The notes beneath the pieces were generated by a model, which made no database searches, was not told the origin of the DNA, and was given only the letters and a program-made list of their open reading frames with translations. A stretch of 64,000 nucleotides of DNA from the human T2T-CHM13v2.0 reference genome, Homo sapiens, in the NCBI RefSeq assembly GCF_009914755.1, contig NC_060926.1; one strand, 5' to 3'. Position numbers and translations under genes: made by a program. Positions 1-64,000 of the stretch are shown piece after piece (position 1 is the stretch's first letter; the number at the start of each line of letters is the position of its first letter).

Positions 1-100
1 CATAAAATATCCTATACCCTTTCCTGTGGAAGGGTTATAGACATACTTCAAAAAGTTTGTAGAAAATGGAATTAAATGATAAAAATAAAAAATACAAACT

Positions 101-1687
101 TTATTTCTCAGCATAACCTCCACTGAGCTCAAGACACTTTTGTAAGTGATAGTGCCAGCCATTCAGTCCATCTCCAAAGAATTGAGGGGCCTGGGAATTT
201 AACCATGTCAATGCAGTCTTTTTTACATTACTAACTTTTGAAAAAAGTGTGCCCTTTAAAGATTTGTTGTTTAAGATTAGGGAACAATAAAAAGTCAGAA
301 GGAGCCAAATGAGGACTGTAAGGTGGATGCCTACTGATTTCCTATTTACACTCTAATAAAATGACCTTTGTTTAATGAGAAGAATGAGCAGGAACATTGT
401 CATAGTGGTAAAGAACACTCTGATGAAAATTTCTGGGTGTTTTTCTGCTAACACTTTGGCTAACTTTCTTAAAACTCTCTCATAATAATCAGATATTATC
501 AGTTTTTGGCCCTCCACAAGGGCAACAAGCCAAATGCATTTAGAATCCCCTAAAATTGTTGCCATTACTTTTGCTCTTGACTGTTTCACAATTGGACCAC
601 TTCCATCTCTTGGTAGCCATTATTTTGGTTTGGTTTTGTCTTCAGGATTGTACTGGTAAAGGCATGTTCAATCTCCTGTTATAATTCTTCAAAGAAATCC
701 TTTGAGATCTTGACCCCTCTTGTATAAAATCTCCATTGAAAGTTCTGCTCATATCTGCAGTTGATCTGGGTGCAATGGTTTTAGCACACATTGAGTAGAA
801 TATTTGCTCAACTTTTTCAGTTGGAATTGTGTAAGCTGAACCAATTAAGATGTCTATGATATTGGCTGTTGTGGGTGCTATTAATCATTGGTCTTTTACA
901 ATTAGGGCATTTTGATGGTCAATATTGAGTGTCAACTTGATCAGATTGAAGGATGTAAAGTATTGTTCCTGGGCATGTCTGTAAGTGTTGCCAAATGAGA
1001 TTCACATTTGAGTCAGTGGACTGTGAGAGGCAAACCCACCCTCAATCTGGGTGGCACCATCTAATCAGCTACCGCAGCAGCTAGAATAAAGCAGGCAGAA
1101 GAGGTTAGAAGGACTTGACTTGCTGAGTCTTCCAGGTTTCATCTTTCTCCCATGATGATACTTCCTGCCTTCAAACATCAGATTCCCAGTTATTCAGCTT
1201 GCGGACTCTTGGACTTACAACAGTTGTTTGCCAGAGGCTCTCAGGTCTTTGGCCACAGACTGAAGCCTGCACCATCGTCCTCCTTATTTTGAGGTGTTGG
1301 GACTCAAACTGGTTTCCTTGCTCCTCAGCTTGCAGTGGGCCTATTGTGGGACTTCGCCTTGTGATCATATGAGTCAATACTCCTTAATAAACTCCCCTTC
1401 ATAATTACATCTATCTTATTAGTTCGGTCCCTGTAGAGAACCCTGGTTAATACAGGCATGAACAAGTTAATTTTTTCCTCACAAATTGATGTGAATAATC
1501 TGCTGCTGTGGGCTTCATCTTCAACATTGATTCCTTCTTAAAATGAGCCATTCATTTGTAAATTGCTAATATCTTTAGGGCATTGTCCCCATAAACTTTT
1601 TGAAAAGCATCAGTGATTTTACCATTCTTTCATCCAAGCTTCCCATTAATTGGATGTTTGTTTTATATCAATTTTAGTAGAATTCAT
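101..1687 (-). pseudogene. Degenerate HSMAR2 mariner transposase (DD34D family)
   Basis: ATG at 1687 and TAA at 101-103 on the minus strand. Motifs HPPYSPHLAPSD (~295-330), YYERVLRKLAKVLAEKHP (ORF 353..589) and TGD followed by a stop (~670). Broken by stops, frameshifts and the LTR insertion. Confidence 0.88.
911..1454 (+). mobile_element. MLT2A2 (HERV-L) solo LTR
   Basis: Runs tgatggtcaatattgagtgtcaacttga ... gagaaccctggttaataca. 5-bp TSD GGCAT at 906-910 and 1455-1459. Confidence 0.9.
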
Positions 1688-2158
1688 GTTGCTCTGATAA
1701 AGATTCTGTTCAAACTGATGTTTTATCCTTCTTAGTGCCTCAAACTAGATCCTGTTCAGACATGTTATAACAAGTTAGTATGATGTTATTTTGGTGTAAA
1801 AACTTTGAAATCCCTGCATAGATATTTCATAATGTGCGTTTTCATGAACTTTTTGAATATCCTTCATACACTTCAATCTATTTATTGATGCCAGATTTTA
1901 AAATGTGAGCAGGAATGTGTCTCATTAATGAGTAGAAGTTTTAGAATCATCATGTCCTTTATTCATTGTTTTCTTTTTCCTCTGACATGAGACTGGAAAT
2001 ATCCCATACAGGGGTTGTTCATCATGTTTGCTAGAATGAGAACAATGAGTTGCATTTAACCCATGATGGCTATGTAACAAGAGAAAAAAATTGACTGAAG
2101 TTGAGGACACTAAGATTTAGGGGTTTGTTAGATACTGCAACAGATTTAGCTTGAGCTA

Positions 2159-2688
<530 letters not shown>

Positions 2689-2889
2689 TTAAAGATCACC
2701 TGTTCCATGGCCTCTGTTGGTGTCTCGTAATGTTGACCATTAAATTCTATTTTTCTCTTTTACTATCCTTAGGCAAAGATTCAATGAACATCCACTATGT
2801 TCAGCCATGTGTCCACATTTCTGTCTTTATTCCTTCCTCATGCCTTATGGAGGAAACTTCTTAAAGATTTGTAACCATTTATGAAGCAA

Positions 2890-3105
2890 CCTCTGTATAT
2901 CAGGTTCTGCCTTAATGTTATTGTTATTAACATATTTAATAATAAATCATATGTTATGCATAAATTTTCTTTTACAAATAACTCAAATGAGATTGACAGA
3001 GGTTAAGAAAATTGAAGACAATTACACAGCTGATAAAAGAACAAAACCAAGATTTGAATTTAGTTTGCTTAGTTTCAAACTCCCCTATCCTTCCACTACA
3101 TCATT
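2890..3105 (-). mobile_element. MIR
   Basis: acagaggttaag...cacagct...ccaagatttgaa is the reverse complement of the MIR core. Confidence 0.6.
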
Positions 3106-3479
3106 TGCTTAGATGGCAGCATGAGAAAACTACATAGTTTGTCAAATCAAATTTCTCCATGAAACCCAAAATATGTGTAATGGAAATTAACCATATGAGA
3201 AATTGATGAATTTCAATTAACATTTGTACTCCTAAACTGTATGTTGGCTCTTTCTTAGTTTAATGCAATCAAAGTATCAGTTTCAAAGTACTTGACAATA
3301 ATTAAGGTGGAAGAAGTTTTTGGACAAATCCAGGTACTTGAGATAAATATTAATCAAAACTTTTCTTTTAACTTAATTTCACATGATCTTCTTAACTCTT
3401 TTGGGGCTGAAATTGGTTTATTTAAGATAAGCCTAGAACTGATTATTGGTTTAAGAATATAAGATTATAAGAGAAACAG

Positions 3480-4672
3480 ATGGATTTCAAAAACATTATG
3501 TTGAAGAAAAGAAGCCAGAAACAAAAGATTATATACTATATGAATTCTTTGTATGATGTTCTAGGATGGTTCTGCATATAAAATCAATTAATATGTTATA
3601 TCATGTCAACAGAAAAGGAAAAAGCACAAAATCCACATGATCATTTCAACAGATGCAGAAATAGACTTTGACAAAATCCCATCTCCTTTCATGATAAACC
3701 ACACAGCAAAATAGGAACAGAAGAAAACTTCCTCAACTTGATAAAGAGCATCTATGAAAAAAACCTATAGCTAACATCAAGATGAATAATGAAAGACTGG
3801 CTTTTTTTCCTCCTAAGATCAGGGACTAGACAGAGATGTCATCTCTTCAAAATTGCATGAAGATTCTAGCCAGGGAAATTATGCAACAAAAATAAATTAA
3901 TGACATCTGGTTGGAAATAAGAAAGTAAAACTATATTTACTTGAAGATGACATGATTGTGAGTATGGAAGATCTTTAAAATTTACTAACAATTTATTACA
4001 GATAATAAATGACCTCAGTAAGATTGCAAGACACAAAATCAATATATTAAAAAAACACAACTGGATTTCTGTACACTTGCACTAAACAATTCAAAATAAA
4101 ATTAAGAAAACCATTCCATTTATAGTAGCATCAAAAGTAATAACATATTTAGGAAAAAATTTAACAAAACAACTGTAAAATGTATACTCTGAAAACTACA
4201 AAACATTATTGAAAGATACTAAAGATCTAAATAAAAGAAAAAATCTGATGTTCATGAATTGGAAGACTTAGTATTGTTAAAATGGCAATACTTCCAAAAG
4301 TAATCTAAAAATTCAAGGTAATTATGATTAGAATCCCAGAAGACTTCTTGCAGAAATTGTCCAGCTGTTTCTAATATTCAGATGGAATTTCAAGAGACCC
4401 AGGATAACCAAAGCAATCTTGAAAAAGAAGAACAAAAAACTGGGACTCATTTTTCTGATTTAAAAATTTACCAACAAACTAGAGTAATCAAGACATTATG
4501 GTATGGCATGAGGACATAAACCAATGAAATAGAATTGAGAGATCAAAAATACGTCCATGTGTCTATGGTCAAATGATTCTCATCAAGAATGCCAAGACCA
4601 TTAAATGGGACAAAGAATAGTCTTTTAAACAAATGGTATAGGAACAACTGGCAAACCATATGAAAAAAAAGG
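3480..4672 (+). mobile_element. Old L1 (L1M) fragments, mainly ORF2 RT and post-RT region
   Basis: cacatgatcatttcaacagatgcagaa...tttgacaaaat (HMIISxDAEKxFDKI), gaagatgacatgattgt (FADD region), aacaaatggtataggaacaactgg. Confidence 0.85.
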
Positions 4673-6148
4673 CAATAGTCACTTGTCATTGAAATGGTTT
4701 GATAAAATAAAAATTCATGAGCATGATGATAAGACACACTACCAGCTACCATCTGGCCCAGGTTGTTTTACATAATATTGTATTATTTCTTTAGTCAACT
4801 TTTATGATAGCACCATACACACTGATTAGCTATTAACTTACCATGGTTATCCTTGAATCTTTTCAAGGATCTCTACTTCAGAATGGGAACATAATAGAAA
4901 TTGACATATATAATTGAATAAATAAACTTTCACATTCTCCTTTTTTTTCCTCATCATTCTCTTCCCATTGGCTGAAACATTTCACTAAAAAAGTCCTCCA
5001 GAGCACAGCCAAGGACACCCATCCCCCAAGGCTCACCATGTTCCCCTAGGATACTCTAGCCTTAGGAGAAGTGTTGGACCTGAAGAGAGAAGGGCAATTT
5101 TGCCCATGAGATGGAGCCAGTCTTTCTGTCTGCCTCCTTCTCTCACACCCCAGCCTGGTCATGCTTGTTAGCAATTCAGCCTTGGATGCCCAACTGGAGT
5201 GCCGTCCTGAAGTTGCATCATAGCTTCTGCACTGGCAGACCATGCCTGAACATCAGAGAGCCCCAGCAGAGCAGTCCCCCACTGACACATACCAGCCGTC
5301 TGCACCTTCCTTCCACCTCAGCCTCCCCCATGCCACTTTGCTGGCATACACTTGCCCATGGCCACTCCCTCATTGCTTTGCCAGCATGCATGTGTGCAGG
5401 TGGACCTTGCCTCCCCTTCCCTGCCAGTACATGCCACGAGTGCATATGCCTCCCACCATGCCATTGCTGCCAGCATGAGTGCACCCATGCCCCTCCTCCC
5501 ATCACCGCCCCACCACATCACCATTGTTGTCATGAATACATGTGTGGACACCAGCAACCTTGCCTCTGCCTTGTGCTTCCACTGCCACTAGTGTAAATGT
5601 GCAGGGGCACTGCCATGGGTGCAAATGCGCAAATGGACCCCAGCAGCCCCAACATTTCTCCCCTGCCATGTAACCACTACAGTCATTACTAAAACCTACA
5701 TGCAAACCAGTAGGCTTGGGCCTGCCAGCACTCCACCCGAGCTGACAAGTGTGCAGCCCACCATGCTGCCACTGCTGCTGGCACATTCAAACAAGTATCG
5801 ATCCCACTGCTACCAACCGATGAAGCACTTTGGCTGGCACCACCCTTTGAGGTGCTGTGACCAACAGTCCAGGAACACCTCAGCCCCTCCAACACAGCAC
5901 ATACCCAACCTCGAGAGGCCAGAGAACAAAGCCAGGGGCCGGATACCAACCATTAGAGTTAAAGCATGTAGCCCAGGCATGCCCAGCTGAGCCTTGCCCC
6001 TCCAAAAGTCTACCAGAAATGAAGCCAGATGACTGAACCCAACTTATAACACAATCAAACACCAAGGACATCAAAGAAGATAAAAGAAACAAAAACCCAT
6101 CCAAAGAACAGCAGCTTCAAAGGTGAAAGGAACATCAGCCCACACAAG

Positions 6149-7431
<1,283 letters not shown>

Positions 7432-7490
7432 ACCATTAACACTATAGCAGCCACAAAAACAAGTCTACACAATAACCTGCTAACAACATG

Positions 7491-10400
7491 ATGACAGGAG
7501 CAACTTCACACATACCAGTACTAACCTTGAAAATAAACAAGCTACATGCCCCAGTTGAACGGCACAGACTGCTAAGTTGAATAAAGAAGCAAGACCCAAT
7601 GGTATGCTATCTTCAAGAGGCCCATCTCACATGCAATGACACCCATAGGCTCAAGATAAAGGAATAAAGAAAAATCTACCAAGCAAACAGAAAACAGAAA
7701 AAAGCATCAGTTGCAATCATAGCTTCAGACAAAACAGACTTTAAACCAACAAAGATAAAAAAAGACAAAGAAAGGCATTACACAATGTTAAAGGGCTCAA
7801 TTCAACAGGAAGGCTTAACTATTAAATATTCTAACTATATATGCACCCAACAGAGGAGCACACAGATTCATAAAGCAATTCCTTAGAGACCTACAAAGAG
7901 ACTTAGGTAATAACAAAATAATAGTGGGAGACTTCAACACCCCACTGACAGTATTAGACATAAAGCATGGCAGAAAACTAACAAAGATATTCAGGACCTG
8001 AACTATGGGCCTAGTAGACATCACAGAACATTCCACCCCAAAGCAACAGAATATACATTCTTCTCACCTGTACATGGCATATACTCTAAAGTTGACCACA
8101 CATAAACCAACCCCAAAGCTAACAGAAGGCAAGAAATAACCAAAATCAGAGCTGAACTGAAGGGGTCTGAGACATGAAAAACCACACAAAAAAAAAAAAA
8201 TCAAGGAATTCAGGAGTTGGCCCTTGAAAAAATTCCTAAGATAAATAGACTGCTAGTTACACTAACGAAGAAAAAAAGAGAGAAGATCCAAATAAACACA
8301 ATTAGAAATGACAAAGCGTACATTACCACTGACCCAACAGAAATACAAATAACTATCAGAGACTACTATCAACACCTCTATGTACACAAACTAGAAAATC
8401 AAGGGGGAAAAATGGATAAATTTTTGGACACATACAACCTCCCAAGACTGAATCAGGAATAAATTGAATATCTGAACAGACCAATAATGAGCTCCAACAT
8501 TGACTCAATAAGTAAAAATCCTGCCAACCCAAGAAAAGCCCAGGACCAGGTGGATTCATTGCTGAATTCTACCAGATGTACAAAGAAAAGCTGGTACCAT
8601 TCCTACCGAAACTATTCCAAACAATTGAGGAGGGACTCACCCCCAACTCTATGAGGCCAGCATCATCCTGATACCAAAATCTGGCAGAGACACAACAAAA
8701 AAAGAAAGCTTCAGGACAATATTATTTATGAGTATTGATACAAAAAATCTCAACAAAATACTAGCGAACTGAATTCAGCAGCATATCAGAAAGCTACTAC
8801 ATTGAGATCGAGTAGGCTTTTTCCTTGGAATGCAAGGTTGGTTCCACATATGCAGATCAATAAATGTGATTCATCAGATAAACAGAACTAAAGACAAAAA
8901 CCACATGATTATCTCAATAGATGCAGAAAAGGCTTTTGACAAAATTCAACATTGCTTCATGTTGAAAGCTGTCAATAAACTAGACGTTGAAGGAGCATAC
9001 CTTAAAGTAATAAGAGTCATCTATGACAAACCCACAGACAACATCTTACAGAATAGGCAAAAGCTGGAAGTATTCTCCTTGAAAACCAGCATAAGACAAG
9101 GATGCCTTCTCTCACCACTCCTATTCAATCACCACTGAGTGCTCTGGCGTACTGGATGTCCCAGTCTGAAAAATCAGGCAAGAAAAGAAATAAAAGGCAT
9201 CAAATTAGGAAGAAAGAAAATCACATTATCCCTGCTTGTGGATGATGTGATTCTATAGCTAGAAAACCCCATAGCCTCTCCCCAAAATTCCTTGAGCTGA
9301 GAAAAAACTTCAGCAAAGTTTCAGGATGCAAAATCAATGTATAAAAAGCCAGTAGCATTTCTATACACCAACAATATCGAAGCTGAGAGCCTAATTAGGA
9401 AGAAAATTCCATTCACAATAGCCACAAAAGAACAAAATAAAATACATAGGAATTCAGCTATCCATGAAGGTGAAAGACCTCTACAATGAGAATTACAAAA
9501 CACTTCTCAAAGAAGTGAGAGATGATGCAAACAAACAGAAAAATATTATATGCTCATGGATAGAAAGAATCAATACTGTCAAAATGGCAATACTACCCAA
9601 AGTAGTTTACAGATTCAATGCTATTCTTATCAAACTACTAATGACATTCCTCACAGAATTAGAAGAAACTATTTTAAAATTCATATGGAACCAAAAAAAA
9701 AAGTGCCCAAATAGTAATGCTATCCAAATAGGCAATACTAAGCTAAAAGAACAAAGCTGGAGGTATCATATTACCTGACTTCAAACCATACTACAAGGCT
9801 ACAGTAACCAAAACAGTATGGTACTGGGACATAAACAGGCACATAGACCAGTGGAACTGAATTAAGAGCCCAGAAATAATGCTGCACACCTACAACCATC
9901 TGATCTTTGGCAAAGTTGACAAAAATAAGCAATGGGGAAAGGACTCCCTATTCAATAAATGGTGCTGAGATAAATGGCCAGCCATATGCAGAAGATTGAA
10001 ACTATACTCCTTCTTATAACATATACAAAAATCTCAAGATGGATTAAAGACTTAAATATAAAACCTAAAACTATAAAAACCATGGAAGGTAACCTAAGAA
10101 ATACCATCCTGGACATAGGGCCTGGCAAAGATTTCATGACAAAGATGCCAAAGCAATTGCAACAAAAACAAAAATTAATAAATAATGCCTAATTAAACTA
10201 AAGTGCTTCTGCCCAGCAAAGGAAACCAACACAGAATAAACAGACAACCTACAGAATCGGAGAAAATTTTTGCAAATTATGCATATGACAAAGGTTTAAT
10301 ATCCAGAATACATAAGAAACTTAAACAAATTTACAAGCAAACAACCCCATTAAAAAGTGGGCCAAGGACATGATCAAACAGTTTTCCAAAGAAAATATAC

Positions 10401-10849
10401 ATGCATTTAACAAGCATATTAAAAAATGCTCAACATCACTGATTATTAGGGAAATGCCAATCAAAACCACAATGAGATACCATCTCACACCAGTCAGAAT
10501 GGTTATTATGTAAAAGTCTAAAAATAACAGGTGCTAGCAAAGTTGTGGAGAAAAGGGAATGCTTACACACTTCTGGAGGAAATATAAATTAGTTCAGCCA
10601 TTGTGAAAAGCAGTTTGGCATTTTCTGAAAGATCTTAAAACTGAATTACCATTCAACCTAGCAATCCTGTTATTAGGTATATACCCAAAGGAATATATAT
10701 CATCCTACTATAAAGACACATGCATGTGTACGTTCATTGCAGCAGTATTTGCAATAGCAAAGACATGGATTCAACCTAAAGGCCCATCAATGGTAAACTG
10801 GATAAAGAAATGTAGTACATATATACTATGGAATACTATGAAGCCATAG
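7491..10849 (+). pseudogene. L1 ORF2p (endonuclease/reverse transcriptase) remnant
   Basis: MTG start, IVGDFNTPL (~7920), [34 protein letters not shown] (ORF 8830..9138), VDD at ~9240. Many stops and an internal deletion at ~8103. Confidence 0.9.
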
Positions 10850-11439
10850 AAAAGAATGAAATCATGTTCTTTGCAGCAATATGGATGGACCTGGAGGACA
10901 TTATCTTAAGCAAACTAACATAGGAACAGAAAACCAAATATTGTATGTTCTCACTTATAAGTGGAAGCTAAACATTGCATACGTATGAACACAAAGACGA
11001 GAACAACATATCAGGTCCTACTTAGGATGCAAGGTGGGAGAATGGTGATGATCAAAAAGTTACCTTTTGGGTACTATGCTTATTACTTAAGTGATGAAAT
11101 AATCTGTACACTAGATCCCCGTGACACACAATTTACATATATGATAAACCTGCACACGTACCCCTGAACCTAAAATAAAAGTTAAAAATAACTTCCATAT
11201 TTATGTCTTCACTCAAGTGTTAAATATTGTTAGCAGTAAAATGTACATACTTCAGAAATAATTTTATATCTGCCTTTACATACATACGTGAACATATTAA
11301 TATATACATCATTTTATATTATTGAATTCATACTGCATTTTTTCACAATCTGTTTCATTTACAGATAGTATATCTTGAATAATAATCATAGCTTCCACTT
11401 ATACACCACTTTTTATGGGAGAGGCAATATTCTAAGTCC

Positions 11440-11615
11440 TCTATGGCTCTTAACTTAATGTAATCCTCAGAAAAAAACCCTGAGATAAGTAGTATTACTA
11501 TTCACATTTCAGGATGATGAAACTGAGGTATGTGGAGTTTAATAAATTTGACCAAGTTTGCACAACTGGAAGCTGCTGATTTAACTCTGGAAAAACTGGA
11601 AGAACTTGAAATCTC
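11440..11615 (-). mobile_element. MIR
   Basis: cattt..gatgatgaaactgagg..gaccaag matches the MIR core in reverse. Confidence 0.7.
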
Positions 11616-11650
11616 TCCATATAAGAGCATATTTTCCTCCTCCTCCTCCT

Positions 11651-12085
<435 letters not shown>

Positions 12086-12194
12086 TAATGCCACATGAAC
12101 ATCTTGACAACACTTATCTTACTGTATAGAATGAAGTAAAGATCAAATTATCTTTTCTTGATTCCCAGCCAGAATTTTATTTATGATATTTATT

Positions 12195-12295
12195 TTTATT
12201 TGTCTGCCTGTCCATGACATGGTCAGGAACTTTTATCTTATGCTTAGCTAAGTGACTCTACAATTGTTCACTAAATGAATGAATGAATAAATAAT
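12195..12295 (+). mobile_element. L2 3' end
   Basis: Ends in a taaatgaatgaatgaataaat tail typical of L2. Confidence 0.5.
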
Positions 12296-12639
12296 CTATC
12301 CCTTTTATGAATTATTAGCTCATTGAGGATAAATCAAATGAGTCACAGAATTGTGAAGATCAGATGAGTAAACTATAACATGCTGAGAAATTAAAAGTTT
12401 TATAGTGTTCTCCCTCTTTGTGATTTGATGTGAAATCTTTGTGTAGATACTTTAAAGATTCCTGACCACGTATTCAAAATCTTAAACATTCTTTAAATTC
12501 AAAGTCGTTACTTCCTGATTCCTCTAAAATGTCTCAAACTTTTTTTGGTTTCTCTGATTCTGCATTTTAATAAAAACTTTCCTCTTTCATTAAATTTCAT
12601 TTGGTCTTTGAAAAGACACTCTAGCTCCTGGGCTATGCT

Positions 12640-12760
12640 TTGCTTTGCGTCCTGTCTGCCAGTCTGAGTTTAAAAGGAGGAAGCACGGGGCCGCTCCACA
12701 TCTGATTGGCTGTAGTCCACTCTCTGGTACTGTGCTGACGCAGCTGACAGTGCTGAGATG
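12640..12760 (-). promoter_or_regulatory. Candidate promoter/enhancer (CCAAT box, TATA-like element, ARE/MARE-like sites, ETS)
   Basis: AGCCAATCAG on the minus strand at 12702-12711, TTTTAAA at 12669-12675, TGACnnnGC at 12736 and 12745, GAGGAAG, and locally retained CpGs in non-repeat sequence. Motif evidence only. Confidence 0.4.
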
Positions 12761-14668
12761 ATTAAAGGATTTCGAGAATCTGTGAAGAACCAAGTACAGA
12801 TATTTGAATTGTAACCACTTGTCAAAATTTTACAGTAATTAGGAGCTAAGCAAAGAAAAAAGAATGTGGCTGCTCAGAACTTGGTAGAATCTCAGTGTGA
12901 TGAATATTCCTTTTGAAATTTTTAAATGACCTGAATTCATTAAGAAGACACATAAACTTCACATTCCATTGAAAGGAAAAAATAAATACATTTGTGTAGT
13001 ATCCTAGATAGTGGTATCCTTGAGATGGGGGCCAGTATTTAGAAGTGGTGTCTTGGAATTGATTGCATTTGAGCAGCTACCATCTTCCTTCTTTCTCCTA
13101 GGAGAGTAGTCAGATTACCCTTTCATTAATTTTCTCCTTCATTGCATTTATACTGCCAGACACTGTAGCAGGTATGGGGACAAAATGGTAAAGAGCATAG
13201 GTGCTGTATTGGACCTTGTCAACCTAATAGCTTGTTTAGGACCTTTTATCACAATTTTCTCTGTGTCATTTACAGCTACTGTATTTCAACACAATTTTTG
13301 AAGCTTTATGATCTCTTATGATTGAGAGCTATCATTTACCTGTTTATTTGAGAAGATTAAGATTGCTTCTATTTTTAAAATTATTATATCTAATTTGGAT
13401 ACAAATATTTTTATATTTTAATATTTATTTACCTTGTCAAAAGAAGAGTTTTGAAGTAAAATTTTTCACTTACCACAGGACTCAATCCAATTTAACCAAG
13501 GCAAATTTTTTTTTTCACTAGGGAAATCCTAAATTTTGTGTGTCTTTGTCAAAGGAAATAATTTAAAAGCCCAATTAGAGGGTATGTGATGTAGGAATCA
13601 CTTTCCCTATATTAGGGCTTTGAAGTAAGTTGGCTTCTTCTTATCTACCAGGAGCCTCCTATTTGCTACCATGTTTGTAGTCAGGGAGCATGGTGTGGTG
13701 TCTTGGTTTGTTTCATGTGACTGTATGATGATGGATGCTTTTTCCAGCATCTGAGGTTCCAGAGAAATTGAACAACTTGAATACTTGAGAATGTTTTAGA
13801 AATTCTGAATTATGATTGAACAATACTGGAAATCTGTATGATACAAAATAGAAAAAAAAATGAAGTAGCTAACTGACCTTAGAGAGATGTATGGGTTTGA
13901 GGACTATATATAAACCAAGATTTCAAATGATCTAGAATTCAAGGTGTGTTATCCAGGAATGGTGTCTCCCACCTTGACTAGATGCAATGAATCCTAGAAA
14001 ACCAATCTCTCTGGTCTGCCCCCATTGGAATAGTGTAACCAACTCAATCTAGCCCCAACAAGAAGGAATAAATGTAATTACTGTTTTTCCTGTTACAAAA
14101 ACCTCAGGACAGAGAACAGATCCCAGCTATTCCAACTAAAAATACACACCCCTTAGCTTAGTTTTACCCATCCTTTTGCCATTTCCTCAGGCTGTAGAAA
14201 ATTGGAAGTGACACAAAGTACCCAGCTCTCATTATATCTCATAGTGAAAAAGAAAAAGGGAAAAGAAAGAAAAATTATACTAAAAATGCACTTGTGGGGA
14301 GAGAGTCTAAAGTTAACCACATTCTATCAGAGCAAATAGAATGTGTAGACAAAGACTCTCAAAAAGGAGAAAAATGAAAACTAAAGCAATCTTGGCAACT
14401 AGGAAAACTTAAGAAGAATAAATTTTTAAAATCAAGAAGGCAGGAAAGAAGGAGAAAAGACACATTATCTAAAGTAAGAAATAAATAAAAAATACATTGG
14501 TCCAATTATTAAAAGATGAATAAAAATAATAAAATAAAAATTTGGGGAACAGGGAAATGTGTTAAAGGATTACTGCTTCATACTGTCAAACGATAAAATT
14601 ACAACAAATTTATTTTTTATGCTTATTTGAATATAAAGTTTAGGGTTTTTATTTTTATTTTTTAATTT

Positions 14669-15091
14669 TGTCAGGCATAAAGTTTCAATTTACATAGTTT
14701 AAAGATTTAATTGGCTTCTATTGGAAATTCTAGATTTGGGCAATACATTCTATAAAATATAATTAGTGATTTGATGCGCTGAGCAGAGGCTTGGTTTTAT
14801 AGACAGAAAAGGGCTGAAAAAAGCAGAAACAGGGAATAAGAAACAGATTGATCATTTCAAAGTTACTTTCCTTATAGGGTTAAACACAAGGGCCTTCCTT
14901 ATTACGCTGACTTAAGTTGACCGAGATCTGCATTTTGTTTTGCATTATTTGGGAAAACTGGCCCACTTCAACGTTCAGTTTGATTACATGGCACCTAGTA
15001 TGAGTGGCTTCATTCTGGTTTGGTCTGGCCTGCTGGGATCTAGTACAGGAGGCTAGTCCAAAAAAATGGTCCTCATAAATTTTGTTTAACA
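14669..15091 (-). mobile_element. ERV1 solo LTR (MER57-group-like)
   Basis: Minus strand begins TGTTAAACAAAATTTATGAGGACCATT...CCAGACCAAACCAGAATG and ends TGACA. Confidence 0.7.
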
Positions 15092-15892
15092 CTAGTATAT
15101 CAACTAAATGTAGGAGTAAAACCAATTATTAGAATTGTGGTTAACAACTAAATACTAATATTATAAAAGTTGACCTTGACATAGGAATACCAGTAACCAA
15201 AAATCCAGAGGAAAAGTTGAGGAGAGTTGATAAGATTGGTGAGATTGGTGGCATCCTTCTAAAGCAGAGTAAATTATAGATATGGCTTAAAATTGAAGCA
15301 CATTGTTTAAAAAAAACATAATGACTCCAACTTTTACCAAAAGTTTCATAGCATCTTTTTGAAACCATAGTTGAGAATATTAATTTTAATTTTTTTCAAC
15401 TTTACTTCTATATTTTAACTGCAAGTAAAATTAACTTTATTATCAAAATAGCATGTACTTTATAAATTCCTTTATATAAATATTTATATTTGTTTGTTTA
15501 TTCTCATCCATCTGCATATAAATCCATCAATCTATTTGTATATTCAGAAAATAACACCCAACTATTTCAATAATAAAAATGTATGGATGGTGAGAATTAA
15601 GTTTAAAAAAATACTTCCCCTTTGGGGTTTTTTTCAAAATAGACTATTTTTTAGAGCAGTTTTAGGTTCACAGCAAAATTAAGAGGACAATTCAGAGAAT
15701 TCCTGTATGTATACTCTCCGACCTCATACTCAGGTAGTCTCTACAGATATCAATATCCCACATCAGAGTGATTCCTTTGTTAAAACTGACAAACTTACAT
15801 TAACATCATCATCACCCAGCCTCCATAGTTTGTATTAAGGCTCACTCTTAGAGTTGTACATCTTATGAGTTTTGACATAATGTATAATGACA

Positions 15893-16388
<496 letters not shown>

Positions 16389-18689
16389 GCATGTGTCTAT
16401 CATTATAGTTTCATACATAGGACAGCTTTACTGTCCTAAAAATTCTATTTATTCTACTTACTCCCTGGCCACTGAAAATCACTAATCGTTTTACTGTCTC
16501 GATAATATTGCCTTTTCCAGAATGTCATATAATTGGAAATATACAGTATCTAGCCTTTTCAGATTGGCTTTTTTCACTTAGTAATATACACTTAAGTTTC
16601 CTCCATGCCTTTTTCATGGCTCTGAATAATATTCCATTGTCTGGATGTACCAGTTTTTGTTTGTTTGTTTGCTTTGGGTTTTTTTAAAAAAGTATTCATC
16701 TACTAAAGGACATTTGGCTGCTTCCAAGTTTTAGCAATTATAAATAAAGCTGCTATAAACAACTATATACATTTTTGTGTCAACATAAGTTTTCAGCTTC
16801 TTTAGATAAATACCAAGGAGCAAGATTACTGGATCACATGGTATGACTATGCTGGATTTTATAAGAAATTGCTCAGTTGTCCTCCAAAGTGGTTGTACAA
16901 TTTTGCATTCTCACTGGCAATGAATGAGAGTTCCTGTTGCTCCATATTCCTGTCAGCATTTGGTGGTGGCAGTGTTCTGGATTTTAGCCATTTGAATAGG
17001 TAGGTAGTGGTATCTTTGTTGTTTTAATTTACAATTCTCTAATGACAATATCATCTTGAGCATCTCTTTGTATGCTCCTTTTGCTTTTCAATTCCTAAAA
17101 ATTCTGTTAAAGCAGTTTTCAATTTTATGAAATCAATTGAGAAACATTAACTTTAAAGGAAAAAAAAAAAACCTTGAAGCAAATATGCCAAGATTTAACA
17201 GTGGTTAATTCAGAATATGAAATATGAACTATAAATTATCCCACTTTCTCTTTCATGTTTTGAAAATTCAACAAAGTAAGAAAAATGTGTGAGATAATTT
17301 AAATCTACTCAGCCAGGCACAGATGAGAAGATATCTAGGCATGAGATTACCTGTCCATTTTTACCCTGGATTTTTCAGCTTTGTCTCCACCCTGGAGCAT
17401 ATCTTGTCAGAGCTTACAAGGGCTAAGGAGACCCTTTGACATGGCATTTCGACACCACTCATACCCAGCAAGAGATGTGAGACTGGTATCCCTCTGGGCC
17501 TGGAGGAACTTGGCTTCTTCATTTTATTCAAACCTTAGCAAAGCTGCATTGAAAAAACTGCTTCTTTTATTTTGAAACTTGCTATACTTCCCTTTTCTCT
17601 TTCCATCACCAATCTTGCTCTTTTTGTAACATTTCTCAATAGCATGAAAAATGCTAATTTTTGGAGTTGAGTCCTTAACAAGTAACTTTCTCATGTTAAG
17701 TCTGTTAAGTGCAATGCAGAAGAGCCTGTTTTCCTGCCTAAACAGCTGAGGCTGCAGAGGGGTGTCAGTTCTGACACATTTCCAATTTATCTGCATTAAT
17801 AGTTTATGAGAAGGCTGGGGTAGGGGTTAGAGAAACTCTGCTTTAAGTCTTAAACACTTGAGAGGCAAAAAGCAAAGAAGAGAAGAGAGAGAGGGGAAAC
17901 ATGCACCCAAAATGGCAGTTGGTTAATGTTGGCTGCTGATAAAGGGAGCTTACCAAGAAGGTGGCTATCCTTTGATTCACTGGGTCTTGGTGGGGTGTGA
18001 GGGGACATCTCCTTCCTGTTATTTTGCTAGTTTACCCTAAGATGACATAGCTAGTGGCCCAGTGCTTGTTCACTGGCATTCAAGCAGCTTTCTGTTTGAT
18101 AATTCTGTTTTATATGCTAAGCTGAAGAAATCACCTCAGCAAGATAGAACAACCATCAGGATTAAAAGGCCCTGGCCCCAGCACTATCAACAGCCTTGCA
18201 GTGTTTGTTGCATGAATGAGTGCTAAACCCCCCAATTAAATGCCTCATTAGAAGGCCTACCTAATCCTAGATCTTCACAGAATCACATAGCATCTGTCTT
18301 CTTAGCTCAGCTATGGGAGCGGTGGCAACAGGAGGGAGCTTGATCCTCACAGTGGAGTAGAAATGTTTTCCCAAGAAAGGAGAACATTGGGAATTATATA
18401 TTCAATTTGAAGGCTGCATGGGGCCTAAAAAATTAGATTTCCTCAGAAATGCTAAGGAACCAGGCAGATTTGAATCTGCCAGAAAGGCAATTCTTTTTTC
18501 TTATTTTTTAACATACCCAAGGACAGAAATAGTGTGAATTTCTGTGTTAAATAACCAAAGAAGTACTATTTTTAAATTTTAGAGATTCACCAAAAATGAT
18601 GGTAATTTGAAACACAAAATGCAATAATAGGAGAGTGTATAGACCGTAGAGTTCATAAGCCGCAACTTACATCTGAGTGGCTTTCACTG

Positions 18690-18840
18690 CCTTGTTTAAC
18701 CTCTTGGAGTCTCACTTTCCTCATTTGCAAAATGAGAACATCTAGCCTGGAGGATTTTTGTAAGAATTAGAGAGAGTGAGTGTAAAAAACTTGGTACAGT
18801 GGGCAGCACACCTTAGGCACATTATAATGATGATTTAAGT
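18690..18840 (+). mobile_element. MIR
   Basis: tttaacctcttggagtctcactttcctcatttgcaaaatgag MIR core. Confidence 0.75.
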
Positions 18841-20159
18841 GCTGTTTATAGATTTTTTTTTCCCCCAGATCAACACTAAGGATTAGCCATTGTTGGAAAA
18901 AAGAGATGCAATTTTAGCCATGTACATCAATGGGTTTAGGAATATATAAAAACCATAAGTAATTAAGAAGATATGTGTTACAGATATTGGTCCAAATTTT
19001 AATATTATCTTAATAAAGGATAAGCATTGTAACAGAAATGAAAAGACAAACAAACAACCACAAAAAAAGGGAGACTGCAAGAGGAGAATTGAAACTGCTC
19101 CTTAAATGAGTCAACTTCAGCCCACAGAGAGGGCATAAGAACAAGACTGAGGAGCAATTTTGTGGCCATTACTTCATAATCACTTTGTCATTCTGAAGCA
19201 GTGCTAATGGTATTTAGAAATTTCCTATAGCACCACAGTTCTTCTCTCATATCCCGTTCTCCCATAGCTATGGCAAATTTTGGAAGTATTATAGAGAGTT
19301 TTAGGTGCCAGGAAATCATTGCCCAGACACAACGGTAACTGCCTTTAACACCAGTGCTCTCTGCTTGGTGCACTGGGTAACATTTCCCCAACACAGGCAA
19401 AGAAATCCATGTTGGAGCCGGATCAGAGATTGCACATATGGGACAAAAGCTCGAAATATCTCATTACTCTCTAATTGTCATTGGAGTCCAAAGTCTTCCT
19501 GAGAGTGGCTCTGCTTCACTCACCAGAACTCTGTATTATGATATGCCTCTGGAATTAACAATTAGAATAAAAAATTTAAGATGGAATAGTTTTAGAATAA
19601 CTGCTCATGAAGAATGTTTACTGTCTCCACTTAATGTGGCATTTGTTTGTCCCCTGCAGACATCATATTCCAAGGGAAGAACATTTATTATTTATTTCAT
19701 TTTTAAAAATTTATGATTTTTTTTCTCAAAGGATATATCCCAAACTCCAAACTCCTAATAGTTTATACAGCAGGATGGTGAAAAATACACATGGAAGAAT
19801 TTTCCTTGTCACTTTCTTGCATTTATGGGTGTGAATTTTAATGTTCACTTATTTATTTAGTTAGAAATAAAATAAGTTAAAACACATATGCCCCAAAACT
19901 CGTAGTTTTGCTCAGCCATTCTACAGAGATGCTGATAATTTATAGCATTCTAATCATAAAGGCTGACTGGCTTAGTTAGGTCCTCAACATTAGTCATAGA
20001 GGTCTTTAAAAAGAATAAATGATTTAATTTATTTAAAACTCAATGACCATTTTTTAGTGCCAACTCTTTGCCAACTAGTGGAGATGCAGAGGTAAATCAG
20101 ATTGGTCCATACTTTCCAGAAGGATACTCTTTATTGATAATAATAATTTCATAAAGAAT

Positions 20160-20340
20160 AATTATGATGATGCTACCAGTTGTTGATTCTTACCCCAGGC
20201 CTGGCACTGTGCTGAGCCCTTCATTCACCTTCACTTATAGAAACTTTTCATTAACAAGATGACAAAGATAACTATTAGTATGTCAATTTTACAGAAGAAA
20301 AAAAAATGCAGGCATAGACGGGTTAAACAAATCTGCCAAT
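20160..20340 (-). mobile_element. MIR
   Basis: ccaggcctggcactgtgctgagc...attttacagaaga...ggttaa. Confidence 0.65.
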
Positions 20341-20351
20341 ATGTTTTAAAA

Positions 20352-20575
20352 TGTAGGTTTCTTTTATTATTCAGGTATGGTGAGGCCAGTGGATCAGGAG
20401 AAGACTGCCATAGAAAAGATAGTTGTTACTCATAGTTCCCAAGAGGAGGGAGAACAACCCACCACCGAGGTCCACATGAGGAAGCACCAGGGCCAATGAG
20501 AAGGCAGAGGAAGCAGGAGGAAAATGTGGGTAAGAGCTTTTGTTTTGGCTTTCATGGGAAGAAATGGGCAGTGCA
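20352..20575 (-). mobile_element. ERVL LTR fragment (MER74/MER73-like)
   Basis: ggtgaggccagtggatcaggagaagactgccatagaaaagatagttgttactcatagttcccaagaggaggg. Confidence 0.65.
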
Positions 20576-20940
20576 CCCACAGGCTGAACATGAGGATTTT
20601 ACTTGTTAAAGACTCAGCGCCAACAATCACCCTACTACTGTTGTAGCTATTAAGAAATGTTACAAAAAGAGCAAGACTGGCTCTTTCAGGGTTCACAGTG
20701 AAATGCTTTAGTATTCCTTCATCCTGTGCATTCTCTGTTGAATTTGCTCCATGTGGAGGCCTCCAATTAGCATAATACAGGATGCTATTTTCCATTCATA
20801 TCTATGAACAAAGGCAGAACCTGGTTCTTCAGATTTAAATTTTGCTGCCTCTGCTGACTAGACTTTTTAGCCCTACATAAATTACAAACCTCACTGAGCT
20901 TTAGTCTTCTTACTTACAAAGAGGAAGTATGTAATTATGC

Positions 20941-21455
20941 TGTTGACCTAAAGGAAGAAACTGAAGCAAACTTAATATGAGTAAAGAGTTTATTGGGCTA
21001 AGGTTGAGGACTAAAGCACAAGAATCATAGATTCAAGTTGCCCTGAACATATGCTCCCATTAGCAGCAGTTATGAGTGGGTTTTTAAAGGAAAAAATAAG
21101 AAGTTTAGGGGCAGTTCCTAAGTTGTTTCCCAAGAATTTATATTCGTTCATTAAAATAACATAAGCTATCTACTGGCTATACATTGATCTTTGTGTCACA
21201 AATTCCACAAACATGAAGATAATGGGCAGGGGTCATGTTGTGCACCTTGTGGTAACACTTAGGTAATTTATCACCTAGTCTGAAACTTCCAAGAAGGAAA
21301 GGAAAACCAAAATGCCTTTAAACAACTACTTCTCCACCCCCACCCAAGCATGGGTGCAGGAACCATGAATGAAGTCCCATGCTTGTGTCACTCTGGGCCT
21401 GATAAATTTTACAAATCTCACATTCCTCAGACTGCCCTGAGCCCTTTTCTTTCTA
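20941..21455 (-). mobile_element. ERV1 solo LTR (MER65-like) inserted in a MIR
   Basis: tgttgacctaaaggaagaaactga ... ctctgggcctgataaattt ... ctcagactgccctgagc, with MIR halves on both sides. Confidence 0.75.
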
Positions 21456-21623
21456 GATGTTTACTCTGAAAGTTCTTTTAGAGATTAGAACAGGTTTTTG
21501 CATAGGTTGGAGAGCATAGTAAGTGCTCAGTAAGCACTATATATTTTAAAATTATTCAGGAAAGTTCCCTGTCTGTGAGATTCTTGCTAGAAGACAAACA
21601 TTAGCAGATAGTTACTAACTACT

Positions 21624-22820
21624 TTTTTTTTACATTTTGTTTTTATAGATTCAGGAGATGCATGTGCAGCTTTGTTATGTGGACATATTGCATAATGATG
21701 AAGTTTAGGCTTCTAGTGTGTGCCCATCACCTGAATACCTAATGCTGTATGCAGTAGGTAATTTTTCAACCCTCACCCCTTTCCCACCCTCTCCTCTTTA
21801 GAAGTCCCCAGTGTCTGGTATTTCCCTCTGTGTGTCCACATGTACCCATTGTTTAGCTTCCACTTATAAGTGAGAATATACGGTATTCGATTTTCTGTTT
21901 CTGAGTTATTTCACTTAGGATAATGGCAAAGCCCCATCCATGTTGCTGCTAAAAAAATTATTTCATTATTTTTTATGGTTGTGTAATATTCCAGTACATA
22001 TATGTGTGTGTGTGTGTGTGTGTATGTATATATATATATATATATATATGTGTATACCAGTCATTCACATCCATCAGATCCATCCTTAGGTTGGCTCCAT
22101 GACTTTGCTATTGTGAGTGGTGCTGTGCTATGATAAACATATGAATACAGGTGTCTTTTTGATAAATTAATTTCTTTTTCTTTGAGCAGATACCCAGTAG
22201 TGGGATTACTGGGTCAAACGGTAGTTCTATTTTTAGTTCTTTGAGAAATCTCCATACCATTTTTCATAGAAGTTGTACTAATTTACATCCCTACCTAGAG
22301 TGTATAAGTGTTCTCTTTTCTCTGCATCCTCACTAACATCTGTTTTTTTAAAACCTTTTAATAATAGCCATTCTGACTGGTGTGGGATGGTATCTCATTG
22401 CAATTTTAATTTGCATTTCTTTTATGATTAGTGATTTTGAGCATTTTTTCATATGTTTGTTGGCCGCTTGGATGTCTTCTTTTGAGGTATGTCTGATTCT
22501 GTCCTTTGCCCAGTTTTTAATGGGTTTGTTTGTTTTTTATTCTTGTTGAGTTTTTTGAGTTCCTTGTAGGTTCTGGACATTAGTCTTTTGTCACATGCAT
22601 AGCTTGCAAATATTTTCTCCCATTCTTTACACTGTCTATTTACTCTGTTGATTATTTATTTTGCTATGCAGAAGCTAGTTGGAGTCCCATTTATCTATTT
22701 TTCTTTTTGTTGCATTTGCTTTTGAGGTCTTAGCCATAAATTCTATGCCTGAGCCAATGTTCAGAAGTTTTGTCTAGGTTTTCTTTTAGGCTTTTGATAG
22801 TTTCAGGTCATACATTTAAT
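21624..22820 (-). mobile_element. 5'-truncated L1 (L1PB4-like) containing (TG)n(TA)n at ~21998-22055
   Basis: Reverse 3' UTR and ORF2 end. aactact is repeated at 21617 and 22825 (probable TSD). Confidence 0.9.
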
Positions 22821-23178
22821 TGCGAACTACTATTTAGTGAGGATAATAGTAGTGATGGTTAGACAAAATGTACTTGAATGCTTCTGGGTAAAGAGCATCT
22901 TTTTCTGAATTACACAAAATCATAGAAGCATATCAGTCAGCGTTCTAGAAATTATCTACCATCTAGTAAACAATCCTAAAAGGATTAAATACCTTTAAAA
23001 AATTCTACTTCAATAACTGACTACGTTATGATAAGATTCTTTGTATTCAATTCCTAGTAGAGTGCCCTTTCCTTTGTCCACATTGTCAGGGTTGGTTTTG
23101 TATGTACATAAAATGGCATCAAAATATTAGAGTATTATATGAAGTATGAAATATATAATTTCTCCTCTATAATTCCCT

Positions 23179-23792
23179 GTGTAGGGCCCAAGGGATTAAC
23201 TTCTCCTTCTAAAGTTTCACTGAAAAATCAAATTGCAAAAGGCAGGTTGATTAGAGAAAAGGCATATACATTTATTTAACATGTATACGTGGGAGGCTTT
23301 AGAATGAAGACCCCAAAATACAGGGGAAATGGTTCATTGTTATGCTTATGTTCAACAAAGTATAGACAGTGATGTAAAAATGTGATTGGAAAAAAGGGGT
23401 ATGTGCTGATGCTAATAGACTGATTGGGAAACCCAGCAAGGCCAGTCTGTCTAGACTCTTCTTGACCTCATTGTGTCTGCATCCTTTCCTTCCGGGTTTG
23501 TGGCAGGTCCCTCTCTGGAAGTGGGGTTTTATAACTTACAGTCAAACAAAGTTGATCAGATAACTTGTGACTAGTTTTCACATGGCATATTTTTCTGTTT
23601 TATGGCTGCGTTTCAAACAAAAGCATTCTACTTCCTGTGACCTGCCTCGGGGAAGAAGGATTATAGTTTCTATGGTTAGCCTTAGGGGAGAATGAGACAG
23701 AGACAGGAGAGCAAGAGAAAGTTAGAGAAAATTTTTATTTCTAAGGTGTTTCTGAGGCCTTCATTTTGGGGTATTGTTTTTGAGTCCTACTT
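23179..23792 (-). mobile_element. ERV1 solo LTR (MER39/LTR29/LTR49 group)
   Basis: Minus strand starts ..GGACTCAAAAACAATACCCCAAAATGAAGGCCTCAGAA. Confidence 0.7.
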
Positions 23793-24176
23793 GTCAGTTG
23801 GGGCTGGGAATTCCAAACATTAGAATCATTCCACTGGGTTGAAAGAGTGCCTCCTCACAGTCCTTGCTAAAATGCTCACAAATAATCTGAGTGCTAGCAC
23901 CATGCATAAAACCTATCAGTCACAAAGTTAACACAGCAGGTGGAGTCCTCAACCGGGGGACTGTGATTTGTTGGATTCTTTTCTTTTCATTGTAACCTCG
24001 CCCTCCCATTGATAATTGGTTGCCTAACCAATTCATCTGGGTAGGTAGCCTGAACAGTTGAGGAAGTCACAATAGCATTTACATTTACCAAAAAGGCGAC
24101 AGGACTGACGTGTTAGGTTGGGAACTGTGGGGCATCAGGAGTGATGAATACCAGACACCATATGGGTTTTATTTCA

Positions 24177-24557
<381 letters not shown>

Positions 24558-25016
24558 TCAAAATGAATGGAAAATAAAAGAAGGCACATCAGAGAGGAGA
24601 GGTATGGCTGAAAATCCAGGACACAGCTATGGGGTTTGATAAGGGCATCTCACTTCCTTCCACCTGAGCTGTTAGCCAGAAAGTGTCACCCAAGATTCAC
24701 CACATAATGAGAGCTGCAGTGTCCATTTCAGACTGGGGGAATTCTGCTGGGATTTTTTAGGTGCTGAACAGGAAAGGAAGTCCTACATCAGGCACCTCAG
24801 CAGAGTGCCTGGCGGGGTCAGAGGGAAGATAAGAACACAGTTTCCGACAGTTTTGCCAGATTACCTGAGAGCATATTTAGGCTTGAAGTGATTATTTTCC
24901 TGAAAGGAAGCTTAGAGGTCTAGATGAGTAGCGAATGTGTCAATGAATAAGGTTTCAAACACTTTTAAAGTAAAGATTTTCTGACCCCACTTTTATATTT
25001 ATTTTGCAGCCCAGGG

Positions 25017-25250
25017 AGGCAATATGATGCAGTGGGTAATGGGATGGATTTTGAAACTGAATAGATTTGTGTTAAAAACCCCAGCTCTGCCAGTGAGTAT
25101 GTTCCATAATGAGTATTGGAACCACAGTCTCCTAATCTGTAAAATGTGGGGATAAGACCTACCTCACATAATTATTGCAGATTTTAAATAAGCTTATATA
25201 AGTATTTAGCATAAAGCCTACATAATTAAAAGTGATAAATAAGTATTGTT
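25017..25250 (+). mobile_element. MIR
   Basis: cagtctcctaatctgtaaaatgtggggataagacctacctcacata. Confidence 0.75.
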
Positions 25251-26430
25251 GTTATGGTTAGGATTATTTTCTTACTGGTCATGCCAATTTGTTTATGTTG
25301 GATCATTCTGGAAACATGGAGAGACTAAACAGAATGACCCATTAACTAAATTCAATTCTTTATTTCATTACTATGTCTCACTATTTTGTATGGATAGACT
25401 GCTTGTGCTGGTTTCACCTAGACCAAGTGTCCATAAGTGATACAGGCTAATCCATCCTAATGAGCTAATAAATCAGTTTAAGCAGGCATTCTGCTGGTGC
25501 TTCCCTCATCTACTTTATCAATTCTTTGTACTTTGTCTTCAGAGGGAAGTTTGTAAGCACAGTGAGAAGATTCGTAATTAAAATAGAAGGTTCATTTAAC
25601 CCTAATATGCTAATTTGTCTCTGTGAGGAGATAAAAAACATTATGGATACACTATCAGGACATAAAATACAACCAGCTGCATTTTTTTTTTCCTGAAATG
25701 ATAACAAAGAAGATAACATTGGAGCAGTAACACTAAGTCTGAAATTGGCGTTAGCTGTACGTACCTAACACAAATGAAACAAGATTTCTCTTCTCTTTAG
25801 ATCCTCTCTGTTAGGTTTTTTAACTTCCTGCTCATCCATGGAGCCCATGTTTTCAGTTCTTCTTGTCACTAGGATCTGTCTGGCTCCAGGCACTCGCAAG
25901 CTTCTTTTGTATTTCTTTATTGGTAAGCTGTGTGTGATGAAAGTTAATTTCTGTGTAGCCTCCTTGTGTCACTTCCTGGATCTTCTTTCCACCACCTTGG
26001 AATATTCCTCTCCATTAGTCAGATTAGCCATCACACGGGGACCATGAAAAAGGTGTGAGTTACAGAATATTGGCTAATTTGAATTCTTAGAATAATGTGA
26101 AACTACAAATATTTGCTGAGTCTACTGAAGTTTATGTTGATGAGTCAGGAAGTCATTTCAATGGTTGCAGTTGAGCATTACTGTGTTTAAAGTAAAGATT
26201 AGTTTCTTAGTTTCAAGCGTACATATGGGACCTTTTACTTCAAGGGATCTAGGGCAAGAAAGATAGGTGTAGATTAAATGGGGACTTTATCGTAAGCCAT
26301 GAATTTATGTTAAGATATGTAATATGTGTATGATTTAGGGCTTGTTATAAAATGTCTCCAAGCTATGACATTCTCATGTGAAAAATGTTAATAGGGTCTT
26401 TGTAGTACACTTCTGCTGTTTTTGCTTATT

Positions 26431-26644
26431 TAGAGTTGCCAAATTTGGCGAAGAAAAATAGAGGAAACACACTTTAATTTGAATTTAGATCAACAAGGAA
26501 TAATTTTTTTAGTATTGCTCCAAATATTGCATGGGACATATTTATACTAAAAATTATATGACATTTGGTACATAATTATAATGAAAATATTAATTATTGA
26601 TCTGAAATTAAAATTTAAGTGGGTACCTTCTATTCACAACCCTA
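26431..26644. mobile_element. MER53 hAT MITE
   Basis: TIRs tagagttgcc / caacccta, palindromic body, 8-bp TSD tgcttatt / tgcttatc. Confidence 0.85.
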
Positions 26645-27839
26645 TGCTTATCCCATCTCTCCTTTCTCTGATAATCTCTGATCTTTCCCTAGGAAAGCAC
26701 TCCTCTCCTAATGTAAGCCCATGTGCTTCAAGTAGAGTTTCTCCTGCATGGCACTAAGCAGGGTAATAGGATGAAGGTTTGGCCCATTGGGCACCAAACT
26801 CTCTTTGTTTCTGTTTCTTGTTCAAAGTTGGTTATGAGACCAAGGTGGTCTAATTGAACTCAATATTGGGACTCAATGAAGCAACTCTGAAAGATGAATT
26901 TACTGTCTCTGGGACTGATGAGCTGCAGATGTAAGTCGGCAGTTGCTGGATCTGTTTTGCTAACGTGATTTGAGAGACTGCTGGAGAATTCAGCCAGGAT
27001 GGCACAGTGTAGACCTCAGAGTTAAAGAGAGTTAGATTGTGTATTGATGATAAAAACCACCTTTGCAAAGATTATGACAGTGAAATAAATCTAACATGGC
27101 TGATTTCATCTTGCTTCTAGCCTCACAGGCTAACTATCTTCATTCATTCCTGGGCATAGGCCAAGTTAACCATGGAAGAAATTTAGATTATAATTTAACT
27201 TGAAAGCAAAGATGATAATAGTCCCTCCCTAAAACTAACCCCCTCCTTCCTCAGAGACTGAAAACTAACGAAGGCCATGAGATTAGGATTATGAGAAGGG
27301 TCTGAACTCTGAGATTAGGATTATAGAGGCATAGTTTCTATAATCCTTTACTACTTAGGAGTCATGTGGGCAGAGGTCACAAGATTTTTGACTTTTCCAA
27401 TTGCTCCTATAGATAACATCACTGTTATAGAACTTAAGACTGGACTCTTGAGATATTTTTCAGACTTGCACTCTGGCAATGAACTGATCTCACCCAAACA
27501 TGTGACTAATGATTCAAGCTGTCCTGTGCACCCTGACAAAGAGGTGGACTCAGTGCACAAGGACTGTTTTCCACACCCCTATGATTTCATCCACAACCAA
27601 TTAGCAGCTTCCATTCCCTAGTTCCCTGTCCATCAAAGTATCCTTTAAAAACCCTAACCTCTAAGCCTTGGAGGAGACTGAGTTGAGTAATAACTCCAGT
27701 TCTTCCATGGAACTGGAAGTTCTGTGCATGTGGCTTGCCTTGCATTAATTAAGCTCTTTTTTGCTGCAATACCACAGTCTCAGTGAGTTGGTTTTGTCTG
27801 TGCAGCAGACAGGAAGAACCCATCAAGTAGCTACAAATC

Positions 27840-27857
27840 AGGGGGCTCATCCAGGAT
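27840..27857 (+). promoter_or_regulatory. Retroviral primer-binding site, tRNA-Pro
   Basis: Matches TGGGGGCTCGTCCGGGAT with 3 mismatches (two are CpG transitions), just after the 5' LTR. Confidence 0.85.
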
Positions 27858-29098
27858 CTGCCCTCCTGGGTGCCTATCCACAGTTTGTCAGGCCCCGTGT
27901 ATGTGTTTATATATGTAGAGGGATCCCTGAGGGAATTGCTAATAGAAGTCCAGCAGGCCTTAATTTGGAGAACCCTCTTTTTTTGTCTGGTCACATTTGG
28001 TGAGCCCTGAAGGAAGGTCAACAGGTCTAACTCAGGGTGACCATTTGCCCTTCCATCTTACCCAGATACTGACTGTTGAAATTCTGGGTTGGAGGTCATC
28101 CCTTCTGACCTTGAGTAGATCAAAGACAACAGGGGCCAGTGGGTGATGTTTGAGCCTTGCCAGGTTGATACTTGGGTGCTGAGTGGGATGACTACTGTCA
28201 GTGTTTTGTCACATGTGTATCACTCTGGCCAGAATGGGAAATGTTAATTCAATTCCCCCATACAGCCTGTTGGGCTGCATCTTGCAAGATTGAGAGGCTT
28301 TTTCCTATGATTCCATGAAATAGAAAAGGATGATTTCCTTTTGTGTTGCAACTTGGCCCCCAGAAATATGGTGCAGTGAGTGGTTTCATCAAACTCTACT
28401 CTACTCTTCTGGAAGCTACAGAAAAAGGAAGCCCAGAAACTTGGCAATCTGGCAAAAGGGTAAGAATTTCTGACCAGCTTCTGGCTTCTCTGTGTTTGTG
28501 TGCAAACCAGTTGAGTAAATGGTAAAAATTAATGTTTGTCTCCTCTGAAAGGTTTTCATTAATGAGGGAAAGGATTTATGAGACTAATCTAAGGTTGTGG
28601 GGAATCTGGCATACAGCCTACTTTCTGCTATGCATTTATCTTTCTGTGTCATTCTGTCACAAAAAGGAATACCATAGGATAGAAGGTGGCCTAGGACCCC
28701 TATATACCCACCAGTTGAGCTGGCCCTGCAGAATGGTCAGATACATCTTTGCTGCAGGTCCCTGAAGCAAAAACTAGATGAGGTTTCCTTCTTATCTTGT
28801 TTCATGTCCTTGGGAGCTTGACTTTTAACCATGTGGGGATATTCTGCCATCCAGAAGGCAGAAATTTTCAGGTTCATATCAGGCAGCTGGTTTGAAAGAC
28901 TGGGAGTCCAAGAAACATCAGCACATTCTCCATCCTGAATGTATCAGGCACTTAGGTGAATTTTTTATTAAAGGGACCCATTCCTATGGGGATTTTGTTG
29001 TCTTTTGCTACCATAATCCCATTTCTGAGAGGGAATTCTTGGAGATCATAAGGAAGCCTTTTCTACCCACTCTCTAGAAATACTTCTTGCTTGTATGG

Positions 29099-29510
29099 TG
29101 TATTAGTCCATTCTTGCACTGCTATAAAGAAATACTTAAGACTGGATAATTTATAAAGCAAAGAGGTTTCATTGGCTCATGGTTCCACAGGCTGTACAAG
29201 AAATGTGGCAGCATCTGCTTCTGGGGAGGCCTCAGGGAGCTTTTACTTATGGCAGAAGGCAAAGCAGAAGCAGGCATCTTACATGGCAGGATCAGGGCTG
29301 AGAGAGAGACTGGGGAGAGGCTACACAATTTTAAACAACCAGATCTCATTGAGAATTCTATCTCAAGAACAAGACTAGGGGGATGGTGCTAAACCATTCA
29401 TAAGTAACTACCCCCATTATCCAATCACCTCCTATCAGGCCCCACCTCCAGCATTGGGGATTACATTTCAACATGAGATTTGAGTGGAGACACTGATCCA
29501 AACCATACCA
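29099..29510 (-). mobile_element. MSTA solo LTR inside the provirus
   Basis: tgtattagtccattcttgcactgctataaagaaatac ... ccaaaccatacca. TSD tatgg / tatga. Confidence 0.9.
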
Positions 29511-30952
29511 TATGATGAAAACCTGGAAAATTATCATCCGGGCATTTAAAAGCTTTGAGGTTGAGTCACTATTGGAACTAAGCACACCATTGAAAGAAAA
29601 AAAGATTTTAGAGTTCTCTTATTCTAAACAATTGAAAAGAGGTTAATAATAGTGTCATGGCTAACCTTGAGAATTCTCCTGGGTAGTTTTAAAATCCTTT
29701 GCAAGTTCACAAATGACTGTTCCAGACTCCTGGAAAGAAGAATGGAAACTGACCCATGCTATAGCTCAGTAGGTAAGGCTTTGCCCTTTTGTGGTGGTGG
29801 CATGGGTTCAAGTTCTGGCTTAGGGAATAGATCCTCTTTGTTTTGATACCTGTGTCACTTTTGCCACTTATTGATCTTTTCCCCTCCATGTACAGTTTTG
29901 TTTTCCTGCCTTCCATCTGTGTGGGCATATAGTGTTTTGGGACCTTTGTGTATAGATGGTTAGCTGGGAAGCTGAGGCCCTGCAGAATATGACTGGATAG
30001 AAATGTAAGTTGTACCCCATTTACAGCCAGTGAATCCTTCCTTTCTCTGAGCTGCCTTTAGGATCGATCTTGTAAAAACTGCTTGCTGCCTCTTTAGGGA
30101 CACCTTGTGTGTCATAAATCATGGCCTTAGTTGGGGCTTGTTGGTTACACTTGGGAGAATAACTATAGGAAAAAAAATGCTTAAAAGCCAGAGGTTTTGG
30201 CGGTTTGTCCTGGCTACAGTCTGTTAATAAGAGATTTGAAAGGATTGTCTTAAAGTTATAAGCCAGCTTAATTAAAAGTGGATATTCAAATATATATATA
30301 TATTTTAAGGCTTCTCTGATTTTTCTCTCTTGGTATCTTTTTTTAAGTTTTTTTTTCCTCAGTCAACTGAATTCTGTTTCTCTATTTACTTCTGCCTGTC
30401 ACTTCCTTTTGCCAAACTCAATGTCCATATGAGGGGACCTAAAGTAATTTCTAACAGCTGGGATCCTTTGGGGAAAACAGAGAAGGAACCTCAGACTTTG
30501 TTTTGGGAGAAACCTGTTTTCCTCTTGGATCCCCAAGAATTGTAAATAGACAGATCCGTCTCAAATTCTAAGGCTCTACTCTGTTTTGCATTGTGTTAAC
30601 TGACCTTTTTGACTTTTGAGGGCATCACAAATTATTTTGCATTATGACAGAACATTTAGCCTCAGTGTGTAATAGCTAGGTAGGAGGTATATTTTTAAGG
30701 ATAGCTAATGGCTGTTGCTTACAGTGAGTGGTTATTACTACAGGGTGATACTCCTTTCTTTGCATGTTTCAATAATAAAAGCATGCTCTTGGGCACCTAG
30801 AAGGCATAGAATGGGGGATGGGCTGATTGTAGAATAGGCTGATGGGTGATAGGATGCCCAGCAGCCATGGGAAAATGCTCGTACAATGACATACATTGTG
30901 GAAACATTGCACTATCTCATCCCCCAGCATTTCTCTCTTTTGGGGGAGCCAG

Positions 30953-31283
30953 TGTATTAGTATGTTCCCATATTGCTATAAAGATGTACCTGAGACTTGG
31001 TAATTATAAAGAAAATAGGTTTAATTGGCACACAGTTCTGTAGGTTGTATAGAAAGCATGATGCTGGCATCTGCTTGGCTTCTGGGGATGCCTCAGGAAA
31101 CTTACAATCATGGCAGAATGTGAAAAGTGAGCAGGCACATCACATGTGAAAGCAGGTGCAAGCGGGAGAGCTGGGAGGTGCCACACACTCTTCAACAGCC
31201 AGATCTCGTGAGAACTCACTCACTATCATGGGGACAGTACCAAGGGGGATGGGGATAAAGCATTCAAGAGAAATCTGCCCCCA
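30953..31283 (-). mobile_element. MSTA/MSTB LTR, truncated, inside the provirus
   Basis: tgtattagtatgttcccatattgctataaagat... ends abruptly after aaatctgccccc. Confidence 0.85.
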
Positions 31284-34200
31284 GATATTTTATTTAATTC
31301 CTTTTAATTCATATAACTTTAGTAATCTTTGATAAACAAAGATAGTTCTTAAGATTATTTGTAAAATAAAAAAAATCTTTAGAATTTAGATACTTGGTCT
31401 ATGACATTTTTGTATAATTTTTTGACTTGTCTGTTTTACAGCCGTTTAAATTCTAGTAAGGCCTGGGACATGTAGAGTTAGCCAAGTCCCCTGCCTATGC
31501 TGGGAAAAGTCAGATGCTGTCTGTGGTCTGTCCTTTCCCTGGGCTCTGCAACCTGATACATGGTTAAAATTTCTTACTTACCAGGGTTTTCACTAAAAGT
31601 AAAAGTTTCAAAGAGTTAACATTGTCAAATATGAAATTGAGACTACAAGAGGAACAGTTTTATATAAAAGATGTATAAAGTAAGTAGAGTGTGTTTTGGT
31701 AAAAGGTTATAGAAGAAGGCATTGCAGTATGGTTTTTATTAAAGGGAAAGTAATTTTGTCTAGCTTAGAGGTTTTTAAGGATTGTCCTAAGTTTAAAAAA
31801 TGAGAAGACAAAATTGAAGATTTAAGCAAGTTGTAAAACATTCGTAAAAGATTGATCTTGTAGAGGAATTTCTGTGTGTGAGCAAGCTGTCCAAAATTTG
31901 AGGGAGATTATTTAGTTTTTCTCTGAACTGAACATTAATATGTAAAGCACATTGATGCAGGCCCAGAATCTGGGCCGCTGTGTCTGAAAAATAGAGTTTT
32001 GTGGAGCATTAATCTTCCCTTTAATAAAAAATTGTAAATGGTAATAAAGGGTTTGTAGAAATCTTACCTTACAGTTAAACTAATTAAAATTAGATAAATT
32101 TATTTATAAAATTGTATTAAAAATTAGCTTTAACATTAATAATGCACTAATGTAAAGGTGGAATTTGGTTTTCTCTTTTGAACAGAATTTCCATGTGATA
32201 CTTAAAAATAATTTTTTTTTTTTTTTTTTTGCCTTTTGAGTAAACTGCAGGTAAAAAGGAAAAACGAATGGAGAGGAAAAGGACAGTCAGTTGGTCTCAT
32301 GCGTTGGATCTTGTTTGAAAAGCTGAGTCCCATCTATATCAGAGTAAAGGTTTTTGACTTCTTGAAATTTTTTGAGTTATCACTTTGACTAAATGAATGA
32401 CCGGTGATCCAACTTTGTGGTATCAAGTGCTTTAAACATTTGATATTTAACAAACCTTCCAAGATCAAAATTTCAAATTCTAAATTCAATCCTTTTTACC
32501 TTATTAACTTTTTAAGATATTAGGTCCCCTGAAGTCCAAAAGAGACATTTGGTTAATTTGTTGTGTTAAATCATACAGGAGGAATTTTCAAGTATGAAAT
32601 GGTGTTTGGTTTTCTTTAGATCATATTCGTATGAATGTGTAATTAGTATGTGTAACAGAATTGCATGAGATTCTTGTATTCTGATATGTCTCAGCATACG
32701 TTATCAGTAATAATTATAATTATGTTAAAATTTGTTATGCCACAAAATAAGCACATTTTCACCAATTGTATCATTAACCCTGAATGTTCTAAAACTTTTG
32801 TCATCCATAAATTCTTTAGATTGATCCTTTTGAAAAGATGATTTTATAATCAGCTATAAGACTCTGACAGGCACTCTTGAATGCAAGTTTCTGATAACTT
32901 TAGAAATTGTGTCTTTGAAATAGGAAAACTTCCCAGACTGTCATGGAAAGCAGATGTATTCATGAGATTTGAGCAAAACAGGAGTTATTGGCATGGACTG
33001 AACTAATAGAAGAGTGAAATAATCTTTTTATGACTTATTGCTTGAAACATTGCTTGTCTTCCAGAGTCAAGAAAACTTATTTTCTTTTGAGCTGTTTACA
33101 ACTTTTTAACAACTGAGTAAAGTATACTCCCTTGAGCAAAATTTGGCGTATATATCTTTCTCTCTACCTGATTTCTCCAGAATTTGGAAACTATTTATGA
33201 GTATTTTTAACTTATGACAATATATTTATTTGCAATAATTCAATGAGAATCTGTTTTCTTTTCTAACAGGAAACAATTGGAGACGCTGATTATTTTACCA
33301 AGGCTTTGACGGGTATGACATGTTTTCAGACTGCTTTGAAGAATTGTTGAACGACAGAGCCAACAAAAGTTCCTTGGGAAAATTGGTCTCATACCTTGTC
33401 CTTTACAAGTTTCCTAACCTGTAGTAAGTAAAGAATGTCAGTTTCCGACAGGCCCAGGAACCCCAAGTTATTTTGGAAACATCGAGCTGGAAGGAATTCA
33501 CTCAATTCATACAAGCATCTGCAGGCACAAATAAATCCTGGGCTGGGCTCAAGAGGCTTTTAAAAGGTCTAATCTGAGATTCCTTATTAAAAAGTCCCAG
33601 AAAAGCCAATTTAAAAAAAAAGGATATATGGTAATTAATTATTCTCACCTCATTTTGTGTGTGTAATTAGGCCAAGTATAATAAGACTAAAACTTATTTT
33701 GCAAATAAATTAGTCTTACTATGATGTGTCTTTGATAGAAATAAAAAAGTGAAGAGATAAACATTATTTCAGAAAAATTATAGTATACCTGTTATTAGAT
33801 TCCATTCTTGTCCATTATTTTTGAGTCTCCGCTAACAACCCAATATCTGACTGGTTTTCACGGTCATTCACCTGGATCCCTCAAAGCCTCAGGGGAGTTT
33901 TACAGAGACTCCTGAAGCTAAGAATTTTACCCCTTATGTTAGGGCTCATTATTTATCTTATAGTCCACTGTTCTCTCAAGTGCTGTACTAAAGCTGTAGA
34001 TAAGAATATTAGTGTTTTTGTTATGCAGAACTTGAGACCCCCAACTAGGCACCTGTGAATACATACAGACAACTGCAAAATGGTTTCACTCCGCTTGCCC
34101 TCGGGGAAACCCCTATCCCAACTATGCCCACTGTCAACAGGAAGAAGTTAGAGGAGTCCTCAGTCTTTTTCCATCTCCATAGCTCACGCCTAAGGATTGA

Positions 34201-34601
34201 GGTATGGTGAAGCCCAGGGAAGGAATTGAAACCACCTTTGCAGAGATCATGAGGGTGAGAGAAATCTAACATGGCTGACTGCATCTTTCTTCTACCCTCA
34301 CAAACTGGCTGTCTTTACTCATTTCTGTGCATAGGCCAAACTAACCACAGGAAGAATTTAGTTAGTTTAACTTGGAAACAAGCACGATAATAGTCCTTCC
34401 CTAAAACTAACCCTCTGTTTGCTCAGGGACTGAAAACTAATGAAAGGCCATGAGATAAGAATTATGGGAGGGGCCTGAACTCTGCTGAGATGTAGGTGTA
34501 GCTTGTATAATCCTATACTGCTCAGGAGTCATGTGGGCAGAGGTCAGAAGATGTGTAACTTCCCTAATTGATCCTATAGATGGCCTCACCATTGTAGAAC
34601 T

Positions 34602-35017
34602 TGTGTTAGTTCATTTGCTGTGCTATAAAGAAATACCTGAGGCTGGGTAATTGATAAAGAATAGAGGTTTGTTTGGCTCATGGTTGTGCAGACATATAAG
34701 CATATAGGCATGACACCAACATCTGCTTGACTTCTGGTGCAGTCTTAGGAAGATTTTACTTATGGCAGAGGGTGAAGGGGGAACAAGCATGTCACATGGT
34801 GAGAGCGGGAGCCAGAGAGCTCCCAGGCTCTTTAAGCAACCAGTTCTCATGGGAAATGATATAATGAGACCTCACTCATTACTGTGAAAAGGGTCCCAAG
34901 CCATTCGTGAGCAGTCTGTCCCCATGACCAAAACATCTCCCACCAGGCCCCACCTCCAACACTGGGGACCACATTTCAACATGAGATCTGGAGGGTAAAA
35001 ACATCCCAACTCTATCA
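34602..35017 (-). mobile_element. MSTB-type solo LTR inside the 3' LTR8A
   Basis: tgtgttagttcatttgctgtgctataaagaaatacctgaggc ... catcccaactctatca. LTR8A resumes at gagattggtcttttgagat. Confidence 0.88.
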
Positions 35018-36107
35018 GTGAGATTGGTCTTTTGAGATGTTTTCCAGACTTTTGCATTCTGGCAACTGACTGGCCCCTACCTGGACTCACAATTCATGAT
35101 TCAACCAGTCCTATGGCCCCCAGTAGAGAGGTGGGCTCAGCACAAGAGGATTGTTTTCCACATCCTTATACTTGCATCTCCAACCAATCAGCAACACCCA
35201 TTCCCTAGTCCCCTGCCCACCAAATATCCTTGAAAAACCTAACCTCCAAGGCTTCAGAGAGACTGATTTGAGTGATAACTTCAGTTATCCCATGTGGTCA
35301 GTCTTGCATTAATTAAACTCTTTTTTTTACTGCAAAATAACTCAGTGAGTTGGTCTTGTCTGTGCAAAGGGCAGGAAGAACCCATCAGGCGATTAATGAC
35401 ATTATATGAACCTCTGCCTGTGACTATAGCCAGCCTACCCTGCATTTCTGGCAATATGAGCCTATTTTATAAACCACTTGCTTCTTTAGCCATTTTGAAT
35501 TGGGTTTCTGTCACTTGAAACAGGAAAGTTCTGAAAAATACAGAGCATAATCAAATTTTGTGAGTACTAAATGAAAAACTATGTAGAGAGCTAAAAGGAC
35601 TGTCTGTTACATAAAAGATATTCACTAAATATCAGTTCCCCTCTGTCCCCCTGCTCCCAATCTCTGTAACACCACACACAATCCCTGTGCAAGCACAAAC
35701 AATAATATATGAGTGAGAAGATACAGAGTTTTAAATTTACATTTATCCTCCATATGAGAAAGAAACAAGTGAGAAAAATAACCTCTTAATAACTACAGGA
35801 TCAGCCACATGTTTTCTTAATAAAGGAAACCACTACTTTTTTACTTACTTTAGACACAAGATATAGCAGCTTTTCTCCAGAAATATAAAAAGCAATTGCT
35901 GATTTATTGATAAGTAAGGCTCATAATGCTAAAATATGAGAAACTTTAATCTTAAGCTCATGCAATGTTACCGTAATTGCTAGTTGGACTGTGATATTTA
36001 CTTTCCTAAAAGTTTGTAGGGACAATAATTATTTGAAAGCTTAGGCTAACTAGTAAATATTGGGAAAGATGAGTTTTCCTTAATTTTATATATTGAGATA
36101 AAAACAT

Positions 36108-36108
<1 letters not shown>

Positions 36109-36138
<30 letters not shown>
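36109..36138 (+). repeat. (TG)n microsatellite
   Basis: Seen directly. Confidence 0.95.
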
Positions 36139-36141
<3 letters not shown>

Positions 36142-36228
36142 ACACAGTGTAGTTTAGTGTTTCTACTGGGAAATAGAATGAGAATACATATAATAAAGAG
36201 AGCCCAGTGATCTGGTCTTAGGGTAAGA

Positions 36229-36629
36229 TGCTTAAATATTACCCAAATTGTAGGGCTAATCATCCTGTCTTTTAAAATTACAATAATTACTTTGTTTTTA
36301 TATTTCACGATCATGAAACACAAGCAATGATTCATATTGGAGGCTTTGGAGTTAGATAAACTAGGAATAAAATCCAGGTCTAAAATCTAAATCCAGGAGT
36401 TAGATAAACTAGGAATAAAATCCAGGAATAAACTCCAGGCTTTGGAGTCAGATAAACTAGGAATAAAATCCAGGTCTGCTTAAATATTACCCAAATTGTA
36501 AGGCTAATCATCCTGTCTTTTAAAATTACAATAATTACTTTGTTTTTACATTTCACGATCATGAAACACAAGCAATGATTCACATTGGAGGCTTTGGAGT
36601 TAGATAAACTAGGAATAAAATCCTGGTCT
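36229..36629 (+). repeat. 153-bp tandem duplication with templated filler
   Basis: 36229-36381 matches 36477-36629 with 4 substitutions. The intervening 95 bp is built from local pieces. Confidence 0.92.
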
Positions 36630-36770
36630 GAAAATTGTAAATAGCATGGGTATTTGCAATTACCTTAATTACTCTGATACTCTGTAATTTCTTTAAAACA
36701 AGTTGCTGTGAGAATTAAAGTATGATGGGTACCTGGAACAAAGTAGGTGCTCACAAAATGGTGAGCTACA
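36585..36770 (+). mobile_element. MIR
   Basis: ggctttggagttagataaactagg...gttgctgtgagaattaaa...cctggaacaaagtaggtgctca. Confidence 0.65.
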
Positions 36771-37273
36771 GAGATAGTTGAATCATGGCTATGTTGGGAT
36801 TTTACAGCATAATCTCTGAGGAGATGGTTGCCAGATCCATAAACTGGCAGTTTTTCTTCAGTTCTCTTCAATTCCCCTGAAGTTAGAACATGCTATAATC
36901 TAGTTTCTTCCAGCTACACTTCAAATGATTGTTGGTCCATAAACTGAGGCAAGAGATTTTATAACACCCTAGCTAATTTTAAAACACCTCTCCCAATTGC
37001 AATTGCTTTCTGGTATTTTAACATGGTCTTTTTAATTTATTTCAATTGCTATGAAGTTGACATTTTAGCTTCTGGTATAATCATCTCTTTTGTTTCTTTG
37101 ATCCACTCCTATTCCTTATGCACGTTTAGTCTGATGCATATAGGTCTAGACTCTCTACTAGAACACAAATCAATGGTAAGAAAAGTGGCTATATCAGGGT
37201 AAGTGACACAGTAACACTCAGGATAGTGCAGCAGGCCATTTATTGGTAAAGGGCATAGAGCACAATTTGTAAC

Positions 37274-37428
37274 TTGGGGCTGGAGCTGCTAGTGACATTG
37301 CTAGGCTGGGAAATTTAAGGAGACATTTGCTCTGAGGGTCCCAAAAGTGCAATGTCAGCCCTGGGAGCAAATGCCTCCTAAATTTTGAGCCCTAGGGCCT
37401 CACTCCCTTTACCCTAGTCCTGGCTCTG
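37274..37428. mobile_element. MER96 hAT MITE (palindromic)
   Basis: aaatttaaggagacatttgctc pairs with gagcaaatgcctcctaaattt. Ends accctagtcctggctctg. Confidence 0.75.
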
Positions 37429-37835
37429 AATTGCAACACTAAGTCACATTGGCTATAAATACAGAATAGCATTCAAAGCTTGGAAAAATGAACATTTTAA
37501 GTAACTTACAGTGGATTGTATTAGAAGTCAGCAAAAAATTTTAAACACATGAGGAATATATATATAGCATTCTCTTTTTAGATTATACATTAAAAGGTAC
37601 TAGGAAAATTTAAAATTTTTATGCCCAGTTTTAAAAATATATGAATAGTAATGTTAGAACCACTAGCATACCTCAACAAATATTGAGCAAACTAAGTGCA
37701 TCCACATCTTTATTTCATCATTAGTTTGGTGACTTGAAATAAATTTTATGTTAAACACTATGAGCAAATCGAAAGGTTCATCCAGGAAAATTAAGTACTT
37801 GTATTTTTTTAAAGTTTTAATAGGATGTATATTTC

Positions 37836-40142
37836 TGTATTAGTCCATTTTCATACTGCTATGAAGAAATACCTGAGACTGGGTAATTTATAAAGAAAAA
37901 GAGGTTTAATGGACTCACAGTTCCACATGGCTGGGGAGGCCTCAGAATTATGGCAGAAGGCAAAAGAGGAGGAAAGGCACATCTTACATGTCAGCAAGCC
38001 AGAGAGTGTGTGCAGGGAAACTGCCTTTTATAAAACCATCAGATCTCAGGAGACTTATTCACTATCACAAGAACAGCATGGGAAAAACCAGCCCCCATGA
38101 TTCAATTACCTCCCACCAGGTCCCACCCATGACAAGAGTATTAAGGAGCTACAATTCAAAATGAGGTTTGGGTGGGGACACAGCCAAACCATATCATTCT
38201 GCTCCAGGTCCCTCCCAAATCTCATATCCTCACATTTCAAGACCAATCATGCCTTTCCAACAGTCCCCCAAAGTCTTAACTCATTTCAGCATTAACTTGA
38301 AAGTCCACAATCCAAAGTCTCATCTGAAACAAGGCAAGTCCCTTCTGCCTATGAGCCTGTAAAATCAAAAGTGAGTTAATTATTTCCTAGATACAGTGGG
38401 GTACAGGCATTTGGTAAATACACCTATTCCAAATGAGAGAAACTGGCCAAAACAAAGGGGCTAAAGGCCCATGCAAGTCCAAAATCCAGCAGAGCAGTAA
38501 AAATGGTAAAGTTCCAAAATGATCTCCTTTGACTACATGTCTCACATCCAGGTCATGCCGATAAAAGAGGTGGGCTCCTTTGGTCTTGGGCAGCTCTGCC
38601 ACTGTGGCTTTGAAGGATACAGCCCCCATTCTGGCTGCTTTCATGGGCTGGCATTGAGTGTCTGTGGCTTTTCCAAGTGCACAGTGCAAGCTGTCTGTGA
38701 ACCCATCATTCTGGGGTCTGAAAGACAGTGACTCTCTTCTCACAGCTCCACTGGGCAGTGCCCCAGTGGGGACTCTGTGTGGAGACTCCAACTCCACATT
38801 TCCCTTCTAGACTGCCCTAGCAGAGGTTCTCCATGAGGGCTCTGCCCCTGCAGTAAACTTCTGCCTGGACATCCAGGTGTTTCTATACATCCTCTGCAAT
38901 CTAGGAAGAGGTTCCCAAACCACAATTCTTGACTTCTGTGCACCCACAGGCCCAACACCACATGTAAGCTGCCAAGGCTTGGGGTCTGCACCCTCTGAAG
39001 CAATGGCCTGAGCCCTACTTTGGTTCCTTTTAGCCACAGCTGGGATGCAGGGCACCAAGTCCTGAGACAGCACACAGCAGCAAGGCCCTGGGCATGGCCC
39101 ACAAAACCATTTTTTCCTCCTAGGCCTCCCAGCTTGTCATGGGAGGGGCTGCCATGAAGGTCTCTGACATGCCCTGGAAACATTTTCCCCATTGTCTTGG
39201 CAATTAACACTTGGCTTCTTGTTACTTACGCAAATTTCTGCAGCCAGCTTAAACTTCTCCTCAGAAATGGGTTTTTCTTTTCTACCACATAGTCGGGCTG
39301 CAAATTTTCCAAACTTTTATGCTCTGCTTCCCTTTTAAATATAAGTTCCAATTCCAAGTCTTATCTTTGTGAATGAAAAAAACTGAATGCTTTTAAGAAC
39401 TCCCATGTCACCTCTTGAATGCTTTGCTGCTAAGAAATTTCCTCTATCAGATGCCCTAAGTCATCTCTCTCAAGTTCAAAGTCCCACAGATCTCTAGGGC
39501 AGTGACAAAATGCCACCAGTCTCTTTGTTAAAGCATAGCAAGAATCATCTTTGCTCCAGTTCCCAATAAGTTCCTCATCTCATCTAAGACTACCTCAGCC
39601 TGGACTTTTTTATCGAAACCATTCAACAAGTCTTTAGGAAGCTCCAAACTTTCCCACATCTTTCTGTCTTATTCTGAGCCCTCCAAACTGTTCCAACCTC
39701 TTCCTGTTACCCAGTTCCAAAGTCTCTTCCACATTTTCGGGTATCTTAATAGTAGTACCTTACTGTACTGGTACAAATTTACTGTATTAGTCTATTTTCA
39801 TACTACTATGAAGAAATATCTGAGATGGGGTAATTTATTTAAAAAAAGAGGTTTAATGGACTCAGTTCCACATTGCTGGGGAGGCCTCACAATCATAGCA
39901 GAAGGAAAGGAGGGGCAAGGGCACATCTTACCTGACAGCAGGCAAGAGAGCATGTTCAGGGGAACTGCCCTTTATAAAAGCATCAGATCTTGGGAAACTT
40001 ATTCACTATCATGAGAATAGCACAAGAAAAACCCGCCCCCATAATTCAATTACCTCCCACAAGGCCCCTCCCGTGGCATGTGGGGATTATGGAAGCTGCA
40101 ATTCAAGATGAGATTTGGGTGGGGACATAAAAAACCATATCA
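37836..40142 (-). mobile_element. Complete THE1C MaLR provirus (LTRs 37836-38196 and 39783-40142)
   Basis: Two direct LTRs tgtattagtc..catactgctatgaagaaatac ... aaaccatatca around a ~1.6 kb THE1 internal region. TSD atttc / atctc. Confidence 0.93.
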
Positions 40143-40386
40143 ATCTCTGATCAGTATAGCTAAAATGAAGAAAACAAGCACAAAAAAAATCCTGTATTGT
40201 GTTAATTTTCAGAAGCCTGCTCCCTCAAAAAACACATTAACATTTCTTTTACAGTGTTGTTACATGTGACTTATTTTGCTTATATATAAAGTAACCAGAG
40301 AGTTTTTATTCTTCTTAATAAGTATTTAAAATACATCTCTAGGTATTAAGTTTAAGTGTTAATTTATGACACCCTTAAAATTTTTT

Positions 40387-40825
40387 TGTATGGCAGACTC
40401 ACCTGACAGCAATAATTTAAAGACCCCATCATCTAAGAAGAATGCGTGTTCAGAGATCCAAGCTAAGGAACCTGGAAGCAGTCAGCCTGGAGATTTATTC
40501 CTTATTGATGAGGAACATCTGAAACCCTGGCCCATCCTGTGGAACTCAGGGCTTACAGTGGATCAAGTCCTTTTGTTTTGGATTAAGTGAAGGTTGCCAG
40601 GTGGAGGGTGCTAGGGGGAGGGTGCTGAGAGAAAATGCTATATAAACTGTGTGTTTTTTACAAATGGTAGTGGTTCTGCTATCCAGCCCATTACCACTGG
40701 ACTACACTGTATGGTAAGTCTCCTCAACAAACTCTATGTCTTGCTTACTGGTTCTATGTCTCTTCTCCTGCCTCTTGAACATGGTGTCATTCCTACTGAA
40801 TAGTCAATAGGGGTCCAGCACAACG
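40387..40825 (+). mobile_element. LTR47A-like ERVL solo LTR
   Basis: tatggcagactcacctgacagcaataa ... gaaaatgctatataaactg ... gtcaataggggtccagcacaac. Confidence 0.75.
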
Positions 40826-42111
40826 TCTATGAACTTCTAAAAAACAATTTCTAAATATATATGGATGCTTATGTTTTAGTAGCAAATTGTCATATAATTA
40901 ATCAGCACCATGTAAATACATATGTATTTGCTTTGGTTCTAGAAATAACTTTGGTTCAGTATACTAAGAAAATCATGGGTATTGGAGGAGTGGTCTTCAA
41001 AGAGTCAAAAGCATAAATAGTTTCCTAACTTTTTTTAGTTGTCATGTAAAGTGTTAATTTTTTCCTGAGATATTCAAACCATAAAACCTAGCATTTTCTC
41101 TCCAATATGAATTGATTTTTTACAAATTGATACATTTCAGAAATTCAAATTTGTGAGTGCATTTGAAAAGAAAGAAATACAAGACAGTATTTTAAGGCAG
41201 TTCAGATAGCTTTCTAGCCTAGCAGAAAGAATAAAAACGCTGGTCTGAAACAAATTTAAAAATCAAGGAGTTGATTAGCTAGCCTTTAAGTTTGTAAACC
41301 TAGGGGTAATTGGATGGTCAACTCTCTTCCCTTAAGATTAAAGCTCTGCTATTTTTTTAGGGGTCAAAAAAATTTATACTGATTTAAATTTTAGAGAACG
41401 TATGCCCAAGTCCTCATCCTTGGTACATTCAAGAAGCTTCTTTCTCTATGCTCAATTTGCATTCTCTGTATAAGACTCCTTGAGGCTAATCTGTGTTGTC
41501 AGGTTTTAAGGAATCCAGTGGTTGTGCATTTTCAGCAGCTCACACTTAATTCTGCATACTGGCAGCTGTCATTTATGTGTGGGTGAGTATGAGGTGGAGG
41601 TCAGGCAATATAGGCTTTGCAAAAGGAGGACTTATCTATTGCTTTCAGTTGCTTTGAGCTTTTTCTCTGCTCTTTCCCTTTCTTTTCTTACTGTGTGTTT
41701 GTTCCCTTTTCTTTGGAAGAAAGTTTATATGCTGCTGGGATAATGCTGAATGATCTATAGCTGGAAGGAACAGGCAGGTTTTTGATGAAGTCTCCAGTTG
41801 TAGTTAGACCTTTTTCACCTGTCACTTGGAACCAAATTTATATACTTCCTAACTACTAGAGAAGACAGAAAGATGGTCCTGCAGTCAGGTAGAGTGATGT
41901 ACTTTAAATAATATCAATGCCCTCCTTCTTGCTGATTATTAGAAAGAACCAAAAGCAGAGACATTCGTTAGAAAAACCAAAGCCCTCTGCTTAGACTAAA
42001 ACAGGTTAAATGTTCTTTTGAGGGAAACCTTTTAGTTTGCTCTTTAAAGATGGCTTACCTTCTAGAAAATGTAGTAGGTTCCAATCCTTTCTTTTTGAGG
42101 AATGCCCCTAA

Positions 42112-42503
<392 letters not shown>

Positions 42504-43113
42504 GGGTCAGAAATTTTATACCCCAGTTTTAACACTGTAATTAACTCTTTGAAAGGCACTAGAAAAGTTTGTTTTTTTGTTTTGTTTTGTTTTGTCTTCT
42601 GGGTGTCAGTTGCCTCATCCCTAGATATTGAACTTTAAATTAAATCTCTGTTTCAGCTCAAACATTCTGTGAATTCTTGTTATTCTAGGTTTAACATTAC
42701 AGGTATAATACAGAACTGTACATCACAGTCATGACTGGAGGAACCTTCAATCCTACTGCAGAGATAAAGCTGTCCCTGTGAAATAACAGCATGCACTACA
42801 GAACAGACTACATTTTAGTAATGAATAGAGTGGAACAGATCACAAGTGTCAAAACATTTCAGAATAGCAAGAGAGAGTAAGGCAGACTCAAATGATAAAG
42901 TTCCTTAGAAAGGGTTAGACTTGGGTTGGGCCTTTGAGGTAGGCATCGTGTAGATGGATAAAATAGCAAATGTAACAGGTAACAGTAATTCAGTTAATGG
43001 ATACCACACAACAGGGCCCAGATATGAGAGGGAGCATGGTAAAGCCAAGTAAGGAGATAGCTCAATATGTCTTTTGGTTCAAAGGGTAAAATGTTGTTTA
43101 TTTTTCACTTGTA

Positions 43114-43474
43114 GGCTTTAGTCAGTTTGGACTGCTTTAAAGAATACCATAGACTAGATGGGTTAAGCAACAAACACTTATTTCTCACAGTTCTGAAGGC
43201 TGGAAAGTCCAAGATCAAAGTGCCAGCAGATTCACTGTCTGATGGAGTTCCACTTCCTGACTCAAATGACCATCTTCTTGCTGTATCCTCTCATACTGAA
43301 TGGGGCAAGGGAGTTCTCTAGGGTCTCTTTTATAAGGGTATTAATCCTACTCATGAAGGGTCATCCTCAAGACTTAGCTCCCAAAGACACCATCTTTTAC
43401 AATCATCACATTGTGGGTTAGGATTTCAAAATATGACTTCGGGTGGAGGGCACATAAACAGTCAATCCAGAACA
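43114..43474 (-). mobile_element. MaLR solo LTR (MLT1A/MSTD-like)
   Basis: ctcacagttctgaaggctggaaagtccaagatcaa. Perfect TSD TTGTA at 43109 and 43475. Confidence 0.85.
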
Positions 43475-44947
43475 TTGTAGAAGCCCTATTTCCAACTTTC
43501 TTCCCAGTTTATATAAGAAGCAAACGTAGGACCTAGAGCATGGACAGATCAACTGTGCTATCTTACACAATTGTATCTTACTCACTTCTTAGAAGAACTT
43601 CTCTAGATTACAGCCAGTCTGGCCTTGCTTCCTCTCTGAATGGGTCTTTTCCACCTAAATTTCTCTTGAAACTATTCTACCACCACAATTTCAATTGCTA
43701 GAACTAAAGAGTTTATTGCATTCTCTTTGTGACTTCCCAACGTTTTAGATACAAGGAAAGTTTTAGAAAAGTCCAAAGAGCAGATCTTCTTTTCACTTTT
43801 GCATCCCAGAACACAGCCATTGCATCTCAATTTACTGCCTGATTCCACATGACCTCATCTTCCATAAGCCCTCTGTTGAAGTTCCTTGTGTTTGCCTTTG
43901 GTTCCTTGTCTTTCAGGAGCATAAGGAACCTCAGAACATCCATTGTTATTACTATTTGGAAGTTCTAAGATTGACGATATTGTTTAATTGCAGATTTATA
44001 CCTAGCCCACCAAGCAGAGAGCAATGGAGTAACTACCAATTCATTTATTTTCATAATTTAGCTACATAGGATCATATGAGTTGCATTCTTCCTTTTCTTA
44101 CCCATTTTTTAGATTCTCAAAATTATGCCTTCTACCTAGTGAGAGAGAAGAAAAACTGCCTGAAGATATTTGACATAAAGTTATGGAATCTTTCATTAGA
44201 AACAGATGGTATAAGGAAAGTGTTATGTTTCATATCTGGGTATAATAGAAGTCAAGGTGTGCATCCAGGTTTCCTCCAAAATATGTAAAAATGTATCTAA
44301 GGAACTTCTTTCCTTCTTTGAGCCAAGACTAGGGGAGGTAAAACTTTTCATGTTCTGCCTCATTTAACTCTGAGGAAACACCTCCTGATTGATGTGGCAG
44401 TGTTTGTTTCATATTCCATCTGGTGTTCATTAATTACTGAGAGCATTAATGATGACTCGACAGCCATTTTGCAAAACAGTAAAGTAGAATATGGTCCACA
44501 GAATATTTAATGTTCTACACATTTATTTTATTCTGCCAATTTTGAACAGGTGGATCTATTATGCTTTTGGCTCTTCGTCTCATATGACTGACTCTCACTC
44601 TTACAACTTCCACAACTTCATGCGAACTGACTAAAAAGGTGCTTAATTAAATGTGTGCTTGGTAATTAGAGAGTTTTCACAAGCAAGTACAGATGGAGCA
44701 AATGTAATTGAATGGAGGAACATAGCAATTCAGTGAGCTTTTATATAGATGTGGAATAGTATGAGCAAGATAGTAGGAGAAGATCTTTGTAGAGGTTTAA
44801 CAGTAGAAGCTTTTTTGTCCCTCCCTAAAAATTTAACAGTTTTGAACCATTCAGATTTATACTCAAGGGGAAATGCCCTAATACATGGGGCAATTAGTAG
44901 GAAGAGCATATGGCCTAGTTTCCCTTGGACCATCTTAGTAAAAACTT

Positions 44948-45405
44948 TATAGCAGATGTTGTTGGTTTCCACCTATAATGCATTGGTGTTCACATTCAAG
45001 TCTATGTCTAAGACATCCCAAGACAAGTACTTGTGACTCTCTCTATAAGGCTTCCTCTAGGCTCAAAAGAATGGCAGGCCAGAATTGTGTAGTCGTTTAT
45101 GCTCTTGAGAGTGGCCCTTAGATGATAAAAGATGGACGTTGAGGGATAAATGACCCAGTTTCTTCTCTCTTTGGGGATACACATCTGGATTATGTTCTAG
45201 ATCAATTTTCAGAGTTTTTCAGCAGGATTGAGTCCCTGTTACCCACCGTGGTAACTGACTTGATATATAGCTATTATTGTGTTCTCTCCTTTTCTTGCCT
45301 TAGTTCCTCACTCTCATGCTAGTGCTTCCTGGGATAGTCTCCCAGATAAATGGCTTCTACTCAAATTCTTGCCCTCAAGTCTGCACCCAGGGGAAGACAG
45401 CCCAA
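44948..45405 (+). mobile_element. LTR16-family ERVL solo LTR
   Basis: cagcaggattgagtccctgttacccaccgtggtaac ... gcttcctgggatagtctcccagataaa ... ctcaagtctgc. Confidence 0.7.
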
Positions 45406-45599
45406 TGCTTGCTATTGCTGGGTAATTTTGAAGTTTCCTTTGTCTCTCAAAATTTCTCAGCTTAGATATAAAATAAATAGCATTCTAATCATTACATATC
45501 AGGATACACTCTTGTTAGACTCATCTAAAACTGTAGACAATTTTGTCCTCATTATTTCAAGATTTAGTTTTGAGTCAACAGTTTCAAAGAGTTCTCTAC

Positions 45600-45910
45600 T
45601 TCCTCTTTTTGCAGTCTTCCAGGAGACAGATAACTAGAGTATTCCAACACCCACAGACACCTCCAGGGAGTTCAACTTATTTCTCTCTGTGTGTTTCCAT
45701 AACATTTTATTCATACATCTGTGAACTGCATGCTTAGCAAAATTACAATGACAATTTGCATAACTGTCTTTTCCATGAGGTTATAGGTTTCTCTAGTTCT
45801 GAGGACCTTAGTTTATTTATCTTTTACTTTCCACAGTATAAATAAGTACCTGACATCTCTAATGATATCTACTCAATGAGTGAATAAGTAAATCAATGAA
45901 TAAATGAACT
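45600..45910 (+). mobile_element. L2 3' end
   Basis: gaggaccttagtttatttatc...cctgaca...tgaataagtaaatcaatgaataaatgaa. Confidence 0.6.
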
Positions 45911-45987
45911 GCATGCATAAATTCTAGGGTCTATTCCCTTGGAAATTAGGTCTGGATTTCTGAATCCAGGAAAGGATGTTTACTGGG

Positions 45988-48366
45988 TGATATGGTTTGG
46001 CTCTGTGAGCCCACCCAAATCTCATGTGGAATTGTAATCCCCACGTGTCAGGGGAGGTTCTGGGTGGGAGGTGATTGGATCATGGGGGTGGATTTCTCCC
46101 ATGCTGTTTTCATGACAATGAGTGAGTTCTCACAAAATCTGATGGTTTAAAAGTGTGGCACTTTTCCTCCCTTACACTTTCTCTCTCCTGACACTTTGTG
46201 AAGAAGGTGTTTGCTTTCTGTTTGTCATCCACCATGATTGTAAGCTTCCTGAGGCCTCCCAGTCATACTTCTTGTTAAGCATGCAGAACTGGGTCAATTA
46301 AACCTCTTTTCTTCATAAATTACCCAGTCTCAGGTAGTTCTTTACAACAGTGTGAAAACAGACTAATACAGAAAATTGGTACTGGGAGAGTGGGCAGTGC
46401 TATAAAGATACCTGAAAATGTGGAAATGACTTTGGATCTGGTTAACAGGCAGAGGCTGAATCAGTTTGGAGGGCTCAGAAGAAGACAGGAAGATGCAGGA
46501 GAGTTTGGAACTTCCGAGAGACTTGTTGAATGGTTTTTACCAAAATGCTGATAGCAATATGGACCACAAAATTGAGGCTAAAGTGGTCTCCGATGGAGAT
46601 GAGGAACTTATTGGGAGCTGGAGTAAAGGTCACTCTTGCTATGCTTTAGCAAAGAAACTAGCAGCATTTTGCCCCTGCCCTAGAGATCTGTGGGACTTTG
46701 AACTTGAGAGAGACGATTTAGGCTGTCTGGTAGAAGAAATTTCTAAGCAGCAAAGCAATCAAGATATGACCTGGCTGTTACTAACAACATACAGTCATAT
46801 GTGTTCACAAAGAGATGGGCTGAATTTGGAATTTATATTAAAAATGGAAGCAGAGCATGAAACTTTGGAAAATTTCCATCCTGATAAGAAAAGAAAAAAC
46901 CCATTTTCTGGGGAGAAATTCAAGCCACTGGCTGCAGAAATTTGTATAAGTAATGAGGATCCAAATGTTAACAGTCAAGGCAATGGAAAAAATGTCTCCA
47001 GGGCACTTCAGAGATCTTCACTGCAGCCCCTTCCATCACAGGCCTGGAGTCCTAGGAGGGAAAAACAGTTTCATAGGCCAGGCCCAGGGCCCTGCTGCTC
47101 TGTGTAGCCTCAGGACATGGCACCCAGCATCTCAGCAACTCAAGCACCAACCATGGCTAAAAGGAGACAAGATACAGCTTGGGCCATTGCTTCAGAGGGT
47201 GCAATCCCCAAGCCTTGGTAGCTTCCATGTTTTGTTGGACCTGTGGGTGTGCAGAAGGCAAGAGTTTGGAAACCTCCACCTAGATTTCAGAGGATGTATG
47301 GAAATGTCTGGATGTCCAGGCAGAAATCTGCTGCAGGGGCAGAACCTCTGCTAGGGCAATGCAGGGGGATATTTGGGGCTGGAGCCCCCACACAGAGTCC
47401 CCACTGGGGCACTACCTAGTGGCGCTGTGAGAAGAAGGTCACTGTTCTCTAGATCCCAGAATGGTCGATCCACTGACAGCTTGCGCTGTTCATCTGGAAA
47501 AGCTTCAGGCACTCAGCAACAGCCCATGAAAATAGCCAATGGGGCTATATTCTGCAGAGCCACAGGGGTTGAGCTGCCGTCCAAGGCCCTGGGAGAGTGC
47601 TCTTGCATGCTCTTGCATCAGCATGTCTTGGATGTAAGATATGGAGCCAAAGGAAGTTATTTTGGAGCTCTAAGATTTAATAACTTCTCTGCTAGGTTTT
47701 GGACTTGTGTGGGACCTGTGGCCCCTTTGTTTTGGCCAATTTCTCCCATTTGCAAGGGGAGAACTTACCCAATGCCTGTACCCCCCATCGTATCTTGGAA
47801 GTAATTAACTTTTTGATTTTACAGGATCATAGGCAAAAGGGATATGCCTTGACTCAGATGAGACTTTGGACTTGAACTTTTGAGTTAATGCTGGAATGTG
47901 TTAAGACTTTGGGGGACAGTTGAGAAGGGATACTTGAATTTTGCAATGTGAGAAGAAAATGAGATTTGGGAGGGTCCAGGGACCAGGGGTGGAATGATAT
48001 GATTTGGCTCTCTGTCCCCACCCAAATTTCAGATGAAATTGTAATCCCCATGTATCAGAGGCAAGACATGGTGGGAGGTGATTGGATCATAGGAGCAGAT
48101 TTCACCCATGCAGTTTTGTGATAGTGAGTGAGTTCTCAGGAGATCTGATGGTTTAAAAGTGTGGTTCTTCCCCTACCCCTCCTGCCATCTTGTGAAGAAG
48201 GTGCTTGCTTCCCTTTCACCTCCCACCATGATGGTAGGTTTCCTGAGGCTTCTCAGTCATGCTTCCTGTTAAGGCTGTGGAACTGTCAGTCAATTAAACC
48301 TCTTTTCTTCATAAATTACCCAGTCTCAGGCAATTCTTTACGGCAGTGAAAATGCTGGGTAATACA
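45988..48366 (+). mobile_element. Complete THE1D MaLR provirus (LTRs 45988-46370 and 47995-48366)
   Basis: Paired LTRs tgatat..tttggctct...taataca around a ~1.6 kb internal region. Perfect TSD CTGGG at 45983 and 48367. Confidence 0.93.
46466..47107 (+). pseudogene. MaLR internal gag-derived ORF remnant
   Basis: LEGSEEDRKM.ESLELPRDLLNG...GHSCYALAKKLAAFCPCPRDLW.FELERDDLG is the typical MaLR ORF. In-frame TGA just upstream; first ATG at 46493. Confidence 0.75.
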
Positions 48367-49158
48367 CTGGGTAACAAAGCCATGTGTTCCTGTCATAAAG
48401 GCATCTTCCGTTGCAGGAAAGAAGTTGCAGAAATAACTGTGGTTCATATATTGAGTAATATCAAACTTTTCTCTTTGTTAACTCACTAGGTCAGAGATTA
48501 GCACTTGAAGAAAAAAGATTCTCTAAAAGCACATAGGAGTCCAATTGACCCAAAAATAGCTTTCAGTAAAATTCCACCCATTAGGATTGCTTGGCATTTA
48601 CATGGTGATTAAACATTTTGTCAGTTCCACTCTTCTGGAAATGAATTCCTAACTAAAAAAAAGAAGGCAATAAGTATACATATAATGTGACCCTTGAAGA
48701 ATCCTGAGGCATTTATCCAGTTTCCCATGAGACCTGCAGTATATCTGCCATATATCTTGGAAGTACTGGAAGCCTAAAACATTATCTACATGAAACATTG
48801 AAGTGCTTTGTCTCTCTACATTTTTCAGTATCTTTGAAAAAGCAATTTTACCAAACGCAACATTTTATGCCTCTTGCTTGCAAATCTTAAAGAACCAAAC
48901 AAATGCACATAAATGAGTGGATAAATAAGTTGGGGCCAAAGCAAAAGATCATCGTGTAAAAATAAGCAGTGCATAGGAGCAGGAAGATCAACCTTTGGAA
49001 TAAGTTCTTTCAGCCTCTTTTGTTTTCTGACTTTACATCTGGCTGCTGTGACCCTCAGATTTCAGCTTTTGTTACCTGGTATCTGTAGATGTCTTGGCTC
49101 ACTTCCTTTAGAAGGAACTGGGGAATAATGAGTCTATTCCTAGTCTGCTTTGGGATTA

Positions 49159-49888
49159 CAAAACTACCCTAGCAGAAGCAGTGAGAGAAGTCCAGCATAG
49201 CTGACCCCATCTTGCTTTGAGCCTCATAGTCTGACTGTCCTTGCTCATTCCTGGGCATAGGCCCAGATAACCATGGAAGGAATTTAGTTTACAGTTTAAC
49301 TTTGAAGAAAGGATAATAGTCACTATCTAAAACTGACCCTTCTTGTTCAGGGACTGTAACCACTGCAAGATTAGGATTATGAGAAGAACCTGAATTTTGC
49401 TGAAATGTAAACATAGCTTGCCCTTCTGTAATCATTTACTATGCTGGAGGTTACAAGATTTGTGACTTCCCAAATTGCTTCTACAGGTAACATCACTATT
49501 GTAGAACCTAAGATTTGTCTTTTGAGATGTTTTTCAGACTTTTGTATTCTGGGGACAGCCTGACTCCACCTATACCCATGATGCATGACTCAACAGGTCC
49601 TGTGACCCCACCCAGAGGCAGACTAAGAGCACAAGGACATTTTCCAGACCCCTAGGATTTCATCCACAACCAATCAGCAGCACCCATTCCCTAATCCCAT
49701 GCCCACAAAATCATCCCTAAAATCCTTAGTCTCTGAATTCTCAGAGAGGCTGACTTGAGTAATAAACTCTGCCTTCTTCTTGGCTAGCCCTGTGCTAATT
49801 AACCTCTTTTCTTGATGCAAAAACCTTCTGTTCTCAGTGCATTGACTTTTCTGGGAAGCAGGCAAGATGAACCCATTGGGTTATTACA
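49159..49888 (+). mobile_element. LTR8A solo LTR
   Basis: Colinear with 27051-27835. Ends cccattgggttattaca. 4-bp TSD ATTA at 49155 and 49889. Confidence 0.88.
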
Positions 49889-50624
49889 ATTATACTAAGG
49901 ACCCCAGGATACAGAGCACCTTTTAAACTCAAGACAGGGTGACTTAAACAAAGAAAGCAGGAACCATGCAATAGACTATCTAGTCAGGGGCATGTGGCAA
50001 GATCTGCAGCCCTCTCCTGGGACATGCAGAGAGTGATACTTCTCCAGAACTGCTGGGGCTTACTGACATCTATGATGCAACTTTCCGTTAAAGCACAGCA
50101 GAAATTTTCCTATTTTGAAACTCAACTTTCTCAGATGTAAAATGATCCCAGAAGTCATCCCAGCCAGGCTTTATCTTGGCAAAGAAACAACTACAACAAT
50201 CAAAAGCTAAAAGTCAAGAACAAAACTTGGAAAAAATCAACACCCTAATTATGTACAGCATTCTAGAAAATTTCAAATCGTTTCTCTGTTATCACATTAT
50301 ATTTGATTATCACAATGCATCTATTAGGTGGGAAAGAAAATGAAGATCCTGAGATACAGGATAGGTAAGCCATTCTGCTAGTTATTGGTTAAGTCAGAAC
50401 ACAAGTTCTTTATGATCTCACTATACTTAGAGCACATCTGCAGGTATAACCATTGTTGATCTCCCCGGCTCCTTCAGAGACAACTCCTTCCTTAATCTAC
50501 TTCCCTCAGGCTATAAGAACGAACACCTACTCTAAGTCTGGGTAATTATTATATCACTCTTGCTGAACAAAAGTGATTGGTCGAAGAGGTAGACGTTACC
50601 TTTTTTGTTTGTTGTCTTTCAGCT

Positions 50625-51961
50625 TCTGAAAGGAAAATAAAATCTCGGGACCCCAAACTCACTATGCCAAAGGGAAAAGTTAAGCTTTGGAACTGAGTCA
50701 TGCAAAAAACAAAAACAGAAACAAAACAAAACAAAACAAAAACCTGCCTTCCTTTTGTTCCCAAATAGATAGCTATAATTTCGTATGCTTACTTTATCTT
50801 ATGTAAAATGTAGATTTACAAAGCATAAGACAGGTACGTAATTGACTTGTTCCCCACTACTCTCTTTTCACCTCTAAAATGTGGATTTCTCATTGCCTAA
50901 CATCTCCCTTTTTTTCTTTCCTTCTTCCCCTCCTTTCCAATCTTTCCCTTTAAATACTGAAGTCCATCATGAACAGACACTTTTCAAAAGAAAACATACA
51001 TGTGGCCAAAAGTATATGAAAAAATGCTCAACATTGCTAATCATTAGGAAAGTGCAAATCAAAATCATTATGAGATACCATCTCACACCAATCAGAATGG
51101 CCATTATTAAAAAGTCAAAGAATAACAGATGTTGGCAAGGTTGTGGAGAAAAAGGAAAACTTACACACGGCTGGTGGCAATGGAAGTCAGTTAAGCCAAT
51201 GTGAAAAGTAGCTGGACTGTTTTTGAAAGAACTTTAAACAGAACTATCATTCAACCCAGCAATCCCATAACTGGTTATGTACCCAAAGGAATACAAATTG
51301 TTCTACCACAAAGACACACATATGCATATGTTCACTGTAGCATTATTCACAATAGCAAAGATATGGATTCAACTGAAATGCCCATCAATGGTAAACTGGA
51401 TAAAGAAAATGTGATACATATGCACCATGGAATACTATACAGCAATGAGATCATGTCCTTTGCAGGAACATGAATGGAGCTGGAGATCATTATCCTTAGC
51501 AAACTAATTCAGGAACAGAAAACCAAATAGTGCATGTTCTCACTTATAAGTGGGAGTTAAATAATGAGAATACATGGAAACAAAAAAGGTACCAAGAGAC
51601 ACTGGGTCCTACTTGAGGGTGGAGTGTGGGAAGAGGGAGAGGATCAGAAAAAATACCTATTGGGTACCATGCTTGGTACCTGTGTGACGAAATCATCTGT
51701 ATGTACATCAAACCTCCATAACATAAGTTACCTATATAACAAATCTGCACATCTACTCCTGAACCTAAAATAAAAGTTAAAAGGAAAGAAATGAATAAGT
51801 AAATAAATAAATATTGAAGTCCTCAAAACCTTATTTTGAAAAAAGCACAGGCCACAGATCCTACTTTAATTTGTGTTTCTTTTTCCCAGGCATGTTCTCA
51901 AACTTGGCAAAATAAATTTCTTAATTAATTGAGATCAGTCTCAGACACTTTTTGGTTTACA
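50625..51961 (+). mobile_element. MER4-family ERV1 solo LTR split by an L1
   Basis: tgaaaggaaaataaaatctcgggaccccaaactcact ... cagacactttttggtttaca. TSD agct / agtt. Confidence 0.82.
50966..51808 (+). mobile_element. 5'-truncated L1 (L1PA13-15 type)
   Basis: ORF2 end plus 3' UTR and A tail. TSD aaatactgaagtcc (50952) / aaatattgaagtcc (51809). Confidence 0.92.
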
Positions 51962-52146
51962 AGTTCATAATTTTTTAACTAGTTTTTTGTTTGTTTGTTG
52001 TTTGTTTGTTTGTTTGTTTTGCTATGCAGATGTGGAAAGAATGAAGTCACCATTTCACTGGGATCGCTAAACTGGTGGTATCAATCTTGAGCTGTTAAGG
52101 GTGTCTGCCAAGCTGTTGGAGGAAATACATCTTTAAAATCTATTTT

Positions 52147-52368
52147 ATTTCATTTTATTTTTTATTACTATAAGTTCTAGGGTAGATGTGCACAACGTGC
52201 AGGTTTGTTACATATGTATACATGTGCCATGTTGGTGTGCTGCACCCGTTAACTCATCATTTACATTAGGTATATCTCCTAACGCTATCCGTACCACCCA
52301 CCCCACCCCATGACAGGCCCTGGTGTGTGATGTTCGCCACCCTGTGTCCAGGTGTTCTCATTGTTCAA
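52147..52368 (-). mobile_element. L1PA5-type 3' UTR plus poly(A), inverted arm of a compound insertion
   Basis: T-rich tail then taagttctagggtagatgtgcacaacgtgcaggtttgttacatatgtatacatg ... ctcattgttcaa. Confidence 0.93.
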
Positions 52369-53235
52369 AAGAACTTAAACAAATTTACAAGAAAAAATCA
52401 AACAACCCCATCAAAAAGTGGGTGAAGGATATGAACAGACACTTCTCAAAAGAAGACATTTATGCAGCCAACAGACACATGAAAAATGCTCATCATCACT
52501 GGCCATCAGAGAAATGCAAATCAAAACCACAATGAGATACCATCTCACACCAGTTAGAATGGCCATCATTAAAAAGTCAAGAAACAACGGGTTCTGGAGA
52601 GGATGTGGAGAAATAGGAACACTTTTACACTGTTGGTGGGACTGTAAACTAGTTCAACCATTGTGGAAGACAGTGTGGGGATTCCTCAAGGACCTAGAAC
52701 TAGAAATATCATTTGACCCAGTCATCCCATTACTGGGTATATACCCAAAGGATTATAAATCATGCTGTTATAAAGACACATGCACACGTATGCTTATTGC
52801 GGCACTATTCACAATAGCAAAGACTTGGAACCAACCCAAACGTACATCAACGATAGACTGGATTAAGAAAATGTGGCACATATACACCATGGAATACTAT
52901 GCAGCCATAAAAAAGGATGAGTTCATGTCCTTTGTAGGGACATGGATGAAGCTGGAAACCATCATTCTGAGCAAACTATCTCAAGGACAGAAAACCAAAC
53001 ACCACATGTTCTCACTCATAGGTGGGAATTGAACACTTGGACACAGGGTGGGGAACATCATACACCGGGGCCTGTTGTGGGGTAGTGGGAGGGAGGAGGG
53101 ATAGCATTAGGAGATATACCTCATGTAAATGACAAGTTAATGGGTGCAGCACACCAACATGGCACATGTATACATATGTAACAAACCTGCACGTTGTGCA
53201 CATGTACCCTAGAACTTAAAGTATAATAATAATAA
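52369..53235 (+). mobile_element. L1PA5-type 3' fragment (ORF2 end, 3' UTR, tail)
   Basis: Region encoding the ORF2 C-terminus (ORF 52418..53032: [24 protein letters not shown]). Ends agaacttaaagtataataataataaaa. Confidence 0.95.
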
Positions 53236-54377
53236 AAAATCTATTTTAAGAAACATAAAAGAAAAATAAAAAGAAGAACAAAAATGGGATTTGAATTTCC
53301 ATGTTAGCCTGTGAAGTGAGGCCTTCATTCTTGCATCTCTATCTTAGCCCGGGTATCGTTTCTTACTTCCTAAACCAATAAATGCTCCCATGTGTCTTTA
53401 AGTTGCTTTGAGTGGTGTTGTTCTCCCTTGCAACCTTTGACCTATTATGAAGATAAATAACGGATGCTGGCAAGGTGGTGGAGAAAAGGGAACACTTACA
53501 CGCTTCCAGTTAGAACACTCTTCTAGTTAGAATACAAATATGGCTCAACCAGCCCTAAGATTATGAGGCTTAAAAACGGAGATTAGATGAGTGAATTTAG
53601 CCAGAAAATGAAGAAGTCAGAGTTGCTAGAGGGAAATAAAAGGTGTATATATGCCAGGGAAGGGAGTTCCAAGGACACGCAGGAGAGGTAGAGAGAAAGG
53701 AAGTTGGGGAAGATAGAGCTGGGGTAGAGGTTGAGGAATGTTTTAGCTTCAAAGGTTTTAGAATATACCCCAGGTCAGGAAATAGTCTAATGCACACAAC
53801 TTGGTCAGCTCACCCAATTCATCATCTGATGGCTATGCTAGTTCATAAATACTCAGTAACCAAGGTCTCTGCCTCTTTGCTTGTAATTCTGACTGTTGCT
53901 CTCTGTTAGCCAGCCTCAGTGCTATCTTTGGTTTACTATTAAAATGCTTCTCCTTGGACAGGGGTAACAACCAGTCTTATTTAACATTACAATCCTATGC
54001 AAAACTCCAGAGCATGCATAAACCTGATTTCTTAAGAAAGCACAAGGCTTATGTAAATCCTATTAAAGAAGCCAAGAAATTAAAGACTCAGCAAAATAGG
54101 GATTATCATATTTTGTACTCATTTAAGCATTCATAGATTTAGGGAGGGGTTGAGTGAAGCATAGAAAGTCAGATACCTTGATACAAAGCCTACTTTTGTC
54201 ACAAAACATTGTGACATGTTTTTTTAAAAGCCTGTTTTGAAAACATGTCAGTTCTGAAGCTGGTTTGGTAAGTAGTCTTCATATTAATCATCAGTTCAGA
54301 GATCCTTGGGCCAGAAAGCCCTGGAGTTGTAATCTAATCTTTGCTACCTTAGAGAACACCAATTTAATCCTACCAGG

Positions 54378-54378
54378 T

Positions 54379-54417
<39 letters not shown>

Positions 54418-54420
54418 TTT
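54378..54420 (+). repeat. (TTTA)n microsatellite
   Basis: Seen directly. Confidence 0.9.
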
Positions 54421-55631
54421 GCTAGTCACTGTGATAGCTTTTGAATATACTATGGAACACAAATCATAGTCCACAATGTCATAGAACTGCAAGTCTAATG
54501 GGAAGGAAGACAGGCAAGTAATAATGACAATATGAGGAGACACTAATGAGGAGGAAGCTTAGGGAACAGGTTAAGTTGTAGCAGGAAGCCTAACTAATCT
54601 AGGGGCAAAGAAGACTTTCCTTTCAAAATTGATGTTTAAGCCAAGACTGTAGGAACAAGTAAGATTAGCCAAGTACAAGTGGCTCTAGAGAGTGTTTTAC
54701 GCAGCAAGAAAAGTGTGCGTGAAGAACAAGAAAAGAAGGGGAGCACTGAGCCTGGCGGAACCACAATCTGTCCATTATGGTTTGCATGTAATGGTGCAGC
54801 AAGAGGACACTGGGGGGAGATGGAGCTAGCTAGTAACTATCATAAATAGGTACTAAAAAATATTGAAACAGTTGATGTCTAGGATCAGACCAGTGTTCTA
54901 TTAGGAGAATCATATTCCAACTTCAAGGTTTTCTCACTCAGCAACTCATTATCTGGTTACCAGGAGCCAGACTGTGGAAGGCCTTGTAAACTGTTTTAAG
55001 AAATTTGGATTTTGTGTTTGAAGTTTCTTTGAGATAGCTATGTATCCGACCACCCACACATCCACTTGCTTATTTCACAGGTACTTATTATGCTTCTATT
55101 ACATGGCAGGCATTGAGGCAGGAATTAGCTTTAAATTAGAGAATAAACTAGACACACTTCCTAACTGTGAAATTTATAGAGAACATGGAGAAATGAACAA
55201 TAAACAACTAAAGAAACAAACATGTGATATGACTTATTGGTACAATAAAGGAAACAAATTTCATATAATGATAGAAGATAATGGAAATTCACTCATGTAC
55301 ATAAGGTGGTGTGAATGGTTTCTCTAGGGAAATATAATTTATGATGATAAATGAAGGGTAAGAAGACAGAAGCCTTGTGAAGAAGATTCTAGGCAAAATG
55401 ACACCTCTGTGAAGACCCAAAGGCAAAAATATCTTGAGATGTTTAAGGAAATAAATACAGCTACTGTGATTTAGATGGAGAGGGAAACAGAGAGTGGTTC
55501 AAGGTGAATTTAAAGGTTTACCAGGTTAGACAGGGAATTTGTAGACAATATCAGTGAGTTTGGATTTTATCTGAACAGCAAGAAGAAACCATTGAAAGTT
55601 TAAACAGAAAGTAGTGGCCATGGTACTATAA

Positions 55632-55718
55632 AGGTTGGGTTCTGGTGAGGACCCTCTTCCTGACTTGCAGGTGGATACCTTCTCACTGTGTTCTCACATG
55701 GCCTTTCCTTGTGCACAC

Positions 55719-55763
<45 letters not shown>

Positions 55764-56024
55764 TCTCCAGTGTCTCTTTCTCTTCTTATAAGACAATACC
55801 ATGGTATCTTCAGGAGCTATCACAGGGACTAGCAAAAAGTACCTGATTGGTGTTCTCTAAGACAGCAAAAATCAGATTGCATTCCTATCAAGGTGAGGCT
55901 CATCCTTATGATCCTATTAACCATAACTACCTCCTAAAGGCATTATCTCCAAATACAATCATACTGAGGATTAGGGCTTCAACATACACACACATTTGAA
56001 GGAAACAAAATTCAGTACACAACC
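55632..56024 (-). mobile_element. MLT1A-like MaLR LTR fragment containing (GA)n at 55722-55760
   Basis: ttctggtgaggaccctcttcctgacttgcag ... ctccaaatacaatcatactgaggattagggcttcaacata. Confidence 0.8.
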
Positions 56025-56496
56025 AGACTATGGATCAAGACTAGAAATGGAAAAACACAAGTATGCTAGGATCTTGATTGTGTCTTGAAATGAGTAGTGC
56101 TCATGCATTGAAGAGAAGTAGGTGAACTCAAAATATGTTTAGATGTAGAAACAGTAGAACTTGCAGATGGTTTGGGTGTGGGAAGTGGTACCACTACTAA
56201 AGTGGAAAAGCCTTGGGAGGAAAGATTTGTAAGAAGGAAATGGGCACAGTATTTTAATTTCTATATTTGGGAAATCTATAACTCACCAAACTGGAGATGT
56301 GTGTTGAAAATTGAATGTAATAATCTGGAACTCAGAATATAGATCTAGAGAACAGTGAAAATTTTGGAAATCATTGGCATCAATGCAGAATGAAGTATCA
56401 CCAAGAGAGACCATAGAGTGAGTGGAGCTGAACAACCACAGTAAATTAACACTTAGAGGATGGGGAAAGAAAAAGTAATCTAAAAATAAATTAAGC

Positions 56497-56787
56497 TGGT
56501 GTATATGTATCATATTTTCTTTATCCAATCCACTGTTGATTGGCACCTGGGTTGATTTTATGTCTTTGCCACTGTGAATAGTGTGATGAACATACAAGTG
56601 CATATGTCCTTTTGGTAGAACAGTTTATTTTCCTTTGGGTATATACCCAGTAACACGATGCTGGGTCAAGTGGTAGTTCAACTCTTTGTTCTTTGAGAAA
56701 TCTTCAAATGGCTCTCCAGGGTGGCTGGACTAGTTTATATTCCCACCAACCGTGTATAAATTTCTTCTTTTCTCCATAGCCAACATC

Positions 56788-56827
<40 letters not shown>

Positions 56828-57610
56828 TTTACTTTTAACAGAAGCTATTCTGACTAGTGTGGGATGGTATCTCATTGTGGTTTTGATTTGCATTTCCTGA
56901 TGATTAGCAGTTTTCATATATTTGTTGGCCTCTTTTATGTCTTCTTTTGAGAAGTGTTTGTTCATGTCCTTTGCCCATTTTTTAATGGAGTTATTTCTTT
57001 TTTTCTTGTTGATTTAAGTTCCTTTTAAATTCTAGATATTAGACCTTTGTCAGATGCATAGTTTGTGAATATTTTCTCCTGTTGTGTAGGTTTTCTGTAT
57101 ACTGCTTTGATGTTTTCTCTTGCTGTGCAGAAGCTCTTCAGCTTAATTAGGTCCCACTTATTTTTTTGTTTTTGTTGCAGTTGCTTTTGAGGACTGATGG
57201 AATACTATGCAGCCATGAAAAAGAATGAAATCATGTCCTCTGCAGCATTATGGATGCAGTTAGAGGCTATTTTCTTAAGTGACCTAGTGCAGAAACAGAA
57301 AACCAAATACTGCTTATTCTCATGTATAAGTGGGAGCTAAACACTGGTAACACATGGACACAAAAATATGAAGAATAGACACTGGCGACTATTAGAGCAG
57401 GAAGAGAGGAAGTGGGGCAAGGGCTGAAAAACTGCCTATTGGATACTATGATTACTAACTGGACGATGGATTCAGTCATGTCTCAAACCTCAGCATCATA
57501 CAATATGCCCATGTAACAAACCCACATATGTGCCCCCTAGTTCCAAACTAAAAGTCGAAAAAATAAAATAAAAATTTAAAAACAAAACTATGAATAAATA
57601 AAATTTTTTT
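56497..57610 (+). mobile_element. L1 (L1PA16/PA17/PB4-like) with 5' inversion; 56497-57195 inverted, 57197-57610 sense
   Basis: The inverted arm ends at ...catatacacca and the sense arm starts atggaatactatgcagcc, which are adjacent in L1. (TTA)n at 56790-56826. Confidence 0.9.
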
Positions 57611-57694
57611 TAAAAATAAGAAAGACAGAAAGGCAGGAATAAAACCAGGAAAATGTGTTGCCAGAAGTGGAGAGAGTTTCTAAAAATGAATATC

Positions 57695-58948
57695 TGTGTT
57701 GAGGTCCCCAAGACCATTCCAAGGTTCAATGATTCTCTAGGAAGCCTCACAGGACTCAACACAAGTTGTGCTTACAACTATGATTAATTACATGGTATGA
57801 AAGAATACAAAGCAAAGTCAGCAAAATTAAAGGCAGATGGATAAATTCCAGGGGAAAGCAGGTACAAGCTTCCCAGGATCCTCTCCCAGGGGAGTTGCAC
57901 AGAACACAGGTAATTTCCCCCAGCATCAAGCTGTGACAACAAATATGAAATGTTGCCAACCTAGAAAGCTCGTACAACATTCAGTGCTCAGAGTTTTTAC
58001 TGGGGGCTTATCATATAGGCAACCAATTCCTGGCATGTATGAAAATTCCAGACTCCTTGAAGGAAATCAGGTGATCAATATAAACCATATTGTGTGCACA
58101 GGCAGTTTAGGTACAGTTAGCTACTCTTAAAGAAAACAAAACAAAACAAAACAAAAATAACAGCTTTACTGAGGCATAATTGACATACAAAAATCTGCAC
58201 ATATTGATTGTATATGTTTGGACATATGCATATACATGTGAAACCATCACTATAATCAAGGTAAAAAACTTATCTATCACCTCCAAAAATTTTCTTGTGT
58301 CCCTTGTGAATTTGTTTGTTTTTGTGATAAGAATACTTAATATGAAATCTGCCCTCTAAACAAATATTTAAGCGCATAATACAATATTGGTGACTATAAG
58401 CATTATGCTGCACAACAGGTCTCTAGAGCTAATTCTTCCTGCATAATTGTAATTTACTACCAGCTGAGAAGCAACTCCCTATTTTCTCCTCCCCCTGTTC
58501 CCTGGTAACCACTGTTCTTTTCACTGTTTCTAGGAGTTTGACTATTTCGGGTACCTCATGTAAGTGGAATAATGCAGTGTCCTGCCGTGCCTGGCTTATT
58601 TCATTCAGCATAATGTCCTCCAGGTTCATCCATGTTGTTTGAAATGGCATGATTTCTCTCTTCTTTGAGGCTGAATAATATTCCATTGTACATATTTGTC
58701 ACAATTTCTTTACCCACTCATCTGTCTGTAAATTTTTGGGTTGCTTCCATATGTTGGCTATTATGAATAATGCTGCAATAAATATGGGAGTACAGATATC
58801 TCTTCACAATCCTTATTTCAATAATTACTTCTGGGAGTGGTGGGAATTCTCCTCAAATCAAGATTCTCAGATGCCGGCCGAGGGCAACCTTGTAAGCAGG
58901 ACTTTCTAAGGATAAGCGGTCAGGTCTGCTTTATGTATTTTCTGTGCA
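57695..58948 (-). mobile_element. MER68-like ERVL LTR split by an L1MA
   Basis: tgtgttgaggtccccaagacca ... gggcaaccttgtaagcaggactttctaaggata..tctgtgca. Confidence 0.78.
58155..58822 (-). mobile_element. L1MA10-like 3' fragment
   Basis: cagctttactgaggcataattgacatacaaaaatctgcacatatt ... gggagtacagatatctcttc. Confidence 0.82.
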
Positions 58949-61189
58949 GCACCAAAGTGTCAGATGCTGTTACGGAGGATTAAAGCTAAAGAGAATCAAA
59001 GATTGTCACTGAATTAAGTGATAAGGAAGTTATTCATGACAATACAAAAGCAGTTTTCATACAGGGCAGAGTAAGGCAATTTTTCAAGGGTTGAGGCATA
59101 ATGAAGGGATAAAAGACAGAAGAGAGTCAGTGTAGACAACTCTTTCAAGAAGACTTGTTATGAAGGTAGGAACAGGGAAGGTAGTAGCTAGAAGTAAAAG
59201 TGGAGTAAACGGTGTAATTTTTGTCTTTGTTTTTTAACGGGGAAGTCTGGAACATATTGAAAATCTGGTATTCACAAGTTGGTAGAAAAAGAGAGGTTGA
59301 AGGCACCAGACAGAAAGAAGACAATCAAAAGGATGAGAGTTCTGAAGAGGCAGAGGGAAGGTTGGCTTTAGACTGAAGAAGGGACTTTCCTTTCATTTTG
59401 GTGGGATGCCAGGCAGAATGGATGCATTCAAGGGCACAGAAATCTGAGGTTTTCGCAGCAAGAAGTTGAAATGATTTTTTTCTGGTAGAATTTGTTTCCT
59501 TAAAGAAATGGGAAGTTAGATTTCTACTGTGAGATCTATGAAGATCTACGGATGTGGGTGTTGGAGGATTAACTAAAATGAGAGAGAGTGGAGTAAAGAA
59601 ACACAGTAGGACTGACAGTCTGCTTAATGTTGGTGAACACAAATTTATAACTGCAGTAAATGGCTAATTGGGTGCTTTCTTCACAGACAGTTCAGTAGGA
59701 GAAGGTTGATGTTGGACGTAGTCAGAGGCACACTATTGTTCAGCTTAGGAAACCATGTGAACATGGTGTGGCCTTGAGAAAGCCCTGAAGAGGGCAAAGG
59801 TGGGCAGTGGGGAATACATTAAAAAAATTATTCTGACTTGGCTTTCCTGTCTTGTGTCTCAGGATAGACCTAGAAATTTGATGCTGTTCAACCAGTGTTT
59901 ATTGAACACTTTATATTGTGCCATACACATGTTCTAGATAATAGAGATAGGGACATAGAGAAAGATTATTTTGCATAGCAAAATAACCAAAAGTCTCATT
60001 TACCACAGTATAAAAGAGGTAATTAAAAGAACAAAAGTAAAGGTGATAAAATAATTTCTTATCTGCTCTCCCACAGGTAAATCAATGCTTTATATTATCT
60101 GGAGCTAGCAGGATAGTTTTCCTATATTTTTCTTGTGACTATATACAAAATATCATGACATTTATTACTCATGATTTATTTTGAACTTCTCTTTCTTCAT
60201 TATAATGCATTTTGCTAATTAGTTATTTTCTTATTCTACAACCATTTAAGTTTTATTTATTGGGTTTGTTGTTAAAGATGGTGCACATTATAGAAGCAAT
60301 GCTGGGAGTTGCAATTTCCTCTGTTTTAATAAACCAAGGCTTTAATGAGGTGTCTGGCTGATCCATAGCCCAGAATTTAGAAGAGAAATCAAGCCTTCAT
60401 TGGAAAATGAGGATCTAGACTTTGCTAAAAATGCCACAATACTTTGGCAGTCTGGACTGACAAGAGAGCAAAAAGTTATTTTTAACATTCATTTTATGGT
60501 GATGTTATTCTTGAATATGTAGGCATATTCTGATGAAAGCATTTCCATTTTGAACTTAGAGAAAGTGTTGAGTGTTAAAATAAATTGAGAAAGTACTGTA
60601 GCATTTCATTTTTGTTTCTTATTTAATTCAGCAATCCTAAAAGGGGAAAAATTCTAGAATCAGATGTATAAAACTTCATATGGAATAAATAAATACATCA
60701 ACAATGACACTGTGTTTGTCCATTTTGCTGACATCATATGAAGTATACTATCACAGATTTATCGCATTGTATTTAACAAATATGTTCCTAAATATATAGT
60801 TGTTGCAATAAAATATTTATTACCTCATGTATACTAAGAACTATGCTAACATCCATGAAAGATGCAAATGAACTGTAGTCTCTGCCTCCTGGATTATAGA
60901 GTCTTACTGTAGAAAAAAGTAATCTATCACACAGTTTGAGAGATGTCTAAGACAACAACAATAATACCCTAAATATGTGGCAAAGAAAAGTTTGAGTAGG
61001 GTGCAATTACTCTGAACTGTGGGATCCAGTTACTATTTCAAGAAGCAGCAGCTCCAGGATAAAGTTCCGGGATACACTCTGCCATGATTGAGCTATTTCC
61101 AGTTCTGGCTTAATCCTCTCTCACTCTCTCACATGAAAATGCTAGACTTAATGCTACTTAACGCATTAAGGATTCTTAATGCTACTCCA

Positions 61190-61570
61190 AAACCTCACCT
61201 GGGTTTGATGCCTACATGATTTGTACTTACAACTTCCTCTGCCTGGAAAGCCACACCCAATTCATCAACCTGCTTTTATGACTAATTTCTAGCCTTTCAG
61301 TAGCAACTAAAAAATCACTCACTCAGGGGTGCTTCTCAGACCTGGTTTGGCGGGGTTAGGAAACCCCTTCTCTGTGTTGTTAAAATATCTTCACTTACTT
61401 CTGCCCTTCAGGTAGCCTCCTCACCGATAGGCTGCAAACTCTTTGAAGGCGATATATCCCTGGTAGCCATGAGTATACTGTACAAATGGGGGCCATCATC
61501 AGCCCCTAGAATAATGCCTGGTACATAATGGTCCCTCTAAAAATTATCTCACGGTTGAATGAAAGAGAAC
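61190..61570 (+). mobile_element. L2 3' end
   Basis: ttcctctgcctggaaag...cccctagaataatgcctggtacataatggtcc...gttgaatgaa. Confidence 0.6.
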
Positions 61571-61869
61571 ATTTGATATGGAGAATGCTCTAGTTAAATG
61601 GACACCAACTTTGAATTGTTCCAGAAAAAATGCATCAAAGGCATAACGGTTAACAGCACTATGACTTCCTCTAGGGTCTGTGAGGAGATAAATTTGATTG
61701 CAGTGAAAGAATAAAACTCGGCTCTGGACAAAACGAGTCCCATAAATTGTGAAAAAACTACACCACAGAATTTTGTGGGTGTGTATCTATCATGTGCCTA
61801 TCATTTCTGTTACCTCATTTAATCTGCAAACAACTTTGCCAAATATCTTGTCATGATAACTTATAGACA

Positions 61870-63700
61870 CTTTAAAATTGTCTAAATTCTATTATCTACT
61901 TGCTCTAATTTGATCAATCTTTTATTATAAAAACAACATATGCACATAATGAGCTATTATGCCATTGCCATTTCCAGTTATCTCACAGGTAACCTCTTTT
62001 AACTACTTGTGTTTTTCAGTTTCTGGTGATTAACAATATCTTAGTAATGTCAATATGACTTCATTGCTTGACTTACCAACTTAGGATAGTTTTCTTTTAT
62101 TTAAGCTATTAGAGACTAAAAATTCAGCTCACTTATTCTGCCATCTGCCAAATATTTCCCTTCATTCTGAGTTTCAAGAATTATACTATCATTTTAGTTA
62201 TTCTGCAGGCTTTAAAAAATAATGTAAATAAAGTGTCTGGGCCTACATGTTTGTTCCATCAGCTTGAAACCTAAAAAAGACAAGGCAATGTACTTCCCTA
62301 CACTAACCTACTCCATTTACCACTATCGTACCTACTGTACTATTATTGGAGTATCAAGACTTGTACAATTTTCTTTCTGATAAAACTGTAATTAATTCAA
62401 GTATGTTAATAGTTTGAGATTCTACAAATCTAAATGCCAATAAATAGTATTAATAATATTTGGATTATCCAAATACTACTTTTTAAAAAACAAAGGAGTA
62501 TGATCAAAACCATAAAAAGAAACCCATAGAAAGAAATATAATTCAACATCATGTAAGATATGCTAATGAGAAGAGAATCAGCCAGCATCAATCAAAATAA
62601 TTCTCTTTTTAAATTTTCTATAATTCAAACATGATGTATTTTGCTATGCTTTTTTGAGCATCACCTTCATGTATAGCTCTTTGTTTTTCGGAGGATTTCT
62701 ATTCATATCTCAATGCTTCTTTTATGATACAACTGATATCTTCCAGCTTTTAAGTCATAAAATTTGATGAATAATGTCACTTTTATCTTTCAGTCATAGT
62801 TCTTTATGCGCTCTTTCCCTCTTCCAGCAGAAGAGCCATGTCCCAGAAAAGGACGTGGATCCTAGGATGAAGACAACGTAGAAGAGAGCTACAGCCAGTC
62901 CACAGTGGGCATGTGACTTAAACATATGGGGCCATTTGCTACCTTAGCATTTCTTACTCTGTTCTGATACAGGCTTGAAAGATTTGATACCAATTTAACT
63001 ATCATTTCTTTGCTAAATGATTGATATATTTTATCATATTCTTTCAGAAGTTTTAGAATCTTCCCTTTAATCATTGGTGTCTTGAACTCTTCTAAGCATT
63101 GTCTAAGTGTCAACTTTGTTTCATTCATGCTTCGATTAAAGACTTGTCTCTCTCTAGTTCTAATAAATTTCTCCTCTTCCTCCCTTAATTTTTCTGTGTT
63201 CCCTAGTCTTAATTTAAGTCTTCCAGCTTTTAAGTCATAATATTGACATTTTTATTAGAAACAGATCTTCCTAATTTTATATTTTGAATTTCTGTCCTGT
63301 TTTAACTGTTAATTTAATTGGAAATTAAATTAATTGCAGTTTAAACAAATTGTCCAAGTCATAAGTTAACATCCTATTGGCTTTAGGTTATATGTGATTT
63401 CCTCAACTCATTTCTCATTTTTTCTTTTTCTTTTATTAATGACATTTCTAATGTAAGTACTATGATCTTTTTTTCCTAGAAGTCTTTTTGCAATGAAGAT
63501 AAATGTCTTTTCAATTCTCTTTGGAAATAAAAATTGAAATTAAAAATATTATTTTAACTTTGCTGAATTATATTTGCTTTCCTCTTGAGCAGTTGATTTG
63601 TGTGTTCATTTTGGTACATCTGTATCAAGTCATTTGTTTTCCTCAAATGCTTAGTTGTCTTTAATTTTCTATCATATTTATGAGTAAATGTTGAGGTGGA
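61870..63700 (-). mobile_element. Very old L1 (L1M) fragments including the ORF1 region
   Basis: ORF 62889..63128 (KGKILKLLKE...IVKLVSNLS) resembles L1 ORF1 KEKILKAxRE..IRLxxDxS. Plus strand is T-rich. Confidence 0.5.
62830..62971 (+). mobile_element. MLT1-type LTR 3' fragment
   Basis: agagctacagccagtccacagtgggcatgt...ggggccatttgctaccttagcat...tgataca. Confidence 0.55.
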
Positions 63701-64000
63701 TGATCATAGATAACTGGAGACCTGTTCTAAGCTTCTGACAAGTCTAGTACCTATTTTGTTATTAAAACAATCAAAACATCCTTCTTGTAATTGAAGGACT
63801 GATAACAATGACTGCAAGTCCTGGGTGTCGGGACAAGGTGAGCTGGCTTTCAGGTTTCTTATTAGGGTACACAGATGGGATGTAGGTAGCAAACTGTCCG
63901 TCTCCTCCACCGAAAGAAAAGTGCTTTCCTCTTAAGACACATACCTGCCTTAGGAACCCTAACCTTGCATAAATAAGTTGTTCAAACTCATTGGAAAACT

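What the first reader, a model, noticed from the sequence alone, without database searches (positions are those of the whole stretch)
52135..53247. Double-tailed L1 insertion: two outward-facing L1PA5 3' ends in one TSD with an endonuclease site on each strand
Seen: AAAATCTATTTT is duplicated at 52135-52146 and 53236-53247. Between the copies lie a minus-strand L1 3' UTR plus poly(A) (52147-52368) fused 5'-to-5' to a plus-strand 870-bp L1 3' fragment with its own tail, so the last ~200 nt of L1 are present twice. The rebuilt empty site ctTT/AAAATCTATTTT/AAga has the canonical 5'-TTTT/AA-3' cleavage motif on both strands, 12 bp apart. Established: ordinary twin priming primes the second strand internally, giving one tail and no duplicated 3' end (compare 56497-57610). 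Inference: both nicked T-rich 3' ends primed reverse transcription on a poly(A) tail, from two L1 RNAs or the same RNA twice, and the two cDNAs were end-joined. The arms look like the same subfamily and differ by roughly 10% by my count, including opposite-direction CpG decay and a 9-nt deletion in the right arm. The structure bears on whether ORF2p also makes the second nick. I cannot tell whether this locus has been described.
Basis: partly seen in the sequence, partly recalled or inferred. Interest (0 to 1): 0.8.

Follow-up and report, generated by a model that had tools for sequence, protein, structure and literature searches.

The report
Two-tailed inverted L1 insertion, one duplication
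Two pieces of the human LINE-1 jumping gene sit head to head inside a single target-site duplication, each with its own A-rich tail; this is best read as one insertion in which both cut DNA strands started copying from a poly(A) tail, a route proposed in 2010 but hardly documented.

Summary
An exact 13-nt direct repeat (52135-52147, 53236-53248) encloses a minus-strand L1 3' UTR with its A-tail (52148-52368). That arm is joined, with 1 nt of overlap and no filler, to a plus-strand 867-nt L1 3' fragment with its own tail. The last ~205 nt of L1 are present twice, at 185 of 207 identical. Both strands of the rebuilt empty site read TTTT/AA, 12 nt apart. Both arms carry the same older-type diagnostic state. 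Their differences at two former CpG sites are opposite decays of one CpG. Their private non-CpG divergence is equal (about 2.7-2.8%). No other locus in this genome spans the internal junction.

The best reading (about 0.6) is a single event with target-primed reverse transcription from poly(A) on both nicked strands. This is the "dual priming" hypothesised by Meyer et al. 2010, for which I found no documented locus with L1 sequence in both arms.

The main rival (about 0.2) is a later L1 insertion, without its own duplication, into the TTTT/AAAG site that the first insertion created. Only primate orthologues can separate the two, and none are held here. One versus two template RNAs cannot be told. 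The "L1PA5" label was not testable. Interest is moderate.

The parts
52135..52147 (.). Left copy of the target-site duplication (AAAATCTATTTTA). The 13th base may belong to the tail instead.
   Evidence: family D6, 100% identical to 53236-53248. Chance test.
52148..52166 (-). A-rich tail of the inverted (left) arm, about 19 nt and interrupted by T and G. It reads as a T-rich run on the + strand and abuts the left duplication copy.
   Evidence: In the alignment with 58 other L1 3' ends it lies where their tails begin.
52167..52368 (-). Inverted arm: the L1 3' UTR from the ORF2 stop codon to the 3' end.
   Evidence: 89% identical to the right arm; 92-94% identical to 39 other genomic L1 3' ends (2,488 first-look candidates, 40 scored). 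Its start at the stop codon follows.
52367..52369 (.). Inner 5'-to-5' junction, with 1 nt (A at 52368) shared by both arms. There is no filler and no copy of the duplication.
   Evidence: (25 other copies read ...CTACAAAGAACTT... upstream of the right arm's start), and (BLAST extents meet at 52367/52368).
52369..53029 (+). Right arm, ORF2 C-terminal coding part. The reading frame is broken (12 stops in the starting frame).
   Evidence: translation; 52595-53029 equals ORF2p residues 1131-1275, E 1.4e-88; 95-96% identical to 39 genomic copies.
53030..53222 (+). Right arm: stop codon and 3' UTR. It carries a 9-nt deletion just after 53030, between GAAC direct repeats.
53223..53235 (+). Short A-rich tail of the right arm (AATAATAATAA-type). 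It runs into the AAAA that begins the duplication.
53236..53248 (.). Right copy of the target-site duplication.
   Evidence: family D6.

Best explanation
This was one insertion event with target-primed reverse transcription on both strands.

The target ...CTTT|AAAATCTATTTT|AAGA... carries the L1 endonuclease consensus TTTT/AA on both strands, 12 nt apart. Nicking at both sites leaves two 12-nt 3' overhangs that each end in TTTT-3'. The bottom-strand end annealed to a poly(A) tail and was extended into about 870 nt of L1 cDNA, which became the right arm. The top-strand end also annealed to a poly(A) tail, instead of to an internal site as in ordinary twin priming. It was extended for about 200 nt, through the 3' UTR to the ORF2 stop codon, and became the left arm.

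The two cDNA ends were then joined with 1 nt of microhomology (end-joining type), and the gaps were filled in. This duplicated the 12-13 nt between the nicks.

What is shown: the anatomy, the two consensus sites, the equal age and type of the arms, and the absence of a source copy. What is inferred: that both arms arose in one event. What is unresolved: whether the two cDNAs were copied from one RNA (used twice) or from two RNAs.
For: 1. One exact 13-nt duplication flanks the whole composite, and none flanks either arm alone. A second staggered insertion at the same nicks would have left a third copy at the inner junction. There is none.

2. Both outer ends are A-rich tails that abut the duplication.

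3. Both strands of the empty site read TTTT/AA. That hexamer occurs at only 0.0013 per position per strand in this window.

4. The inner join is clean, with a 1-nt overlap.

5. Both arms read ACAGGGTGG, where 21 of 39 copies picked without regard to the 3' UTR read A at the second diagnostic base (19 of them GGAA). Among the 16 copies with T at that base, the site that reads TCA in the left arm and TTG in the right arm is CA 6, TG 5, CG 4 and AG 1. So the arms differ there by opposite decays of one ancestral CpG. The same holds at GACGAG, which reads GATGAG in the left arm and GACAAG in the right.

6. Private non-CpG change is equal. The right arm has 24 of 854 (2.8%) against the column majority of the 15 of 62 fetched loci that cover the whole arm. 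The left arm has 5 of 182 (2.7%) outside the G-rich tract, counted by my classification of the 14 differences listed.

7. No other place in the genome spans the inner junction. Of 39 non-self scored hits (1,517 candidates), 0 cross it. The flank is unique.

8. The mechanism was proposed in print as 'dual priming' (PMC2837659, section read). ORF2p endonuclease nicks the top strand during first-strand synthesis in vitro (PMC7617806, passages).
Against: No outgroup orthologue could be examined, so simultaneity is inferred and not shown.

The left arm looks somewhat more diverged in the shared 3' UTR. It has 14 non-CpG differences against the column majority of 39 copies, versus 7 for the right arm. 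Its best genomic matches are 94% identical, versus 96% for the right arm. Five of the 14 sit at type sites and 4 sit in a 28-column G-rich tract, but an older left arm is not excluded with so few sites.

The arms differ at AACGGG (left) versus AATGGG (right). Among the 16 same-type copies this site is TG 13, CG 2 and CA 1. The arms may therefore come from different source elements, which sequential insertion would also allow.

After the right arm inserted, its 5' junction read TTTT/AAAG, itself a perfect endonuclease site for a later minus-strand insertion. The T-rich end of the duplication is therefore needed under the rival as well.

I found no documented parallel case: 0 of 62 other fetched L1 loci show the arrangement, and no such locus turned up in 7 literature searches.
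Confidence: 0.6

Rival explanations
1. There were two independent insertions. The 867-nt plus-strand L1 inserted first and made the 12-13-nt duplication. Its 5' junction then read ...TATTTT/AAAGAAC. A later L1 RNP nicked the top strand there, primed on poly(A), made the 220-nt inverted arm, and resolved without a duplication of its own (a blunt break, or a small target-site deletion that trimmed the 5' end of the first element).
For: The new junction TTTT/AAAG is a perfect endonuclease site. Target-site deletions are reported for about 7-8% of L1 insertions (Table 1 passage of PMC12016303). Short duplications are commoner in 5'-truncated L1 (abstract and passages of PMC2912911). The left arm shows more differences in the shared region (14 versus 7) and has lower best-hit identity. 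The arms differ at one possibly diagnostic CpG site.
Against: It needs a hit at one exact nucleotide, no duplication, and an insertion within the same age class. Private non-CpG divergence is 2.7% versus 2.8%, and both arms share the type state. It also leaves as coincidence that the original empty site has AA after TTTT on the top strand. My rough estimate, which is an inference and not a tool result, is that fewer than one such same-age coincidence is expected per genome.
Confidence: 0.2
2. There was a single TPRT event with self-templated synthesis. After first-strand synthesis, the 3' end of the cDNA folded back onto the 3' UTR part of the same cDNA and copied it out to the tail. The new A-run then annealed to the TTTT-3' overhang of the top strand, and the gaps were filled.
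For: It gives the same final order and needs only one RNA and one priming on RNA. Inverted duplications from self-annealed 3' ends at L1 break ends are described for flanking genomic DNA (passages of bioRxiv 10.1101/2024.12.14.628481).
Against: The fold-back would have to start 660 nt away from the cDNA end with only 1 nt of homology. It would also have to stop inside the tail. If it ran on, it would copy the duplication in inverted orientation, which is not seen. It needs more steps than direct priming of a TTTT-3' end on poly(A).
Confidence: 0.07
3. It is a post-insertion rearrangement or a copied composite. Either a later inverted duplication of the right arm's 3' end was placed at its 5' junction, or a pre-formed chimeric transcript or segmental copy carrying the same junction was retrotransposed.
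For: Inverted repeats are recombinogenic. Meyer et al. considered read-through or cryptic-promoter transcripts for their poly(T) loci.
Against: No other locus spans the junction: 0 of 39 non-self scored hits. The flank is single-copy. The arms differ by 11%, so any duplication would have to be about as old as the insertion. The inverted copy ends exactly at the duplication boundary with its own tail, which an unrelated DNA duplication does not explain.
Confidence: 0.05

Closest known systems
Twin priming (5'-inverted L1 insertions; Ostertag and Kazazian 2001, known to me only through citing papers, since PMC311219 is not held)
   Same: One target-site duplication encloses two L1 segments in opposite orientation. 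Both nicked strands prime reverse transcription, and the two cDNAs are joined at an inner junction.
   Different: In twin priming the second strand anneals inside the L1 RNA. The inverted segment then lies 5' of the direct one in L1 coordinates, there is one tail, and the overlap at the junction is small (median 12 bp in PMC12016303). Here the inverted segment is the 3' end itself with a second tail, and about 205 nt are duplicated. An older L1 at 56497-57610 in this window shows the ordinary form.
Dual priming (hypothesis of Meyer, Srikanta, Conlin and Batzer 2010, Mob DNA 1:7, PMC2837659)
   Same: It is exactly the proposed scheme. One poly(A) tail anneals to the bottom-strand nick, a second anneals to the top-strand overhang, and an antisense cDNA grows from the top strand. 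The inner junction shows little or no microhomology, as they expected for end joining.
   Different: Their 39 loci have only a poly(T) stretch at the 5' end, with a gap of 20 bp or less to the L1. They could not tell those loci from twin-priming variants and left validation to future work. Here the top-strand product carries about 200 nt of L1 3' UTR. Whether two mRNAs were used, which is part of their definition, is unresolved.
[quoted passage not shown]
   Same: Two outward tails and two endonuclease motifs flank one L1 body that was joined from two cDNAs (passages).
   Different: Those bridges join two distant genomic sites, come from two separate insertion attempts, and produce rearrangements. 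Here both nicks lie 12 nt apart at one site, and the product is a simple insertion with a duplication.
Nested independent L1 insertions
   Same: Two L1 3' ends lie next to each other.
   Different: Nested insertions normally each have their own duplication and differ in age. In the other L1 pairs I saw (L003, L014 and L030) the tails face each other or the copies lie apart.

Membership tests
LINE-1 (L1PA-type) 3' fragments | Coding homology to the ORF2p C-terminus, followed by the L1 3' UTR | tested here: met
   52595-53029 matches ORF2p residues 1131-1275 of PDB 8sxt_A, E 1.4e-88; 92-96% identity to dispersed genomic copies, with 2,488 to 5,380 first-look candidates. Pfam gave no family for this segment.
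LINE-1 (L1PA-type) 3' fragments | A-rich tail at the 3' end, a target-site duplication and a TTTT/A nick site | tested here: met
   These are met for the composite, and at both outer ends.
   No labelled consensus or RepeatMasker is held. I could only show that both arms share the GGGT state and derive from a TCG state.
Classical twin priming | One duplication around two L1 segments of opposite orientation | tested here: met
Classical twin priming | A single poly(A) tail, with the inverted segment taken from L1 sequence 5' of the direct segment (internal priming) | tested here: not met
   There are two tails, and the inverted arm duplicates the last ~205 nt of the direct arm.
Dual priming (Meyer et al. 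2010) | An inverted poly(A)-derived T-run abutting the 5' duplication copy, and a sense L1 with a tail at the 3' copy | tested here: met
Dual priming (Meyer et al. 2010) | A top-strand 3' end able to anneal to poly(A) | tested here: met
   The duplication ends in TTTT, and the empty site reads TTTT/AAGA on the top strand.
Dual priming (Meyer et al. 2010) | Two different mRNA molecules as templates | tested here: inconclusive
   The arms differ at AACGGG versus AATGGG, but this is a CpG site. Among 16 same-type copies it is TG 13, CG 2 and CA 1. My likelihood estimate favours two RNAs by under two-fold, which is an inference.
Dual priming (Meyer et al. 2010) | Both arms arise in one event | not testable with these tools
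   This needs primate orthologues. Only this genome is held.

The most novel reading that the evidence does not exclude
This is a fossil of a true one-step, two-sided TPRT. L1 endonuclease cut consensus sites on both strands of a near-palindromic AAAA...TTTT target, and both TTTT-3' ends primed on poly(A). That would make it the first sequence-resolved instance I could find of the 'dual priming' pathway with L1 sequence in both arms. A bolder rider: the inverted arm ends at the ORF2 stop codon, 2 nt from where the direct arm has a 9-nt slippage deletion. This would fit two reverse transcriptases working on one RNA and interfering with each other at that point.
Probability: 0.6. Interest if true: 0.55.

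Novelty: new variant of a known kind. Interest (0 to 1): 0.45.

Why it matters
If it was a single event, it shows that the top-strand 3' end made during L1 integration can serve as a full TPRT primer on a poly(A) tail. It need not be only an internal twin-priming primer or a second-strand primer. It also gives a concrete signature for finding more cases: tails facing outward, one duplication that begins AAAA and ends TTTT, and an endonuclease site on both strands.

A census of such cases would measure three things:
- how often both nicks fall at consensus sites;
- whether one or two RNAs, or one or two RNPs, act at a site;
- how the two cDNAs are joined.

The insertion also creates a 205-nt inverted repeat with a 660-nt spacer, a type of structure that is prone to instability. 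On its own it is one old, non-genic locus. The broader question of who makes the second nick has already been addressed biochemically (PMC7617806).

Tried and rejected
- **Genome-wide scan.** I tried a pattern search for the same L1 word in both orientations with a gap of 0-1500. No census was possible.
- **Cutting 30 more loci.** I fetched only 290-nt 3' ends instead.
- **Pfam.** The first call failed on stop codons. The stop-free 145-aa stretch matched no family. Identity came from the PDB sequence search instead.
- **Typing by nearest neighbours of each arm.** I rejected this as biased, because copies chosen for similarity share the query's CpG decays. I replaced it with 39 copies chosen on the ORF2 part only.
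- **Nearest neighbours by ORF2.** These did not resolve a subfamily. They mix 16 copies with T and 21 with A at the diagnostic base, plus 2 others.
- **Other two-tailed cases in what I had fetched.** 0 of 62 other loci show one.
- **Literature.** Seven searches found no documented single-site insertion with L1 sequence and a tail in both arms. 'Dual priming' together with 'retrotransposition' occurs in one held paper only. Ostertag and Kazazian 2001 is not held. Subscription papers and the supplements of the bioRxiv preprints were not visible and may hold such cases.
- **Rejected mechanisms.** A fold-back of the cDNA end alone would duplicate the 5'-most part of the insert, not the tail end. 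A copied composite is ruled out because no second junction exists.

Full report
**What is there.**
- AAAATCTATTTTA occurs at 52135-52147 and again at 53236-53248, 13 of 13 identical.
- Directly inside the left copy lies a T-rich run (52148-52166). After it comes the reverse complement of an L1 3' end (52167-52368).
- Directly inside the right copy lies a short A-rich tail (53223-53235). Before it comes a plus-strand L1 fragment that starts at 52368/52369.
- The reverse complement of the left arm aligns with the last part of the right arm at 185 of 207 columns (89%).
- The right arm lacks 9 nt (GAACAATGA, between two GAAC words) that the left arm and 57 of 58 other copies have (L052 lacks 1 nt just 3' of it).

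**Identity by tool.** The stop-free translation of 52595-53029 matches residues 1131-1275, the very end, of human LINE-1 ORF2 protein (PDB 8sxt_A, E 1.4e-88). Pfam gave nothing for this piece. The ORF2 frame further upstream is broken. The left arm begins at the ORF2 stop codon, so it is the 3' UTR plus tail and nothing more.

**More than chance.**
- In 20,000 random placements at the same spacing in this window, with 3 nt of slack on each side, an abutting direct repeat of 11 nt or more appeared only twice, both of 13 nt. About two draws were expected to land on the locus itself, and I take both hits to be that.
- The flank left of the duplication is single-copy in the genome. Of 40 scored hits (109 candidates), only the locus itself covers it.

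**The empty site.** Removing the insert and one repeat copy gives ...CTTT|AAAATCTATTTT|AAGA... (read). The bottom strand reads TTTT/AAAG at the left end of the duplication, and the top strand reads TTTT/AAGA at the right end. Both are the L1 endonuclease consensus (as given in PMC2912911), 12 nt apart. TTTTAA occurs at 0.0013 per position per strand in this window. Two such nicks leave two 12-nt 3' overhangs that each end in TTTT-3'.

**The inner junction.**
- In 25 other L1 copies, the sequence before the right arm's first bases reads ...CTACAAAGAACTT.... L1 homology of the right arm therefore starts at AAAGAAC (52368) at the earliest.
- L1 homology of the left arm ends at 52368.
- The arms thus share one A, with no filler and no copy of the duplicated word. 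BLAST extents agree: hits to the two halves of a junction-spanning query meet at 52367/52368.

**Type and age of the arms.**

*A biased first attempt.* Nearest neighbours of each arm (aligned) are a biased sample, because copies picked for similarity share the query's CpG decays. I did not use them for typing.

*A sample unbiased for the 3' UTR.* I took the 39 best genomic matches to the ORF2 part of the right arm only and fetched just their 3' UTRs (alignment; tallies).
- Both arms read ACAGGGTGG. Of the 39 copies, 16 have T and 21 have A at the second diagnostic base, and 2 have another base.
- Among the 16 T-type copies, the site that reads TCA in the left arm and TTG in the right arm is CA 6, TG 5, CG 4 and AG 1. 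That is the pattern of an ancestral CpG decaying either way, so this difference between the arms is post-insertion decay.
- The same applies to GATGAG (left) versus GACAAG (right), at a site that reads GACGAG in many copies.
- At AACGGG (left) versus AATGGG (right), the 16 copies are TG 13, CG 2 and CA 1. The left arm's source probably had CG. The right arm's source had either CG (then decayed) or TG.
- By my rough likelihood estimate, which is an inference, this favours two source RNAs over one by less than two-fold. I call that unresolved.

*Age.*
- The right arm has 24 private non-CpG changes in 854 aligned bases (2.8%) against the column majority of the 15 of 62 fetched loci that cover the whole arm. 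Those copies themselves range from 2.1 to 4.7%.
- The left arm has 14 non-CpG differences in 203 bases against the majority of the 39 copies. The copies range from 3 to 19, with a mean of 9.6.
- By my classification of the listed positions, 5 of the 14 are the type sites above, 4 lie in the 28-column G-rich tract, and 5 of 182 (2.7%) lie elsewhere.
- The arms are therefore of the same age within wide error. In the shared 3' UTR alone, however, the left arm does look more changed (14 versus 7 differences; best genomic matches 94% versus 96%). I count that against my reading.

**No source copy.** A query spanning the inner junction found 39 non-self scored hits among 1,517 candidates. Thirty-five cover only the right-arm half, 4 cover only the left-arm half, and none crosses the junction. 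The composite was not copied from a surviving locus with the same junction.

**Mechanism.** On the top strand, the antisense copy of the L1 3' end is continuous with the left flank's 3' end and begins with a T-run. The simplest way to make this is reverse transcription primed by the top-strand TTTT-3' end on a poly(A) tail, mirrored by the ordinary bottom-strand event. The two cDNAs were then joined with 1 nt of homology.

This is the scheme that Meyer et al. 2010 called dual priming (PMC2837659; abstract, part 2 of the Results, and the 'Dual priming' section).
- Their 39 loci carried only a 5' poly(T).
- They could not separate those loci from twin-priming variants.
- They wrote that they hoped future studies would validate the mechanism.

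Top-strand nicking by the ORF2p endonuclease during first-strand synthesis has been seen in vitro (PMC7617806, passages). Only one of its three mapped top-strand sites resembled the consensus.

**Rivals.**
- *Sequential insertion.* After the right arm went in, its 5' junction read TTTT/AAAG, a perfect site for a later minus-strand L1. If that second insertion made no duplication, or a small target-site deletion (about 7-8% of L1 insertions in PMC12016303), the same picture results. A second insertion with a normal stagger is excluded, because it would have left a third copy of the duplicated word at the inner junction. Against the rival stand the exact-nucleotide hit, the equal age and type, and the coincidence that the original site already had AA after TTTT. 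I put it at about 0.2.
- *Fold-back of the first cDNA on itself, followed by annealing of the new A-run to the top-strand overhang.* This gives the same order but needs more steps and only 1 nt of homology at a site 660 nt from the cDNA end. I put it at about 0.07.
- *Later DNA duplication, or a copied composite.* This is unlikely (about 0.05), given and the precise tail-to-duplication boundary.

**Comparison with the known.**
- Ordinary twin priming gives one tail and an inverted segment taken from upstream L1 sequence. An older L1 at 56497-57610 in this window shows that form: minus-strand pieces at 56497-57009 and a plus-strand continuation from 57197, meeting at the same L1 coordinate.
- The other papers I looked at do not describe a single-site, two-tailed L1 insertion in the passages I saw: PMC2912911, PMC3024322, PMC7058536, PMC10415145, PMC12350158, PMC13009371 and bioRxiv 10.1101/2024.12.14.628481 (passages only).
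- Seven full-text searches found none. Subscription journals, the original twin-priming paper (not held) and preprint supplements were not visible.

**Verdict.** It is a variant of twin priming that has been predicted in print, seen here in unusually clean form. Interest is moderate at 0.45. The decisive tests are primate orthologues and a genome-wide census.

Noticed in passing
52367-52368 and 53030-53035: The inner end of the inverted arm (first L1 bases TTGAAC, that is, the ORF2 stop codon) lies 2 nt from the start of the 9-nt deletion in the direct arm. That deletion sits between two GAAC words, at the base of the potential 205-nt hairpin. It could be coincidence, slippage at the hairpin base, or interference between two reverse transcriptases on one RNA.
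   Followed up: partly
52268-52295 (left arm, G-rich tract of the 3' UTR): Four of the left arm's nine private non-CpG changes fall in the G-rich tract (three G-to-T and one G-to-C). That is far denser than in the rest of the arm. The tract is also the most variable part among the 97 other copies aligned.
   Followed up: partly
56497-57610: This is an older L1 (74-81% identical to the right arm) with the ordinary 5'-inverted layout. The minus-strand pieces at 56497-57009 and the plus-strand continuation from 57197 meet at the same L1 coordinate, and there is a single A-rich tail near 57560-57610. An (ATT)n run lies at about 56793-56826 inside the inverted part.
   Followed up: partly
53249-53285: An A-rich stretch (AGAAACATAAAAGAAAAATAAAAAGAAGAACAAAAA) lies directly after the right duplication copy and is included in NCBI's repeat mask (52184-53288). 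It is probably the A-rich target neighbourhood or the remnant of an older tail.
   Followed up: no
50969-51555; 10314-10964; 22086-22562; 58619-58781: These are further old L1 ORF2 fragments, 75-77% identical to the right arm. The one at 50969-51555 lies 580 nt upstream of the locus on the same strand but is not contiguous with it.
   Followed up: no
51985-52021: A (GTTT)n-type microsatellite lies about 115 nt upstream of the left duplication copy.
   Followed up: no
L089 (G000:C9:1212280-1212569): One of the comparison L1 copies carries a 21-nt internal tandem duplication in the conserved part of the 3' UTR.
   Followed up: no
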